64,000 nt of DNA from positions 246,463-310,462 of the forward strand of contig CAJUNH010000001.1 of the NCBI GenBank assembly GCA_910587795.1. Direction: 5' to 3'. A program made the translations under genes and the position numbers. The notes under the pieces are model-generated. The model was not told the origin of the DNA and ran no database searches. It saw only the letters and a list, made by a program, of their open reading frames with translations. Each line of letters begins with the position of its first letter. The first letter of the stretch is position 1. The stretch comes from an uncultured Christensenellaceae bacterium (GTDB lineage Bacteria; Bacillota; Clostridia; Christensenellales; CAG-314). Shown piece after piece: positions 1-64,000 of this stretch.

Positions 1-102
1 CGCTCCGTGGCGTTCGCTTCGCTCGGCTAAGCGGATATGTTCGCTTCACAAAACTGTATTCTACTTTGCGAAAATATCACAGACACCACGCTCGTAAAAA
101 AA

Positions 103-176
103 TGGAGCGGGTGATGGGAATCGGACCCACGCAGCCAGCTTGGAAGGCTGGTATTCTACCATTGAACTACACCCGC
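103..176 (-). tRNA. tRNA-Gly (anticodon UCC), CCA encoded
   Basis: Reverse complement reads GCGGGTG TA GTTC AATGGT AGAAT A CCAGC CTTCCAA GCTGG CTGC GTGGG TCCGATT CCCAT CACCCGC TCCA. It has a 7-bp acceptor stem, all arms pair, and the anticodon loop is CT-TCC-AA. Confidence 0.9.
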
Positions 177-193
177 ACTTCAACAGCTTTTAC

Positions 194-222
194 ATTATAA
201 CTTAATATAAACTAACTGTCAA
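194..222 (-). promoter_or_regulatory. sigma-A type promoter for tRNA-Gly
   Basis: On the minus strand: TTGACA (217-222), 17-nt spacer, TATAAT (194-199), about 17 nt upstream of the mature tRNA 5' end. Confidence 0.55.
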
Positions 223-466
223 CAATTTAACAAAGTTTTTTCAAACTTTTTTAAATATTAGCACTTATCTATTACAAATTAAACCGTTGCATAATTGGTA
301 AAATTAAACACCGCTTTTATCTTTAAGTCCGTTATCTAATCTTAAATAAAACGAAATTCTATTTGCAAAATTATTATTACAGAGTTATCGCCGTATAATA
401 TAACGATACTCAGTATAACACCTGCGGAAAAATCTAATATACAGCTTTTATTTAAACTAAAAAAAT

Positions 467-1639
467 CTACGCCAACTTGCCTTGCTTATACAATGTAATA
501 AGCAAATTTTGCATTCCGGAAAAATTGACAACTTCGACAATTGGTCTGCCGTCGTTATCGGTATTGCCCGTATCTATAATTTCCCCGGGCTTTACATAAC
601 TGCCCGATCCGTCGGGTTGCTTTTGCAGCTTTAAATATATATCGTTTAAAAAATCACCCAAATCGTCAAAATGGTGAAATTGACTATAAAAGGCTGTGTA
701 ATTACGGCGTTCGGTGTAAATAGCGTCATTAACTTTTGCCTCTAAAAGATCGTAATGCGCCTTAGAATCGGGATATAACGACACAATGTTTAATGCTGAA
801 TTAAGGCATTGAACATATGCTCCGTAACTTAGGTACGGATTATCGCTTTGCAGCAATACATAACAAGACACTATGTCCGCTTGAAATTCCTTCATTACCC
901 CCTTGGAATGTGCAATTTCGTGCGCCAAAGTATGCGGTAAATACAAATTATTTTCGTTACCGTTTACGTTAGCTTCGCCGAACGGAGCAAAAAACACTCC
1001 CGTTATATGCAATTCGCTCATAATAGTTTTGTTTATAATACGCTTACCGGATGGAGTATACGACGAAAAATACCTGTTGTCCAAACGCTTATATTCTTCT
1101 TTCATCATATCGCACAACTCTTTAAAGTTAAACGGATAGACAATATTGCCGTCGGTATCGTGTTTTGTTGCACTGAAAGTTTCGTTTGCGCGGTCAATTA
1201 TAATATTTGCAATCTCCAATGCTTCGGCATATGTTAGATCCTTAGAGCTGTATTGCGAATAGATATCAGCGGGCAAATCGTTTCGGTTATACGTCATAGA
1301 CGCTGTTGCCGTATATATATTTAAAAAAGAAAAGACGGTTATTGCCGCTATCAACAGCATAGACACTAACCGATTCCATCTGCGTTTAGCTAGAAATATT
1401 ACTAAATACACACAAAATACCACCGCAAGCACTATTGCCGCAATCAAAAACAGTTCGTAACCGCTAAAAGGCAAAACACCGAAAATATTACCGAAAACAA
1501 ATATCCATGCACGAGCAAAAGTGCTTGCAAAAAATTCGCATACGGCTTTACTTTTAGATAATAAAGTGAGCGTTACAAACAATGCAACCAAACTTAGCAA
1601 TACTATTAACTTTTTAAGTGCAGACTTACGTTCTATCAT
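467..1639 (-). CDS. DUF3810-like membrane zinc metalloprotease
   Basis: 390 aa. N-terminal TM helices plus an HEIAH (HExxH) motif in LPHTLAHEIAHSKGV, as in DUF3810 proteins. 4-nt overlap with the upstream gene's stop. Confidence 0.6.
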   Translation of the reverse strand: MIERKSALKKLIVLLSLVALFVTLTLLSKSKAVCEFFASTFARAWIFVFGNIFGVLPFSGYELFLIAAIVLAVVFCVYLVIFLAKRRWNRLVSMLLIAAITVFSFLNIYTATASMTYNRNDLPADIYSQYSSKDLTYAEALEIANIIIDRANETFSATKHDTDGNIVYPFNFKELCDMMKEEYKRLDNRYFSSYTPSGKRIINKTIMSELHITGVFFAPFGEANVNGNENNLYLPHTLAHEIAHSKGVMKEFQADIVSCYVLLQSDNPYLSYGAYVQCLNSALNIVSLYPDSKAHYDLLEAKVNDAIYTERRNYTAFYSQFHHFDDLGDFLNDIYLKLQKQPDGSGSYVKPGEIIDTGNTDNDGRPIVEVVNFSGMQNLLITLYKQGKLA

Positions 1640-3036
1640 TTACTAAACAATTCCAACTTCTTGGATATATAATCCTCTGTTCGATTTATATATGTTATTA
1701 CGTCCTTTGCATTCGCCGCTCGTTCGATTCTGTCTTCAGCCGAGAAAATCCGTTTCGATATTGCTCCGGTGCCGCACGCCATAATATTATTAATTTCTTC
1801 CATAATTCCTATATTATAGGCGCAAGCCGTATTAGGCTTGCAAAAACCGACGTTTTCCAAATTATCGCTCATATACTTTTGTCTGTACATATAATACGGA
1901 AAATATCCGTTAGAATAAAGCGTAGAATGGGCATATTCCACCATCCGCTTTACATCCAAATCGGCGCCGCAGTATTTTGCTTCTTTTAAAATACTGCCGT
2001 GTTTTAGCGCCAGAGTGTGTACAGTGATATTATCGGGATTGAGCCGTACCGCTTCGTCCAAACTGTATGCAAACATTTCTTCTGTTTCGGTAGGCAGCCC
2101 GGCAATCAAGTCCATATTAATTATAAAACCGTATTTTTGCGCAAGATCATATTTTTTGTATATCTCGTCCACGCTATGTTTGCGGCCGATAACGTCCAAA
2201 ACGCTTTGGTTAAAGCTTTGCGGATTAATGGAAATACGATGAACTCCGTGACTTTTTAGCACGTCCAGTTTATCCGCCGTTACTGTGTCGGGGCGCCCCG
2301 CCTCAACCGTATATTCGCACGGCATAAAGTCGATACAAGACATCACCATATCCAACTGCTGCGCCGTTAATGACGTTGGCGTACCGCCGCCGAAATATAC
2401 ATTTTTAATCGCTATATCATGTTCTGCCGCAAATTTAACCGTCTTACGGATATCAATGCATAAGGCGTCCAAATACGCCCCTACGTATTTTTTTAGACGA
2501 TCGATTTCTCCGCTGGTAAACGAACAATAACTGCAGCGCGACACGCAAAACGGTATTCCTATATACAAATCGGCACATTTTCCGTTTGTAACGGCAAGAT
2601 TACCTTGCTGATGCAATATATCTTCTACTAAAGATATTTTCGGTTGCGACACCTCAAACAAATTTGCAAACGTATCCTGCCAGTCCGCGCCTTCGGCAAT
2701 AAGCTGGCGGGCAAGCTTTGTAGGACGTATTCCCGTAAGACTGCCCCACGGCATACTTTTGCCGCTTATTTGCTTTAAAAGCCTATACAAGGCAATTTTT
2801 GCATATCGTTTTTTATAACGCGTATCTAAAAGTTTATTTCCGACAATACGTGCAGAAGTTTTGCAGCATATTTCGCCCATTTCGGCAGAAAACTCAAACT
2901 TACCGTCTTGCTGCGCTTCCACTACCGAAATATCTGCGGACAGAATATCATCCGCTTTCTCTACTTCGCTATAAAAAAGTTTAGCAACGTCCATCAGCTC
3001 AGTCGAATGTTGAAAATTTGTAAATATTTTTACCAT
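1636..3036 (-). CDS. hemZ: HemN/HemZ-like radical SAM protein (oxygen-independent coproporphyrinogen dehydrogenase family)
   Basis: 466 aa. Radical-SAM CxxxCxxC (CVSRCSYCSF), GGGTPT motif, HemN-type C-terminal region. Sits directly downstream of relA, as is common in Clostridia. Confidence 0.75.
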   Translation of the reverse strand: MVKIFTNFQHSTELMDVAKLFYSEVEKADDILSADISVVEAQQDGKFEFSAEMGEICCKTSARIVGNKLLDTRYKKRYAKIALYRLLKQISGKSMPWGSLTGIRPTKLARQLIAEGADWQDTFANLFEVSQPKISLVEDILHQQGNLAVTNGKCADLYIGIPFCVSRCSYCSFTSGEIDRLKKYVGAYLDALCIDIRKTVKFAAEHDIAIKNVYFGGGTPTSLTAQQLDMVMSCIDFMPCEYTVEAGRPDTVTADKLDVLKSHGVHRISINPQSFNQSVLDVIGRKHSVDEIYKKYDLAQKYGFIINMDLIAGLPTETEEMFAYSLDEAVRLNPDNITVHTLALKHGSILKEAKYCGADLDVKRMVEYAHSTLYSNGYFPYYMYRQKYMSDNLENVGFCKPNTACAYNIGIMEEINNIMACGTGAISKRIFSAEDRIERAANAKDVITYINRTEDYISKKLELFSK

Positions 3037-3038
3037 TA

Positions 3039-5231
3039 TTAACCTTTTGTACGGTACACGCTTATAACTGCAGGTATCGTTCGGATTTTGTTCATAAGCT
3101 GCAAAGCTTGATCGTGATTGGAAATTTCCACCGATAAAGTTGCAAGCGCCGAGCCTTTTTTATCCTTGCGAGCATTAATTGCAAGCAAAGGCAAATCTTC
3201 GTTTGCAACAATTTTAATTAGTTCGGCAAATATGTCGCCTTTGTCTTCCGAACGCACCTCGATAGACACAGGGAAGGTCGTGTTTGCGTCCATATTAGAC
3301 CACGCCACGTGCACCAAACGTTCTTTTTCAAGATTTTTTATAGCAGGACAATCCGCACGGTGCACGCAAACACCGCGAGCGCGGGAAATATAGCCTATAA
3401 TCTCATCGCCCGGAACAGGCGAACAGCATCTGGAAAACCGCACAAGTAAATCTTCTACGCCCTTAACAATAACCGAATTATGCCTTGTTGCGGTTTTTTT
3501 ACTGCGGCGCGACGATGTAGGCTCAGGATTAACGGTAACGGTCAAACCCTTGCTTTCGGCAATTAATTTTAACATTACTTGCTGTAACGACAAACTGCCG
3601 TAACCGACGGCAGCATACATTTCGTCGGCATTAGATATCATATAGCGCTCGCACACGGCTTGTATGCCTTTTGCAGTAAGCAATTCCGCGGCAGAAACGC
3701 CTCTATGCTTTGCGTCGCGTTCAATCATTGCCTTACCTGTACGGATATATTCGTCTTTAAGCTCGCGTTTAAAGTATTGACGGATTTTTGCTTTTGCCGA
3801 CGAAGTTTTAACAATTTTAAGCCAGTCGCGAGACGGTCCCTTAGAGTTTGAGTTTGTTAAAACCTCTACCGTATCGCCCGTAGAAAGTTCCGTTTCAAAC
3901 GGCACGATTTTATTATTGATTTTAATACCAACACACTTATTACCAACCTGACTGTGAATTGCGTAGGCAAAATCCAGCGCCGTAGCGCCAGCCGTCATAA
4001 TTTTAACATCTCCCGACGGCGTAAATACGTACACCTCGTTGGTACTGGAAATATTGCGTCTTACCATTTCCAAATACTCTGTACTGTCAACAGCATCGCG
4101 GTCTACGGAAATAACGTCCTTAACCCAACTTAGGTTTTGCTCGATAGGAGCATTGGTTTTAACTCCTTCTTTGTACTTCCAATGCGCGGCAATACCGTAT
4201 TCGGCAATTTTATGCATTTCAAAGGTTCGTATTTGAACCTCTAACGGATAGTTATGTCCTTGAAACTCGATCATAACCGTAGTATGCAGCGATTGATACA
4301 TATTCGGTTTAGGCACGGCAATATAATCTTTAAAGCGCCCGGGAATAGGCTTCCATTTAGCATGAATAGCCCCCAAAACCGCATAACAATCTTTTATCGT
4401 AGGCACTATTACCCTAACCGCAGTTAGATCGTAAATTTGATCTAGCGTACGGTTTAATTTTTTCATTTTCTTGTAAATCGAGTAAAAGTGTTTAGTCCTG
4501 CCGTAAATGTTAAATTCGTCGACGGTTTCCTCTTTTAAAGCAAGTTTAACCTCGTCGATAAATTCGTCTACTATTGCTTCGCGTTCCCTCTTTTTAAGGG
4601 CAATTCCAGAAGCAATTTCGTTATACGCCTGATTATCCAAATAGCTTAGACACAAATCTTCCAATTCGCTTTTTATTGACGAAATACCCAGTCTGCCTGC
4701 AATCGGCGCAATAATATCCAAAGTTTCCTTAGATATTTTTTGTTGTTTTTCAGGAGAAAGGTACATAAGCGAACGCATATTATGCAGACGATCCGCCAAC
4801 TTAATTAGCATTACGCGAATATCTTTTGCCATTGCAAAAAACATTTTACGTAAATTTTCCGCCTGTTCTTCTTCTCGGGAATTAAACAATATCCTATCAA
4901 GTTTTGTAACGCCGTCTACTAAGTCGGCAATTTCATCGCCGAATTGTCTGCGTAGATCGGCGTCGGTCACATACGTGTCCTCAACAGTATCGTGCAATAA
5001 TCCCGCACAAACCGCCGCTACATCCATACCCAAATCAATTAATATATCCGCAACTATCGTTGGATGCGTAATGTACGGTCTGCCGCTTGCGCGGAACTGC
5101 CCTTCGTGCGCTTTATTTGCAAGCGCAAAAGCTTCCTCTATACGCTTAACATCGGGAGTATGATAAAAATGCCTGACCTTCGATATAAAGCTTTTTACGG
5201 TAACTTCAGCCTTTTCCTGTTCTGTCTTCAT
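3039..5231 (-). CDS. relA: bifunctional (p)ppGpp synthetase/hydrolase RelA/SpoT (Rel)
   Basis: 730 aa. HD hydrolase motif (GLLHDTVEDT), RelA/SpoT synthetase core (YRSLH-type QSLHTTV), TGS and ACT regions. Confidence 0.92.
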   Translation of the reverse strand: MKTEQEKAEVTVKSFISKVRHFYHTPDVKRIEEAFALANKAHEGQFRASGRPYITHPTIVADILIDLGMDVAAVCAGLLHDTVEDTYVTDADLRRQFGDEIADLVDGVTKLDRILFNSREEEQAENLRKMFFAMAKDIRVMLIKLADRLHNMRSLMYLSPEKQQKISKETLDIIAPIAGRLGISSIKSELEDLCLSYLDNQAYNEIASGIALKKREREAIVDEFIDEVKLALKEETVDEFNIYGRTKHFYSIYKKMKKLNRTLDQIYDLTAVRVIVPTIKDCYAVLGAIHAKWKPIPGRFKDYIAVPKPNMYQSLHTTVMIEFQGHNYPLEVQIRTFEMHKIAEYGIAAHWKYKEGVKTNAPIEQNLSWVKDVISVDRDAVDSTEYLEMVRRNISSTNEVYVFTPSGDVKIMTAGATALDFAYAIHSQVGNKCVGIKINNKIVPFETELSTGDTVEVLTNSNSKGPSRDWLKIVKTSSAKAKIRQYFKRELKDEYIRTGKAMIERDAKHRGVSAAELLTAKGIQAVCERYMISNADEMYAAVGYGSLSLQQVMLKLIAESKGLTVTVNPEPTSSRRSKKTATRHNSVIVKGVEDLLVRFSRCCSPVPGDEIIGYISRARGVCVHRADCPAIKNLEKERLVHVAWSNMDANTTFPVSIEVRSEDKGDIFAELIKIVANEDLPLLAINARKDKKGSALATLSVEISNHDQALQLMNKIRTIPAVISVYRTKG

Positions 5232-5240
5232 ATATCTACC

Positions 5241-7487
5241 CTATTTACAAAAACAATTATATATAGACGAATTTGTCAAATCCCGTTTATCCGTTTGATT
5301 AAATAAAACGGTGTATTCGTCCGCAATAGTAATAAAACCCAACTGTTCAAAAACACGCAACGCAACTATATATTGTGCGTATGATATTTTACCCACCAAA
5401 TATTTGTCGTAAACGCCTTTTACGCTGTCAAACTTGCTTTTCCCCTTAACGGCTTTAAATGCAGTTAAACATATATCTCTGTTAAGCTGCAAATTATACA
5501 AGTCGGCGTTAACCCTATCGCAGCGGACATAATACGTATCAGCGGGCATTGCCCGAAATATATCCTCAGCACAAAAATACACTATATTTTCGTATTTAGA
5601 TACGTTGTATCCATTGAGAGGCGATACGGCAACGGTCTGCGACGATACGCTGTTATCAAAAAATACATCCACAAAATATTGCGAAAAATCAAACCTTTCC
5701 GCACATTCCAAATATGTATCGTAATCGTCAAAAACCGCTAAAGTACAATCTCGTTTTAGAATTTCGGCAATTTGTTTCGGCGGAGTATACTCAACAATCG
5801 ACGGAATAAAGTTTTTAAGGAGATTAAGACGGTAAAATTCGTCAAAGTTAACAGAATTATCCAAAGTAATATCTTCCAATATTCCGCAGATATTTTTTGT
5901 ATAAGCGTCCGTTTCCAAAGTAAACAAAACGTCGACGTTTGCACCGTTACGAATAAACGGAGCATACTTACCGTATTTAAAAAAACCCTTTACTTCAAGT
6001 CCGGATGACAATGTAAAAGATAGATGCGTTCCGTCTTTACCGAACGAACTGGCCGTTTTAACAACGTCACGTACGCGGCAAACAATTTTATCTTGCGGCA
6101 GCATCGGTTCTAATTTTTGCGACAGCGCCATAATATCGGTAAATTTTGTGGACGGACAAATATCTAAATCGTAATAAAAAACTTTTTCAAAACTGCTATT
6201 GTCCAATCCGTTAAGTACGTTTGACAATGCCTGACGCAATGCAACAAGATTATACTTAGAAACGGAAAATCCTACCGACGCTTTGTGTCCGCCGAATTTA
6301 ACCAAGTGTTCGGCACATTTACTGAATATATCGAATAAATCAAGCGAATCTATTCCGCGCGCAGACCCTACGTAATTATCGCCGTCCAAAGTCATAACGA
6401 TTGCAGGCAAATGGTATTTTTCTTTATAACGCGAGGCAACAATACCCAACAAACCATGCCCCCATGTATCGCTATGCAAAAAGACCATACGTTCTTTATT
6501 TATGACGTTTACGTCGCACATACCGTCCGCCTCAGCTACGATATCGTCCAACATTTTTTTACGTTCGTCGTTTAGAGACTGCAATTTATCGCATATTTTA
6601 GCGTCGACCTTATCCCGTCCCAACAAAAATTCCAATGCAACCTCGGGATGACCTACCCTTCCTGCCGCATTGATTTTAGGCACCAGCTTCATTGCCACGT
6701 CACATGCCGATAGGTTATTTTTACAATGCGACAATTCAGCAAGTTTTTGCAAACTCTTATGGTTAAAATTTGCAAGTCCCAATTTTATTATACTTCGGTT
6801 TTCGTCGCGCATAGGCATTATATCGCCTATTGTGCCGATAGCCGCAAGCGCACTGTATTTAGCCGCCGCTTCGTGTCCGGCAAGCGCTTCTACCAACTTC
6901 CAAGCTACACCCGCACCTGCAAGAAACGGACAAGCATAACCCATTTTAGGGTTTAAACAGATACAATCGGGCAACATATCGGGCAACTCGTGATGGTCGG
7001 TAACTATAACTTCCGCATCGAGTTCATCTACGATTTTCGACACCTCCGCGGCGTTGGATATACCGCAGTCCACAGTGATAACCAAGTCGTAATAATAACG
7101 CTCAAACGCCCGTATAACTTTATCGGCATGCAATCCGTATCCCTCGTCCCGCGTAGGAATCAAAACCGTATTTTCTATGCCGTTATCGGTAAAAAACAAA
7201 GACAATATACTGCTTGCTGTCAATCCGTCTGCGTCGTAGTCACCGTAAATTAAAATTTTACCGTCGGTTTCCATAACGTAAGAGATTGTTTCTACGGCTT
7301 GGCTCATATTGGGAATATCAAACGGTGAATGAAATCCGTCCGCATCGCTAAAAAAATTATCGTAATTATCCTCTGTAATCCCTCGCGCAGACAGCATCTC
7401 CGCATATTCAATTTGAAAACCTTTGCCGACCAAAAACTGAACGTCGCTGTCGTTTCCAATCGGTCGCTTAATATATCTTTGTTTCAT
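5241..7487 (-). CDS. recJ: single-stranded-DNA-specific exonuclease RecJ
   Basis: 748 aa. DHH family motifs (GDYDADG, VTDHH) and a DHHA1 region (GGHKASVG). Confidence 0.9.
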   Translation of the reverse strand: MKQRYIKRPIGNDSDVQFLVGKGFQIEYAEMLSARGITEDNYDNFFSDADGFHSPFDIPNMSQAVETISYVMETDGKILIYGDYDADGLTASSILSLFFTDNGIENTVLIPTRDEGYGLHADKVIRAFERYYYDLVITVDCGISNAAEVSKIVDELDAEVIVTDHHELPDMLPDCICLNPKMGYACPFLAGAGVAWKLVEALAGHEAAAKYSALAAIGTIGDIMPMRDENRSIIKLGLANFNHKSLQKLAELSHCKNNLSACDVAMKLVPKINAAGRVGHPEVALEFLLGRDKVDAKICDKLQSLNDERKKMLDDIVAEADGMCDVNVINKERMVFLHSDTWGHGLLGIVASRYKEKYHLPAIVMTLDGDNYVGSARGIDSLDLFDIFSKCAEHLVKFGGHKASVGFSVSKYNLVALRQALSNVLNGLDNSSFEKVFYYDLDICPSTKFTDIMALSQKLEPMLPQDKIVCRVRDVVKTASSFGKDGTHLSFTLSSGLEVKGFFKYGKYAPFIRNGANVDVLFTLETDAYTKNICGILEDITLDNSVNFDEFYRLNLLKNFIPSIVEYTPPKQIAEILKRDCTLAVFDDYDTYLECAERFDFSQYFVDVFFDNSVSSQTVAVSPLNGYNVSKYENIVYFCAEDIFRAMPADTYYVRCDRVNADLYNLQLNRDICLTAFKAVKGKSKFDSVKGVYDKYLVGKISYAQYIVALRVFEQLGFITIADEYTVLFNQTDKRDLTNSSIYNCFCK

Positions 7488-7504
7488 AATTATGTAAATT
7501 CCGT

Positions 7505-7540
7505 TTTAAAATACAACAGCCTTCTAAAACTAGAAGGCTG
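7505..7540 (-). terminator. intrinsic terminator after the secD-like gene
   Basis: Minus strand: CAGCCTTCT-AGTTTT-AGAAGGCTG hairpin followed by TTGTATTTT. Confidence 0.5.
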
Positions 7541-7564
7541 AGAAATTTGTGCAGTTAATAATGA

Positions 7565-8830
7565 TTATTTTTTTGCAACGGATTTGCCGCTAGTTTCATA
7601 AAACGGTTCAATAACAACTTGTGCAAACAATCTGTTAAGACCGAACGTAGCCGCAAAAGAAAGAATTGCGCCGAATACAAGTACCGTACCCATAGGCGCC
7701 GTAACCGCTGTTGGTATAACCCACAAAATTATACCAAGAACCAAAAATGCACCGTGAGCTATAAGGCTTATAATGTTTGTAGATTTAAATCCTTGATAAG
7801 CCGCAGCAGCAAACGTTTTTTCGGCTGCCTTTGCACGTATACGTTCGAAAGTAAATATCGTAAAGAAAGTCATAAACGCATATGCAAGCACAACGCCTAT
7901 TGCCGCAAACAAGTTGAAGATCGACATATAAATCAATGCCAACGAATACATAAACAATACTACAGCAATAAGCTGAGATAAGATACCCGCAATTCCCAAC
8001 GTCTTGTAACGTACTGCAAAAAATACAAACGTAGCCAAAACTGCAACGCCCATAATTACGGCGAATAACCATCCCAACGTATTATTCACGTCTACGATAT
8101 CCAAACGCGTTAATGTGGCGTTAAGCGAGCCGGTCCTGATAACGCTTGCCAAAAATCTACTGCTGTCCTGATTCGAACCGTAAATTTGGAATTGTCCGTT
8201 TTGATAAGTAGCCGCAAAAACGATAGTTTCATCCACGGCATAGCAATACATCGTACCGTCGACCAATTTTGCTTCTTTAACCAACTCTGCGCCTTCACCG
8301 GTAAGTTTAGCCTGACAAATATAATACGTATAGCCGTTATTAGAATAGTTGCGTGTCGTAGCGCCGCGAAGATGCTCTCTTGTAAGAACAACGGCTTTTT
8401 CGTCATAACTTGGTTTCTCGCCTGTATTAGGATATACCGTACTTAAAATTTCAAGCTTACCTTGCTGAGTAATGCTAGACAAAATACTATCGGCGTTAGC
8501 TTTGCGTGTATCTGCCGTTTGGGGCATATTTATAGTGACAACACCGTCTTTTTCGGTAATGTCTACACTGTAATATCCGTATACTTTTTCCAGTCTGCTT
8601 TTAAGAACGCTTTTAACGTGATTAAAATCCGTACCTTCGTCTAACTTAAGTTGATAAGTAGCCTCGACGTAATCGCCGAACATACTGCTTTTTTGAATTA
8701 ATGTATAAGGTGAATAAAATTTATTATATTCGCCGAATTCCAGTCCATCAGGAATAAACGCAAATATGCCGAAAAACAGTACTACTACCGTTATAAGGCA
8801 TAATAATACGATGGACGTCTTCTTTGTCAT
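7565..8830 (-). CDS. secD: SecD-like protein-export membrane protein (half-transporter size)
   Basis: 421 aa. N-terminal TM, large extracytoplasmic domain, then 5 C-terminal TMs. SecD-type motifs: RTGSLNATL...NTLG, RYKTLGIAG, FERIR. Confidence 0.65.
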   Translation of the reverse strand: MTKKTSIVLLCLITVVVLFFGIFAFIPDGLEFGEYNKFYSPYTLIQKSSMFGDYVEATYQLKLDEGTDFNHVKSVLKSRLEKVYGYYSVDITEKDGVVTINMPQTADTRKANADSILSSITQQGKLEILSTVYPNTGEKPSYDEKAVVLTREHLRGATTRNYSNNGYTYYICQAKLTGEGAELVKEAKLVDGTMYCYAVDETIVFAATYQNGQFQIYGSNQDSSRFLASVIRTGSLNATLTRLDIVDVNNTLGWLFAVIMGVAVLATFVFFAVRYKTLGIAGILSQLIAVVLFMYSLALIYMSIFNLFAAIGVVLAYAFMTFFTIFTFERIRAKAAEKTFAAAAYQGFKSTNIISLIAHGAFLVLGIILWVIPTAVTAPMGTVLVFGAILSFAATFGLNRLFAQVVIEPFYETSGKSVAKK

Positions 8831-8867
8831 TGTGAGCCTCCTTGACTTTGCCTAACTTAACCATTAT

Positions 8868-8896
8868 ATTATAATGGCACTTGTTAAAATAGTCAA
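8868..8896 (-). promoter_or_regulatory. sigma-A type promoter upstream of the secD-like gene
   Basis: Minus strand: TTGACT (8891-8896), 17 nt, TATAAT (8868-8873). Confidence 0.5.
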
Positions 8897-9101
8897 TTAC
8901 TTTTAATCTTTTTTTCGAGAGAGACAGTAAAGATAAGGTCAATTTTGCAATTTTTTTAATATTATCTAAAAAAACAAAACGATAAATTAACTATATTATA
9001 ATATATAAATCAAAAAAGCGGACTTAAATAAAACAATGCGCACCTCAATAATTTCGGTTATTGAAGTACGCATCAAATTAACAGTCCGCCTTATTAAATT
9101 T

Positions 9102-9476
9102 TTATGCCGCTTTGCGACTTTTGATCAGCGCCACAACTACTGCCGCAACCAACGCCAAACCCAAGTCCAATGCAATTTGCGCAATATTGAATTGTCCGCC
9201 CATAACGGCAAACACAGCAAAAGACAACAACCAGAAAATCACTGCGCCGATTACCGCTTTAAGTAAAAACTTTTCGTCCTTGACGGAAATTAACGTGCCG
9301 ACGACAATGGCAATTACTTTTAAAACTTGATTTACAATAGGCAAAGCTTTATCGCCGATATTACACAATTTTGCAATTAAAGCCAACACTAACACGCCTA
9401 TACAGGAAAATACAAACGACAGTAAACCCGCTTTAAGCGATTGCAGAACTAAAGATTTTTTAACGCTCGCTTCCAT
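9102..9476 (-). CDS. small 4-TM membrane protein (TIGR04086/YrzE-like, tentative)
   Basis: Hydrophobic protein of about 124 aa. Start moved to the second ATG (MEASVKK), preceded by GGAGGTG. Sits next to yajC, where this family is commonly found. Confidence 0.4.
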   Translation of the reverse strand: MEASVKKSLVLQSLKAGLLSFVFSCIGVLVLALIAKLCNIGDKALPIVNQVLKVIAIVVGTLISVKDEKFLLKAVIGAVIFWLLSFAVFAVMGGQFNIAQIALDLGLALVAAVVVALIKSRKAA

Positions 9477-9528
9477 ATAAAAAACACCTCCAAACATAAT
9501 AAATTATATTCAAAGGTGTTTGTATTTA

Positions 9529-9915
9529 TTACTTAATTTCGTCTATTTCCTCGCCTTGTTCCTTCTCGGCTTTTTCCGCCGCTACCGCCTCGGGAGAACC
9601 GGGAGCAGGCTCTATGGAATGAATTGCTTGACGGACAAATTGCATTATACATTTTCCGTCGCCGCTGCCGGTTTGCAGCCAAACAAACTTTTCGTTAATC
9701 TCCACAACTTCGCCGACAATACCGCCGATAGTCGTTACAATACTGCCCAAGCCTAATTTTGACATCATTTCTTCGTTACGCTTTTTTTGTTTACGTTGCG
9801 GTATGATCATCATCAAAACCATACCTACAATAAGTACGCCTGCAACAACCCACATTATCCAACCGTTATTTTTTGCAGCTTCTTCTTCGAAAAAGCCAAG
9901 TAAATTTAGTAACAT
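9529..9915 (-). CDS. yajC: preprotein translocase subunit YajC
   Basis: PQRKQKKRNEEMMSKL...GDxVxTxGGIxGxV motif. Start moved to MLLNLL, preceded by AAAGGAGGATACATA. Confidence 0.85.
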   Translation of the reverse strand: MLLNLLGFFEEEAAKNNGWIMWVVAGVLIVGMVLMMIIPQRKQKKRNEEMMSKLGLGSIVTTIGGIVGEVVEINEKFVWLQTGSGDGKCIMQFVRQAIHSIEPAPGSPEAVAAEKAEKEQGEEIDEIK

Positions 9916-10070
9916 TATGTATCCTCCTTTAGGACTGCTCCTCTTTTTTAACAGACAAATATTGCACTCTGTCCGCAAAACCGAAATTTATTATTAATTT
10001 ATTATACAGTATTTTTTTTCAAAATGCAATACAATTACAAATAAAGTATTCCGTGCAAATAAAAATATAT

Positions 10071-11195
<1,125 letters not shown>

Positions 11196-11514
11196 TTAAA
11201 TTTATATCGTTATCGTAAACCCCTTTTTTATAAAAATGCAGGAGTATTACAGAAAAGCAAACGTCCGTTAATTTTATATATCTAATTATTTGAAGTCGAG
11301 CTGCTGCCTATAATTAAAAACTTGCAACGCTGTTAAAATAAGAAAAAGCAAATTCAATCTTTGCATCGCATTTTGTTTTGCCTGTTAATGACAATAAATA
11401 CTATGGTTCGGTATATTTACAGGAAATAAGATTTTTTAATTTATAATTTCGGCACTTAAATCACTCGTTTGCAAGCAGTATTTTTTGTCAAACACAAACT
11501 ATATTTTTACAACT

Positions 11515-12546
11515 TCAAATCTTGTCTGCAATAAACATCGCGTCGCCAAAAGAAAAGAAACGGTATCCTTCGTTAACGGCGGTTTTGTATACTTCCAAAA
11601 TTTCCTCCCTTCCGCACAACGCCGAAACCAACATAATTAGAGTACTTTCGGGCAAATGGAAATTCGTAATTAAGCAATCCGCCACCTTAAACTTATAAGG
11701 CGGATAAATAAAGATTTCCGTATTGCCGCTGCACTCTTTTAAACGTCCGTTTTCGTCTGCGGCGCTTTCCAGAGTTCTAACGCTTGTCGTCCCTACGCAA
11801 ATAATACGTCTGCCTTCAGCTTTTGCCTTATTTATCGATTCGGCGGCATTTTGAGAAACGGCATAGTACTCGCTGTGCATATGGTGCTGTGTGACGTCCT
11901 CCGCTTTTACCGGACGGAAAGTACCTAGCCCAACATGCAATAATACTTCAACGATTTCCACGCCTTTTTCTTTAACCTTTTCTATCAGTTCCTTTGTAAA
12001 ATGCAGTCCCGCAGTCGGCGCCGCCGCAGATCCGTCCACCTTAGAATAAACCGTATTATAGCGCGACTTATCGCTCAGCTTTTCCTTTATATAAGGAGGC
12101 AAAGGCATTTCGCCCACTTCCGCCAAAACAGATTCGAATACTCCGTCGTAAATAAATTCCGCAATACGGCTGCCGTCCTCGCCGATACTTTCGATACGCG
12201 CTTTTAAGTTAGGAGAAAACTCGAATACTGCGCCGACTTTTGCAATTCTGCCGGGTTTTAAAATCACTTCCCATCGGGTTAAATCAAGCCTTTTAAGCAA
12301 CAAAAACTCTATCTTACCTCCGCTGCCTTCCTTTCGTCCGTAAATACGAGCAGGTAAAACTTTTGTGTTATTTACTACCAGTACGTCGCCGGCGTGCAAA
12401 TAGTCTATAATATCGTAAAATTTTTTATGCTCTATTGTTTTATTCGCTTTATTGTAAATTAAAAGACGCGAACTGTCCCTAGGTTCTACTGGAGTCTGCG
12501 CAATTAGTTCCTGCGGTAAATCGTAATAATAATCACTAGTTTTCAT
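11515..12546 (-). CDS. queA: S-adenosylmethionine:tRNA ribosyltransferase-isomerase QueA
   Basis: [17 protein letters not shown] is a canonical QueA N-terminus. Internal ATG at 12546 chosen over the 13-aa ORF-track extension. Overlaps the ruvB stop. Confidence 0.93.
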
Positions 12547-13588
12547 TGTCGGTATCTTCGTCAATATAAATAGACAACGCCTCAAGGCGTTCTTTGGATA
12601 TTTTTTTATTTAAATGTTTATAAGCATTAGGCATACAAACACGACCGCGCGGCGTCCTTGCTAAGAAACCGAGCTGCAGCAAATACGGCTCGTAAACGTC
12701 TTCTATAGTTGCCGAATCCTCTCCCGTTGCCGAAGCAAGCGTGTCCAATCCGACGGGTCCGCCGCTAAACTTGTCTATTATTGTATTAAGAATATTCTTA
12801 TCCACAGCGTCCAAGCCCAGCGCGTCCACTTCCATAACCTGCATTGCATGGTTAGTTACGTCGCTTGTAATTACACCGTTTCCCAACACCTCTGCAAAAT
12901 CGCGTACGCGTTTAAGCAGTCTGTTTGCAATACGCGGAGTACCTCTGCTGCGGCGGGCAATTTCGTAAGCAGCTTCGTTTTCGATTGCCGTTCCCAGTTT
13001 TTTAGCCGATTTAAGTACAATTTGCTGTAATTGCTCGGCATTATATAACACCAAACGCATTTGCATACCGAATCTGTCGCGCAAAGGCGCGGCAAGATTA
13101 CCCGCTTTTGTAGTAGCGCCTATTAAAGTAAATCTTTCCAATTTAATGTTGACGCTTGTTGCGCTCGGACCTTTACCAACTACAAAGTCGAGACGGTAGT
13201 CCTCCATTGCGGGGTAAAGTATTTCCTCCAAACTGCTGCTTAAACGGTGTATTTCGTCTATAAACAGTACTTCGTTAGGTTTTAGTTTAGACAGTATTGC
13301 GGACAAGTCGAATTTGCCCGGTATTGCCGAACCGCTTGTAATTGTAATGGGCACGCCCATTTCGTTGGCAATAATATGCGCAAGCGTAGTTTTTCCTAGG
13401 CCCGGAGGACCGTACAAAAGTACGTGGTCCAAACTTTCTCCGCGCGAAATTGCCGCCTTTATGTAGACGGACAGATTTTCTTTAACTTTATCTTGCCCGA
13501 CGTAATCGGGAAACGAATGCGGACGCAGTATATTTTCCGTGTCGCGTTCCTTTTCGGTCAGTGTGCTAGTAAATAATTGTTCTTCCAT
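12536..13588 (-). CDS. ruvB: Holliday junction branch migration helicase RuvB
   Basis: 350 aa. Walker [18 protein letters not shown], RuvB winged-helix C-terminus. Confidence 0.95.
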
Positions 13589-13600
13589 GTTTTGCCTTGT

Positions 13601-14194
13601 TTAATTTATTCTAAATGCCATGTTTATCAGTTCTTCGGTTGTAGACGCACCGAGCTTCGACGCTGCTTCCACAAGCTTTTCCGCATCGGCTTGACTTTTG
13701 CCTAACGACACCAATACCGCCACAGCATTTTGAACTTCCTTCGTTAACGGTACGTCCAAATTATTTACAATGGGCAAGTTAATCTCGTTAGCGTCGACAA
13801 CTACTTTTTCCTTCAATTCCAAAACAAGCCGTTCGGCTGTCTTTTTACCGAGACCTTTTATTTTGGTTAAAACTTTTGTGTCGCCGTTAAAAATAGCTAT
13901 TGCCAAACTGTTGCTGTCCAAACCGGATAAAACGGCAAGCGCAACTTTACACCCCACGCCAGATACGGACACAAGACGCAGAAACATATTTTTTTCTTCG
14001 GTAGTTGCAAAACCGAAAAGGGCAACGCCGTCTTCCTTAACCTGCATATATGTGTACAGCTTTTGTCTTTGCCCTACTTTACACTCGGCAAGGGTAAACG
14101 ACGAAACTGCAATTTCGTAACCTATTCCGTTAATGTCCATAATAACGTTATTGCCGATTGTATCTGCAATTTCGCCACATAAATAATTGTACAT
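13601..14194 (-). CDS. ruvA: Holliday junction DNA helicase subunit RuvA
   Basis: MYNYLCGEI is a typical RuvA start (internal ATG at 14194). HhH motifs (VSGVG, IKGLGKKTAERL). Confidence 0.9.
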   Translation of the reverse strand: MYNYLCGEIADTIGNNVIMDINGIGYEIAVSSFTLAECKVGQRQKLYTYMQVKEDGVALFGFATTEEKNMFLRLVSVSGVGCKVALAVLSGLDSNSLAIAIFNGDTKVLTKIKGLGKKTAERLVLELKEKVVVDANEINLPIVNNLDVPLTKEVQNAVAVLVSLGKSQADAEKLVEAASKLGASTTEELINMAFRIN

Positions 14195-14201
14195 ACTGCC
14201 T

Positions 14202-14702
14202 CTATTTAATTGAAAATTTCTCCGTAAAACCGCCGCTTTGAATATGCGTAAGCGCAACTGCCAAAGCGTCCGCAGCGTCGTCGGGACGCGGTTTCTTTTC
14301 CAAATCCAAATACACTCTTACCATTTCCTGAATTTGCTTTTTATCCGCTCTGCCGTAACCGGTCATAGCCTGCTTAATTTGCAGCGGCGTATATTCGTAC
14401 AAATTACCGCAATGATGAATCGACGCAAGCAGTAATACGCCCCTTGCGTGCGAAACGTTTATACCCGTCGTTATGTTAGTGTTAAAAAACAACTCTTCTA
14501 CAGCCACTTCGTCCGGGCTGTATTTTGAAATCAATTCCTTAACGGCTTTGTAAATTATTGCAAGTCTAACGGGAAAACTTTCCTCTTTGGGCGTAGTAAT
14601 TACGCCGTAATCCACAAGCGTTTTATGACTGAAATCGTCGTAATCCATTATGCCGTATCCAACTATTGCTAAACCCGGGTCAAAACCTATAACTCTTTTC
14701 AT
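14202..14702 (-). CDS. ruvC: crossover junction endodeoxyribonuclease RuvC
   Basis: 166 aa. GFDPGL N-terminus, catalytic acidic residues, DAADALAVAL C-terminal motif. Confidence 0.9.
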   Translation of the reverse strand: MKRVIGFDPGLAIVGYGIMDYDDFSHKTLVDYGVITTPKEESFPVRLAIIYKAVKELISKYSPDEVAVEELFFNTNITTGINVSHARGVLLLASIHHCGNLYEYTPLQIKQAMTGYGRADKKQIQEMVRVYLDLEKKPRPDDAADALAVALTHIQSGGFTEKFSIK

Positions 14703-14760
14703 ATGTACAATTCCTCATATAAAGAATATAGTAAAATATCTTAAAAGTCAAGTATAGACG

Positions 14761-14789
14761 TTGACAAACGTATCAATAAAATATATAAT
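14761..14789 (+). promoter_or_regulatory. sigma-A type promoter for the first zinc-ribbon membrane gene
   Basis: TTGACA (14761-14766), 17 nt, TATAAT (14784-14789). Confidence 0.5.
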
Positions 14790-14905
14790 AAAATTCATTA
14801 AAAACTTTTTTGCAATAATACAATTACAAATTAATATTATAATTGCATGTTTTTAGGTATCTTTTATGGATACTTATTTAAAATATAATTATAAGGAGAA
14901 TAATT

Positions 14906-15310
14906 ATGAAATACTGTACTCATTGCGGAAGCGAAATAGACGACGAAGCGGTAATATGCGTTCACTGCGGTTGCGCTGTAAGCGAAAAGAAATCGAGCAA
15001 CACCTCAAACAGCAACAGCTTAGGTAAAGTTGCATTGATATTTATGATTTTAGGCTGCGTTTTTACAGCTATAGGAGGAGTCTTCCAAGGGCTTACATCG
15101 ATTTTGGCAAATGACGGACTTGTCTTCGGCATTATCTTGACGATATGCTCCCTTTTACCGCTAGCTTGGGGAATTCCTATGATTATAAGTTTTAAACGTA
15201 AGCTTAAAAACGGCGAACCGGTAAGCACCGGTTTTAAAGTATGCACGCTGTTATTTGTAAATATAGTTGCGGGAATATTAATGCTGTGCATGCCTAACGA
15301 AAATAACTAA
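14906..15310 (+). CDS. zinc-ribbon membrane protein, CD225/dispanin-like C-terminal region (tentative)
   Basis: 134 aa. N-terminal CxxC-x14-CxxC ribbon (MKYCTHCG...CVHCGC), then two TM segments around FKRKLKNGEPVSTGFKVCTLLFVN. Good SD (AAGGAGAA). Confidence 0.6.
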   Translation: MKYCTHCGSEIDDEAVICVHCGCAVSEKKSSNTSNSNSLGKVALIFMILGCVFTAIGGVFQGLTSILANDGLVFGIILTICSLLPLAWGIPMIISFKRKLKNGEPVSTGFKVCTLLFVNIVAGILMLCMPNENN

Positions 15311-15324
15311 TAGATATAAATGCA

Positions 15325-15356
15325 AAAAGTCGCTTGATATTTAAGCGACTTTTTAC
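15325..15356 (+). terminator. intrinsic terminator
   Basis: AAAAGTCGCTT-GATATTT-AAGCGACTTTT hairpin with a T run. Confidence 0.7.
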
Positions 15357-15420
15357 TATTTACAAACAATAGTCAAAATGCATAATTGCCGTTATATTAG
15401 ATGAATTCTTGTTTAAAAAC

Positions 15421-15448
15421 TTGACAAATTGTCGAATAAAGTTATACT
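15421..15448 (+). promoter_or_regulatory. sigma-A type promoter for the second zinc-ribbon paralog
   Basis: TTGACA (15421-15426), 16 nt, TATACT (15443-15448). Confidence 0.5.
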
Positions 15449-15532
15449 TAAAGCATAGACTTTGTCGTACGGATTTGTATTTAAACATACATTATCTGTA
15501 AAGCAGAAAATTTAACTTTAAGGGGAAAAACC

Positions 15533-15874
15533 ATGAAATATTGTTCGCACTGCGGAGCAGAAGTACACGACGAAGCAGTCGTTTGTGTAAATTGCGGTTG
15601 CAAAGTTACGTCGGCAAAAACAAACCATGACGATGACACAAAAGAAACGATGAAAACGCTTATATTAGTCTTTTTGATAATAGGATGCGTAGTAGGAGCA
15701 TTCTCGCTGCTTATTCCCTTGGCTTGGTGCTTACCGATAACTTTATCTATAAAAAAACGGTTAGAAAATAACGAACCTGTAAGCACTTCATTAAAGGTAT
15801 GCGCACTGCTGTTTGTAAACCTTGTTGCAGGTATTCTGCTGCTTTGCTTAAACGATAAAGAGGATACTATTTAA
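15533..15874 (+). CDS. zinc-ribbon membrane protein, paralog of 14906..15310
   Basis: 113 aa with the same architecture (MKYCSHCG...CVNCGC; IKKRLENNEPVSTSLKVCALLFVN). SD GGGGAAAAACC. Confidence 0.6.
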   Translation: MKYCSHCGAEVHDEAVVCVNCGCKVTSAKTNHDDDTKETMKTLILVFLIIGCVVGAFSLLIPLAWCLPITLSIKKRLENNEPVSTSLKVCALLFVNLVAGILLLCLNDKEDTI

Positions 15875-15886
15875 AAAACTTTACAC

Positions 15887-15917
15887 AAAACCCGCCGATA
15901 TCAATCGACGGGTTTTG
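15887..15917 (+). terminator. intrinsic terminator
   Basis: AAAACCCGCCGATATCAATCGACGGGTTTTGTT: GC stem followed by a T run. Confidence 0.65.
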
Positions 15918-16128
15918 TTATCTGATTTTAAAAGTAGTTTGAAATTTAATTTCACATTTATGTGTAGTAATACTTTGCCGCAGCGCTTAACACTTTTTTA
16001 TTTATGAAACAACATATTACAATTCTGCTGATAATATTATTACTAACTTAAATATCGGCAATCGTTAGATATCCGCAACGACAGTAAGCGTTTGAATAAA
16101 TAACAAGCAAAAAAATCTATAAAAAGAC

Positions 16129-16869
16129 TTATTCTGCATCGTCGTCGGGCAAAGCTACGTTGTGGAAAACGTTTTGTACGTCGTCGTTGTCTTCCAATAC
16201 GTCCAGCATACGTTGGAACTTTACCAGATTATCGCCATCCAAAGTAACCGTCGTTTGAGGAAGCCAACTCATTTCAGCGGACACAAGATTCAGCCCTTTT
16301 GCCACTACGGCATCGCGTACAGACGCCAGCGCCGTAACGTCGCAAGTCATTTCTACCAGTCCTTCTTCGATAGATACGTCGTCCGCTCCGGCTTCTATAG
16401 CCAGTTCAAAAGCCGTATCTTCGTCCAAATTTACAGTGTTTTCCGCAACTACGATACCTCGCCTATCAAACATATAGCTGACGCAGTTAGTCTGTCCCAA
16501 GCTGCCGCCGTTTTTGTCAAAAGCGCAACGCACGTCTCCCGCGGTACGGTTTTTATTATCGGTAAGACATTCCACTATTACCGCACTGCCGCCGATACCG
16601 TACCCCTCGTACATAATTTCAAAGTAGTCAACGGCGGACAATTCGCCGCTTGCCTTTTTAATGCTGCGGGTTATGTTATCGTTAGGCATATTGTTTGCCT
16701 TTGCTTTTTGCACTATATCGTACAATTTACTGTTTGTATCGGGATCGGCACCGCCCGCCTTAACGGCAACTGCAATCTCACGTCCGATTTTTGTAAAAAT
16801 TTTAGAACGCGCCGCGTCTCCCTTTGCTTTTTTATTTTTAATATTATTCCATTTGCTATGACCGGACAT
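16129..16869 (-). CDS. yebC: YebC/PmpR family DNA-binding transcriptional regulator
   Basis: MSGHSKWNNIKNKK is a canonical N-terminus. GGAGG-N6-ATG at 16869; the ORF-track TTG extension was dropped. Confidence 0.9.
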   Translation of the reverse strand: MSGHSKWNNIKNKKAKGDAARSKIFTKIGREIAVAVKAGGADPDTNSKLYDIVQKAKANNMPNDNITRSIKKASGELSAVDYFEIMYEGYGIGGSAVIVECLTDNKNRTAGDVRCAFDKNGGSLGQTNCVSYMFDRRGIVVAENTVNLDEDTAFELAIEAGADDVSIEEGLVEMTCDVTALASVRDAVVAKGLNLVSAEMSWLPQTTVTLDGDNLVKFQRMLDVLEDNDDVQNVFHNVALPDDDAE

Positions 16870-16881
16870 TTTCAACCTCCG

Positions 16882-17622
16882 CTATTTTACTGATTTAGAA
16901 AAAATTTGATACATAATTACGCTGCCGGCCACCCCGACGTTCAGCGATTCGAAATTGTTTGCCATAGGTAACGATACAATACTGTCGGCATTACATTTAG
17001 AGTAAGTCGACAGTCCGTTACCCTCGTTACCCAACACCAAAGCCGAATAACTGCCGAATTGACGGTTAAAAACATTTTCGCCGTGCATATCGCAGGCAAT
17101 AATTTCCACGCCGTTAAGCAGTTGAAAAGCCTGTTCGATACTTGCGCACTCGTGCATGTTCAAACAAAAGTGTGCCGACATTGCCGACCGCAGAACCTTG
17201 GGAGAATACAAATCGGCAGAATTTGCCGCATAAATATCGGTAAAACCGCACGCCGCGGCAGTCCTCAAAAGCGTACCGACGTTACCCGGATCCTGTACGC
17301 CGTCCAATACCACGCAATTACCGTTTGAAGTCATTATACTAGACGTTTTCTTTGCCGCAACGGCTAATATGCCCTGACTGGTGACGGTATCGCTCATTTT
17401 TGCAAACACCTTATCGCTTACAACAACCTTTCCGTCATATGCATAATTATCGGCTGTGCTTTCAGCAACAAAAACCGAAACAATATCGGCGCCGTATTTA
17501 AAGGCGTCGGCAACAAGTCTTGCACCCTCTATAACATAGCGCCCGCTTATCTTACGGTATTTTTTATCGCAGAGTTTAACAACCTCTGCAACTTTTGCGT
17601 TGTCGCACGATGTAATTACCAT
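16882..17622 (-). CDS. TrmH/SpoU family RNA 2'-O-methyltransferase
   Basis: 246 aa. SpoU motifs (LDGVQDPGNVGTLLRTA, LVLGNEGNGLS, SLNVGVAGSV). Confidence 0.8.
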   Translation of the reverse strand: MVITSCDNAKVAEVVKLCDKKYRKISGRYVIEGARLVADAFKYGADIVSVFVAESTADNYAYDGKVVVSDKVFAKMSDTVTSQGILAVAAKKTSSIMTSNGNCVVLDGVQDPGNVGTLLRTAAACGFTDIYAANSADLYSPKVLRSAMSAHFCLNMHECASIEQAFQLLNGVEIIACDMHGENVFNRQFGSYSALVLGNEGNGLSTYSKCNADSIVSLPMANNFESLNVGVAGSVIMYQIFSKSVK

Positions 17623-17677
17623 ATCAATCCTTTAATAATACAAAAGGGACTTTTAATAAAGCCCCTCCAATATGCTA

Positions 17678-18031
17678 TTACTGTAACTTTGCTTTGGCTG
17701 TTTGCGTAAGCTGAGTAAACGTTGTAGGATCACTTACGGCAATTTCAGCAAGAGACTTCCTGTTAAGGTCGATATTTGCAAGTTTTAATCCATGGATAAG
17801 TTTGTTGTACGACAAACCGTTAGCCTTAGCCGCCGCGCTGATACGGGCAATCCAAAGACTTCTCATATCGCGTTTGCGAAGTCTACGTCCTACGTACGCG
17901 TAATTGCCGCTCTTCATTACCGCTTCGCGGGCAATTCGGTAGTTTGTGGATTTAAGTCCAAAATAACCTTTTGCGGCTCTAAGTATCTTTCTGCGTTTTT
18001 TAACTGCGTTTACACCACGTTTGATTCTCAT
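17678..18031 (-). CDS. rplT: 50S ribosomal protein L20
   Basis: MRIKRGVNAVKKRRKILRAAKGYFG matches L20. Confidence 0.96.
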   Translation of the reverse strand: MRIKRGVNAVKKRRKILRAAKGYFGLKSTNYRIAREAVMKSGNYAYVGRRLRKRDMRSLWIARISAAAKANGLSYNKLIHGLKLANIDLNRKSLAEIAVSDPTTFTQLTQTAKAKLQ

Positions 18032-18046
18032 GATTTATCCTCCTTC

Positions 18047-18241
18047 TTAGTACGGCAACATACTCTTAATAGTGTTAGCCTTTGTCTTATCGACGTAAGC
18101 TGTGCTACGAAGGTTGCGTGTTCTCTTAGTTGTCTTTTTGCCAAGTTTATGGTTTTTGTTGCATTGCGCGCGCTTAACTTTACCGCTCTTTAAAACGACA
18201 AATCTTTTTTTAGATGCGCTATGAGATTTTTGTTTAGGCAT
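18047..18241 (-). CDS. rpmI: 50S ribosomal protein L35
   Basis: MPKQKSHSASKKRF matches L35. Confidence 0.95.
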   Translation of the reverse strand: MPKQKSHSASKKRFVVLKSGKVKRAQCNKNHKLGKKTTKRTRNLRSTAYVDKTKANTIKSMLPY

Positions 18242-18269
18242 TTTGTATGTCCTCCAAGTGAATATTTTA

Positions 18270-18791
18270 CTAATTTAACGGAGCAAGAAACATCGAGATG
18301 TTTCTGCCTTCCGTAACAGGCTGTTTATCGATTTTTGCAACATCGGCTAAAATTTCGGCAAAACGTTTCATTACCTCTACGCCCTGACTGGCATACGCTT
18401 GCTGTCTGCCGCGCATGCGTATAGTAGCTTTAACCTTGTTGCCGTCTTTTAAAAACTTGCGCGCAATATTGGCTTTTGTATTTAAGTCGCCAACGTCTAT
18501 CGTCATCGAAAGCCAAACTTCCTTAACTTCGATAGTTTTTTGATTGCGCTTCATTTCCTTTTCTTTTTTACTTTGCTCGTACTTATACTTGCTATAATCA
18601 ATTATTTTACAAACAGGCGGTTGAGCATTAGGAACAATTTTTACCAAATCAAGCCCCTCGTCGTCGGCAATACGCTGTGCCGCCGCTGCGGAATATATAC
18701 CCAACTGCTGACCGTCGCTGCCTATCAAACGGACTTCTTTGTCCCTGATTTGACCATTGATTTGCAATTCCTTACTGTCTTTAATAATAAT
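18270..18791 (-). CDS. infC: translation initiation factor IF-3, probable AUU start
   Basis: IF-3 sequence (INGQIRDKEVRLIG...). Upstream and in frame: TAG-GAG-GAT-ACG-ATT-ATT-ATT-AAA, i.e. AGGAGG, 5 nt, ATT at 18791. The ORF track starts at an internal TTG (18767). Confidence 0.88.
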   Translation of the reverse strand: MIIKDSKELQINGQIRDKEVRLIGSDGQQLGIYSAAAAQRIADDEGLDLVKIVPNAQPPVCKIIDYSKYKYEQSKKEKEMKRNQKTIEVKEVWLSMTIDVGDLNTKANIARKFLKDGNKVKATIRMRGRQQAYASQGVEVMKRFAEILADVAKIDKQPVTEGRNISMFLAPLN

Positions 18792-18805
18792 CGTATCCTC
18801 CTACG

Positions 18806-18936
18806 GCAATAAAAAAGTGTGGTATAAGCAAAATATACCACACAATACTACACCCAATTTGGGCGTTTTAAACGTATTAGCTTACCGACGAGCGCGTTTG
18901 CACGGCGGTGAGAAGCGGTACTTCTGCTTTATTACA
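18806..18936 (-). promoter_or_regulatory. L20-leader-like transcription attenuator upstream of infC-rpmI-rplT
   Basis: Leader of about 130 nt between the promoter and the infC SD. It ends in GTGTGGTATA-TTTTGCT-TATACCACAC plus TTTTTT (18811-18843). Position and architecture match the Firmicutes L20 leader; the rRNA-mimic fold was not verified. Confidence 0.55.
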
Positions 18937-18941
18937 TGTAA

Positions 18942-18970
18942 ATTATACCAAACCGATAATTTTTTGTCAA
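18942..18970 (-). promoter_or_regulatory. sigma-A promoter of the infC operon
   Basis: Minus strand: TTGACA (18965-18970), 17 nt, TATAAT (18942-18947). Confidence 0.6.
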
Positions 18971-19070
18971 ATAAAAATTACAATCTTTTTTCAAAAAATC
19001 AATAGGTAAAATCTTATACTTTAATTATCGGTTCGGTAATCATCAATTCTTAAAACTTATATCCGCCCTA

Positions 19071-20987
19071 TTACATATCGGCAGATTTTTCGGCAATTTC
19101 TTTGGCAAGCTTTGCCGTAAACTCGTCAAAGCTTATTACTCCCAAATCTCCTTTTTTACGGTTACGCACCGCAACTGTTCCGGATTCGCGCTCCTTTTCT
19201 CCCAAAACAAGCATATACGGAATCTTTTTAAGCTGCGCTTCGCGTATGCGGTATCCCATTTTTTCGTTACGGTCGTCAACGCTTGCGCGAATACCCAATT
19301 TAAGAAGACGGTCGCAAACCGAATGAGCGTAATCGATTTGACTCTCTGCGATGGGAACAATTTTAACCTGTTCGGGGGCAAGCCACAAGGGAAAAGCTCC
19401 CGCATAGTGTTCTGTTAAAATTGCAATAAATCTTTCGATACTGCCGAATACCACACGGTGAATCATTACCGGTCTGTGCTTTTCGCCGTCCTGCCCTACG
19501 TAAGTAAGATCAAAACGTTCGGGCATTTGGAAATCCAACTGAATAGTACCGCACTGCCAAGTACGTCCAATGCAGTCCTCCAAATGGAAATCGATTTTCG
19601 GTCCGTAAAACGCACCGTCGCCTTCGTTGATTTCGTAATCCTTACCCAATGTATTTAAGGCTCGTTTTAATGCATTAGTTGCCGTTTCCCACTGTTCGTC
19701 GGTTCCCATGCTGTCCTCAGGACGTGTAGACAGTTCCAAACTGTACTTAAATCCGAAAATACTGTAAAAACGGTCAATCAGCCTTACAACGCCTTCTATC
19801 TCGCTTTCGATTTGTTCGGGTGTCATAAAGATGTGCGCGTCGTCCTGCGTAAAGCATCTTACGCGCATAAGTCCGTGCAATGCGCCGCTAAGTTCGTGAC
19901 GGTGTACCTGCCCAAGCTCGCCGACGCGTTCGGGTAAATCGCGGTAACTGTGCGGCTTACGTTTGTATACCAACATTCCCCCGGGGCAATTCATAGGTTT
20001 AATAGCGTAATCGTCGTCGTCGATTTTTACAACATACATATTGTCCTTATAATGATCCCAGTGTCCGCTGCGGTGCCACAAATCCTGATTTAAAATCATA
20101 GGCGTACGTACTTCTTCGTATCCAGCCTTTATATGTTCTTCGCGCCAAAACGTTTCCAACTGGTTGCGCAATATCATCCCGTTAGGAAAGAAGAACGGAA
20201 AACCCGGACCTTCGTCAAAAATATCGAACAAGTCCAGTTCTTTTCCCAACTTGCGATGGTCGCGGCGTTTAGCTTCTTCCAGACGCATAATATATTCGTC
20301 AAGTTCGGCTTTCTTTTCAAACGCAGTACCGTAAATACGCGTCAGCATCTTGTTCTTAGTATCTCCGCGCCAATATGCACCGGCAATGCTGGTAAGCTTA
20401 AACACCTTTAATTTGCCAGTAGACGGCATATGGGGACCTCTGCACAAATCAACGTAGTCGCCCTGCCTGTAAAGCGATACCGTGTCCGCATCCAACTCGC
20501 TTAAAATTTCCACCTTATACATATCGCCGTGCTTTTTAAACAACTCGATAGCTTCCGTACGGGAAATTTCTTCGCGTACAATGGGTAAATCCAGCTTAAC
20601 GATATTGTTCATTTCGGTTTCGATCTTATCTAAATCTTCGGGAGCAATCTGCGCGCCCTCAAAATCTATATCGTAATAAAAGCCGTTTTTTATTGACGGA
20701 CCGATTGCAAATTTAGCATTTTTCCAAATATGAGATATTGCCTGTGCCATTAAGTGAGCTGTCGAATGACGAAGAACGGTAAGCCCCTCCTCGTCTTTTA
20801 GCGTATGCACTTTATAGTTTGCGTCTTTATCTATAATTTTCGATAATTGACACATAACACCGTCAATCTCCGCGCAAACTGCATTACGCGCAAGTCCTTG
20901 CGAAATACTTTCCGCAACTTGCAAAGCCGTTACCGCTCCTTCAAACTTTTTAACGCTGCCGTCGGGCAATGTAACTCTAACAGACAT
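19071..20987 (-). CDS. thrS: threonine--tRNA ligase
   Basis: About 638 aa. TGS domain, editing-domain HxxxH, class II motifs. Start MSVRVTLPDG after AAAAGGAGGATTAAT; the 8-aa ORF-track extension was dropped. Confidence 0.95.
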   Translation of the reverse strand: MSVRVTLPDGSVKKFEGAVTALQVAESISQGLARNAVCAEIDGVMCQLSKIIDKDANYKVHTLKDEEGLTVLRHSTAHLMAQAISHIWKNAKFAIGPSIKNGFYYDIDFEGAQIAPEDLDKIETEMNNIVKLDLPIVREEISRTEAIELFKKHGDMYKVEILSELDADTVSLYRQGDYVDLCRGPHMPSTGKLKVFKLTSIAGAYWRGDTKNKMLTRIYGTAFEKKAELDEYIMRLEEAKRRDHRKLGKELDLFDIFDEGPGFPFFFPNGMILRNQLETFWREEHIKAGYEEVRTPMILNQDLWHRSGHWDHYKDNMYVVKIDDDDYAIKPMNCPGGMLVYKRKPHSYRDLPERVGELGQVHRHELSGALHGLMRVRCFTQDDAHIFMTPEQIESEIEGVVRLIDRFYSIFGFKYSLELSTRPEDSMGTDEQWETATNALKRALNTLGKDYEINEGDGAFYGPKIDFHLEDCIGRTWQCGTIQLDFQMPERFDLTYVGQDGEKHRPVMIHRVVFGSIERFIAILTEHYAGAFPLWLAPEQVKIVPIAESQIDYAHSVCDRLLKLGIRASVDDRNEKMGYRIREAQLKKIPYMLVLGEKERESGTVAVRNRKKGDLGVISFDEFTAKLAKEIAEKSADM

Positions 20988-21036
20988 ATTAATCCTCCTT
21001 TTAAACGACATATCTTACTGTCTTTGTTTATTAAAT

Positions 21037-21257
21037 AAAAAAATCCCTATGAGAATATACCTCATAAGGACGAATATCTGATCCGTGGTTCCACCTTATT
21101 TGACGGCAATGCCGTCCGCTTAATCATCCCCACTGTCGCAAGGGAACGCGCATCTGTTCGAGTGGTATTTAACGGTTTTGTTTGCGGCAATCTCAGCACC
21201 TGCCGCTCTCTGTATAACTACGTCCGTCAAACGTGTCTCAACCAATAATGTATTTAT
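21037..21257 (-). promoter_or_regulatory. T-box riboswitch leader (Thr, specifier ACC) controlling thrS
   Basis: Minus strand contains AGAGAG...GGTGCTGAGA (stem I motifs), specifier context AAATACCACTCG, and the T-box sequence AAGGTGGAACCACGG (21083-21097). It ends in terminator CCTTATGAG-GTATATT-CTCATAGGG plus T7 (21037-21070). Confidence 0.85.
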
Positions 21258-21263
21258 GCAACG

Positions 21264-21292
21264 ATTATAACGCCGCAAAAAAAAAATGTCAA
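21264..21292 (-). promoter_or_regulatory. sigma-A promoter of the thrS leader
   Basis: Minus strand: TTGACA (21287-21292), 17 nt, TATAAT (21264-21269). Confidence 0.6.
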
Positions 21293-21306
21293 CTACTTGC
21301 AATAAA

Positions 21307-22059
21307 TTATTCTACGCAAACGTATTTCGGTAAAAACAATGTCTCCGCCATTTCGCAAAAATCTTGCGACGGTTTATTATGATAGTACACGGTGAGTTTA
21401 GACGGTTTAATACATATGATATTAAGCATTGCTTCTTCCTCTACACTGACGGATCTGGCAAGAGATTTTATTTTTGGAATCGATTTGTTATCTTTATTAA
21501 ACAAGCTAAATCCGTCCGCATCCATACTAACAGACAGAGAGGATTCCTTTTCCGTCATGGATTCCAGCAAATACTGCAAAAACTCCGCTATCAAATCGTT
21601 ATCGGTCAAAATAAAGCTGTTGTCGCTAACCAGTCTGGAAATATCTTCCCACTTACGTTTAATACGTGCCATTTTAAAATTGTAGTACCCGTCAAGACAC
21701 AATGTGGAACTGTCCGTCATAAGACGGGATACAAACTGTTTATCGTATTCGCTATCGAATATACATATGGTATTTACTAACACGTTTTGATAGAAATTAT
21801 CATAGTCAACGTCAAGCAGCCCGCGCATATAGACGTTTTTGTACCCAAGCGACAATGCGTCGCATACAGCGGAATTAACCGCTCTGCTCATTTGAAAACG
21901 GTATGCGTCGGCACAAGCCAAAGTATAGTAATTACGGTAATCGTCATTAAGTTCGGTAGAAATACCGTCTATTTGACCGATCGCAGCTTCCATTTGCCCT
22001 TTAACGTAACTTAAAAGATGACCGTTTGATTTTTCGATATTGATTGTTTGTTCGTACAT
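21307..22059 (-). CDS. ytxC: YtxC-like (sporulation-associated) protein, tentative
   Basis: 250 aa with no motif I can name. The call rests on conserved position immediately upstream of thrS, as for ytxC in Bacilli and Clostridia. Confidence 0.4.
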   Translation of the reverse strand: MYEQTINIEKSNGHLLSYVKGQMEAAIGQIDGISTELNDDYRNYYTLACADAYRFQMSRAVNSAVCDALSLGYKNVYMRGLLDVDYDNFYQNVLVNTICIFDSEYDKQFVSRLMTDSSTLCLDGYYNFKMARIKRKWEDISRLVSDNSFILTDNDLIAEFLQYLLESMTEKESSLSVSMDADGFSLFNKDNKSIPKIKSLARSVSVEEEAMLNIICIKPSKLTVYYHNKPSQDFCEMAETLFLPKYVCVE

Positions 22060-22178
22060 AATTTTAGTTTATGCAAAAACAGTCTTCTTTATATTAACCG
22101 GACAAATTTTGTCATTTTATAAGATGTTTCGACGTTATAATTCCTTTAAAATTTTACACAAATAATACCGCAAGACAG

Positions 22179-22874
22179 CTAACTGATTTTAAGCGAATAT
22201 GTCCGTTGCTTATCCTCGGCGCAAACCCGACGCGAATCGCGCATTTTTTGCAGCGCCGTATTGTATGCAAATTTACTTAACACACTGCGCCCTTCGCCTT
22301 CCATATACTTTATAGTTTTATTTCTGCATTTTACCATAGCGGTTGCAATAAACCAGGCAACCGCCATATCGACATAATAATTATTCCACAAACGTATTCG
22401 ATCGAACGTTGTAAAAATATTTTCAATGTGATTATCGTCGATATAATTTGAAAGCAAATTTACCACTCCGTACCGACACTTAAACACACTTATATCTTCG
22501 ACTAATTTACAAAAATAATCGAAGTAAAGCGGCTTTTCGTCGTTAGTAATCTTTACTACCGAACAATCGCACACCGCCCAGTTTTCTATATTATCTGCAA
22601 ATTCCGTAAGTAATTTTGTTTTTTTATCAAAAGGTAACTTTGCGGAAGATATTACAATGCCGCGCAGTAAATCCACCTCGACAAATTTATTTACAGGCAG
22701 CGACAATACAAAATCCAACGAACACGACTTTGCAACCTTCCGTATAAACGTAACGGTGCAGCCTATCGTTTGAATTTTGGACTTTACTATGCGTTTGTTA
22801 AATTGATTAAACTTTGCGTCGCTGTTGTTTCGCAGATACCTTAAAAGCTGATTATAATCGTTAAATTCGTTCAT
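22179..22874 (-). CDS. DNA alkylation repair (AlkC/AlkD-like HEAT-repeat) protein, tentative
   Basis: 231 aa. Helical-repeat composition and NWAVCD motif resemble the DNA_alkylation family. Confidence 0.45.
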   Translation of the reverse strand: MNEFNDYNQLLRYLRNNSDAKFNQFNKRIVKSKIQTIGCTVTFIRKVAKSCSLDFVLSLPVNKFVEVDLLRGIVISSAKLPFDKKTKLLTEFADNIENWAVCDCSVVKITNDEKPLYFDYFCKLVEDISVFKCRYGVVNLLSNYIDDNHIENIFTTFDRIRLWNNYYVDMAVAWFIATAMVKCRNKTIKYMEGEGRSVLSKFAYNTALQKMRDSRRVCAEDKQRTYSLKIS

Positions 22875-23012
22875 AATGTACGATTCCGTAATAAAATTTA
22901 ATCTTACATCGCTAACTTTACCTTACCGTACAATTTTCAAAACAAGTACGGCGGCAGTAATTATCGTGTATACGTTAAAAGGCAGCATTACTGCGGCCTT
23001 AAATTCTTGTAA

Positions 23013-23243
23013 TTATTTATTAGCTTCGATATACTTAACGATAGCCCCTACCGTAACAAGATCGTTAGCTACTTCGTCGGGAACAACGATACCGAAATTA
23101 TCTTCAAGAGACATAAGCAATTCCACCATATCCAAACTGTCTGCGCCTAAGTCTTGCACGATATTCGATTCCGCCGTAATTTTGCTCTTATCATCAATGT
23201 TAAGTGCTTCTGCAAGCAATTCCTGTACTTTTTCAAAAACCAT
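23013..23243 (-). CDS. acpP: acyl carrier protein
   Basis: 76 aa. LGADSLDMVELLMSLE phosphopantetheine-attachment motif. SD TAGGAGGAAAATAAA. Confidence 0.9.
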   Translation of the reverse strand: MVFEKVQELLAEALNIDDKSKITAESNIVQDLGADSLDMVELLMSLEDNFGIVVPDEVANDLVTVGAIVKYIEANK

Positions 23244-23635
23244 TTTATTTTCCTCCTAGGATAGTGATATTATATATGAAAGTAATAGTTTTTACAAGTA
23301 TTTTAACAAAATTTAATAATTTTTCATACAATTTAGTATGAAATGTACTAATAGCGGACGTTTTTTAAACGAACAAACCTATCTTAATACCGTATGCAAA
23401 AGCCGCTGCCGTCCTCCCAAAAAAATGAAGCCTAAGGACGACTGTTATTTGGAATGCTGCTGTGACACCGGTTTCGGCAAGCTAACCGTACGGTGCGACA
23501 GACATTCAACGGGAATTTGCTTAGATATCGACAGAGGACGTCACTGCGATAAACACAAAGATTGACAGACTGCAACACAGAAGACATTATAGTACTATTA
23601 TTCTTTGCAAAAAACAACTATTATAAACGGTATAG

Positions 23636-23845
23636 TATTTATATCGTAAACAAATGTCATTTACTCAAAACAATAACTTTTAAGCATAATACGATGCGAT
23701 TCAAATCGAGAACGCTCATAAAACCAGTAATTAATATATCGTAAAACGACAATGTAAATCACAATTAAACGCATTTAGAGTTTTATAATATAATTAAAAA
23801 TCGTTGCATTCCGTTAAACTCAGTAAATTGCTTAATTATGAAGTA
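23636..23845. repeat. modular AT-rich intergenic repeat array, locus A (about 2-3 units of ~100 bp)
   Basis: Cores TATATCGTAAA (23640-23650) and TATATCGTAAAAC (23735-23747), an inverted partner TACGATG (23690-23696), TTCCGTTAAAC and TTGCTTAATTAT blocks. Homologous to arrays at 52965-53235 and 62420-62845. Confidence 0.6.
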
Positions 23846-23862
23846 GCAAACAACGATACGGA

Positions 23863-23899
23863 GAAAAAATTAAAAGCAAGGCCGCAACCGACCTTGCTT
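23863..23899 (-). terminator. intrinsic terminator after the small K/S/T-rich protein gene
   Basis: Minus strand: AAGCAAGG-TCGGTTGCGG-CCTTGCTT followed by TTAATTTTTT. Confidence 0.65.
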
Positions 23900-23906
23900 A
23901 ATTAAT

Positions 23907-24122
23907 TTACAGATCGTCCGCATCCTGTACGGGATCTGCATATTTCCCCCAACCTACGGGGTTGCCTGTGTAACTACCCGATGGATCGCTTTCGCTTTCC
24001 TGAGCGGACGACTTAGAGTTTTTAGTCTTAGACTTGCCGCAAGATTTATTGCTGCAACCCTTAGTCTTGTTACTTGTCTTAGTGTTACTTGTTTTTGTTC
24101 CTGTACTTTTTGTAGAATTCAT
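23907..24122 (-). CDS. small low-complexity protein (basic K/S/T/N-rich N-half, acidic C-tail), function unknown
   Basis: 71 aa. Strong SD (TAGGAGGTACTTAAA-ATG), own terminator, TTGACA-containing upstream region. Confidence 0.55.
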   Translation of the reverse strand: MNSTKSTGTKTSNTKTSNKTKGCSNKSCGKSKTKNSKSSAQESESDPSGSYTGNPVGWGKYADPVQDADDL

Positions 24123-24310
24123 TTTAAGTACCTCCTACAAAATAGTTTTTACATTTACAAAAAAATTATTACATTGTACGCAAAATATTGTCAAACAAGT
24201 TTAACGTTATACAGCAAAAGCAAAAAATGCGATTAAGATAAAAAATAACCCGCAAAGAATTATGCAATAAACAATTCCGTTACGGGCTATAAAATTATTG
24301 TAATTAAATA

Positions 24311-25501
24311 TTATTTGCGCATTTTGCGAAGAAACGGAGGAATGCTCGGGTCCTCGTCAACTTCCAAATTACCGCTAATAGGCGCATTGTTCTGTGAAGA
24401 AAAATACGACTGCTGCTGCGGTTGCTGAGACTGTTGCGGAGCGGAGGGACGCTCCAACGGAGATTGCTGCATAGGCGTGCTTGCCGCATTGTTACGCTGA
24501 ATATTCGTTGCGGCAACGTGCGTGGCAGCCTCGCTGCTGAAAAAAGCGGCTTTTTCGTCTCCCTTACCGGAAAATCCCGTAGCAATCAAAGTTACCTGCA
24601 CTTCGTCCTTTAAATTTTCGTCAAAGCCAACGCCGAACAACACGTTTGCATCCGGCGAAATAACTTGGCGCACAAGGTTAAGTCCTACGCCGACTTCGTC
24701 TAACGACAAGTCCGCACCGCCGCGGAAATTTACTATCAAAGACGCCGCGCCCTGAATGGTAGTTTCCAATAGCGGCGAATATACCGCTTTGCGTATAGCG
24801 TCGATGGTTTTATTTTTTCCTTTACCCTCGCCGACTCCCATATGCGCCATACCGCTATTACGCATTACGCATTTTACGTCCGCTAAGTCCAAATTAATTT
24901 GTCCGTCTTGCACGACTATATCTGTTATTCCGCGTATACCTTGCTGAAGAATTTCATCCGCCTTTGTAAACGCCTCCATAATAGAGCAATTCTTTTCGCG
25001 ATTAAGTTTTTCATTTTGTACTATTACCAGCGCGTCGACGTTTCCCTTTAAATTTTCGATGCCCAGTTCCGCATTCTTCATACGGCGAACGCCTTCAAAA
25101 TTAAAAGGTTTTGTTACGACGGCAATAGTTAAAATTTCCAATTCGCGCGCAATCTGCGCAACAACGGGAGCAGCTCCCGTACCGGTACCGCCGCCCATAC
25201 CCGCGGCAATAAACAACAAGTCTGCGCCTTGCAGCGCGGCTTGTATTGCCTCTTTGCTTTCCAATGCCGCCGCTTTTCCGATTTCCGGATTGGCTCCTGC
25301 GCCTAATCCTTTTGTAAGCTTTTCGCCTATCGCCATCTTTTTAGCGGTTATTTTAGACAACGCCTGTTGGTCGGTATTTAACGCCAAAAACTCTACGTTA
25401 GTTATGCCTGCCTTTACCATAGAGTTGACAGCATTTCCGCCGCCGCCGCCAACACCGACAATCATTATTTTAGCTATGCTACCCGTCGTAGAATTGTTCA
25501 T
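24311..25501 (-). CDS. ftsZ: cell division GTPase FtsZ
   Basis: GGGTGTGAAP tubulin signature, Q-rich linker, C-terminal DIPPFLRK-type peptide (SIPPFLRKMRK). Confidence 0.96.
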   Translation of the reverse strand: MNNSTTGSIAKIMIVGVGGGGGNAVNSMVKAGITNVEFLALNTDQQALSKITAKKMAIGEKLTKGLGAGANPEIGKAAALESKEAIQAALQGADLLFIAAGMGGGTGTGAAPVVAQIARELEILTIAVVTKPFNFEGVRRMKNAELGIENLKGNVDALVIVQNEKLNREKNCSIMEAFTKADEILQQGIRGITDIVVQDGQINLDLADVKCVMRNSGMAHMGVGEGKGKNKTIDAIRKAVYSPLLETTIQGAASLIVNFRGGADLSLDEVGVGLNLVRQVISPDANVLFGVGFDENLKDEVQVTLIATGFSGKGDEKAAFFSSEAATHVAATNIQRNNAASTPMQQSPLERPSAPQQSQQPQQQSYFSSQNNAPISGNLEVDEDPSIPPFLRKMRK

Positions 25502-26667
25502 TATTTATCTCCTTTGCGGTCGCGCCTTAAAAACGCAAGTACACCGCCTTTACTTTTATTGTTTTTAACAGCCTCGAATATCAAGCCGTAACACGATGTG
25601 TACTCGTTTCGTCTTGTTTGAACGTTGAAACTTTCGTACATACGCACTTTTTTGCCGAGATTCGCAGCCAAACAATCCAAACCTCCGCGTAAATGCGCCA
25701 AACCTCCGCCCGTCAATACAATGGGAGTATCTTGCGGAATGTCCTTATCGTAAAAACGGAAACTCTTGATAATATACTCCGCAATCTGCGCAATGCGCGC
25801 CCTGACAACTTCGTTGGCTTGAAACGCGTCAATCATTTTGCCGTTAAGAGAATATGCATCACCCGATTGAACTTCTAAATTAAGATTGATCTTTTCCAAT
25901 GCGGACATAGCAAAGTTAAAATCGCACCCTAACACTTGACATAAGTCGCTTGCAAAATACCCGCTTCCCAAAGCAAAAGTACGTTCAAACAGCAATCCGT
26001 TACCGCCGCAAAGCATTACGTTAGTTGTAATATGACCGATATCCACAACGAGCACCGTATGGTTTTCGCCGAACATTGCCTGATTTATGTAATTAGCCTG
26101 CGCCTCGCAAGTATTGATAAAGCAGTATTTATTTATGCCGATTTTACGCAATGCTTGAACAACGGAATCGCGAAAATAGTTCTTCATATAAGAAAAAGAA
26201 ACTACTCCCATTAATCTATCGGCAATCATGCCGACAGGATTAGGCAGTTTAAGCACCCCGTTCAAAATAAAACAAACAGGCTTTCCGCCTAGCGGAGAAT
26301 AACCGCTTTCGCACTTATAAATATCCGCCTTGTCGATTACGTCTTGAATATCAACTTCGTCAATCTTCTTTTTGGAATGGAATGCCACGGTAGCTTCACT
26401 GGTAACTTCCGCGCAAAACACACCCGGTACGCCGACAAAAACCTCTTTTATTTTAGTTTTCATTTTGGCTTCTACCTGACCTATCGCTTGCGATATTCCG
26501 TCCGGGATAGAATTAGGTTCGTACCAAACGTCGCTGTCAAAGCCGTTGTAAGCAACCTGCCCGACGGCGCGTATACTAAATTCGCCTTTGTCCGACACTT
26601 TGCTTGCCGCCATACAAGTGATTTTGCTAGATCCAAAATCCAATATAGTTACAAAATCGTTTTTCAT
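25501..26667 (-). CDS. ftsA: cell division protein FtsA (actin-like ATPase)
   Basis: 388 aa. DFGSSKI phosphate-1 and DIGHITT motifs. Immediately upstream of ftsZ. Confidence 0.85.
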   Translation of the reverse strand: MKNDFVTILDFGSSKITCMAASKVSDKGEFSIRAVGQVAYNGFDSDVWYEPNSIPDGISQAIGQVEAKMKTKIKEVFVGVPGVFCAEVTSEATVAFHSKKKIDEVDIQDVIDKADIYKCESGYSPLGGKPVCFILNGVLKLPNPVGMIADRLMGVVSFSYMKNYFRDSVVQALRKIGINKYCFINTCEAQANYINQAMFGENHTVLVVDIGHITTNVMLCGGNGLLFERTFALGSGYFASDLCQVLGCDFNFAMSALEKINLNLEVQSGDAYSLNGKMIDAFQANEVVRARIAQIAEYIIKSFRFYDKDIPQDTPIVLTGGGLAHLRGGLDCLAANLGKKVRMYESFNVQTRRNEYTSCYGLIFEAVKNNKSKGGVLAFLRRDRKGDK

Positions 26668-26678
26668 ACGTTCCTCTT

Positions 26679-27473
26679 TTATTTATCGGGATTAGGCGTT
26701 GTAATAGTTCCGTTAGATTTAACGGTAATAACTACACCCGCTTGCTGTAAATTTTTAGATTCGTTGTAGTAAACGCTGTAAGCGTGCTGCAAACGCGAAG
26801 TCAAATCAAAAGAAGGTTCTTCCACTTTGATTTTAGCACCGGATGGCATATTTATAACCAAGTTATTGTTTGTATCAAATTCAAAAACATCGTTACTGCC
26901 AAGAACCACCGTCACATCGTCATAGTTTATATAGCAAGTAAATCCCGCATTGATTGCTTCCAAAATTACCGCCAAACGTGCGTTTCCCGTTTCGTCCAAA
27001 AGTTTTAGCTTCTCGCCCGGTTTGCACACCGAACTGTCGCGATGTTCAAAGCCTGACGATATATCCACATAGTCCGTTTCGGCAGGAGCATTCATTACGT
27101 AGCCGTATGTATCCAAATAGACTATATTGCCGCCTATATCTATTTTAGCGGCAACAGTACGCTTTACAAAATGTACGTCGACTATATTAGGGAAGTTTTT
27201 AACTATTTCAAAAGCGTGCCAATCGGTAAAACGTTTATTTAAATCCGTCATCAGCTTTTCCTTAGACATAAAAAACATACTTTTACCGCGACACAACTCC
27301 AAAATCTCATCCGCAGTCGGTTTTTCCCCCGAGGGAATTACTTCTTCACCGCTGATAAAATTATGATATCTGGGCTGCACAACCTTTACGGAAAAGACTG
27401 TCGCCAAAATAACGACGACAGTTATAAGCACAACAACTACGGATATTAAAATAATTAGTTTTTTACTTTTCAC
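26679..27473 (-). CDS. divIB: FtsQ/DivIB-type cell division protein
   Basis: 264 aa. Single N-terminal TM plus POTRA-like region. Position upstream of ftsA. Confidence 0.7.
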   Translation of the reverse strand: MKSKKLIILISVVVVLITVVVILATVFSVKVVQPRYHNFISGEEVIPSGEKPTADEILELCRGKSMFFMSKEKLMTDLNKRFTDWHAFEIVKNFPNIVDVHFVKRTVAAKIDIGGNIVYLDTYGYVMNAPAETDYVDISSGFEHRDSSVCKPGEKLKLLDETGNARLAVILEAINAGFTCYINYDDVTVVLGSNDVFEFDTNNNLVINMPSGAKIKVEEPSFDLTSRLQHAYSVYYNESKNLQQAGVVITVKSNGTITTPNPDK

Positions 27474-27721
27474 ACGTACCTCGAAAGACTTATGCTCTAA
27501 CTGTTTAAACGCATTGATTATAGCGTCCTAAATATTATACATCCAACCAAATGTATAAGTCAAATACTTTAAAAAACATTACGCAACATTTTATTATATG
27601 AAATTTAAATAATAGATTAAAATAGCTATAGTAAACGACAAATGCCGATGTTGCTTTAATAACCTTTAAACAGACGGTATACAGCAACCTCGGCATAATA
27701 CAGAGCAAAGCAAAACGTTTC

Positions 27722-28963
27722 TTACTGCTTATGTATTTTAGCGCCCAACGCGTTTAAACAAATATCTAAATCCATATAACCGCGGCAAATATTTTCCGCT
27801 CCGTGCACTACGGTTTGCCCATCGGCATTTAACCCCGCAACCGCAAGCGCGGCGCCGCCCCTTAAATCGCGCGCTACAACGTTTGAAGCAGTAAGCTTAC
27901 TGCCCGTAACAGCTGCGCTATTCCCCTTAACCGTTATATTTCCGCCCAGCTTTACAAGTTCGCTCGCAATGTGTTCCAAACGGTTTTCAAATAAATTTTC
28001 CTGCACAATCGTTTGTCCGCCGTTACTAAACGACGCCATAGCAAGAAGCAGCGACTGCATATCGGTAGGAAAAAACGGATACGGCGCCGTACATATCCGT
28101 CCGTAGCCCGAAGGCTGACTGTCGCACGTTATCGTTATTGCATCGGCGTATTGCACAACATTAAAATGCGGGCGCAAGACGTTTATAAAAGCATGAAGAT
28201 GGTTTGTGTTGCAATTTGTTACCGTTATTTGCCCGCCTGCGGCAACAACGGCCGATAAATATGTTGCGGCAACAATTCGGTCGGGAATAATATCAAATTC
28301 TACGCCGTGTAATTTTTTTACGCCCGTCACCGATACGTCTGGAGTACCTATGCCTTCTATTTTAGCGCCCATTTTTACAAGCATTCGTTCGAGAGCTTCT
28401 ATTTCAGGCTCTGTTGCGCAGTTAGATAAAACCGTTGTACCTTTTACAAGGACGGCGGCGCATAGCAAGTTTTCCGTAGCACCTACGCTTGCAAACCGCA
28501 TTTCGTATTCGGCAGAGTGCAAAGCACCTTTGCAATGAAGAGCGTTATCGTAACAAGAAATTTCCGCGCCCATACTTTCCAGCCCTTTAAGGTGAATATC
28601 CATAGGTCTTGCCCCTATTGCACAGCCTCCGGGCAAAGGCAAATTTACCGAACCGTACGCGGCAAGCGTTCCGCCTAAAATCAAAGCAGAACCTCGCAGT
28701 AACCGCGCCAAATACTGCGGAGCCGTTGTAGTAGATAACGTTCCGCTTACCGTTACGGTATCGCCCTGCCAAAACACGCTTTTTCCCATTGCTTTAAGCA
28801 ACTCCAGCATATTAAAAACGTCCACTATCGCAGGGCAATTATGTAGAACTATTTGTTCGTCCGTTAAAACGCTTGCCCCCAGTAACGGCAAAGCACAATT
28901 TTTAGCTCCGCAGACTGCAATTTCTCCGTTAAGACGGTGACCGCCCTCGATTATGTAATCCAT
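27722..28963 (-). CDS. murA: UDP-N-acetylglucosamine 1-carboxyvinyltransferase
   Basis: 413 aa. MurA/EPSP fold repeats. The active-site loop context has PGGCAIGARP with the catalytic Cys. Confidence 0.9.
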   Translation of the reverse strand: MDYIIEGGHRLNGEIAVCGAKNCALPLLGASVLTDEQIVLHNCPAIVDVFNMLELLKAMGKSVFWQGDTVTVSGTLSTTTAPQYLARLLRGSALILGGTLAAYGSVNLPLPGGCAIGARPMDIHLKGLESMGAEISCYDNALHCKGALHSAEYEMRFASVGATENLLCAAVLVKGTTVLSNCATEPEIEALERMLVKMGAKIEGIGTPDVSVTGVKKLHGVEFDIIPDRIVAATYLSAVVAAGGQITVTNCNTNHLHAFINVLRPHFNVVQYADAITITCDSQPSGYGRICTAPYPFFPTDMQSLLLAMASFSNGGQTIVQENLFENRLEHIASELVKLGGNITVKGNSAAVTGSKLTASNVVARDLRGGAALAVAGLNADGQTVVHGAENICRGYMDLDICLNALGAKIHKQ

Positions 28964-30066
28964 AACGAATCTCCCAAATCGTCCGCCCTTACCTTTGCGG
29001 ACAAATTAAGCAATATTCCCATTGCCGACATAAATACTACAAGCGACGTACCGCCGTAACTTATAAAAGGCAACGGTAAACCCGTAGGAGGTATACTGCC
29101 CGTAACAACGGCAAAGTTAAGCAGCGTTTGTATTGCCACAACTGCCGATATTCCTCCCGCTAGAAAGCAGCTGAATTTATCGCGGCTGTTTACGGCAATA
29201 CGTACTCCGCGGACAATAACGGTTAAATACAGCGCAAAAACGCAGAGACAGCCGAACAGACCTATTTCTTCGCCTATGACCGCAAACACAAAATCACTTT
29301 CGGCAAACGGCAAAAATCGATATTTTTGACGGCTGTTAAATAATCCAACGCCAAACCAACCGCCGCTGCCCAAAGCATACAATGACTGAATAAGCTGATA
29401 CCCTTCGTCCTTAGGCGAAGCCCATGGGTCTATAAACGCAAACAGTCTTTGCAAGCGGTACGGCTCTATCACAATCAGTAACGGTACGGCTATGATTAAA
29501 GGAATAATCATAAGCATAAAATGTTTCCATTTCATACCGCCCAGATAAAGCATTACCAGCATTAATAACGCCATACACATTGTAATAGACATATTAGGCT
29601 CGGCAATTATTAATCCGCAAAACACAACCCCAACGGCAATAGGCGGAAGGCAATTGCGCAGCTTACCTATATCGACGCGCGACATATACACCGCGCAAAA
29701 CAGTACAAAAGCAAATTTGGCTATTTCCGAAGGCTGCATAGAAAATCCGCCTATTCCTATCCAACGTCTGGCACCGTAATTTTTAATACCTATCCCCGGT
29801 ACAAATACCAAACACAGCAAAACAGCCGACACAACTACGCCTGCAATCCATAAATTTTTGATAAAATCCAACTTAACAAGAGACAACACAATCATTGCCG
29901 CAGCACCCGCTAAAGCGCCGATAAGCTGTTTGGTCAAAAAGAAATACTTATTTCCGTACGATATTTGCGCAGAATAATAGCTTGCGCTGTATACGAATAC
30001 AAGACCCAACGTCACCAACATTAAAACAGCCGCCAATAATATGTAATCCAACTTTTTTTTAGCCAC
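28951..30066 (-). CDS. ftsW: SEDS family peptidoglycan polymerase FtsW/SpoVE
   Basis: 371 aa, 10-TM SEDS protein (QPSEIAKF, ESDFVFA, LPFISYGGTS). Confidence 0.9.
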   Translation of the reverse strand: MAKKKLDYILLAAVLMLVTLGLVFVYSASYYSAQISYGNKYFFLTKQLIGALAGAAAMIVLSLVKLDFIKNLWIAGVVVSAVLLCLVFVPGIGIKNYGARRWIGIGGFSMQPSEIAKFAFVLFCAVYMSRVDIGKLRNCLPPIAVGVVFCGLIIAEPNMSITMCMALLMLVMLYLGGMKWKHFMLMIIPLIIAVPLLIVIEPYRLQRLFAFIDPWASPKDEGYQLIQSLYALGSGGWFGVGLFNSRQKYRFLPFAESDFVFAVIGEEIGLFGCLCVFALYLTVIVRGVRIAVNSRDKFSCFLAGGISAVVAIQTLLNFAVVTGSIPPTGLPLPFISYGGTSLVVFMSAMGILLNLSAKVRADDLGDSLWIT

Positions 30067-31342
30067 GGATCAACCTCTCTACTACTTTACAAAAATAGTC
30101 GCCGCGCTCCGCGTAGCCGCTGAATTTATCAAAACTTGAGCACGCATTAGACATAAGCACAATTCCGCCGCCGTGTTTTTGCACAGATTTAAAACAAAAC
30201 TCCGTTGCAAGAGAAATATCTTCAAAACACTCTACCGTTACGCCGTATTTTGCTCCGCATTCGGCAATTTCCTTTGCAGTATCTCCGCTTGCCGCAACCG
30301 TAATTACGTTGCTGCGTAAATTTGAAAATATGCCGTCAAAGCTTTCGCCTTTGCTATATCCGCCTAGAATTAAAGCCAAAGGTTCGCAATAATTATCCAA
30401 AGCGTTAACGGTAGCATGCACGTTAGTTGCTTTGCTGTCGTCCACAAATGATACGCCTCCAATACTGCCGACGAACTGCATTCTGTGAGGAAGCAATTTG
30501 TACGTATTTAACGCTTCTACGGCAATATCGGCTTTTACGCCTGCAAGCACGCAGGCAAGTACGGCGGCAAGCGCGTTATAACGGTTATGCTTTACGTAAC
30601 CGTCTATGCAACCCGACGGAATACAAAAACTTTTTCCGTCCAATACAAAACTAATCTTTCCGTTTTCTATTCGGCAATTAGCGTCTGTTTTTTCCAAAGA
30701 GTAGTACAACGGCGTACATTGACAAAATTTAGACAATTCCGCTACGTTACAGTCGTCCGCATTAAAAATTGCGTATCCGTTACGTTGGTGGATAAAATTA
30801 TTTATTTTTGCTTTAACGTAGTTTTCATAATTTCCGTGATAATCTAAATGATCGCATGCAATGTTCGTAAAAACACTTATGTACGGCGCAAAGTTTTTTG
30901 CGTTATCCAACTGAAAGCTCGAACTTTCCAAAACGATAATTTCGTCTTTATCCACATCCAATACTTCGGCGGACAACGGCACACCGCCGTTTCCTAACAA
31001 TCTGATTGACTTATCCGCATATTTAAGTATATGCCCGATCATCTCGCAAGTTGTCGTTTTGCCGTTAGTGCCCGTAACAGAAATGACAGTGCCTTTACAC
31101 AAAGGGAAACAATACTCCAATTCGCTTATAATCTTACACCCGGCATTTTTTGCTTCGGTTATCCCTTTTGCCGTCGGCAATACTCCCGGACTGAGCAAAA
31201 CGACCGAATTTTCCGTAAAACCGTTTTCTTCGCTAAATCCCGTTTTATCATCGTACAATACAGCTTTTATATTCTGCTTTTCCAACATTTTGTAAAGACT
31301 TTTCCCTGTTTTACCTTTTCCGTATATTATTATGTCTGTCAT
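30059..31342 (-). CDS. murD: UDP-N-acetylmuramoylalanine--D-glutamate ligase
   Basis: GTNGKTTT P-loop, Mur ligase middle and C-terminal domains. Start MTDIIIYGKGKTG after GGAGAATAGT; the 9-aa extension was dropped. Confidence 0.9.
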   Translation of the reverse strand: MTDIIIYGKGKTGKSLYKMLEKQNIKAVLYDDKTGFSEENGFTENSVVLLSPGVLPTAKGITEAKNAGCKIISELEYCFPLCKGTVISVTGTNGKTTTCEMIGHILKYADKSIRLLGNGGVPLSAEVLDVDKDEIIVLESSSFQLDNAKNFAPYISVFTNIACDHLDYHGNYENYVKAKINNFIHQRNGYAIFNADDCNVAELSKFCQCTPLYYSLEKTDANCRIENGKISFVLDGKSFCIPSGCIDGYVKHNRYNALAAVLACVLAGVKADIAVEALNTYKLLPHRMQFVGSIGGVSFVDDSKATNVHATVNALDNYCEPLALILGGYSKGESFDGIFSNLRSNVITVAASGDTAKEIAECGAKYGVTVECFEDISLATEFCFKSVQKHGGGIVLMSNACSSFDKFSGYAERGDYFCKVVERLIRG

Positions 31343-31343
31343 A

Positions 31344-32339
31344 CTATTCTCCAAAACACAGCAAGACAAAAGTAATGCATATCGTTACAGCGCAGTAAAT
31401 TATGCAAATGCGCGTTTCGCTATACCCCCGCTTTTGCAAATGATGATGATACGGCGCCATAAGAAAAATACGCTTGCCCTTTGTAATTTTAAAATAAACA
31501 ACCTGCATTATTACCGACACGCAGGACACCGCAAACATAAGACCCAAGACGGGAATAAACAAACTCATACGGGTAAAAATCGCGCTGCAGGCCACCAATG
31601 CGCCCAGAGCAAGCGAACCGGTGTCTCCCATAAATACTTTAGCATTGTTTGCATTAAATAACAAAAACGCCGCAAGCGCCCCGCAAGTTACGTAGCATAT
31701 TGTAATTATGTCTTTTGTTTGCGCATATGCGTATGTGTCGCCGACGCTTTCCAACAGAACCAATTCTCGGTTTAACAAGGCAATCATTCCTGCCATAAAA
31801 CATATAGTCGTACTGCTTGCCAACCCGTCCAAACCGTCTGTTAAATTTACGCCGTTGGTGCATGCCAAATAAATAAAAATCACCAATGGAACGATGCCGA
31901 AACCTATGCGAACCTGAATATCGCTAAACGGTATGCGAAGTTTATCACCTATTGCAACGTCACCGTAAACGTATAAAGAAACAAACACGGCAATAGCAAG
32001 CTGAATAAGAATTTTTTGATATGCGCGCAATCCTTGGTTGTGTTTAAAGCGTATCTTGATAAAATCATCTAAAAACCCCACCACTCCGTATGCAAAAAAT
32101 ACTGCAATCACCACCAACGTAGGTCTGTTGGATAAATCGCAAAAGATACACGACGAAGCGATTATTGCGATTATAAACGCTATTCCGCCCATTGTGGGCG
32201 TACCTTGCTTTGCGCTGTGTTCTGTTACGTACTGCAATATTTCCTGTCCCGCCTTGGCTTTGCGTAATACGGGCAGCAGCGCCGCGCACAAAATTATGCT
32301 AAAACCAAACGCAGCCAAAAATGCCAACGGTTTATTCAT
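31344..32339 (-). CDS. mraY: phospho-N-acetylmuramoyl-pentapeptide transferase
   Basis: 331 aa. MraY motifs (KQGTPTMGG, NLTDGLDGLA, MGDTGSLALG, APYHHH). Confidence 0.95.
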   Translation of the reverse strand: MNKPLAFLAAFGFSIILCAALLPVLRKAKAGQEILQYVTEHSAKQGTPTMGGIAFIIAIIASSCIFCDLSNRPTLVVIAVFFAYGVVGFLDDFIKIRFKHNQGLRAYQKILIQLAIAVFVSLYVYGDVAIGDKLRIPFSDIQVRIGFGIVPLVIFIYLACTNGVNLTDGLDGLASSTTICFMAGMIALLNRELVLLESVGDTYAYAQTKDIITICYVTCGALAAFLLFNANNAKVFMGDTGSLALGALVACSAIFTRMSLFIPVLGLMFAVSCVSVIMQVVYFKITKGKRIFLMAPYHHHLQKRGYSETRICIIYCAVTICITFVLLCFGE

Positions 32340-32368
32340 AACTCTCCTAATAAATTTATATGTACCCT

Positions 32369-33793
32369 TTAAACTTTTAATAAATTACGCACCACGTCGA
32401 TATCGCTATACGGAAATTTTCTACCCTTTATGTCCTGATATTCTTCCGCACCTTTACCTAGTATTGCTACGGTATCATCTTTTTTTGCAGCGGATAAAGC
32501 AAACTCCGTAGCTTGACTGCGGTTAAGTATTACTTTGTAACTACATGTAAGACATTCGCATATATCTCTTGCAATCAATCTGGGATCTTCAAAACGGGGA
32601 TTATCGTTTGTTAATACGGCAAAGTCGGCATATGCAGAAACCTTTTCCGCAACCCGCGGACGCTTAAATTTATCTCTGTTTCCGCCGCAGCCGAAAACTA
32701 CGATAAGCTTGCCCTTAGTTGTAGCACGCAAATATTTTAGGATATTTTCCATTCCGTCGGGCGTATGCGCAAAATCCACAACTATCCTTGCGCCGTCGTT
32801 ACGGATAATCGTTTCGTTACGTCCGCTTACACCTATAATTTCGCATACGGCATTAATAGCGGTATCTATGTCTATACCCAAAACTGCCGAAGCGGTAATT
32901 GCGGACAAAGTATTATATACGCTGAACATACCCGCCAGATGAGTATTAACCGTAGCGTTTTGACCGAATGCGTTTATATCGTATCGTGTTAAATCCTGCG
33001 TAATATCTATATTGCTTGCCACAACGTCGGCAGGACCTACCGCAGAATAAGTTGCCGCAGGAATACTGCCAACAAGCTCGCGTCCCAAATCGTCATCGAT
33101 ATTCGTTACTATATTTTTGACATTTTTTTTGTTAAAATAACTTTTTTTAACCGATCGGTAATTTTCCATAGTATGAAAAAAATCCAAATGGTCTTGCGAA
33201 AAATTGGTAAAAATAGCCAAATCGCTTACAATGCCGTACATCTTATGCAATGCAATAGCATGTGCGGACACTTCCATAACCACAACTTGCACTTTATTTA
33301 AATACATCTGTTTAAACCAGTAATGTAAATCTATGGGATCGGGAGTCGTAAGGTTGTTAGCGTGCTTCTGTCCGTTAAAATAAATTCCGTTTGTGCCTAT
33401 CACCGCAGTATTATATCCTGCCTTATTTAATATCGCTTCCAAAATGTAAGACGTCGACGTTTTTCCGTTTGTACCGACAACGGTTATTACTTTAAGCTTA
33501 TCTACGCAGCTGTCGTAAAAATTTTTTGCTATAACGCTCATTGCCGAACGGGTATCGTCAACTACAATTTGTAAAGCCTGCGTTTCAAGCTTATGCTGAC
33601 ACACTATTGCAACAGCTCCGTCGCCTATGGCTTTACGGAAAAACTCGTGCCCGTCATAGCTTGAACCTTTTAAACAGAAGAACAGACAGCCTTGCCGTAC
33701 CGTAGACGTATCACAGCTAAGCGACGTAATCTGCGGATTACCCGCGCCGTAAATTTGATAGCTTAATCCGTTTAACAGTTGAGCAAGGTACAT
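32369..33793 (-). CDS. murE: UDP-N-acetylmuramoyl-L-alanyl-D-glutamate--2,6-diaminopimelate ligase
   Basis: 474 aa. GTNGKTST P-loop and the DNPR motif (TNDNPRFEDP) diagnostic of meso-DAP-adding MurE. Confidence 0.88.
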   Translation of the reverse strand: MYLAQLLNGLSYQIYGAGNPQITSLSCDTSTVRQGCLFFCLKGSSYDGHEFFRKAIGDGAVAIVCQHKLETQALQIVVDDTRSAMSVIAKNFYDSCVDKLKVITVVGTNGKTSTSYILEAILNKAGYNTAVIGTNGIYFNGQKHANNLTTPDPIDLHYWFKQMYLNKVQVVVMEVSAHAIALHKMYGIVSDLAIFTNFSQDHLDFFHTMENYRSVKKSYFNKKNVKNIVTNIDDDLGRELVGSIPAATYSAVGPADVVASNIDITQDLTRYDINAFGQNATVNTHLAGMFSVYNTLSAITASAVLGIDIDTAINAVCEIIGVSGRNETIIRNDGARIVVDFAHTPDGMENILKYLRATTKGKLIVVFGCGGNRDKFKRPRVAEKVSAYADFAVLTNDNPRFEDPRLIARDICECLTCSYKVILNRSQATEFALSAAKKDDTVAILGKGAEEYQDIKGRKFPYSDIDVVRNLLKV

Positions 33794-33807
33794 AAGTTAT
33801 TTCTCCA

Positions 33808-33848
33808 AATAAAAATAATCTATACGGCAGCGCTGCCGTATAGATTAT
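33808..33848 (-). terminator. hairpin/attenuator between the PBP gene and murE
   Basis: Near-perfect palindrome ATAATCTATACGGCAG-CG-CTGCCGTATAGATTAT (33815-33848), followed on the minus strand by TTTTATTT. Confidence 0.55.
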
Positions 33849-33894
33849 TGTATTTATGCTTGTCTTATTTTATGAGCCTATTAATTTAGAATTA

Positions 33895-35649
33895 CTATTC
33901 CAAAGGAGCAATATTTTTGTAATTGATAATTTCCTGAAAAACCAAAGCGGCATAAGGTGCGGCAACTATAGAGCCGTAGCTTTGTCCCTGCGGTTCGTCC
34001 ACTATCATAAGAGTTAGATATTTGGGACTGCTTGCAGGAAAGAAACCTATAAACGACGATACGTATTTTCCCTGCGCTAAAGCACCGTTTACAAACTTTT
34101 GCGCCGTACCCGTTTTACCGCCGACCTGATATCCGTCGATTTTTGCATTTTTTCCGCCGCCTTCGTCCACTACTCGCTTAAGCATAGCGGCAATTTGACG
34201 GCTTGTATCTTCGCTTACGGTTCGGTTTACCACTGTGGGACCGAAACGCTTTACTACGTTTCCCGTTGTGGGATCGCTTATTTCCTTTACAAGATAAGGC
34301 TGCATAAGATATCCGCCGTTGACTGCCGCAGCCGTAGCCATACTTAACTGTAACGCAGTAACGGCTATCGTTTGTCCAAATCCTATGCGGGCAAGATCAC
34401 CGTTGGTAACGCTGCTTTGAGGTACAAGTATTCCCGCTTGCTCACCGGCATAATCTATACCCGTAACGCTACCGTACCCGAACTTACGCAAATAATCGTA
34501 CATCGTGTCTTTTCCCAAAGACAAAGCTATATCGGTAAATATCGGGTTGCAGCTGTTGTTTAACGCGTCGGATAAATTTTGATTGGAATGCTTGCCGTTG
34601 GAATGTTTTGTCCAACAGCTTATTTTGGATCCGTCAATAATCCGCGTTCCGGACGAATTGCCGAAAATATGACTTGCCGAAAACGCTTTGGGGTTTCCCT
34701 TGGAAAATTCCTCCAAACACGCCGCCGCAGTTAGCACCTTAAACGTAGAACCGGGTTCGTAAACATCGGTTAACAAAGTATTTTTGGAATATTTCATAAG
34801 ATATTCCAAATCGTCGCGAGGCAAATTGTTTAAATCCACCCCCGGTTTAGACGCCATTGCCAATATTTCGCCGGTAGTAACGTCCAGCACAATACAGCGC
34901 GCGGCTTGCGGACTTTGCTGATACATAGCAAGCTCCAACACATTTTCCGCTATTGTCTGTATTACCGAATCTATCGTAAGGGTTACAGTAAGCCCGTCTA
35001 TTGCAGGTATGTAAGTCATCGATCCGTTATCCAGCTCGCTGCCGACCAGGTCTGTTTCGGTAAGCAACTCGCCGTCGATACCTTTAAGATATTTATCGTA
35101 GTAAGCTTCTATACCGGTCTGTCCCACTCCGTCGCCCGACACAAAGCCCAATACTTGCGACAGCAGGCTGCCGTAAACGTAACTGCGCTCGCCCTGCGAG
35201 CCCAAATATATTCCGTCTAAATTTAAACTGCGTATCTGCTCTGCCGTTTCTACGTCAATTTGACGTTTTAAGGCAACTTCGGAAACGCCTTTTTTAGAAA
35301 CTTTATCAAATATAACTTGCCTGTCCATGCCCAATATACCTGCAAGTTGATCGGCTGCTCGATCTGCGTCTGTAACGCTTTTGGGTCGGGCATAAACGGA
35401 ATAAGCAGTTTTTGTAGTTGCAAGCAAAGCGCCGTTTGTATCTACTATATCGCCGCGATAAGCGTGAACAGGTAAATCTCTTTGCCACTGCTCCGCCGCT
35501 TTTGCTTGAAGATCGCGTCCCCAGATCACCTGAATATACCCTAGCCGCAAAAACACTATTCCAAATAAAAAGATTGCAGCCACAATAAGTGTCAGCAATC
35601 TTTTTTTAGAACTATAATAATCCTGTTGCAAATCAGCCCCCAAACGCAC
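33895..35649 (-). CDS. class B penicillin-binding protein (FtsI/PBP2B/SpoVD-type transpeptidase)
   Basis: 584 aa. N-terminal TM, PBP dimerisation domain, STFK (SxxK), SNS-type and KTGTA motifs. Confidence 0.9.
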   Translation of the reverse strand: MRLGADLQQDYYSSKKRLLTLIVAAIFLFGIVFLRLGYIQVIWGRDLQAKAAEQWQRDLPVHAYRGDIVDTNGALLATTKTAYSVYARPKSVTDADRAADQLAGILGMDRQVIFDKVSKKGVSEVALKRQIDVETAEQIRSLNLDGIYLGSQGERSYVYGSLLSQVLGFVSGDGVGQTGIEAYYDKYLKGIDGELLTETDLVGSELDNGSMTYIPAIDGLTVTLTIDSVIQTIAENVLELAMYQQSPQAARCIVLDVTTGEILAMASKPGVDLNNLPRDDLEYLMKYSKNTLLTDVYEPGSTFKVLTAAACLEEFSKGNPKAFSASHIFGNSSGTRIIDGSKISCWTKHSNGKHSNQNLSDALNNSCNPIFTDIALSLGKDTMYDYLRKFGYGSVTGIDYAGEQAGILVPQSSVTNGDLARIGFGQTIAVTALQLSMATAAAVNGGYLMQPYLVKEISDPTTGNVVKRFGPTVVNRTVSEDTSRQIAAMLKRVVDEGGGKNAKIDGYQVGGKTGTAQKFVNGALAQGKYVSSFIGFFPASSPKYLTLMIVDEPQGQSYGSIVAAPYAALVFQEIINYKNIAPLE

Positions 35650-36274
35650 CGCTTAACCAATCGCACAATGCGTCAAACCAGTTAGATTCGACATTAAAGT
35701 TTTGTGCGGGTCTTGTTGCTATCTCGGTGTACGTTTGTGTGTTAGATCTCGATGCGTCGATATAACCCAACTCTGCCGCTCTTTGAGCTAACGCGGCACG
35801 ATCTTCTGTAGAGGATTGTTCCGTTAATGCAGCGACAGTACCTACGGCTTCAGTGTACTCGGTGTTTAACGCACTTGTTGCGGCAAACGACCCCGTAACG
35901 GAAACGCCGCATAAAGTAACCGCCAATACCAATGCCAAAACCAAAACAGCATATCCTGCAATCGCAACCTTTGTCTTAACGCTCAAACGCGGTTTTGACG
36001 CCGCTTGCGCATCGGCGGAATAATTACGTGCATAGGATAAATTTAATGTTTGATCGGACGGTTTGACGTCTCCGCGCATTACTGCATAATCGTCATCCTG
36101 CGCAGCAGTCGGCGTATACGTTCCCAATTTTTGTTCGATATTGTCGATAGAAAACTCTTGTATATCGGCGTTTAAACGGCTAGTCGAATACGAGGGCTGT
36201 ACATCTTGATATACGTCCGCAAATTGAGTTTCTTGTTGATATTTTCTGTCGTTATTCCATTGCATTATATTCAC
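35633..36274 (-). CDS. bitopic membrane protein in the FtsL position of the dcw cluster (function uncertain)
   Basis: 213 aa. Cytoplasmic N-region of about 100 aa, one TM (VAIAGYAVLVLALVLAVTLCGV), extracytoplasmic tail of about 85 aa. Overlaps the PBP start. No FtsL sequence motif recognised. Confidence 0.35.
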   Translation of the reverse strand: MNIMQWNNDRKYQQETQFADVYQDVQPSYSTSRLNADIQEFSIDNIEQKLGTYTPTAAQDDDYAVMRGDVKPSDQTLNLSYARNYSADAQAASKPRLSVKTKVAIAGYAVLVLALVLAVTLCGVSVTGSFAATSALNTEYTEAVGTVAALTEQSSTEDRAALAQRAAELGYIDASRSNTQTYTEIATRPAQNFNVESNWFDALCDWLSGAFGG

Positions 36275-36288
36275 CGCCTTGGATTTTA

Positions 36289-37218
36289 TTACTTTTTTTG
36301 AAATACTCTCAGCTTAGCGCTTTGCGAACGGCTGTTTTCCGTTATTTCGTCACTGCCGGGAAGTATCGGTTTTTTATTATACAAACTGCCTTGCGTTCTA
36401 TGGTTGCATACGCACACAGGTAAGTACGGGGGACATACGCAATCGGTCGCAAGGTCTGCAAAACAATGTTTTACTATCCTGTCTTCCAACGAATGGAAAG
36501 TAATTACCGCAATCCGTCCGCCGCTGTTAAGCCGCGTAACCGCACACCGTAAAAACTCGTCCAATCCGTCCAATTCGCCGTTGACCTCGATACGCAAAGC
36601 CTGAAAAGTGCGTTTTGCGGGATGCCCGATGTTTTTTCGTGCCGCATATGGAACGGACTTATCAATTATTTGCACCAGCTGTCCGCAAGTGGCTATCACT
36701 CTTTGTTTACGTTCAATCACAATATTGCGGGCAATTTGTTTTGCAAATTTTTCTTCGCCGTAATCGCGTATTATGCTAAACAGCTTATACTCATCATATG
36801 TATTTACTACGTCTTTTGCAGATAACACCTGCGAAACGTCCATCTTCATATCCAACGGCGCGTCTGCCGCCATATACGAAAACCCGCGTTCGGGATTATC
36901 TATTTGGTACGAACTCACTCCCAAATCAGCCAAAATTCCGTCAACACCGTCTATTTGCAATTCCGTCAGGACCTTGTCCAAATCTTTAAAGTCCGCATGC
37001 GCGTATTTAACGTTTTTTTCGCCCAGACGTTGTTTGCAAACGTTTAACGCTTCTATGTCTTTATCTATGTCTACAAGCAAACCGCTTGTAAGCCGCTCTA
37101 ATATCTTTGACGAGTGACCGCCGCCGCCTGCCGTACAATCCACATAAATACCGTCTTGCCGTACGTTTAAGGCTTCTATACACTCGTTAAGCAGCACCGA
37201 TTTGTGAGCAAATATCAT
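36289..37218 (-). CDS. rsmH: 16S rRNA (cytosine1402-N4)-methyltransferase RsmH (MraW)
   Basis: 309 aa. HKSVLLNE..., DCTAGGGGHS SAM motif, DLGVSS, FHSLEDR. Confidence 0.95.
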   Translation of the reverse strand: MIFAHKSVLLNECIEALNVRQDGIYVDCTAGGGGHSSKILERLTSGLLVDIDKDIEALNVCKQRLGEKNVKYAHADFKDLDKVLTELQIDGVDGILADLGVSSYQIDNPERGFSYMAADAPLDMKMDVSQVLSAKDVVNTYDEYKLFSIIRDYGEEKFAKQIARNIVIERKQRVIATCGQLVQIIDKSVPYAARKNIGHPAKRTFQALRIEVNGELDGLDEFLRCAVTRLNSGGRIAVITFHSLEDRIVKHCFADLATDCVCPPYLPVCVCNHRTQGSLYNKKPILPGSDEITENSRSQSAKLRVFQKK

Positions 37219-37661
37219 TTTTCCGCATTGCCGTGAAGATGACTGTACAAATTATCGAATCCTTCTACCGTCAAGTTCATTCTATTGCGGCGTTCTTGAT
37301 ACCTTTCTTCGCTCCAAACTTCTACTTTACTGATTGCGCCGACAATTCTAACATTCTTTTTTATTCCGCATATATCTAATAATTCTTGCGGAAGCATAAA
37401 TCTTCCTTGTCCGTCGGCATCCGCCATAGCGGAAAATTCCGTAATACTGCGTATCCACTCGGCGCGCTGCGGGTCAAACGTATCCATTTCCTGAATTGTA
37501 CGCATTAACTTTTGCGTTTCGTCCGCAGGATAGATATAAATACAGCCGTGAGTACCGGGCATTATCAAATACTTATTGCCCAACTCTTCGCGATACTTAG
37601 CGGGAAGCCGTATTCTGTTTTTATCGTCCAGCATATGTTGCTGGTTACCAACTAAAAACAT
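37215..37661 (-). CDS. mraZ: transcriptional regulator MraZ
   Basis: 148 aa. Duplicated SpoVT-AbrB/DxxxR motifs (DDKNRIRLP; DGQGRFMLP). Confidence 0.95.
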   Translation of the reverse strand: MFLVGNQQHMLDDKNRIRLPAKYREELGNKYLIMPGTHGCIYIYPADETQKLMRTIQEMDTFDPQRAEWIRSITEFSAMADADGQGRFMLPQELLDICGIKKNVRIVGAISKVEVWSEERYQERRNRMNLTVEGFDNLYSHLHGNAEK

Positions 37662-37707
37662 TAGTCTACTCCTAGGATTACAGTAACTACATTTTACAAT
37701 ATTCGAA

Positions 37708-37775
37708 GTCCAAAATCAACCATTTTTAACCATTTTAGTCCAAAATACCGTTTTTGCCCACCAAATTGCACCATT
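37708..37775 (-). promoter_or_regulatory. phased TGG direct-repeat array, candidate MraZ operator
   Basis: CCA on the plus strand (TGG on the coding strand) at 37710, 37720, 37730, 37740, (CCG 37748), 37758/37761 and 37771, i.e. a 10-11 bp period. Located 50-115 bp upstream of the mraZ ATG. Confidence 0.5.
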
Positions 37776-38072
37776 AGCAAAATATCAGCATTATTTTTTC
37801 GCTAATAAATTACTTTTTCAAAAGGGTTTTAGAACAAAATGTCGAAAGGGTGTTTTTGTAGCAAATTACAAGTAAAAAGAACTTCGATAAAGCATATTAA
37901 TTCGGCAAATAAACGGTTTTGTACAATACGTACCTTTATTTAAAGACAAAAACTTATCTTGCAAATTTTTTAATAAAAAAACAGCCTACTCTTAGTAGAC
38001 CGTTTCAGTTATTGCAAATCAATTTAATTATTATATTATAAAATCGAATTTTCTTTTTTAACTATTAAAAAA

Positions 38073-38768
38073 TCACATAATTAAAGTTAATTTATTACCG
38101 ACTAAATCGCAGCTTGTAAGATAAAAATCTATACCGAATTTTTTAAAATGCAGGTTAGCGCGGCAATCCTTTCCGTGCAGATGTCCGTACACAACCGTAT
38201 TTATGTCAGCGGCAACAAACTGCTTTGTAAAATCAGATTCGTCGTATCTGCCGTTAAAAGGCGGAAAATGCATAATACCGATAACCTTATCATCCGCCTT
38301 GCGTTCCTTTTTCATTGCGGCTATCGATAGTTTAAGCCGCTCCGTTTCGCGCAGATAAATTTTTTGGTCCTCTTGCGACAGGTTATTTCCGTCGGGACAA
38401 AGCCAACCGCGAGTACCGCAAATCAGTATATTTCCAAAACGCATACAATCGTTTTGCAAAGCATAAAAATCAGGAGGAATATTATTGCGCACTTGCGATA
38501 ACGTATTCCACCAGTAGTCGTGATTACCGCGCAAAATAACCTTACGACCGGGCAGCGAAGCCACCTGCTCGAAGTCCGGCAACGCTTCCTCCATACGCAT
38601 AGCCCAACTAAAATCACCCGGAAGCAAAACCAGATCGTCTTCGGTTACTTTGTCGAGCCAGTCTTGACAAATCGATTCAAAATAATTTTCCCACGACTTA
38701 CCGAAAATATCCATGGGCTTATCACAAACCGCAGACAAGTGCAAATCGCTGATTGCATAAACTTTCAT
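38073..38768 (-). CDS. calcineurin-like metallophosphoesterase
   Basis: 231 aa. SDLHL, GDFSW, GNHDYW, GHLH metal-ligand motifs. Confidence 0.75.
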   Translation of the reverse strand: MKVYAISDLHLSAVCDKPMDIFGKSWENYFESICQDWLDKVTEDDLVLLPGDFSWAMRMEEALPDFEQVASLPGRKVILRGNHDYWWNTLSQVRNNIPPDFYALQNDCMRFGNILICGTRGWLCPDGNNLSQEDQKIYLRETERLKLSIAAMKKERKADDKVIGIMHFPPFNGRYDESDFTKQFVAADINTVVYGHLHGKDCRANLHFKKFGIDFYLTSCDLVGNKLTLIM

Positions 38769-38821
38769 ATAAAAATTATATCATAAAAAAATCAATAATT
38801 CAACAAAAATAAGCAGTGATT

Positions 38822-39040
38822 CTACCTTAACTTTCTGCTGCGCTTAACCCTGCATTCGGCGCACATTATCTCGTCTACGCCCATTACGTTACGCTCACAG
38901 TACGGGCAAATAAGGTCATCGTAGTCCGCATCGTCGAAAATACTTTTTTTGCAGTTTAATTCATCCTTACAAACCTTACACATATCTTCTCCAACCAAAA
39001 TATAGTTTAAACCGCAACGCGGACATTTTACGTACTTCAT
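38822..39040 (-). CDS. small double zinc-ribbon protein, function unknown
   Basis: 72 aa from ATG 39040 (GGAG-N9-ATG; the ORF-track TTG extension was dropped). Four CxxC pairs: CPRC, CKVC, CPYC, CAEC. Confidence 0.5.
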   Translation of the reverse strand: MKYVKCPRCGLNYILVGEDMCKVCKDELNCKKSIFDDADYDDLICPYCERNVMGVDEIMCAECRVKRSRKLR

Positions 39041-39226
39041 AGCGCGATACTCCAAATCACATTATGAAATCCGTCCGTCAAGTGTTACATTTTAGAAAGC
39101 GCCAAACAGAAATATTTACACTTGGCTTTTAAGATAAAAAGTATTAATTTAAACGAATTAGTTATCAACAGCGCCGGTTATGCGTACTTGTTACCCTATT
39201 TATGTTTTTCAACTGTAAAATCACTT

Positions 39227-39255
39227 AAAAAGCCGCGAAAAAATCGCGGCATTTT
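39227..39255 (-). terminator. intrinsic (bidirectional-looking) terminator after the 214-aa gene
   Basis: GCCGCGA-AAAAA-TCGCGGC flanked by an A run and a T run. Confidence 0.7.
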
Positions 39256-39268
39256 AAGTGTTTGGACA

Positions 39269-39913
39269 TTAGTTATTAGGCGTGGGGGTTGTGCGTCCGC
39301 CGGGATATAACGGCAGTTCAAAATAGCCCGAGCACACTTCCTCGGTGTAATCCTGACAAGGCGGAATTACGGCATATCCGTAACTGGGAACGATAAGTTC
39401 CACGTCCATTGTCACCTTTAAAATTGCGGTTACGCAGCAATTTATAACAAAAATGTAGTATGTTACGCCGTCGATAACCTGCGTTTGGCTAAATTGTCCT
39501 TCGGGACTGACTGCCGAAACGCTTGCTTCGATTGCATAGGGGATAATAGAAGGTTCGGGTAAAAACATTACCACATCTACGGGAACCGTTACAGTACCCG
39601 TACCGCTTCCTTCCACATTGTTACCGTCTATGTATGTTACCTCTACGGGAACCACCACGTCCGCCTGAACTCTACCGTACTTAGGACGTTCCGCCAAACG
39701 TTCTACAACCAAATTTTCTATTACGCCTTTTGTTGTTGTACTTTTACAGCTGATAAAACGTAAAGGAAGCGTTGGATTCGGCGGGTTTACGTCGCTTACG
39801 CTTACGGTGATTTGTTGTAAAGTTACTTGCTTCATACAGGCGTCAAATACTTTTTTGCCCTGAATGCAAATTTTTTCACTGCAGTTGTTACCATCTAAAT
39901 TATTTACCGGCAT
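39269..39913 (-). CDS. hypothetical beta-rich, Cys-containing protein (possible spore-surface/mother-cell protein)
   Basis: 214 aa. Strong SD (CTAGGAGGTAACAA-ATG). No family recognised. Cys clusters at both ends, V/T-rich repeated strands (VVVPVEVTY, VTVPVDVV). Confidence 0.6.
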   Translation of the reverse strand: MPVNNLDGNNCSEKICIQGKKVFDACMKQVTLQQITVSVSDVNPPNPTLPLRFISCKSTTTKGVIENLVVERLAERPKYGRVQADVVVPVEVTYIDGNNVEGSGTGTVTVPVDVVMFLPEPSIIPYAIEASVSAVSPEGQFSQTQVIDGVTYYIFVINCCVTAILKVTMDVELIVPSYGYAVIPPCQDYTEEVCSGYFELPLYPGGRTTPTPNN

Positions 39914-39938
39914 TTGTTACCTCCTAGTGTAGTCAGTA

Positions 39939-39966
39939 TATTGTATGACGGCAAACGATAAAAGGT
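39939..39966 (-). promoter_or_regulatory. mother-cell sigma (sigma-E/sigma-K)-like promoter upstream of the 214-aa gene
   Basis: Minus strand: AC, 17 nt, CATACAATA (39939-39947). This matches the sigma-K pattern AC-N17-CATAnnnTA and the sigma-E -10 CATACAnT. Confidence 0.35.
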
Positions 39967-40209
39967 GAATAGTATTTTATGAGTACAAAAACCGATTTTA
40001 TACAAATTAAAATTACGTTACTTATTAAGGCATAATAACATTCGCCTCAACAGTATAAATATATGTGTAATTACAAGAAAAAAAGCCGACGTATAGTCGA
40101 CTTATTTAAATATGGTTAATGTTCGTTTGCTCTCTATTATCTATTGCAATTCAAAATAAATCATTAAATTTAATATTTTTAATTACTGCGGTATTATCGT
40201 TTTAACAAT

Positions 40210-40800
40210 TCAATCTATTTGATCGAAATGATAAAATCTGTCTTTCATATGACCGAAATAAAAAGTAATCAATTCCCTAATATTACGTTCCTGAATTTCC
40301 ACAGGGTCGTCCTTATGCAAAACTTTAAACAGGCTGTTTAAAAATCCGTCGGCAATTGCCATATAAAAATCGGGATTCTTAATTTTTTCGTCAATCTCGG
40401 GAAACGCCCCTTCCATCATTTCGCGTATTTTGGATGATATTACTTCCACTATATAATTTATAAACGTTTCGTAATGTATACTGTTTCCTTTACGGATAAT
40501 CAATATCTCATCGCAATATTCCATCAAAAATTTAATTAAAATTTCCGCAGCGTCCTTCATCGGGCGATCCTTAAAAACAAACTCACGCTCAATACTTTGC
40601 TTTACGCTTTCCATAAAAGGATTAATTACGGCAAAATATAACGCTTCTTTATTGGCAAAGTATCTGTAAATATTGCCGAGAGAAATTTCCGCGTTGTTCG
40701 CTATGTTTCTTATCGAGGCGTTTGCAAACCCGTATTCCTTAAATTCCTCCACTGCTGCGGCTAATATTCTTTCCCTAATCTCGCGTTTTAAATACTGCAT
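40210..40800 (-). CDS. TetR/AcrR family transcriptional regulator
   Basis: 196 aa. N-terminal HTH ASIRNIANNAEISLGNIYRYFANKEALY. Confidence 0.85.
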   Translation of the reverse strand: MQYLKREIRERILAAAVEEFKEYGFANASIRNIANNAEISLGNIYRYFANKEALYFAVINPFMESVKQSIEREFVFKDRPMKDAAEILIKFLMEYCDEILIIRKGNSIHYETFINYIVEVISSKIREMMEGAFPEIDEKIKNPDFYMAIADGFLNSLFKVLHKDDPVEIQERNIRELITFYFGHMKDRFYHFDQID

Positions 40801-40832
40801 AACAATAAATTTTCCTTCGCCCGTATCGGGCA

Positions 40833-40845
40833 GTTACATTGTAAC
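40833..40845. promoter_or_regulatory. 13-bp palindrome overlapping the tetR promoter -10 (candidate TetR operator)
   Basis: GTTACA-T-TGTAAC. On the minus strand: TTGTCA, 17 nt, TACAAT, with the palindrome covering the -10. Confidence 0.4.
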
Positions 40846-40996
40846 ATATTAAAATCGCATTGACAAGGGCTTAATACAAAATTTGCGAACTTTTTTCATT
40901 TTTGATTTTGCCGCAGCAGATTTACCTTACACCAAAACGATTAAACATAATGCTAAACCGATTTTTATATAAAAGGCGACAGATAAAATACGTCAA

Positions 40997-41725
40997 TCAA
41001 TAAGCGCATTCCAGCAGCATTTTATCTGCAAGCAACGCAATAAACTCGCCGTTGGTAGGTTTTTCGGCAGAACTATACACTTTTACTCCAAATATATTAT
41101 TAATATTTTCAATCTTTCCGCGGTTCCAAGCCACTTCTATAGCGTGACGGATAGCACGTTCCACTTTGCTGGACGTCGTGTTAAATTTTTGCGCTATAGA
41201 CGGGTAAAGATTTTTAGTAATAGAGTTTATTATCGGAGGATTATCTACCGCAAGTTTTATACCTTCGCGCAAAAATTGATATCCTTTGATATGCGCGGGA
41301 ATACCTACGCTTACGAAAATACTGCTGATACGCTCGTCCAAGGTACGTTCGCTTATGCTTTTGGAGCGGACGGTTTTTCCGCCAAGTTTAGAGCCTTCGC
41401 ATACGTTTAATATCCGCTGTTCCAGCACGTTGTATTCTAATGGTTTTACCAAATAATATTTTGCACCCAACTCCAACGATTTAATCACAAATACTTCGCT
41501 TTTAAGCTCGCTTGCAACTATAAATTTAACGTCGCGGTATTTTTCCAATAATGCATAGCCGTCCTCTCCGCTCATAACAAGTTCCGTCACTACGACGTCG
41601 GCACTTATTGACTCTAAAGCCTGACGCGCTTCTCTTCCGTCTACGTCGAATACTATATTAAAATCTTCATTTTCCGCTAATTTTTCACTAAGACCCGCTT
41701 GTCCTATCAACCCAATATTTATCAC
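40997..41725 (-). CDS. spo0A: Spo0A-family transcription factor with degenerate (pseudo-)receiver domain
   Basis: The C-terminal half carries Spo0A signatures GIPAHIKGY, FNTTSSKVERAIRHAIEVAWNRG and EKPTNGEFIALLADK. GTG start at 41725 after AGGAGG-N6. The receiver aligns to Spo0A but has E at the D56 position and GQ at the DD position. Confidence 0.85.
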   Translation of the reverse strand: MINIGLIGQAGLSEKLAENEDFNIVFDVDGREARQALESISADVVVTELVMSGEDGYALLEKYRDVKFIVASELKSEVFVIKSLELGAKYYLVKPLEYNVLEQRILNVCEGSKLGGKTVRSKSISERTLDERISSIFVSVGIPAHIKGYQFLREGIKLAVDNPPIINSITKNLYPSIAQKFNTTSSKVERAIRHAIEVAWNRGKIENINNIFGVKVYSSAEKPTNGEFIALLADKMLLECAY

Positions 41726-41814
41726 TTTACGCCTCCTAATTGCTTTTGTAGAACCATTGTAGCACAACTATTTATGAATTTTTTTAGAAATGATTGATAA
41801 AATATGGTAAATTA

Positions 41815-41821
41815 TGTCGAA
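41815..41821. promoter_or_regulatory. consensus 0A box (TGTCGAA) upstream of the spo0A-like gene
   Basis: Exact TGTCGAA about 90 bp upstream of the GTG start. A 7-mer match alone is weak evidence. Confidence 0.3.
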
Positions 41822-41849
41822 TTTTAAAACATTGTATATCTAAATTAAC

Positions 41850-41881
41850 AAAAAAGCCGCAAATCTAATTGCGGCTAAAAA
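41850..41881 (-). terminator. intrinsic terminator after the small membrane protein gene
   Basis: AGCCGCAA-ATCT-AATTGCGGCT flanked by an A run and a T run. Confidence 0.65.
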
Positions 41882-41923
41882 ACATTTTTATTCGTCAAAT
41901 TTTTCAACATACGCTAATTCGTC

Positions 41924-42295
41924 CTAATCGGGCGATTTTTCCTCGGCGTCATTTTCCGTAAGCACGTTGCTATCTGCAACATCGTAAGTAAATTCCTGCT
42001 TATGCGCTTGTATCCACTTGCCTATGTCCGTCAATATACAAATGAAAAACGCCTTGTCTACAACAAAAATTATTGACTTGCAAATAACGCCCACTACCAT
42101 GCCCAAAATCGGTATCCAGCAAAACAGCATATTTACAAACGTAAATACCATTTCCAACACAAACATTACCACATAAATAGGTATGCCCACAATCAAACAC
42201 AGCGTTTTACCAAAGCAATAAAAGAAGTTTTTGCTTGTGTACCTAAAAATCCACTGCAAACGCTCCATATAATACTGTTTAAAAGAAATTTCCAT
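41924..42295 (-). CDS. small multi-TM membrane protein, unknown function
   Basis: 123 aa. Two to three hydrophobic helices and an acidic C-tail. Confidence 0.5.
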   Translation of the reverse strand: MEISFKQYYMERLQWIFRYTSKNFFYCFGKTLCLIVGIPIYVVMFVLEMVFTFVNMLFCWIPILGMVVGVICKSIIFVVDKAFFICILTDIGKWIQAHKQEFTYDVADSNVLTENDAEEKSPD

Positions 42296-42420
42296 ATCGG
42301 TATAATACTATAAATTTATAGCGTTGTCAAGTTTTGCAGGCGCAACAACCGTGTTAGCGAGCATAGTATAAAAATGGTCGTATAGTACAGTAAAATTATT
42401 TGAAAATAATGCAAAAAAAA

Positions 42421-42449
42421 TTGACATTACAATTAAAAATAATTACAAT
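42421..42449 (+). promoter_or_regulatory. sigma-A promoter of the M-box/mgtE unit
   Basis: TTGACA (42421-42426), 17 nt, TACAAT (42444-42449). Confidence 0.6.
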
Positions 42450-42464
42450 ATTATTAATAAAATA

Positions 42465-42640
42465 ATCCGGTAGGTGAGGCTACCACTGGGATATGGGTTG
42501 CTACCGACTAAACGAGGAGACTCGTCAAGTAAGGTCAGCAGGTTATGTCGAAAACAAGGCATAATCTAACGCAACTACACCGCCCCGTGACGCTAAAGCT
42601 TGTAATGGTTGGACGTCGTTTCCGTATTAGCCATACTGAA
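42465..42640 (+). promoter_or_regulatory. M-box (ykoK) magnesium riboswitch
   Basis: GGTAGGTGAGGC at the 5' end, GTCGAAAACAAGGC, GACGCTAAAGCT and CCATACTG blocks parallel the B. subtilis mgtE M-box. Located directly upstream of mgtE. A weak candidate terminator CTGCG...CGCAG plus T8 lies at 42725-42754. Confidence 0.85.
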
Positions 42641-42786
42641 TTTAATTTATAGCATAATAAGAAATATACTATATTATTGTCTTAAAAAGTTATAATTCGG
42701 TATTGTTAAAAGAAACAGCATTTTCTGCGACTGTTACAAGGCGCAGTTTTTTTTGCTTTAAATCTGCCTGATAATGGAGGTACGGT

Positions 42787-44163
42787 ATGGAATATAACGA
42801 GTTAAACGAACTTGCCGAAAAAATATCGGCATTGCTTACCGAAAAAAATTTCCGTTCGATTAAGTCCATATTGGAAGAAGAAATGCCTCAGGACGTAGCG
42901 GCACTGCTTGAAGATTTACCCGACAAAGATATGCCTGTTATTTTCCGTTTGCTTAACAAAGAACAAGCTGCGGAAACTTTTGTCGAGATGAGTACCGACA
43001 GTCAGGAAATGCTAATAAACGTATTTAGCGACAGCGAGCTTAAAGCTATTTTTGACGAAATGTTCGTAGACGATACGGTAGATATTATCGAAGAAATGCC
43101 CGCAAGCGTCGTTAAACGTATTATAAATCAATCCGACGCCGAAACGCGCAACCAAATCAACCAAATATTGCAATACCCCAAAGACAGCGCGGGCACTATA
43201 ATGACTGTGGAATACGTTAGTCTAAAAAAAAGTTGGACAGTAAAACAATGTTTTGACAGAATACGGAAAACCGCTTTGGATAAGGAAACGGTTTACACCT
43301 GTTACGTAACAGACGAAAAACGTCATTTGACAGGCTGCGTAACTTTAAAAGATTTACTGTTGCACGACGACGGTACTAAAATCGAAGATATTATGGAAAC
43401 CGACGTGTTAAGCGCGGAAACGACCGACGACAAGGAAGACGTTGCTTTGCAAATTTCCAAATACGACCTTAGCGCAATGCCTGTCGTCGATAAGGAAAAC
43501 AGAATGGTAGGCATTATAACCGTAGACGACGTTTTGGACGTAATCGAACAGGAAGCAACCGAAGATATTGCCAAAATGGCGGCAATTACACCGTCGAACG
43601 ACGCTTACTTCGAACAAAGCGTTTGGCAAATATGGAAAAACCGTATTCCTTGGCTGCTGCTGCTTATGGTTTCGGCAACGTTTACTGGACTTATTATTAA
43701 TGCCTACGAGGCAACTCTGTCCGCACTTCTTTTTGCTTGCGTACCTATGATAATGGGCACCGGCGGTAATGCGGGAAGCCAAGCTTCGGTAACCATCACT
43801 CGCAGTCTTGCAATAAACGAAATCAGTCCAAGAGACGCATTTAAAGTTTTGTGGAAAGAATTACGGGTATCTCTTTCGTTAGGCTTAGTGCTTGCCGCCG
43901 CGTGTTTTGCAAAACTCTATCTTTTGGACGGCTTGGCATTTGGAAACGAATATACTTGGCAAATATGTTTGACGGTATCTATAGCATTATTTGTGACAAT
44001 AGTAATTGCAAAATTAATCGGCTGTTTGATGCCGATTTTGGCAAAACTTTGCAAACTCGACCCTGCCGTTGTAGCAAGTCCTTTTATTACCACTATCGTA
44101 GACATATTATCTCTCGTTATATACTGCTTAATTGCACAAGCAATGTTAGGCGGCACAATGTAA
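42787..44163 (+). CDS. mgtE: magnesium transporter MgtE
   Basis: 458 aa. N-domain, tandem CBS domains, 5-TM C-domain with the GNAGSQ motif. Confidence 0.95.
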   Translation: MEYNELNELAEKISALLTEKNFRSIKSILEEEMPQDVAALLEDLPDKDMPVIFRLLNKEQAAETFVEMSTDSQEMLINVFSDSELKAIFDEMFVDDTVDIIEEMPASVVKRIINQSDAETRNQINQILQYPKDSAGTIMTVEYVSLKKSWTVKQCFDRIRKTALDKETVYTCYVTDEKRHLTGCVTLKDLLLHDDGTKIEDIMETDVLSAETTDDKEDVALQISKYDLSAMPVVDKENRMVGIITVDDVLDVIEQEATEDIAKMAAITPSNDAYFEQSVWQIWKNRIPWLLLLMVSATFTGLIINAYEATLSALLFACVPMIMGTGGNAGSQASVTITRSLAINEISPRDAFKVLWKELRVSLSLGLVLAAACFAKLYLLDGLAFGNEYTWQICLTVSIALFVTIVIAKLIGCLMPILAKLCKLDPAVVASPFITTIVDILSLVIYCLIAQAMLGGTM

Positions 44164-44172
44164 AATCTTAAT

Positions 44173-44220
44173 AAAACCTCTGTTGTAATACGTATCCGCT
44201 GCGCCGCAGAGGTTTTTATT
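44173..44220 (+). terminator. intrinsic terminator after mgtE
   Basis: AAACCTCTG...CAGAGGTTT long hairpin followed by TTTTATT. Confidence 0.6.
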
Positions 44221-44418
44221 GTTGTAAGTTTGTAATGATTGAACAAACGGTATAAATATTGCGTATATCATTTATGATTTTAGCAAATAATAAATTTAGA
44301 CAGCTTTAAAACAATGCAATTTAGTGACAATAACAGCTACGATTAGTGATAAATGCTTTTTTATCAACAGGCAATTTAAGATTGTTATCAAAATATTATA
44401 ATTTATTATTTCATTATG

Positions 44419-44447
44419 TTGACATTTGTCGAAAAGCAGTCTATACT
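44419..44447 (+). promoter_or_regulatory. sigma-A promoter of the cold-shock gene
   Basis: TTGACA (44419-44424), 17 nt, TATACT (44442-44447). 5' UTR of about 95 nt, as is typical of csp genes. Confidence 0.6.
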
Positions 44448-44543
44448 TAAATTGTAACAGATCTGGTGAGTCCTTCATATATAACGATTTCATATTATTG
44501 CATTTACTTAATCCGTTACAAAATTTTTAGGAGGTACCTCAAG

Positions 44544-44756
44544 ATGACCACAGGTACGGTTAAATGGTTCGATGCAGGCAAAGGTTACGGATTTATTTCC
44601 AATGATAACGGCGGAGAGGATATTTTTGTTCATTTCTCTGCTATTCAAGTCGAAGGTTTTAAAACATTAAAAGATGGACAAAAAGTTACTTTTGACGTAG
44701 AACAAGACGCGAAAAACGGAAAACTACGTGCTGCAAACGTTAAACCAGCAGAATAA
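44544..44756 (+). CDS. cspA: cold-shock protein (CspA family)
   Basis: 70 aa. [15 protein letters not shown] (RNP1) and DIFVHFSAI (RNP2). SD TAGGAGGTACCTCAAG-ATG. The 26-aa ORF-track extension was dropped. Confidence 0.95.
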
Positions 44757-44778
44757 TTTGTCGCAAGATACATTATTT

Positions 44779-44815
44779 AAAGACGCAGAATATAAGTTCT
44801 GCGTCTTTCTTTTTA
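44779..44815 (+). terminator. intrinsic terminator after csp
   Basis: AAAGACGCAGAA-TATAAG-TTCTGCGTCTTT followed by CTTTTT. Confidence 0.75.
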
Positions 44816-44931
44816 CTTTTGTATTACCCTACTTAAATGCATCGTTTAGTGAATTAAGGGATATCTGCCGTTTACTCTTTACAAATTTTTTGACTTTTTT
44901 AAAACTTTGCAGTAAAGAGCCAAATTGCCTT

Positions 44932-45197
44932 TTAGGAAGTTACGTTATCCAACTTTTTTACTGTCAAATAACGGTTACTGTTTCCCGTGGGAGTATACGT
45001 TGTCGCAGCGTCTGCCGAAGCTCGCAGCGTAAGCACCGCACCCGCAGGTAAAGAAACTATTGCCGAGCCCTGTCATTGTATGCGGCGGACAGTTTGCAAA
45101 TTCGTTTATTTTAATACTTGACGGAATAGCCGTACCGTTGACACTACGGACACTGTAACTATCGTAGCGACCGGGAATTTTTTCTTTTATAATTCCG
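44932..45197 (-). pseudogene. frameshifted remnant of a BclA-type C-terminal (C1q/TNF-like) domain
   Basis: Manual minus-strand translation gives YSVRSVNGTAIPSSIKINEFANCPPHT in one frame. After a frameshift near 45070-45076 it continues QGSAIVSLPAGAVLTLRAS...LTVKKLDNVTS*. This parallels [18 protein letters not shown]...[18 protein letters not shown]...LTVKQINV* of the adjacent intact gene. No start codon and no collagen region. Confidence 0.55.
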
Positions 45198-46181
45198 TTA
45201 TACGTTTATCTGTTTGACGGTTAAAGTTGTATTCACTCCATCACCCAACGTAATACCCACGGCAAGCAATGCAGAAAGCGCCATATCAATTACGTCGCCC
45301 GCAGTCAACGAAATAATAATACTTCCGCTATATAATGAGCTTACTCCAACTGACAAAGCTCGCGATATCGTCGCCTGAGGAATCGCCGTTCCGTTTCTGC
45401 GCACCGACATCGTAACCGTAGTACCAAGCGCCGCCGAAACATTAGAGAAGTAATTGATTTCATATACCCCGGTAGCACCCACCGTAAGACTGTTGACCGG
45501 CGTATTTGTTACATTTTTCAACGGCATAGCGGAAGGAAGAGGCAATTGCGTAGTCCCTCCTAGAGTTAAATTAAGCGTTTGCGGAGTTGTATTATATACA
45601 CCGCCGTAAGCATTTAGGTCGGTCGTACCGGCGGGGCCGATAGCCCCTGTGGGACCTGTCGCACCTGTTGCGCCTGTTGCGCCAACGGGACCTGCTGCTC
45701 CTGTAGGTCCGATAGGACCCGTCGCGCCTGTATTACCTGAAACGCCTTGTAAACCTTGAATACCTTGCATACCCTGAGGACCCTGCGGTCCAGTCGCACC
45801 TGTTGCGCCTGTAACTCCGGTTGGTCCGATAGGACCTGTCGCGCCCGTATTACCCGCAATACCTTGTAAGCCTTGAATACCTTGCAAACCTTGGGGACCT
45901 GTCGCACCTGTTGCGCCTGTTGCGCCAACGGGACCTGCCGCTCCTGTAGGTCCGATAGGACCCGTTGCTCCTGTTAAGCCTTGCAAACCTTGGATTCCCT
46001 GAGGACCTTGAGGTCCGGCAGCACCTGTGGCACCGGTTGCGCCTTGATTTCCCGGAGGTCCCATTATTCCCTGGGGACCTGTAAATCCGCGAGGTCCGCG
46101 GACTCCGCGTTCGATAACAATCAAACGGTCGTCGCGAGACTCGTTGTGTATACAGTCGCATCTTCTTCTACAACAATTCAT
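45198..46181 (-). CDS. collagen-like repeat protein with BclA-type C-terminal domain (exosporium glycoprotein-like)
   Basis: About 327 aa from ATG 46181 (AAGGAGAAAAGTTT-ATG). Cys/Arg-rich N-terminus [10 protein letters not shown], about 160 aa of uninterrupted G-X-Y (GPQG, GATG triplets), then a beta-rich CTD of about 140 aa resembling BclA. Confidence 0.85.
45624..46103 (-). repeat. G-X-Y collagen triplet region with higher-order internal repeats of about 100-120 nt
   Basis: [38 protein letters not shown] recurs three times (the third copy is partial). It produces long spurious ORFs in the other frames. Confidence 0.8.
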
Positions 46182-46359
46182 AAACTTTTCTCCTTGTACA
46201 TTATTTGAGCAACGCTCTACAATCATACTATTGATTAATTTATATTTATGTTACAGAGCTGACGCACTAACACTTTTGAATGAACCTCTTATTTAATAAC
46301 GTCGGCTTTTGCTTTTTTTTCAGTAATTTGAAATTTTTTTAAAAGAAATTAAAAAAACG

Positions 46360-46414
46360 TTGACATTTTAGATTTTAGCGCATATAATAACAGTTGAACA
46401 ATTATTCAACTGTT
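46360..46414 (+). promoter_or_regulatory. promoter plus perfect 10-6-10 inverted repeat (candidate ArsR/SmtB operator)
   Basis: TTGACA (46360-46365), 17 nt, TATAAT (46383-46388), immediately followed by AACAGTTGAA-CAATTA-TTCAACTGTT (46389-46414). Confidence 0.6.
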
Positions 46415-46428
46415 TAAGGAGTAATACC

Positions 46429-46785
46429 ATGAACGACAAGGAACTATGCTGCGAACAAAAACACGTACACGACGAAGTATGCGAACAAGTAACTGTTGAT
46501 ATGCCTAACGAGGACACCTTATACGACGTTGCGGAATTATTTAAAATATTCGGCGATTCCACACGCATAAGAATACTGTCCGCACTAACGCAAGCCGAAA
46601 TGTGCGTATGCGATATTTGCACGGTTTTAAATATGACAAAGTCCGCCGTCTCGCATCAACTGAGAATATTAAGACAAGCAAAACTCGTAAAAAACAGACG
46701 GCAGGGAAAAGAGATTTTTTACAGCTTAGACGACGACCATGTTCTAAGCATAATAAACCTTGCAATAGACCATATACAGGAATAA
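46429..46785 (+). CDS. ArsR/SmtB family metal-responsive repressor (CadC/CzrA-like)
   Basis: 118 aa. ELFKIFGDSTRIRIL, CVCD metal site, SAVSHQLRILRQAKLV recognition helix. Confidence 0.85.
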   Translation: MNDKELCCEQKHVHDEVCEQVTVDMPNEDTLYDVAELFKIFGDSTRIRILSALTQAEMCVCDICTVLNMTKSAVSHQLRILRQAKLVKNRRQGKEIFYSLDDDHVLSIINLAIDHIQE

Positions 46786-46910
46786 ACACTCCTGCGGTCC
46801 TACAAAAACAATGTGATTATTGTCATAAAGATGCGAAAAGCCGTTCTTACACTATCGCTAAAATTTACGGCAAAGAATATGTTTAAACAAAAAATAAAAG
46901 GAGAAAGACT

Positions 46911-47129
46911 ATGAAAAAAATAATTGCTTTACAAGATTTAGACTGCGCAAACTGCGCCGCTAAAATGGAAAACGAAATCAAAAAAATCGACGGTATAAAA
47001 TTTGTTTCAGTAAACTTTATGCTGCAAAAAATGACGTTAGACATAACTGACGGCAATGCCGAAAAAATCATACGGGAGGTAAAAGCGGTTTGCAAACGGG
47101 TTGAACCTAGCTGCAAATTAAAAATTTAA
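46911..47129 (+). CDS. heavy-metal-associated (HMA) domain protein
   Basis: 72 aa ferredoxin-like HMA fold. The metal motif is DCANC rather than the usual GMxCxxC. Directly precedes the ATPase. Confidence 0.75.
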   Translation: MKKIIALQDLDCANCAAKMENEIKKIDGIKFVSVNFMLQKMTLDITDGNAEKIIREVKAVCKRVEPSCKLKI

Positions 47130-47131
47130 TT

Positions 47132-49033
47132 ATGAGTAAAAACAAAAAAGCGTTAATAAGAATTTGCGTTGCAACGGCATTGGTAGTTGTAACCGTTGCA
47201 CTTAAATACACCGTCAGTAAAAATCTTACGTGGTTTAACTGGATGGAACTCGGTCTCAGTATTGCCGCTTATCTTGTTGTCGGTTATGACGTACTGTGGC
47301 GTGCAGTAACAAATATTGCTCACGGACGGGTATTTGACGAAAACTTTTTGATGACGATAGCAACTATCGGCGCATTTGCAATAGGCGAATACGTAGACGC
47401 AACCGCTGTTATGCTGCTTTACCAGTTAGGGGAACTTTTTCAACGTTATGCCGTCGGCAAAAGCCGTAAAAACATAGCCGCGCTTATGGATATTCGTCCC
47501 GAACAAGCAACCGTGTTACGCAACGGCGAAGAAACGGTATTACATCCTACAGAAATAGAAATAGGCGAAACAATATTGATTAAGGCCGGCGAAAAAATTC
47601 CCTTAGACGGCATTGTTGTAAAAGGAGAGAGCAATATAGATACTTCGGCAATCACGGGAGAGAGCATTCCGCGTAAAGCCACCGCCAACGATAACGTTAT
47701 ATCCGGCTGTCTTAACCTAGACGGCGTACTATACGTTAAAACTACCTCTACATATGATAACAGTACCGTCGCAAAGGTGCTGGATCTAGTGGAAAACGCC
47801 ACTAGCAATAAAGCCCCTGCGGAAAATTTTATTACCAAATTCAGCCGTTACTACACCCCCGTAGTAGTTATATTAGCGGTACTGCTTGCCGTTGTACCTC
47901 CCCTTATAGAAGGCATAAACGTAGGCGATATATGGCTTAAATGGATTCGCCGAGCAATGATGTTTTTGTTTGTATCCTGCCCCTGCGCGTTGGTTATATC
48001 TATTCCTTTGGGATTTTTCGGCGGAATTGCCTGCGCAAGCAAAAACGGCATTTTAGTTAAAGGCAGTAATTACCTGGAACTTTTGGCAAAAGTAAAATCT
48101 ATTGCTTTTGATAAAACGGGCACGCTTACAAAAGGAAACTTTGCCGTAACCGACGTTCAGCCGCAAGACAACCGCGAAAAAATATTAAGTCTTGCCGCAG
48201 CTGCCGAACAGTACAGCAACCACCCCATTGCTTTAAGCATATGCAGCGTTTACGCGCCTTCGTCGCCCGCCGAAGTTACGGAAATTGCAGGGCGCGGCAT
48301 AAAAGCCGTAATAAACGGATTGACCGTATTATGCGGAAACGACAAGCTTATGACGGAAAACAACGTAGAATTTACGCCAATACAAAGCGGCACGGTCGTT
48401 TATGTGGCTCAGGACGGAAATTATGTTGGATCTATATTGATTGCCGACGAGTTAAAAGAGGACTCTGCCGACGCAATCGAAGGGCTTAAAAAGAAAGGAG
48501 TTTCTGCCGTTATGCTTACGGGAGACAACGCTAAAACAGCCGATATAATTGCAGAAAAACTGGGCATAGACAAGCGTTATGCAGAGTTATTACCGCAAGA
48601 CAAAGTAACAAAACTCGAACAGCTTAAACAAGAAGGCAAAGTTGCTTTTGCAGGCGACGGAATCAACGACGCGCCCGTACTTGCAACCGCCGACGTAGGC
48701 ATTGCTATGGGTGCAATGGGCAGCGACGTAGCCATTGAAGCCGCCGATATAGTACTTATGCAGGATAACCCCACCGCTATACTTACCGCAACCGACATTG
48801 CGAAAAAGACGCTTGCAATCGTAACGGAAAATATCGTAATTTCACTTGCCATCAAATTTGCGGTGCTTTTGCTTTCGGCAATAGGCATACTGGATAAAAT
48901 CACTTTCGGCATGATAATAGCAATACTCGCAGACGTAGGCGTATGTTTTATTGCCGTCCTAAATTCTATGCGCGCAATGTTTATCAAATCTAACTCTACA
49001 CGGCGTAAACGCAAAAACGAAACTGCGTTTTAA
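47132..49033 (+). CDS. cadA: P1B-type heavy-metal (Cd/Zn/Co-type) translocating ATPase
   Basis: 633 aa. TGES, CPC (SCPCALVIS), DKTGTLT, GDGINDAP. No fused N-terminal HMA domain. Confidence 0.9.
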   Translation: MSKNKKALIRICVATALVVVTVALKYTVSKNLTWFNWMELGLSIAAYLVVGYDVLWRAVTNIAHGRVFDENFLMTIATIGAFAIGEYVDATAVMLLYQLGELFQRYAVGKSRKNIAALMDIRPEQATVLRNGEETVLHPTEIEIGETILIKAGEKIPLDGIVVKGESNIDTSAITGESIPRKATANDNVISGCLNLDGVLYVKTTSTYDNSTVAKVLDLVENATSNKAPAENFITKFSRYYTPVVVILAVLLAVVPPLIEGINVGDIWLKWIRRAMMFLFVSCPCALVISIPLGFFGGIACASKNGILVKGSNYLELLAKVKSIAFDKTGTLTKGNFAVTDVQPQDNREKILSLAAAAEQYSNHPIALSICSVYAPSSPAEVTEIAGRGIKAVINGLTVLCGNDKLMTENNVEFTPIQSGTVVYVAQDGNYVGSILIADELKEDSADAIEGLKKKGVSAVMLTGDNAKTADIIAEKLGIDKRYAELLPQDKVTKLEQLKQEGKVAFAGDGINDAPVLATADVGIAMGAMGSDVAIEAADIVLMQDNPTAILTATDIAKKTLAIVTENIVISLAIKFAVLLLSAIGILDKITFGMIIAILADVGVCFIAVLNSMRAMFIKSNSTRRKRKNETAF

Positions 49034-49100
49034 TAGCTGCTTTATGTTTTATATATTCATTAGTTTTTACAGCAGTAAAAATGATAGTAATTTAAACAAA

Positions 49101-49139
49101 GATAATCCCCGAAATCAATTTTCGGGGATTATCTTTTAA
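49101..49139. terminator. bidirectional intrinsic terminator between convergent cadA and the ABC genes
   Basis: GATAATCCCCGAAA-TCAA-TTTTCGGGGATTATC with flanking A and T runs. Confidence 0.75.
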
Positions 49140-49177
49140 TATATTTAATTAAATTCAAAGTATAATTTTGAGAAAGT

Positions 49178-51061
49178 TTACTTTTTTACAAGTTGTTCTT
49201 TATTATATTGCAAAGTATACAGCTCGTAATAACGCCCTTTTTGAGTAAGTAATTCGTGATGATTACCCTGTTCTATTATTTGACCGTTACTCAGCACTAA
49301 AATCTTATCGGCGTGTTGTATTGTAGACAGTCGGTGCGCGACAATAAGCATAGTTCCTACGTTCATCATTTTGCGCAAGCTGTCCTGTATTAAAATCTCC
49401 GTTTCCGTATCGATATTTGCGGTTGCTTCGTCTAAAATCATAACTTCCGGACAATGAATAATAGTACGCGCAAAAGATAACAGCTGCCGCTGCCCCGCCG
49501 AAAAATTATTGCCGCGCTCTCTTACTTCTTCGTCCAGCCCGTTTGCAAGTTTATCTATAAAGCCATCGGCATTTACGTATTTACACGCCTCTAATACTTT
49601 TTTATCGTCAAAATCGCCGCGCAGTACAATGTTGCTGCGGACAGTTCCGCTAAACAAAAATACGTCTTGCAGCATTTGTCCGAAATGTTTACGCAGCGAA
49701 GCTATCTTTATACGTTTGATGTTTATACCGTCCAACAATATTTCCCCTTGCTGAATATCGTAATTACGGCATAATAACGACAAAATCGTAGTTTTTCCGC
49801 TACCTGTAGAACCGACAAAAGCAACCGTGTCTTTTGCGTTTACCTTAAAGCTTATATCCTTAAGCACCCAGTTTTCGTCTGCATACGCAAACCAAACGTG
49901 TTTAAATTCTATTTCGCCTTCCACTTTATCCAAATCGATTGCGTCATCTTCGTCCACTACAAGCGGAGGAATATCCATAACGGTAAATATTTTTTCTGCC
50001 GAGGCAAACGCCGACTGCAACCTGTGGAACTGTTCCGCCAAACTTTGGATAGGATTAAAAAAGCGGGAAATATACATATAAAACGCTACGAGAACCTCGC
50101 TTGTTATAGCTTGACCTAAAAAATTAATGTCGTCAAGATATCCCATACTTCCCAAAAAGAACAAGCACAATACCGACGAAATATACAGCATATACACTAG
50201 CGGACGGAAAATGCTGAATACCAATATTTGACTGCGCTGAGCTTTGTAAAGCCTATTATTTTTCACCTCAAACTCGTCGACTTTACGCTGTTCGCGGTTA
50301 AAAATCTGAGTAATTTTCATACCGGATAAATTTTCCGATAAATATGTATTTATATCGGTAGTACTGTTTTTAACCTGACGGTACGCCTTGCGGGAAAACT
50401 TACGGAATATTACGGTAAACAACACTATAAACGGCACAAAACACAATACCATCAGCGTAAGCGTATAATTAACGCACAGCATTGCGACAAGCACGCCTAT
50501 AATTACAAAACAGTTTTGAACCAAGTTTACAAGTAAACCCGTAAACATCATAGAAATGGCGTTTGTATCGTTGGTTGCACGGGTAACGAGTTTGCCTACC
50601 GGAATTTCCGATAATTGCGAATGCGACAAACTTTCGATATGAACAAACACGTCTTCGCGCAGTTTTGACACAATTTTCTGTCCCGTTTTTTGTAGGACTA
50701 TGGATTGCACATAGGAGCAGCAAAGAGAAGCGACCAATATTACGGCGTATAAGCCTACGCGCCACAATACGTCTATTACTTCAAATTTGACCTTAATTAT
50801 ACCTTCTATATTAGATATCAGCAACGGAGAAACAATGCTGTACGATATGGAAATCAGCATCACTATTCCAACTAAAACAAAATTTTTCCAATACGGTTTA
50901 GCGTAACGGAGCAAACGCTTAAACAGCTCGCCGTCTTTAATGTTACGGTCGAAGCCCATCGATTCTTTTTTGTCTTTAATAAGCGCGTAAGCTAAAATTA
51001 AAGCGGCGGCTGCAACTCCTAAAATCGCGCCTACAATAAGTAAGGGAAAATATTCTTTCAT
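49178..51061 (-). CDS. ABC exporter permease/ATPase, subunit B of a heterodimer (canonical Walker B Glu, degenerate signature FSAGQ)
   Basis: About 627 aa from MKEYFPLL (ATG 51061, abutting the upstream stop). Six-TM domain, GSTGSGKTT, ILDEATANID, signature FSAGQRQ. Confidence 0.9.
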   Translation of the reverse strand: MKEYFPLLIVGAILGVAAAALILAYALIKDKKESMGFDRNIKDGELFKRLLRYAKPYWKNFVLVGIVMLISISYSIVSPLLISNIEGIIKVKFEVIDVLWRVGLYAVILVASLCCSYVQSIVLQKTGQKIVSKLREDVFVHIESLSHSQLSEIPVGKLVTRATNDTNAISMMFTGLLVNLVQNCFVIIGVLVAMLCVNYTLTLMVLCFVPFIVLFTVIFRKFSRKAYRQVKNSTTDINTYLSENLSGMKITQIFNREQRKVDEFEVKNNRLYKAQRSQILVFSIFRPLVYMLYISSVLCLFFLGSMGYLDDINFLGQAITSEVLVAFYMYISRFFNPIQSLAEQFHRLQSAFASAEKIFTVMDIPPLVVDEDDAIDLDKVEGEIEFKHVWFAYADENWVLKDISFKVNAKDTVAFVGSTGSGKTTILSLLCRNYDIQQGEILLDGINIKRIKIASLRKHFGQMLQDVFLFSGTVRSNIVLRGDFDDKKVLEACKYVNADGFIDKLANGLDEEVRERGNNFSAGQRQLLSFARTIIHCPEVMILDEATANIDTETEILIQDSLRKMMNVGTMLIVAHRLSTIQHADKILVLSNGQIIEQGNHHELLTQKGRYYELYTLQYNKEQLVKK

Positions 51062-51062
51062 T

Positions 51063-52838
51063 TTATATTCCCTCCCCTTCGTCTTCCAACTTTTGGATTG
51101 CAACCATATTACGGTAATCGTCGCAGCGTTCAATCAACTCGTTGTGCGAACCGAAATCCACCACTTTGCCGTTATCTAAATAAACGATTTTGTCTAGACT
51201 TTTTACCGTAGATATACGGTGGGCAATCAATAATGTGGTTTTACCTGAGCGTTCCCTCTTTAAGTTATCCAGAATTTTCCGCTCGGTATCTGTATCTACT
51301 GCAGAAACCGAATCGTCTAAAATTAATATAGGTGCGTTTTTCATCAATGCGCGAGCAATAGATATACGCTGTTTTTGTCCGCCGGAAACTGTTACGCCGC
51401 GTTCGCCCAAAACTGTTTTATACCCGTTGATAAATCCCTGTATATTATCGTCTATATCCGCAAGCTTTGCCGCTTTTTTTACGCAGTCCGCATACGCATT
51501 ATCGGTACAGAAAGCTATATTGTTGGCAATAGTATCCGAAAAAAGAAAATTGTCCTGCGGCACATACGCGCAAAAATCGCGCAAACTTTTAATTGTGATA
51601 TCGTTTACGTCTTTACCGTCTATCATCACGGTATTTTGTTCTACATTGTAACAACGCAAAATCAACTCCGCAATAGTTGTTTTTCCGCAACCGGTTTTAC
51701 CCACTATGCCTACGCTTTGTCCAGCCTCTATTGCAAAGGTAACGTCACTAAGCGCATCGTAATCCGCACCGGGATAACGAAAAGTTAAGTGATTAAATTC
51801 TATTTTGCCTTGCACACTGTCGACGTCTTGCGCAGAATCGCCGTCTGTAATATCCGTTTGAGTATTTAAAAACGCAGACACGCGTTTTAAAGACGCCTTA
51901 CCGCGCGAACGCATATCTATCAGTTCGGTAATGGCCATAACGGGCCACACAATAGCGTTAAAGTAACCTATAAACTCCATAAGCTGCCCCGCGTTAAATA
52001 CTCCGTTGTACACTAAATACGAACCGTAGCCCAACACAATACAAATAACCGATTCTACAAACAGGTTTACGAATATATGCAGCAGCATACTCATTTTGGT
52101 ATACGCAACGTTTGCGTCCTCGTTTTGCTTGTTTAAACGGCGGAACGCCCACAGCTCTTTAAATTCCTTTACAAACGCTTTTATTACCGCAATTCCGGAA
52201 AAGCTTTCCTGCGCAAAATCCGATAAATCGCTAAACGCTTTCTGCCGAGCGTCCCATTTCATCGTCATATATTTACCCAAAACTATACCGACGGCAAGCA
52301 TTAACGCCATTGGTATAAGGGATAGCAACGTCATTTTCCAATCCATACAAAACATTTTGTACAGAGACATTCCTCCCATAAAAACAGCGTCAAACGTCAT
52401 CATTATTCCGCTGCCGAAACAGTCCTGAACCGTTTCGAGATCGTTGGTAAACAACGACATCATATTGCCTACTTTATTTTTGGAATAAAACTCGCAAGAC
52501 ATATCTTTTGCGTGGCTGAACATACGTCCGCGCAAGTCCTTTTCCAGCCTGTAACCCGAACCGAACAGGCATATACGCCACAAAAATCTGCCGACAATCA
52601 ATACGGCAATGACTATAAACATGGGCTTACAAACTTCGTTCCATAGCACAGTTTTATCAAAATCAACTATTACGCCGTCTATTTCCACCGCGCCGTCATT
52701 TATACCGTTGACAACTATGCGGTATATTTCCGGGATAATTAGCTGAAAATAGTCCACGGCAATCAGCGCCGCAATACCTAATAATATCGGCAAAAGATAT
52801 TTTATATAGTATCTATTAATGTGTTTGCCGAAAACCAT
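51063..52838 (-). CDS. ABC exporter permease/ATPase, subunit A of a heterodimer (Walker B followed by Asp, not Glu)
   Basis: 591 aa. GKTGCGKTT, VSGGQKQR, ILILDDSVSAVD. This is the degenerate-site arrangement known from TM287/288, BmrCD and EfrCD-type exporters. Confidence 0.9.
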   Translation of the reverse strand: MVFGKHINRYYIKYLLPILLGIAALIAVDYFQLIIPEIYRIVVNGINDGAVEIDGVIVDFDKTVLWNEVCKPMFIVIAVLIVGRFLWRICLFGSGYRLEKDLRGRMFSHAKDMSCEFYSKNKVGNMMSLFTNDLETVQDCFGSGIMMTFDAVFMGGMSLYKMFCMDWKMTLLSLIPMALMLAVGIVLGKYMTMKWDARQKAFSDLSDFAQESFSGIAVIKAFVKEFKELWAFRRLNKQNEDANVAYTKMSMLLHIFVNLFVESVICIVLGYGSYLVYNGVFNAGQLMEFIGYFNAIVWPVMAITELIDMRSRGKASLKRVSAFLNTQTDITDGDSAQDVDSVQGKIEFNHLTFRYPGADYDALSDVTFAIEAGQSVGIVGKTGCGKTTIAELILRCYNVEQNTVMIDGKDVNDITIKSLRDFCAYVPQDNFLFSDTIANNIAFCTDNAYADCVKKAAKLADIDDNIQGFINGYKTVLGERGVTVSGGQKQRISIARALMKNAPILILDDSVSAVDTDTERKILDNLKRERSGKTTLLIAHRISTVKSLDKIVYLDNGKVVDFGSHNELIERCDDYRNMVAIQKLEDEGEGI

Positions 52839-52964
52839 TCCGCACCTCTTTTTATAACATTAGCATATTATAGTAGCATGCCGAATTTTAAAAGTCAATT
52901 AAATATAACAAATAACGGCAATATACGCCGTATTATTGCCGAACTCAAATTGCGTTTATAAAGA

Positions 52965-53235
52965 AACCTTTAAGCATAATGTTTAAGCACAGCTAAATTT
53001 CGCTAAATTTATTTAATTGCTTAACTATATCGCAAAACAACTATGCTAAATCAAATAAATTATTGTTAAACCTTTTACGATATAATTAAAATCAATCGAA
53101 TTCTGTTAAAATCAGTAAATTGTTAATTATATCGTACACGAATAGCGCGGGCTCAAATCAGTAATTTCCAAGCGTGATACGATGTAATTTTAAGTTCCGT
53201 TAAATCATTTAATCGCTTAATTATAAAATATAAAG
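52965..53235. repeat. modular AT-rich intergenic repeat array, locus B (3 units of ~100 bp)
   Basis: TTGCTTAACTATATCGCAAAAC (53017-53038), inverted TTTTACGATATAATTAA (53073-53089), TTGTTAATTATATCGTACAC (53121-53139), inverted GTGATACGATGTAATTTTA (53174-53192), terminal CGCTTAATTATAAAATA (53213-53230). Confidence 0.6.
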
Positions 53236-53298
53236 AAATAAGTACTTATTATCAAAATATAGTTAAAAAGAAAAATATAAAAAAGCATGCCCGTTAAT

Positions 53299-54024
53299 TT
53301 AGGCAAGCTTTATTAATTCCAACAAGCATTTTAAAGGAAAGTAACTATTAGATATGTAACGATAGCATAACGTCAACGATTCCTTTAACACATCCGTAGA
53401 CGTATTTATATTAACTAATCGCTCATAGTCGATACCGTCAACCATTTTACACAGAGCAAGTGTGCGCGCAGTAACTGTTTTATCGTCTGTTTCACGGCAA
53501 TTATCACACACAAGCCCGCCTTTTTGCAAGCTTAAAAAATAACGCTTTCCGCTATTACCGCAAACAATACACTTATTTAAATCCAACTTTATACCGTTTA
53601 GCTCAAAAAATTTGAGCATAAAGCGCAACGTTACGCGCAATGGATCCGTCCCGCAGGACAGCGACTGCAGCGCCCTAAGCGTTTCCACAAAGACGGGCGG
53701 TTCGCTCTGCCCTTCTTCAGTGTAATTAATGATCGACTCGGCAATAACGCAAGCGGCGTAATATGCTAAAATATCCTCGCGCAAGCTGTAAAAGCTTTCC
53801 AACTGTTCGCACGTTTTAAGCGTAAATCTATCGCCCGTCTGCACTAACTCGTACTGTCCAAAGCAAAACTGATCGACTGCAAAACGAAGCTTTGCCGAGC
53901 CTTTACGTATGCCGCGCGCTAAAACGGAAATTTTGCCGTATTCTAAAGAATACAGCAAAACATACTTATCGTTTTCCTTGTAATCCGTCGCCCTTAGGGC
54001 TACGGCTTTCGTTGTCAGTTCCAT
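53299..54024 (-). CDS. recO: DNA repair protein RecO
   Basis: 241 aa. N-terminal OB fold and a C-terminal CxxC...CxxC zinc motif (CIVCG...CDNC). Position downstream of era. Confidence 0.85.
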   Translation of the reverse strand: MELTTKAVALRATDYKENDKYVLLYSLEYGKISVLARGIRKGSAKLRFAVDQFCFGQYELVQTGDRFTLKTCEQLESFYSLREDILAYYAACVIAESIINYTEEGQSEPPVFVETLRALQSLSCGTDPLRVTLRFMLKFFELNGIKLDLNKCIVCGNSGKRYFLSLQKGGLVCDNCRETDDKTVTARTLALCKMVDGIDYERLVNINTSTDVLKESLTLCYRYISNSYFPLKCLLELIKLA

Positions 54025-54103
54025 CCTTAGTCAATTCCTTATAAAGCATATAATATGCCGGATTGCCCGTTTGCTCGAATAATTGCCATACTTTATCTTT
54101 CAT
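53966..54103 (-). CDS. yqzL: YqzL-like small protein (45 aa), overlaps the recO start out of frame
   Basis: Not in the ORF track (under 60 aa). GGAGGAGCGTATA-ATG, then MKDKVWQLFEQTGNPAYYMLYKELTKDGTDNESRSPKGDGLQGKR*. The W-x2-F-x2-TG-x4-Y-x3-KE pattern and the era-recO position match B. subtilis YqzL. Confidence 0.5.
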   Translation of the reverse strand: MKDKVWQLFEQTGNPAYYMLYKELTKDGTDNESRSPKGDGLQGKR

Positions 54104-54245
54104 TATACGCTCCTCCTGCTTTAGTGTGCGTACAACGGATAAAATTTAAACCTTTCAATCTGTTCGTTTTATAGAAGAGTATAGAAAAATCTTATATTAT
54201 GTCACAAATAGTATATCGTAATTATTTAATTTTACTAATAATACG

Positions 54246-55133
54246 CTATTTTCTGTTGCTGTAACCTAATTCGTTTAACATAGACAGATTGTTTCGCCAA
54301 TCTTCCTTAACCTTAACCCACAAGGTTAAAAAAACCTTTCCGTCAAGTAGTTTTTCGATACTTTCGCGGGCGTGGATACCTATGCCTTTAATCATTGCGC
54401 CGTGCTTTCCAAGCACTATAGGCTTGTGAGAAGCTTTTTCCACTATCACGGTAGCGTCGATATCCCACGATCCGTTTTCCTGCTGCATTTTATTCAAAGC
54501 GATGCCTATACCGTGGGGAATTTCGTTTTCACAGGCAAGCAATACTTTTTCGCGTATAATCTCTCCGACAAGAAAACGTTGACTTTTATCGGTAACGTCG
54601 TCCTCTTCAAAATACATTACGTCGCCTGTTAAATATTTTTTTAAAGCCCGTTTAAGTTCGTCAACGCCGTTATTGCGTTTAGCCGACACGCAGTATACTT
54701 CCGCCACGTTATCTAAACCATTAAGTTTTGCAAGCTCCGGCATTAGTTTTGCCGGCTGAGAAATATCTATTTTTGTTACGGCTACGACAATAGGAACACT
54801 GCGCCGTGCGTACTTATTTATCTGCGAAAGCTCCTTATCGCTTATACCGTCGTGTCCGTCTATAACAAGCAAAATGCAATCGACGTCCTGTGTAGCGTTG
54901 TCTATACTTTTAAGCATATAATCGCCAAGCGCATTTTTACTTGTTAAAAAACCCGGGGTGTCAACAAATACTATTTGACTGTCATCGTCCGTCCATATAC
55001 CCATTATACTATCCCTTGTAGTTTGAGGTTTTGGGGATACAATGGAAACTTTTTGTTTAATAAGTGCGTTAAGCAGCGTAGATTTACCTGCATTTGCAAA
55101 ACCCACTATCGCAATAAAGCCTGTTTTTCTCAT
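54246..55133 (-). CDS. era: GTPase Era
   Basis: 295 aa. GFANAGKST (G1), DTPG (G3), TKID (G4), C-terminal KH domain. Confidence 0.95.
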   Translation of the reverse strand: MRKTGFIAIVGFANAGKSTLLNALIKQKVSIVSPKPQTTRDSIMGIWTDDDSQIVFVDTPGFLTSKNALGDYMLKSIDNATQDVDCILLVIDGHDGISDKELSQINKYARRSVPIVVAVTKIDISQPAKLMPELAKLNGLDNVAEVYCVSAKRNNGVDELKRALKKYLTGDVMYFEEDDVTDKSQRFLVGEIIREKVLLACENEIPHGIGIALNKMQQENGSWDIDATVIVEKASHKPIVLGKHGAMIKGIGIHARESIEKLLDGKVFLTLWVKVKEDWRNNLSMLNELGYSNRK

Positions 55134-55134
55134 A

Positions 55135-55617
55135 TCAGTTACGCGTAATACGCATTTTATTTAAAATTTCATCTTGCAAGGCAGTCATCTGTTGCTCGTC
55201 TTCGGGGGTTATATGGTCGTACCCCAGCAAATGTAAAGCGCCGTGCAAAGCTAAAAAGCACAACTCTCTTTTTAAAGAGTGATTGTACTCGGAAGCCTGT
55301 TCCTTAGCGCGTTCGAGGCATATTATTACATCGCCGATATTAAGTTTGCCTGTTTCGGGATTGATATTGTCTTGGGAAACTTGGGATAAATTAAAAGTTT
55401 CGCGCTTTGGATTGTCCACAGACGGAAAAGACAACACGTCAGTAACCTGATCCAAATTGCGATATTCGTTATTTAAACGCTTAATTTCCTCAGGCGAAAC
55501 AATGGACAGCGACATTTCTATATCGTTTACGGGCTGGTTAAGATATTTTAGCGCGCCTTGCAGCAGTTTTTTAATTGTAAAACGCACACAGCCTACATTT
55601 GTAAAATATATTGTCAT
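55135..55617 (-). CDS. ybeY: rRNA maturation endoribonuclease YbeY
   Basis: 160 aa. HGALHLLGYDH zinc motif. Confidence 0.92.
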   Translation of the reverse strand: MTIYFTNVGCVRFTIKKLLQGALKYLNQPVNDIEMSLSIVSPEEIKRLNNEYRNLDQVTDVLSFPSVDNPKRETFNLSQVSQDNINPETGKLNIGDVIICLERAKEQASEYNHSLKRELCFLALHGALHLLGYDHITPEDEQQMTALQDEILNKMRITRN

Positions 55618-57047
55618 TTTTTACCGCCTAGTTTTACGTCGGGATAAGATATACGCTTGTGACGCACGCCCAAGAACGTGGCGACAATCGTATCTTTTAC
55701 TATTTCCATTTCCTTCATCGTAAGGTCGCATTCGGTAAATTGACCGAACGACATACGCTCGTTAATTATATCAGTTATAATTTTATCTGCGGTATTTTTA
55801 TCGCCGCTGGCACGCAAAGCGGCTTCGCTCGCGTCGCAAATCATAAGTATTGCGGATATTTTCGTAGTAGGTTTAGGACCGTCGTAGCAATATCCGTCAT
55901 AAGGTAAAAATCCGTCGGTATATTTTTGCGCTTTTAAGAAGAAATACTTAATAGGCATAGTACCGTGGTGTTCCACTATCGCCAGCTGTACTTCCTTGGG
56001 CAAACCGTAATCCTTTGCCATTGCAAGTCCGTTAAGAGTATGATACTTTATCATATTAACGCTGGCTTCGGGGGTCATATTGTCGTGAGGATTATATCCG
56101 TCAAACTGATTTTCCACAAAATAACTTGGATTTTTCATTTTGCCGATATCGTGATAATATGCCGCCGCCTTTGCTATGGACGCGCTTTGTCCTATTGCAA
56201 CGGCGCAAGCCTCCACATACGTTGCCACCGTTAAGCTATGATTGTACGTTCCGGGAGCTTTTTCAAACAGTTTACGCATAAGCTCGTTATCGCTTGTGGC
56301 GATTTCTGCGTAGCGGAATATAGACGAAACGTTAAATGCTTTTTCAAATACCGGTACGATCATAAACATAATCATTACGCTTATAATTCCGCTGCCGAAA
56401 GCGCAAGCCATCTCTATACCGTATTGCAGCCAATTCCAAGAATTTAAATCTTCAAAAATCAAAATACTGATTGTCGCGCATACCGCCGACGTTATGCCTA
56501 ATATTACGCCTGCTATCACGTATCTTAAACGTCGGTACTGTTTGCCAAGCAAAAAAGCAACGAATACGGCCTCGATAACGCCGCTAAACAACAAATAAAA
56601 CATCCAACCCGATTGCAGGACTTCCGGACCGTTCCATATAATCGGTTCCATAAAATTGAGCATTATAATTATAAAGTTTGCAAAAAATCCGCATTTGCCC
56701 GACACCACGATAGACAGTATCAGCGAACATAAAGCAAATGGAACCAGATATATCGCATATTCCCACAGTTGATACAACTGTATAACTATGTAGGACAATA
56801 TCATGGTACAAAACATTGCCCAAGTCGCGCGAGAACTCTCCATTACCTCGCGGTCGGCAAAGTAAACGTACAAGCCGATAGACACAAGCAGCATTACATT
56901 TGTTATAAGCTGCACCGCTACGTTTACTGCCGAAATAATCTTTGTATTTGGCAGTATAGTCAAGGCAGAAAACAGGATAAACGCTATTACATAGCTTAAT
57001 ATCGTCTGTTTCCACTTGATATTTGTTCTTTTTAATTTTTTAGCCAT
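55614..57047 (-). CDS. pgpH: 7TM-receptor HD/HDIG phosphohydrolase (PgpH/YqfF-like)
   Basis: 477 aa. Seven-TM block then an HD domain (YNHSL...YYHDIGK). It lacks the long extracytoplasmic N-domain of about 250 aa found in B. subtilis YqfF / Listeria PgpH. Confidence 0.75.
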   Translation of the reverse strand: MAKKLKRTNIKWKQTILSYVIAFILFSALTILPNTKIISAVNVAVQLITNVMLLVSIGLYVYFADREVMESSRATWAMFCTMILSYIVIQLYQLWEYAIYLVPFALCSLILSIVVSGKCGFFANFIIIMLNFMEPIIWNGPEVLQSGWMFYLLFSGVIEAVFVAFLLGKQYRRLRYVIAGVILGITSAVCATISILIFEDLNSWNWLQYGIEMACAFGSGIISVMIMFMIVPVFEKAFNVSSIFRYAEIATSDNELMRKLFEKAPGTYNHSLTVATYVEACAVAIGQSASIAKAAAYYHDIGKMKNPSYFVENQFDGYNPHDNMTPEASVNMIKYHTLNGLAMAKDYGLPKEVQLAIVEHHGTMPIKYFFLKAQKYTDGFLPYDGYCYDGPKPTTKISAILMICDASEAALRASGDKNTADKIITDIINERMSFGQFTECDLTMKEMEIVKDTIVATFLGVRHKRISYPDVKLGGKK

Positions 57048-58015
57048 TATTTATCCTCTGTTTCGTATGCTTTGACAATCTTTTGGACAAGCGGATGTCT
57101 AACAACGTCCCTTTCGTTTAATTTTATTATACCTATGTCGTCAATATCCTTAAGTATTTTAACCGCGTGTTTTAAACCCGACGTCAAGCCTTTGGGAAGA
57201 TCTACCTGCGTAAGATCGCCGGTAATAACCATTTTACTGTTTTCCCCCAAACGGGTCAAAAACATTTTAATCTGTTCCTTTGTGGTATTCTGCGCTTCGT
57301 CAAGTATCACATACGCGTTGGACAGCGTACGTCCGCGCATATACGCCAACGGAGCAATTTCGATAGTACCCCTTTCCAACATCTTTACAAACGTTTCGTT
57401 ACCGAACATTTCTTGCAAAGCGTCGTACAACGGTCTTAAATACGGATTGACTTTTTCCTGCAAATCCCCCGGGAGAAATCCCAGTTTTTCACCCGCCTCC
57501 ACAGCCGGTCTGGTTAGAATGATCTTATCCACCTTTTTGGACTTAAACTCGTTTACGGCAATAGCCACGGCAAGGTACGTCTTACCCGTACCCGCAGGTC
57601 CCACGCCGAAAGTAATTGTTTTCTTCTTCATCAAATCGACGTATTTCTTTTGACCTACGGTTTTGCACTTTATGGGCTTGCCTCTGTTGGTAATTGCAAC
57701 AACATCGCCCAGCAGCTCGTCCACTTCGTCCAACTTACCGTCGTTGACGCAATCTATCAAATAGTTTACTCTGCCGATATCTACGCTATCGCCATTATAA
57801 ATAAAATGTTTAAGCTTGTCAATAACAGCCGCCGCTTTATCGACTTTTTCTTCTTCGCCAAACACGCTGCAATGTCCGTCCTGCACTACAACCTTTACAT
57901 CAAAGGCAGCGCTTATCGCCTTAACGTTTTCGTCCAGTGCGCCGAACAGCTTTAAAAGTTCGTCCATCGACTGTACTTCGATTATTTTAGATACCAAATT
58001 GACCTCCGTCAACAT
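57047..58015 (-). CDS. phoH: PhoH family ATPase
   Basis: 322 aa. GPAGTGKTYLA Walker A, ILDEAQN Walker B. Confidence 0.9.
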   Translation of the reverse strand: MLTEVNLVSKIIEVQSMDELLKLFGALDENVKAISAAFDVKVVVQDGHCSVFGEEEKVDKAAAVIDKLKHFIYNGDSVDIGRVNYLIDCVNDGKLDEVDELLGDVVAITNRGKPIKCKTVGQKKYVDLMKKKTITFGVGPAGTGKTYLAVAIAVNEFKSKKVDKIILTRPAVEAGEKLGFLPGDLQEKVNPYLRPLYDALQEMFGNETFVKMLERGTIEIAPLAYMRGRTLSNAYVILDEAQNTTKEQIKMFLTRLGENSKMVITGDLTQVDLPKGLTSGLKHAVKILKDIDDIGIIKLNERDVVRHPLVQKIVKAYETEDK

Positions 58016-59091
58016 AAATCGATATTTGCATACAATGTTGCCGTAACCGTGTTGCCAGATACCGTGTACTCCGTTTCCGTAGGAACAAATTTACACGACT
58101 TTATAGCCTCTGCATACGCTTGTTCTTTAAGTTCTTCCAAACAGTCGCCGATAACGCACGCCACGGTAACGCGGCAAGTTTCTCTGTACGTATTATATAT
58201 TATAGCCACATTAAGCGGCGACAAACGCACTTCACTGGATGTCTTTGTATATTCGGCATAATCGCATGTTTTGCCGTATTCTTTACCGAACAAGTTAACC
58301 GCAACGTTGGTACATTCGTTACCAGTAGGCTGCACTTCCGTTTTAAAGCCCGAAAACACCGCCGAGCCCTGTGCGGACTGCCTTACGGTTACTTTGCCTA
58401 AAGCGTACACGTCGCGGCTTTCGCCGTCGTTAAAAATGCGCACACCTTCTATCAGTACGTCTCCCTTGCGAACAATATCGCCGACTTTAACAAGCAAATT
58501 GCCTTGTTCGCACAAAACACCCACAACCTGACCGTCAGCGCTTGCAATAATATCGCGGCGGCGCGACATATCTATCGGCTCGTCAACTTGCTTTGTCTTT
58601 ACCACATTAACATATATAACGCTGGCTCTGCGCTCCACAACGGCATACATAGCGTTAAGCTGAGTTGCGACAGAGTTTTCCACAACGTCCGGATCAAAGT
58701 TTTTCAACCTCATACCGACGCTTACACCCGCCTGCTTTAACGCATCTATAACCGTATCGGTATCAAAGTCGCCCCGCACCTCAACGCGCAGGCAAATTTG
58801 CGACAAAAACGCCACAGACACTACGCACAGCAACAAACACAGCAACAGTATGTAGCGGGTTTTTAGAAAGCGAATACCGAAAGATACGCCAGTATAGCGT
58901 ATATCGAGTATATTATAGCACTTTTCTTTAAGTTGTGCAACCACCTTTTGCGAATGTGCGGCGTCAACTTGTAAAATACATTTTTTCCCTTGACGGGATA
59001 TTCGTTTGAGAGTTACTCCCTGTCTGCACAATCCGTTTAAAAAATGATTTAAATTAAGTCCTTCAAAGATAATAACGCAGTCGTTTTTCAT
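58009..59091 (-). CDS. yqfD: sporulation protein YqfD
   Basis: About 360 aa from MKNDCVIIFEG (the ATG overlaps the yqfC stop as ATGA). Single mid-protein TM. Conserved yqfC-yqfD-phoH order. Confidence 0.8.
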   Translation of the reverse strand: MKNDCVIIFEGLNLNHFLNGLCRQGVTLKRISRQGKKCILQVDAAHSQKVVAQLKEKCYNILDIRYTGVSFGIRFLKTRYILLLCLLLCVVSVAFLSQICLRVEVRGDFDTDTVIDALKQAGVSVGMRLKNFDPDVVENSVATQLNAMYAVVERRASVIYVNVVKTKQVDEPIDMSRRRDIIASADGQVVGVLCEQGNLLVKVGDIVRKGDVLIEGVRIFNDGESRDVYALGKVTVRQSAQGSAVFSGFKTEVQPTGNECTNVAVNLFGKEYGKTCDYAEYTKTSSEVRLSPLNVAIIYNTYRETCRVTVACVIGDCLEELKEQAYAEAIKSCKFVPTETEYTVSGNTVTATLYANIDLC

Positions 59092-59429
59092 CGCGCAACC
59101 ACCTCCACTAAACCTATACTGCCGTTTACCACCGCAAAATTTTTGCTTAAACACCTAATGTGCAATTTTGAACCGCGCACTTTTAATAGTGCGTTAGTTA
59201 CAAAAAAAGCCACCTCGTCGTCTTGATACCCCGCAATACCCTTGTGTCCCTCAATTACGGCGGTTGTTCCGCCGAAAACAGAGTATTTGTAGCCTCCCGC
59301 AAGAGTTGCCAGTTCCAAACCGCAAATCGAAGCTATACTGTCGTTAAAAGAATTGTTCATACCGATAGTATATGACAGACTTTTACCAAACAACACAAAC
59401 GGCAACAAAATGATTGTTACCGTCCGCAT
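59088..59429 (-). CDS. yqfC: YabP/YqfC family sporulation protein
   Basis: YabP-like core (VIEGHKGIAGYQDDEVAFFVTNALLKVRGSKLHI). The start is uncertain: the ATG at 59429 adds a hydrophobic 23-aa extension. The alternative ATG at 59360 gives a typical 90-aa protein. Neither has a clear SD. Confidence 0.65.
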   Translation of the reverse strand: MRTVTIILLPFVLFGKSLSYTIGMNNSFNDSIASICGLELATLAGGYKYSVFGGTTAVIEGHKGIAGYQDDEVAFFVTNALLKVRGSKLHIRCLSKNFAVVNGSIGLVEVVAR

Positions 59430-59440
59430 TTGTATTTTTA

Positions 59441-59698
59441 TTAAAGCAATTTCTCCAGCACTTGCGCTATTTCGTTGATTTTTTCCTTACCCTGTTCGCC
59501 GCAAGCGTCTATAACGCAATTTTCGAGATGCGCGCGCAATACCTCTCTGTTTACTTTTGTCAGTATAGCTTGGCAAGCCATTATTTGATTAGAAATATCT
59601 ATACAGTAACGGTTTTCCTCTACCATTTTAATTATGCCTTCTATTTGACCGCGCGCTGTATTTAACAGTCTTTTGGTTGTAATCCTATCTCCTTTCAT
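59441..59698 (-). CDS. csoR: CsoR family copper-sensing repressor
   Basis: 85 aa. RxxGQxxG (RGQIEGI), C-x-H-x-C ligand pattern (YCID...HLENC). Confidence 0.85.
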   Translation of the reverse strand: MKGDRITTKRLLNTARGQIEGIIKMVEENRYCIDISNQIMACQAILTKVNREVLRAHLENCVIDACGEQGKEKINEIAQVLEKLL

Positions 59699-62298
59699 AT
59701 TGCTTTGACCTCCGTAACGGTATAATCCTGAGCTTCTACGGCGTTTTTAAGACTTTCTGCCGTAACGTCGGCGTTTGCGCTTACGTCCGCAGTACCGTTT
59801 TGTAAGTCCGCTGAGGCATGGTCTACGCCGTCGACAGAAAGTAATGCGTTAGTAACGTGCGATACGCAGCGCATACACATCATACCCTCGATTTTAAGTT
59901 GATATTTCATTTTGCTTTCCTCCTTGCATTTTTTGCAATTATTATGTTGTAGTATAGGTTCCGTACGGCACTTTGAGCTGCCGCACGCTTTATCGCTGCA
60001 GATTGGTTTTGCTGCTATTTCAGCCGCATTTGTATGTGAATATTTTAAATGCTTAGACGGTTTAAATATCCTGAGCCTTAACGCATTAAGCACCACAAAC
60101 AAACTCGATACGCTCATTGCCGCCGCGCCTATCATGGGATTTAGACTTAATGCAAGCGGAGTGATAAAAAGCACTCCCGCGGCAATCGGTATACCCAAAG
60201 TATTGTAGAAAAACGCCCAAAACAAGTTTTGCTTGATATTTCGGCGGGTAGCGCGGCTTAACTCTATTGCATACGGTACGTCGCGGATATCGTTTTTCAT
60301 CAATAATGCGTCCGCGCTGTCCATAGCAATATCCGCACCGCTGGATACGGCAAAACCAACGTCTGCACGGGTAAGCGCGGGAGCGTCGTTGATTCCGTCT
60401 CCCACCATTGCCGTCACGCCGTCTTTCATAAGCTCTGCAACGACTTTTTCCTTATCGGCAGGCATAACGTCCGCGCGATAGTCGTCTATGCCGACCTGAG
60501 ACGCAACGGCCTTTGCGGCAAGTTCGTTATCGCCGGTAAGCAATACGGGCTTAACCCCCAACGCTTTTAGTCGGGTTACAGCCTCGAAGCTAGTAGGTTT
60601 AATTTCGTCGCCGACGCCTATAACGCCTATATATTTGCCGTCGCACGATACGTGTAAGCAAGTAAGCCCTTTATCGTAAAATCCGCCGTATACGTCTTTA
60701 AATTCCGTACAATCAACATTGTACTCCTCCAAAAGACGGAGATTACCTATACAGTAAAAATGCCCCTCGACAGTTGCCGTAACTCCGCGTCCCGCAAGAG
60801 TCTCGTACGACGACGGAACGCAAAGCTCAATACCTAACATTACCGCTTTGTCCACCACCGCGCGTCCCAAAGGGTGTTCGCTCAGTTTTTCTATTCCCCC
60901 GACAATCGAATAAAATTTACTTTCGTCCATCGAAGAAAAGCTATCGACCACATTCGGCTTGCCCAAAGTCAGCGTTCCCGTTTTATCCAACACAACCTGC
61001 TTGATTGCCGCAAGACGTTCCAGCGTTTCGCCGTCTTTTATTAAAATGCCGTGTTCTGCCGATTTGCCCGCAGATACCATTATTGCAACCGGTGTTGCCA
61101 ACCCCAGCGCACAGGGACACGATATTACCAACACGGAAACAGCAAAGTCCAACGCCATAGAAAAAGGCTTACCCACGCACAGCCACACTATAAAAGTAAC
61201 GAGAGATATACTCATTACTATCGGCACGAATACCGACGAAATTTTATCCGCGAGACGTTGGCTGGGCGCCTTAGACGAACCCGCGTCTTCCACAAGTTGG
61301 ATTATCTTACTGAGTATACTGTCTTGTCCTACGCTTGTAACTTCCACCTGTACGTAACCGCTGACGCTTACCGTACCGCCTATTACAAAATCGCCCTGCT
61401 GTTTTTCGCGGGGGAGACTTTCGCCGTTTACGCTGCTTTCGTCGGCAAAACAACTGCCCGAGATTATATTTCCGTCGGCGGGAAACGCCATGCCCGCTTT
61501 AACTATTACGACATCCCCGACTTTAACAGTTTTACCGTCTATTTCCCGCTCCTCCCCGTCGATAAGCACTATCGCAGTTTGCGGAGCCAATTTTTTAAGT
61601 TTATTAATAGCATCGCCCGTTTTTATTTTGGAGCGGCCTTCAAAATATTTACCCAAATCTACAAGCGCAAGAATCATAGCGGACGATTCAAAATAAAGCA
61701 AATGGCGGTAATATTCTACCGTTTCGATATCTCCTCTGCCGAGAGCGCTGCTTGTAATAAACATAACTATCACTCCGTATAACGCGCCCGCAAAAGATCC
61801 CACGGCAATTAAGCTGTCCATATTTGGAGAAAGCCGAAAAAGCCTTTTAAAACCTACGATAAAATAACTGCGGTTGATATACCATACGGGCAGACACAGC
61901 AGAAATTGCGCCAGCGCAAACGATACGGCATTTTGCGCGCCCTCCAAAAAGGACGGCAAAGGCAGCCCTATCATATGCCCCATAGATACATACATCAGTA
62001 CAATACAAAACCCTATTGATACAAGCACCCTTGCAAGTGTGACTGCGGGTTTTTGCTTAACGGGCTTTGCTTCTTTATCAGTTTGGTTTCCCTTGACGCT
62101 TGCTCCGTAACCGGACTTTTCCACCGCGGCAATTATTGCCTGCACAGAAGTTGTTTTTCCGTCAAAATCCACCGTCATACTGTTTGTAAGCAGACTTACG
62201 GAAACCTTATTTACCCCGTCCAGTTTGTTTACCGCTTTTTCCACGTGCGCCGAGCAGGCAGAGCAGGTCATACCCAGTACGTCAAAACGTTGTTTCAA
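59695..62298 (-). CDS. copA: copper-translocating P1B-1 ATPase CopA with an extra C-terminal HMA (CopZ-like) domain
   Basis: 867 aa. N-terminal GMTCSAC, CPC, DKTGTLT, GDGINDAP. After the last TM come a Cys-rich linker and a second HMA domain (MKYQLKIEGMMCMRCVSHV). TTG start. Confidence 0.9.
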   Translation of the reverse strand: MKQRFDVLGMTCSACSAHVEKAVNKLDGVNKVSVSLLTNSMTVDFDGKTTSVQAIIAAVEKSGYGASVKGNQTDKEAKPVKQKPAVTLARVLVSIGFCIVLMYVSMGHMIGLPLPSFLEGAQNAVSFALAQFLLCLPVWYINRSYFIVGFKRLFRLSPNMDSLIAVGSFAGALYGVIVMFITSSALGRGDIETVEYYRHLLYFESSAMILALVDLGKYFEGRSKIKTGDAINKLKKLAPQTAIVLIDGEEREIDGKTVKVGDVVIVKAGMAFPADGNIISGSCFADESSVNGESLPREKQQGDFVIGGTVSVSGYVQVEVTSVGQDSILSKIIQLVEDAGSSKAPSQRLADKISSVFVPIVMSISLVTFIVWLCVGKPFSMALDFAVSVLVISCPCALGLATPVAIMVSAGKSAEHGILIKDGETLERLAAIKQVVLDKTGTLTLGKPNVVDSFSSMDESKFYSIVGGIEKLSEHPLGRAVVDKAVMLGIELCVPSSYETLAGRGVTATVEGHFYCIGNLRLLEEYNVDCTEFKDVYGGFYDKGLTCLHVSCDGKYIGVIGVGDEIKPTSFEAVTRLKALGVKPVLLTGDNELAAKAVASQVGIDDYRADVMPADKEKVVAELMKDGVTAMVGDGINDAPALTRADVGFAVSSGADIAMDSADALLMKNDIRDVPYAIELSRATRRNIKQNLFWAFFYNTLGIPIAAGVLFITPLALSLNPMIGAAAMSVSSLFVVLNALRLRIFKPSKHLKYSHTNAAEIAAKPICSDKACGSSKCRTEPILQHNNCKKCKEESKMKYQLKIEGMMCMRCVSHVTNALLSVDGVDHASADLQNGTADVSANADVTAESLKNAVEAQDYTVTEVKAI

Positions 62299-62304
62299 TT
62301 AAAG

Positions 62305-62357
62305 ATACCCCCACGTAGTATATGTGTTATTATACGGCAAATTTGAGACATTTGCAA
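62305..62357 (-). promoter_or_regulatory. copA promoter with a CsoR-type operator
   Basis: Minus strand: TTGCAA (62352-62357), 17 nt, TATAAT (62329-62334), then ATACTACGTGGGGGTAT (62305-62321). That G-tract pseudo-palindrome resembles CsoR boxes and overlaps the GGGGG SD of the TTG start. Confidence 0.55.
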
Positions 62358-62419
62358 CAGAATTTATACGATTGACGAAAACTTTTTTTGACTTATACGC
62401 AACGTAAAGCATTTACAGC

Positions 62420-62845
62420 ACAGATGTTCAGTCAATAATATCGTAACGCAATATATTTTAAATAAATTAACGCTAAAATTTTACGATGTAATAAAACTAT
62501 GAAAGTTCAGTTAACCAAATTATTTGCTTAATTATATCGTAAAACAGCTAATGTAACTCGCAACTAAACGCAGTTAGTCGTTTTAGAACCTAATTAAGAG
62601 CTGTTAGGTTCCTTTAAATATTATTAATAACTTAATTATATCCTACGCGAATAACGCTAGCTCAAAACAATAACCTATAAGCGTGATACGATGTAATTAA
62701 ATTCGAAAAATTTTATTTGATCCGATTAATTGCTTAATTATATCGTAAAACAGTTAATGTTAAATCAAATAAATTATTGTTAGACCTTTTACAATGTGAT
62801 TAAGACCGTTGCGTTCCGTTAAACCCGATTAATTATAAAATAGAT
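62420..62845. repeat. modular AT-rich intergenic repeat array, locus C (about 5 units of ~93-105 bp)
   Basis: Forward cores near 62434, 62524-62545, 62629-62650, 62730-62751 and 62826-62843 (TTGCTTAATTATATCGTAAAAC type). They alternate with inverted cores at 62478-62495, 62683-62701 and 62787-62804 (TTTTACGATGTAAT type). Confidence 0.65.
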
Positions 62846-62846
62846 G

Positions 62847-62875
62847 TTGCTTGAAAAATACGTTTATGTTACAAT
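62847..62875 (+). promoter_or_regulatory. sigma-A promoter of the GDPD gene
   Basis: TTGCTT (62847-62852), 17 nt, TACAAT (62870-62875). Confidence 0.5.
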
Positions 62876-62998
62876 ATAATATAAATTTGTCTATCAACTT
62901 TTTTTGTAAAAATTTACTGAAAACGGCCGTAATAAAATTCATTTGCGTTTTACTTATAACTTTTTTACATAAAACGGCAATATAAGGAGAACAACACT

Positions 62999-64000
62999 AT
63001 GACTAAAATCCGCCGCAAGTTTAATTGGAAGATTTTTTGCGTTGTAATTGCCTGCATATTTGCGGTATATTTAACGATAGCGATGCTTCCGCGTACAAAG
63101 TGCTACGAGGGAGAAAATCCGTTTGTAATAAAAGAAAACGAAAAACCGCTGCTTATTGCGCACGGAGGCGGAAACAGAGAATTTCCCGACAACACTTTGG
63201 AAGCGTGCTACAACGCTTACAGCGCAGACCCTGACGTAATGTTGGAAATGGACGTATCCGTTACAAAAGACGGAAAAATCATTATGTCCCACGACACCAC
63301 TTTGGACAAACGCACAAACGTAAGCGGAGCGATTGCCGACTGGACGTACGACGACCTTTTAAACCAAAAGGTTGATTTCGGTTATCTTAACAAAAAAGAC
63401 GAAAACGGCAAAGTTACCGAAATGATTAAATTTACAAACGACGACAAAGTTGAGGTTACGCCGCTGGACGTAGTTTATCCCGAAGGGGTGACGGCGCGCG
63501 ACGATAAAATTTTTAAAGTAACGCTGCTTACCGAAGTTTTGGAATCCTTTCCGCACAATACCGTAAACGTAGAAATAAAGCAAGACGGCGACACCGGACT
63601 TAAAGCGTTAAACGCCGTAATAAAGATACTGGAAGAACATAACGCTTTCGACCGCGTCGTGCTGGCGTCCTTCCACAGTGAAATATACAAAGAACTTAAA
63701 CATATTAAAAAGACGGCGCACCCCGATTTGATGTGTTCGCCCGAATACGTAGGCGTGGGAACGCTGCTAATTTCCGGCGCACTGGCTTTGGACGCGTTTT
63801 ACGCCGAGCCTGTTGCCGTATTGCAAATACCGATGAGTATGTCCGTAATCCGCTTGGATAAGAAATGGTTTGTAAACGCTGCGCATAAGCATAATATCGC
63901 CGTACACTACTGGACTATCGACAACGAAGAAGATATGAAATATTTAATAGAGATAGGAGCGGACGGCATAATGACAAACTATCCGCACCGATTGCAAAAA
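62999..64000 (+). CDS. membrane-anchored glycerophosphodiester phosphodiesterase family protein (3' end outside window)
   Basis: Not in the ORF track because it has no stop in the window. AAGGAGAACAACACT-ATG at 62999, N-terminal TM, then GDPD motifs (IAHGGGNREFPDNTLEA, EMDVSVTKDGKIIMSHD, VHYWTIDNEEDMKYLIEIGADGIMTNYP). Confidence 0.8.
   Translation, partial: MTKIRRKFNWKIFCVVIACIFAVYLTIAMLPRTKCYEGENPFVIKENEKPLLIAHGGGNREFPDNTLEACYNAYSADPDVMLEMDVSVTKDGKIIMSHDTTLDKRTNVSGAIADWTYDDLLNQKVDFGYLNKKDENGKVTEMIKFTNDDKVEVTPLDVVYPEGVTARDDKIFKVTLLTEVLESFPHNTVNVEIKQDGDTGLKALNAVIKILEEHNAFDRVVLASFHSEIYKELKHIKKTAHPDLMCSPEYVGVGTLLISGALALDAFYAEPVAVLQIPMSMSVIRLDKKWFVNAAHKHNIAVHYWTIDNEEDMKYLIEIGADGIMTNYPHRLQK

Follow-up and report, generated by a model that had tools for sequence, protein, structure and literature searches.

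Three arrays of head-to-tail units, each unit about 100 bp long, lie between genes in a 64,000-nucleotide stretch of DNA (the window) from an uncultured Christensenellaceae bacterium. The balance of evidence leans somewhat towards their being a new, lineage-restricted family of non-coding interspersed repeats that is REPIN-, BIME- or MITE-like in character, with inverted arms as putative sites for a protein acting in trans and with arrays that would grow at one end. By analogy with better-known systems, the repeat is most likely a REPIN/BIME-like non-autonomous element, i.e. a new family of a known kind. A selfish or semi-selfish nature is suggested by its intergenic-only presence at multiple loci, its absence from syntenic sister species and its occurrence elsewhere, with similar subtypes, in distant relatives, as well as by the conservation of the arms as sequence, the progressive decay of the units and the lack of any functional theme among the neighbouring genes.

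Arrays, units and inverted arms

The window derives from the core chromosome of a spore-forming member of the Clostridia. Its genes include ruvABC, infC-rplT, thrS, acpP, ftsZ/ftsA, a mur/dcw cluster, spo0A and mgtE with an M-box, together with a BclA-like collagen gene, recO-era-ybeY-phoH-yqfD and copA-csoR. Approximately 86 % of the sequence is coding, and all three arrays fall within the remaining 13.5 %, in keeping with the exclusively intergenic distribution proposed in an initial annotation made from the sequence alone. Every array reads on the + strand, with array A at positions 62432-62837, array B at 52962-53225 and array C at 23635-23839. When the 64-kb window is searched with a profile HMM of the unit (nhmmer), eight full-length units of ~100 bp are recognized, on the + strand only and with E values of 5.6e-11 to 2.6e-21, including four in array A (62431-62833), two in array B (53018-53216) and two in array C (23635-23831); no other match in the window has an E value below 0.09. 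The 17-mer TTAATTATATCGTAAAA, with up to three mismatches allowed, occurs 13 times in the window versus a mean of 1.6 and a maximum of 5 in shuffled sequence, and its convincing copies are confined to three places. Hence, the claims that the motif exceeds chance and that related arrays exist at two loci besides array A are both upheld; however, the degenerate fragments that had been suspected at 270-345 and 11255-11290 give no profile match with E<1. One solo remnant is present within the ~13 kb of additional flanking sequence. Tandem Repeats Finder reports none of the three arrays, because units within the window are only 49-73 % identical to each other.

Array A sits in the 702-nt spacer between copA (59695-62298, - strand, then csoR) and a GDPD-family gene (from 63000, + strand), its units following each other with a period of 95-105 bp. 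The array had been described as a tandem repeat of five units; the repeat is real, but it is made of four complete units and, at its end, a truncated arm. Unit A1 (62432-62527) is the most decayed of the four, with a left arm at 62433-62445, a right arm at 62479-62495 and a score of 39.0 bits (E 5.6e-11). Unit A2 (62528-62631), which has a loop of the subtype X2, combines an exact left arm (62528-62545) with a mutated right arm (62580-62598) and scores 60.9 bits, and unit A3 (62632-62733), of subtype Y, has an inner stem ACGCG/CGTGA with a one-base bulge and scores 64.2 bits (CM, 93.4 bits). The best-preserved unit is A4 (62734-62828), a member of subtype X1 whose arms are at 62734-62750 (left) and 62787-62803 (right), whose copy of TTCCGTTAAA is at 62814-62823, and whose score is 72.2 bits (E 2.6e-21). 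Array A then ends in a truncated left arm, TTAATTATA, at 62829-62837 (in the context of TTAATTATAAAATA, 62829-62842), with the promoter of the GDPD gene ~15 nt beyond. On the other side, between the copA promoter and A1 (62362-62431, + strand), strongly decayed putative remnants, such as TTTATACGATTGAC... and TTATACGCAACGTAAAG, can be read from the sequence, with no significant HMM match.

Array B opens with a decayed, partial unit of Y type, B0 (52962-53020), which gives a weak nhmmer match over model positions 42-107 (E 0.59) and resembles, by eye, the loop and right arm of C1. It continues with B1 (53021-53122; subtype X1; 66.6 bits), the loop of which is 85 % identical to that of A4, and B2 (53123-53216; subtype Y; 64.8 bits), and it closes with a truncated arm, TTAATTATA, at 53217-53225 (within TTAATTATAAAATA, 53217-53230). 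Array C consists of C1 (23635-23730; subtype Y; 53.5 bits) and C2 (23731-23831; subtype X2; 56.2 bits; CM, 77.7 bits), and it terminates in the truncated arm TTAATTAT at 23832-23839 (within TTAATTATGAAGTA, 23832-23845).

Each unit consists of a left arm, TTAATTATATCGTAAAAC, and a right arm, GTTTTACGATRTAATTAA, that is the reverse complement of the left arm, with a loop of ~32 nt between them, followed by a ~30-nt spacer that carries TTCCGTTAAA and usually ends in TTGC. The arms, which are 17-18 nt in length and inverted around the variable loop, would form a hairpin of ~68 nt in single-stranded DNA or RNA. They are the best-conserved part of the unit, column identity being 88-89 % in the arms vs 67-68 % in the loop and spacer. 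The spacer, TTCCGTTAA...TTGC, is semi-conserved and lies outside the inverted arms, yet it is repeated with them in all carrier species, which means that the unit does not simply begin and end with its arms. The loops define the subtypes X1 (A4 and B1), X2 (A2 and C2) and Y (A3, B2 and C1), and the arrays are mosaics of these, reading ?-X2-Y-X1 in A, Y(decayed)-X1-Y in B and Y-X2 in C. In Y units, an inner stem ACACG/CGTGA with a one-base bulge replaces AAAAC/GTTTT, and the pair 19-59 is C-G.

The arrays are also polar. All six clear, high-scoring arrays, i.e. A, B and C plus three from other genomes (on stretches L023, L010 and L110, described below), close with the spacer and TTAATTAT(A), and the sequence beyond A, B and C is unrelated. 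A common ending had been remarked upon for arrays A and B, and it extends to array C as well. Profile scores climb toward this half-arm end, from 39 through 61 and 64 to 72 bits in A, from 7 to 67 and a comparable 65 in B, from 53 to 56 in C, from 75 to 85 in L023 and from 35 to 76 in L010, and the opposite end of A, B and C fades into unrecognisable remnants. Based on this consistent polarity and age gradient, we infer that growth takes place at the half-arm end. New units would join at an existing TTAATTATA end, via site-preferring insertion or duplication there, and the arrays would extend at that one end while older units decay. Each of the solo units of L110 and L179 (the latter from a further genome) is bracketed by a direct repeat, 9-10 nt long, of the head of its own arm (TTAATTATA...TTAATAATA and TTTTATTGTA...TTTTATTGTA, respectively). 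The flanking TTAATTATA repeat does not differ between loci and could therefore form part of the element.

The unit's second and fourth conserved blocks had been taken as inverted copies of a single motif, and an alignment of 12 units from three species agrees, with 80-83 % of cells at arm positions paired versus 30-46 % after a shift of the partner by 1-3 columns. Column shuffles give equal pairing (81 %). Examination of the inverted cores for covariation, as the initial annotation had suggested, yields only one covarying pair, an A-U to C-G change that is equivalent to the X/Y subtype difference; changes in one arm have no compensating counterpart in its partner, and RNAalifold returns no consensus fold. 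Hairpins of single units have energies of -4 to -20 kcal/mol, most of them better than shuffles (z -2 to -6.6), and array A as a whole, on the + strand, folds with a z of -2.5. By energy, neither strand is preferred, each being favoured in 6 of the 12 units, and a G of the right arm stands opposite a T of the left arm to give, in 8/12 units, a U-G that pairs on the + strand only. Taken together, the conservation of the arms, a degree of pairing that is explained by the columns, the uncompensated changes and the lack of a consensus fold point to arms that are recognized as sequence by a protein rather than kept for an RNA fold. Unit A2 had been singled out for a special centre made of a hairpin, GAACCTAA-N10-TTAGGTTC. 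The hairpin exists (62586-62611), but it is made up of the mutated right arm and the GTTCC motif of the spacer, and it is probably incidental, given that it is weakened by two SNPs (62607 G>A and 62611 C>T) that a second lineage of strains carries.

Distribution across strains, species and databases

Exact protein matches assign the window to an uncultured species for which several MAGs exist, and the homologues carry no annotation more precise than Clostridia, Clostridiales or 'Ca. Fimimonas'. Contigs of conspecific MAGs are 99.9-100 % identical to the window, with array B interrupted by an N gap in one public assembly. The second strain lineage, which is ~99 % identical, shows no change in the number of units, and because strains at this distance have neither gained nor lost a unit, there is no sign of current activity. 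The density of SNPs within the arrays is 2.0-2.7 % between the strain lineages vs ~1 % overall, which looks like weakly constrained DNA. Three sister species, whose RecO proteins are 69-76 % identical, keep the gene order copA...recO-ABC and have no repeat in it. Their recO-ABC spacers measure 121, 194 and 233 nt vs 460 nt in the window species, and the sequence upstream of their copA genes is unrelated.

The family is nonetheless found in at least four species, and the three carriers other than the window species have their repeats at non-orthologous loci. The Christensenellaceae MAG MGBC143961 contains two arrays that are 32 kb apart (L023 730-937 and L010 6264-6426), another Christensenellaceae MAG, MGBC153675, has a single unit (L110 1028-1129), and GCA_023667435 (L179) carries a diverged variant, with the arm TRTATTRTATCGTACACG, at three loci. 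Among 117 stretches listed by a scan of a genome collection with the bare 17-mer, the unit profile recognizes three true members (L010, L023 and L110), with the rest being chance matches. In seven other relatives, including the syntenic sister species, the family is absent from the ~20 kb sampled in each. The relatives of MGBC153675 (L158-L164) and a further relative (L181) are negative over ~20 kb each. The last of these MAGs, negative for the repeat, contains broken pieces of an IS200-like tnpA, the one lead towards a RAYT-type gene. By YidC, no relative of MGBC143961 exceeds 69 % identity. GC skew at the loci of the other species is too weak to serve as a guide to orientation relative to replication.

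The X1 loops of the window species are 79-88 % identical to that of the MGBC153675 unit, the highest value being that of B1, and Y loops reach 73-79 % across species. Orthologous proteins of the window species and the carrier clades are just 33-82 % identical, which rules out neutral vertical descent as the source of the loop similarity, and the flanking DNA is unalignable. We infer that the repeat has been mobile. In two species (YidC identity, 67 %), the family occupies the deoD-rpmH spacer, a shared position that could alternatively reflect a conserved host function. In relatives, neither the position downstream of the DUF4364 gene nor the recO-ABC position holds an element, although the flanks there are not alignable.

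The repeat had been put forward as belonging to no recognized family, and nothing in the databases searched contradicts this. With Rfam 15, no model reaches its gathering score at these loci, and the best matches in E-value mode (E up to 10) score 17-22 bits, far under the cut-offs. Plasmids and phages give no blastn match; pattern scans of viral contigs return chance 18-mers only and no two-arm match; the eight matches to a terminal-module pattern in a metagenome scan are all due to chance; and string searches of the literature find nothing on the repeat sequences. An autonomous insertion sequence with the same ends was found in none of the plasmids, phages or viral contigs. Several other kinds of element were considered and set aside. 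A CRISPR array is rejected on the basis that the motif alternates in orientation and that both loops and spacers are conserved between units, loci and species. Zur/Fur/PerR boxes, Spo0A boxes, CodY and cre sites were dropped for want of a sequence match, as were sigma-54 and ECF promoters, dif/Xer, parS, Ter and attC sites, and type III antitoxin repeats.

Relationship to REPINs, BIMEs and MITEs

The comparison with BOX-, RUP- and ERIC-type elements and the option of a MITE family, both of which had been raised in the initial annotation, fit the modular, non-coding, multi-locus and lineage-patchy character of the evidence; however, by analogy, REPINs and BIME clusters are the closer match. Clusters of REPINs consist of tandem REPINs, including their flanks, that are nearly identical, and the largest contains four REPINs and one additional REP (PMC3116915), a layout that is matched by the four units and extra arm of array A. 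As in REPINs, two conserved sequences of ~16-17 nt are inverted around a less conserved spacer to give a hairpin of ~70-110 nt, the copies are extragenic only, the families have subtypes, and the arms are better conserved than the sequence between them. On the other hand, a REP is an imperfect palindrome of 20-40 nt that bears a GTAG or CGTC tag at one end (PMC3733652), whereas the arm TTAATTATATCGTAAAAC is not self-complementary, has no internal stem past a TAATTA hexamer and includes neither GTAG nor CGTC. Moreover, compensatory changes are reported to be common in REPINs, as opposed to the one covarying pair here. The REPIN-RAYT arrangement also differs in that no RAYT gene is present here within ~77 kb; RAYT classes have been reported for Cyanobacteria, Bacteroidetes and Proteobacteria, not Clostridia (PMC6006769). 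The evidence does not place the repeat in the REP family proper.

Similarity to BIMEs lies in a motif of alternating orientation, in two alternating kinds of linker (here, the loop and the spacer) and in the existence of motif subtypes (here, X1, X2 and Y) (PMC3733652). It lies also in the intergenic location and in a number of units that varies between loci, here from two to four per array. Yet the motif of a BIME is a palindromic REP of ~35 nt. In Escherichia coli and other enterobacteria, BIMEs are mostly located at the 3' ends of genes or between convergent genes, and they bind IHF, gyrase or Pol I; in contrast, most of the arrays here are upstream of a gene. With MITEs, such as Correia/NEMIS, RUP, ERIC and BOX elements, the family shares small size, lack of coding capacity, AT-richness, inverted repeats, the capacity to form hairpins, multiple copies, intergenic location and restriction to a lineage. 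MITEs are, however, usually scattered singly rather than in polar head-to-tail arrays, and the conserved spacer of the present repeat lies outside the arms, such that the arms are not the termini of the unit. We know of no parent insertion sequence with these ends, the loci show neither a clean target duplication nor an empty site with precise boundaries, and the family would be at most a candidate member of the classical MITEs.

In the preferred reading of the arrays as a non-autonomous element, the arms would be recognition sequences for a trans-acting protein, and the likeliest such protein would be a transposase-like enzyme encoded elsewhere in the genome, with a single-strand, HUH/Y1-type enzyme as one option. 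Within the ~77 kb of host DNA examined, i.e. the window plus ~13 kb of flanks, a Pfam assessment of the genes finds no transposase or RAYT-like gene and only housekeeping genes. Any effects on neighbours, including copA, the ABC transporter, acpP and the GDPD gene, would be incidental. A bolder form of the same idea, which we regard as speculative and rather unlikely, is that Clostridia possess a REPIN-RAYT-like system of their own, in which an unrecognised trans enzyme adds hairpins at TTAATTATA, the arrays are chronological stacks with the youngest unit next to the half-arm and the oldest decaying at the other extreme, and the system, with arm variants that co-evolve, has lasted across a family-level clade of gut bacteria. 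To our knowledge, no REPIN-RAYT-like system has been described in Clostridia.

Neighbouring genes, alternative explanations and significance

Array A fills the space between the divergent promoters of copA and the GDPD gene. A promoter-like site for copA-csoR (62329-62357, - strand; TTGCAA-17-TATAAT) borders the decayed end of the array, and one for the GDPD gene (62851-62880, + strand; TTGAAA-18-TATAAT, 11/12) is just past the half-arm end; neither is part of the repeat. Arrays B and C are each flanked by the terminator of a - strand gene on one side and by the promoter region of the following one on the other. Promoter-like sites on the + strand occur directly ahead of array A (62412-62441) and array C (23562-23590), the latter array being followed by a bidirectional terminator, and array B has no such site upstream. 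The fourth block of the unit had been thought to read as a weak promoter (TTGCTT-17-GTTAAT), but in a sigma-70 scan that block lacks a promoter-like site in every unit, and the convincing sites are the promoters of the flanking genes. Similarly, the suggestion that the units are small transcription units is not sustained, as no terminators follow individual units or their hairpins.

The proximity of the arrays to promoters bears on the possibility that they are cis-acting platforms of the host, with the 17-mer as the putative site of a regulator, a nucleoid-associated protein or a partition-type protein, and with sites that alternate every ~50 bp serving to organise or regulate the regions upstream of neighbouring genes. 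Arms that are the best-conserved part of the unit and that change without compensation, as for sequence-specific recognition, are compatible with this, and five of the six arrays are found upstream of a gene that is read divergently, their decayed end facing its promoter. Furthermore, the half-arm is directly 5' of a -35 box in two arrays (at the GDPD gene and at rpmH in L023), and the family occurs in the deoD-rpmH spacer of two species, with a conserved TAATTRTAAACAC-TTGACTTTG junction. However, the neighbours (copA, an ABC exporter, acpP, deoD/rpmH and the DUF4364 gene) have no common theme, the arrays are missing beside the same genes in the syntenic sister species, and the L110 unit sits between two convergent genes. 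The progressive decay of the units, along with 2-2.7 % SNPs between strains, also weighs against host maintenance of such sites, as does the helical phasing of A/T tracts, which is no greater than in other spacers; in both 10.5-bp phasing and intrinsic curvature, the arrays are no different from those spacers. We therefore consider a host platform to be improbable.

Still harder to sustain is the view that the arrays specify a structured non-coding RNA from the + strand, be it a small RNA in multiple copies or one long RNA containing the repeats, in which the hairpin is the functional fold. The hairpins of most units do surpass shuffles, as does array A on the + strand (z -2.5), the U-G position in 8/12 units provides + strand-specific pairing, and there are the + strand promoter-like sites ahead of A and C and the bidirectional terminator past C. 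Against these points are the lack of an Rfam match (E up to 10), the lack of an RNAalifold consensus structure, pairing that is accounted for by column composition, a single covarying pair, arm mismatches that go uncompensated, energies that are modest (-4 to -20 kcal/mol) and without strand preference, the lack of a terminator per unit, and an array B that has no + strand promoter-like site upstream.

The idea that these are ordinary minisatellites, produced by slippage or unequal crossing-over with occasional recombinational copying between loci and with neither a mobilising enzyme nor a function, has comparably little to recommend it, for although it suits the head-to-tail layout, the 95-105 bp period and the multi-unit blocks that two loci of L179 have in common (136 nt at 81 %, and 69 nt, inverted, at 86 %), it sits poorly with same-subtype units of other arrays and species being closer than units of one array (65 % overall between A2 and A4, against 79 % overall between B1 and the L110 unit, whose loops are 88 % identical), with mosaics of X1, X2 and Y in differing orders, with the silence of Tandem Repeats Finder, and with six unlinked loci, from three species, all closing in the same truncated arm, which is unexpected from independent slippage.

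There is no indication of a novel principle in the regulation of copA or of the neighbouring genes. In practical terms, repeats of this type break MAG assemblies, as evidenced by the N gap inside array B in one public assembly, and inflate intergenic regions, and they could help to mark strains or species within an uncultured lineage of the gut. Most of what is known of REP/REPIN-type repeats, and of the domesticated transposases that go with them, comes from Proteobacteria and Cyanobacteria. Given the polarity of the arrays and the loop subtypes that are common to different species, a family of similar nature among spore-forming Clostridia of the gut would extend the REP/REPIN phenomenon to that group, and it would offer a handle for finding the mobilising enzyme.

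Variant, solitary and damaged copies of the repeat

In the related genome GCA_023667435 (contig L179), which carries a diverged variant of the family, the unit's spacer portion is enlarged to runs with a 10-nt period, roughly AGTAGTTAGN, at 8567-8633, 3630-3686 and 8697-8743, and two of its loci, 4.9 kb apart, have blocks in common of 136 nt (81 % identity) and 69 nt (86 %, inverted). Single decayed copies of the family also occur in addition to the arrays, as indicated by a solo remnant approximately 1.7 kb past the right end of the window (positions 7540-7575 of L142, the contig that extends beyond it), which consists of a right arm, TTTTACAATGCAATTAA, and part of a spacer and sits upstream of a gene for a 454-aa protein. 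Short-read assembly is evidently broken by the repeat. In the public conspecific MAG GCA_948497315.1 (contig L118, 10727-11171), array B contains a run of Ns and a 15-nt loss. Compared over 20.7 kb, this MAG shows 13 mismatches with the window, of which 12 fall in the array B spacer (ten at N positions).

Spacers and genes around the arrays

Where the window has the repeat upstream of copA, sister species have a spacer occupied by 340-700 nt of unrelated, GC-rich DNA (976-1671 in contig L135, 509-1142 in L138 and 850-1185 in L140). This DNA contains short inverted repeats, along with blocks conserved among the three, e.g. CGAGCGAATTCCACAA.GCGTAGA.TGTTTCCACA.

Between the start of acpP (23243, minus strand) and array C lie approximately 370 nt of non-coding, comparatively GC-rich DNA (window 23260-23630). 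This segment has several possible stems and gave no match in an Rfam search, even at E values up to 10; it might represent an unrecognised leader or small RNA. Just upstream of ftsZ, a 71-aa Ser/Thr/Lys-rich ORF (23907-24122, minus strand), without a match in a Pfam search, has a good ribosome-binding site and a strong terminator.

Elsewhere in the window, an M-box riboswitch (42459-42620, 92.9 bits) precedes mgtE (42787-44163), and a cspA-thermoregulator-type match (44483-44810), at 81 bits barely over the cut-off of 78, overlies a cold-shock-domain gene. The BclA-like collagen-repeat gene at 45198-46226 (minus strand; Pfam Collagen and BclA_C), which contains tandem repeats of 9 nt and 117 nt, probably encodes an exosporium protein.

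The deoD-rpmH region

On L181, a contig of a further related MAG, an IS200-like gene for a Y1 transposase adjoins deoD in two or three broken copies (190-1000), with the peptide stretch KWNCKYH.VFAPKYRRK...; no copy of the repeat family was found in this contig.

Upstream of rpmH, the junction TAATT(A/G)TAAACAC-TTGACTTTG-N17-TAAAAT is kept in two species whose YidC identity is 67 % (938-1000 in L023, from the Christensenellaceae MAG MGBC143961, and 9125-9175 in L179). Given this conservation, the terminal half arm at the junction may double as an upstream element of the rpmH promoter.
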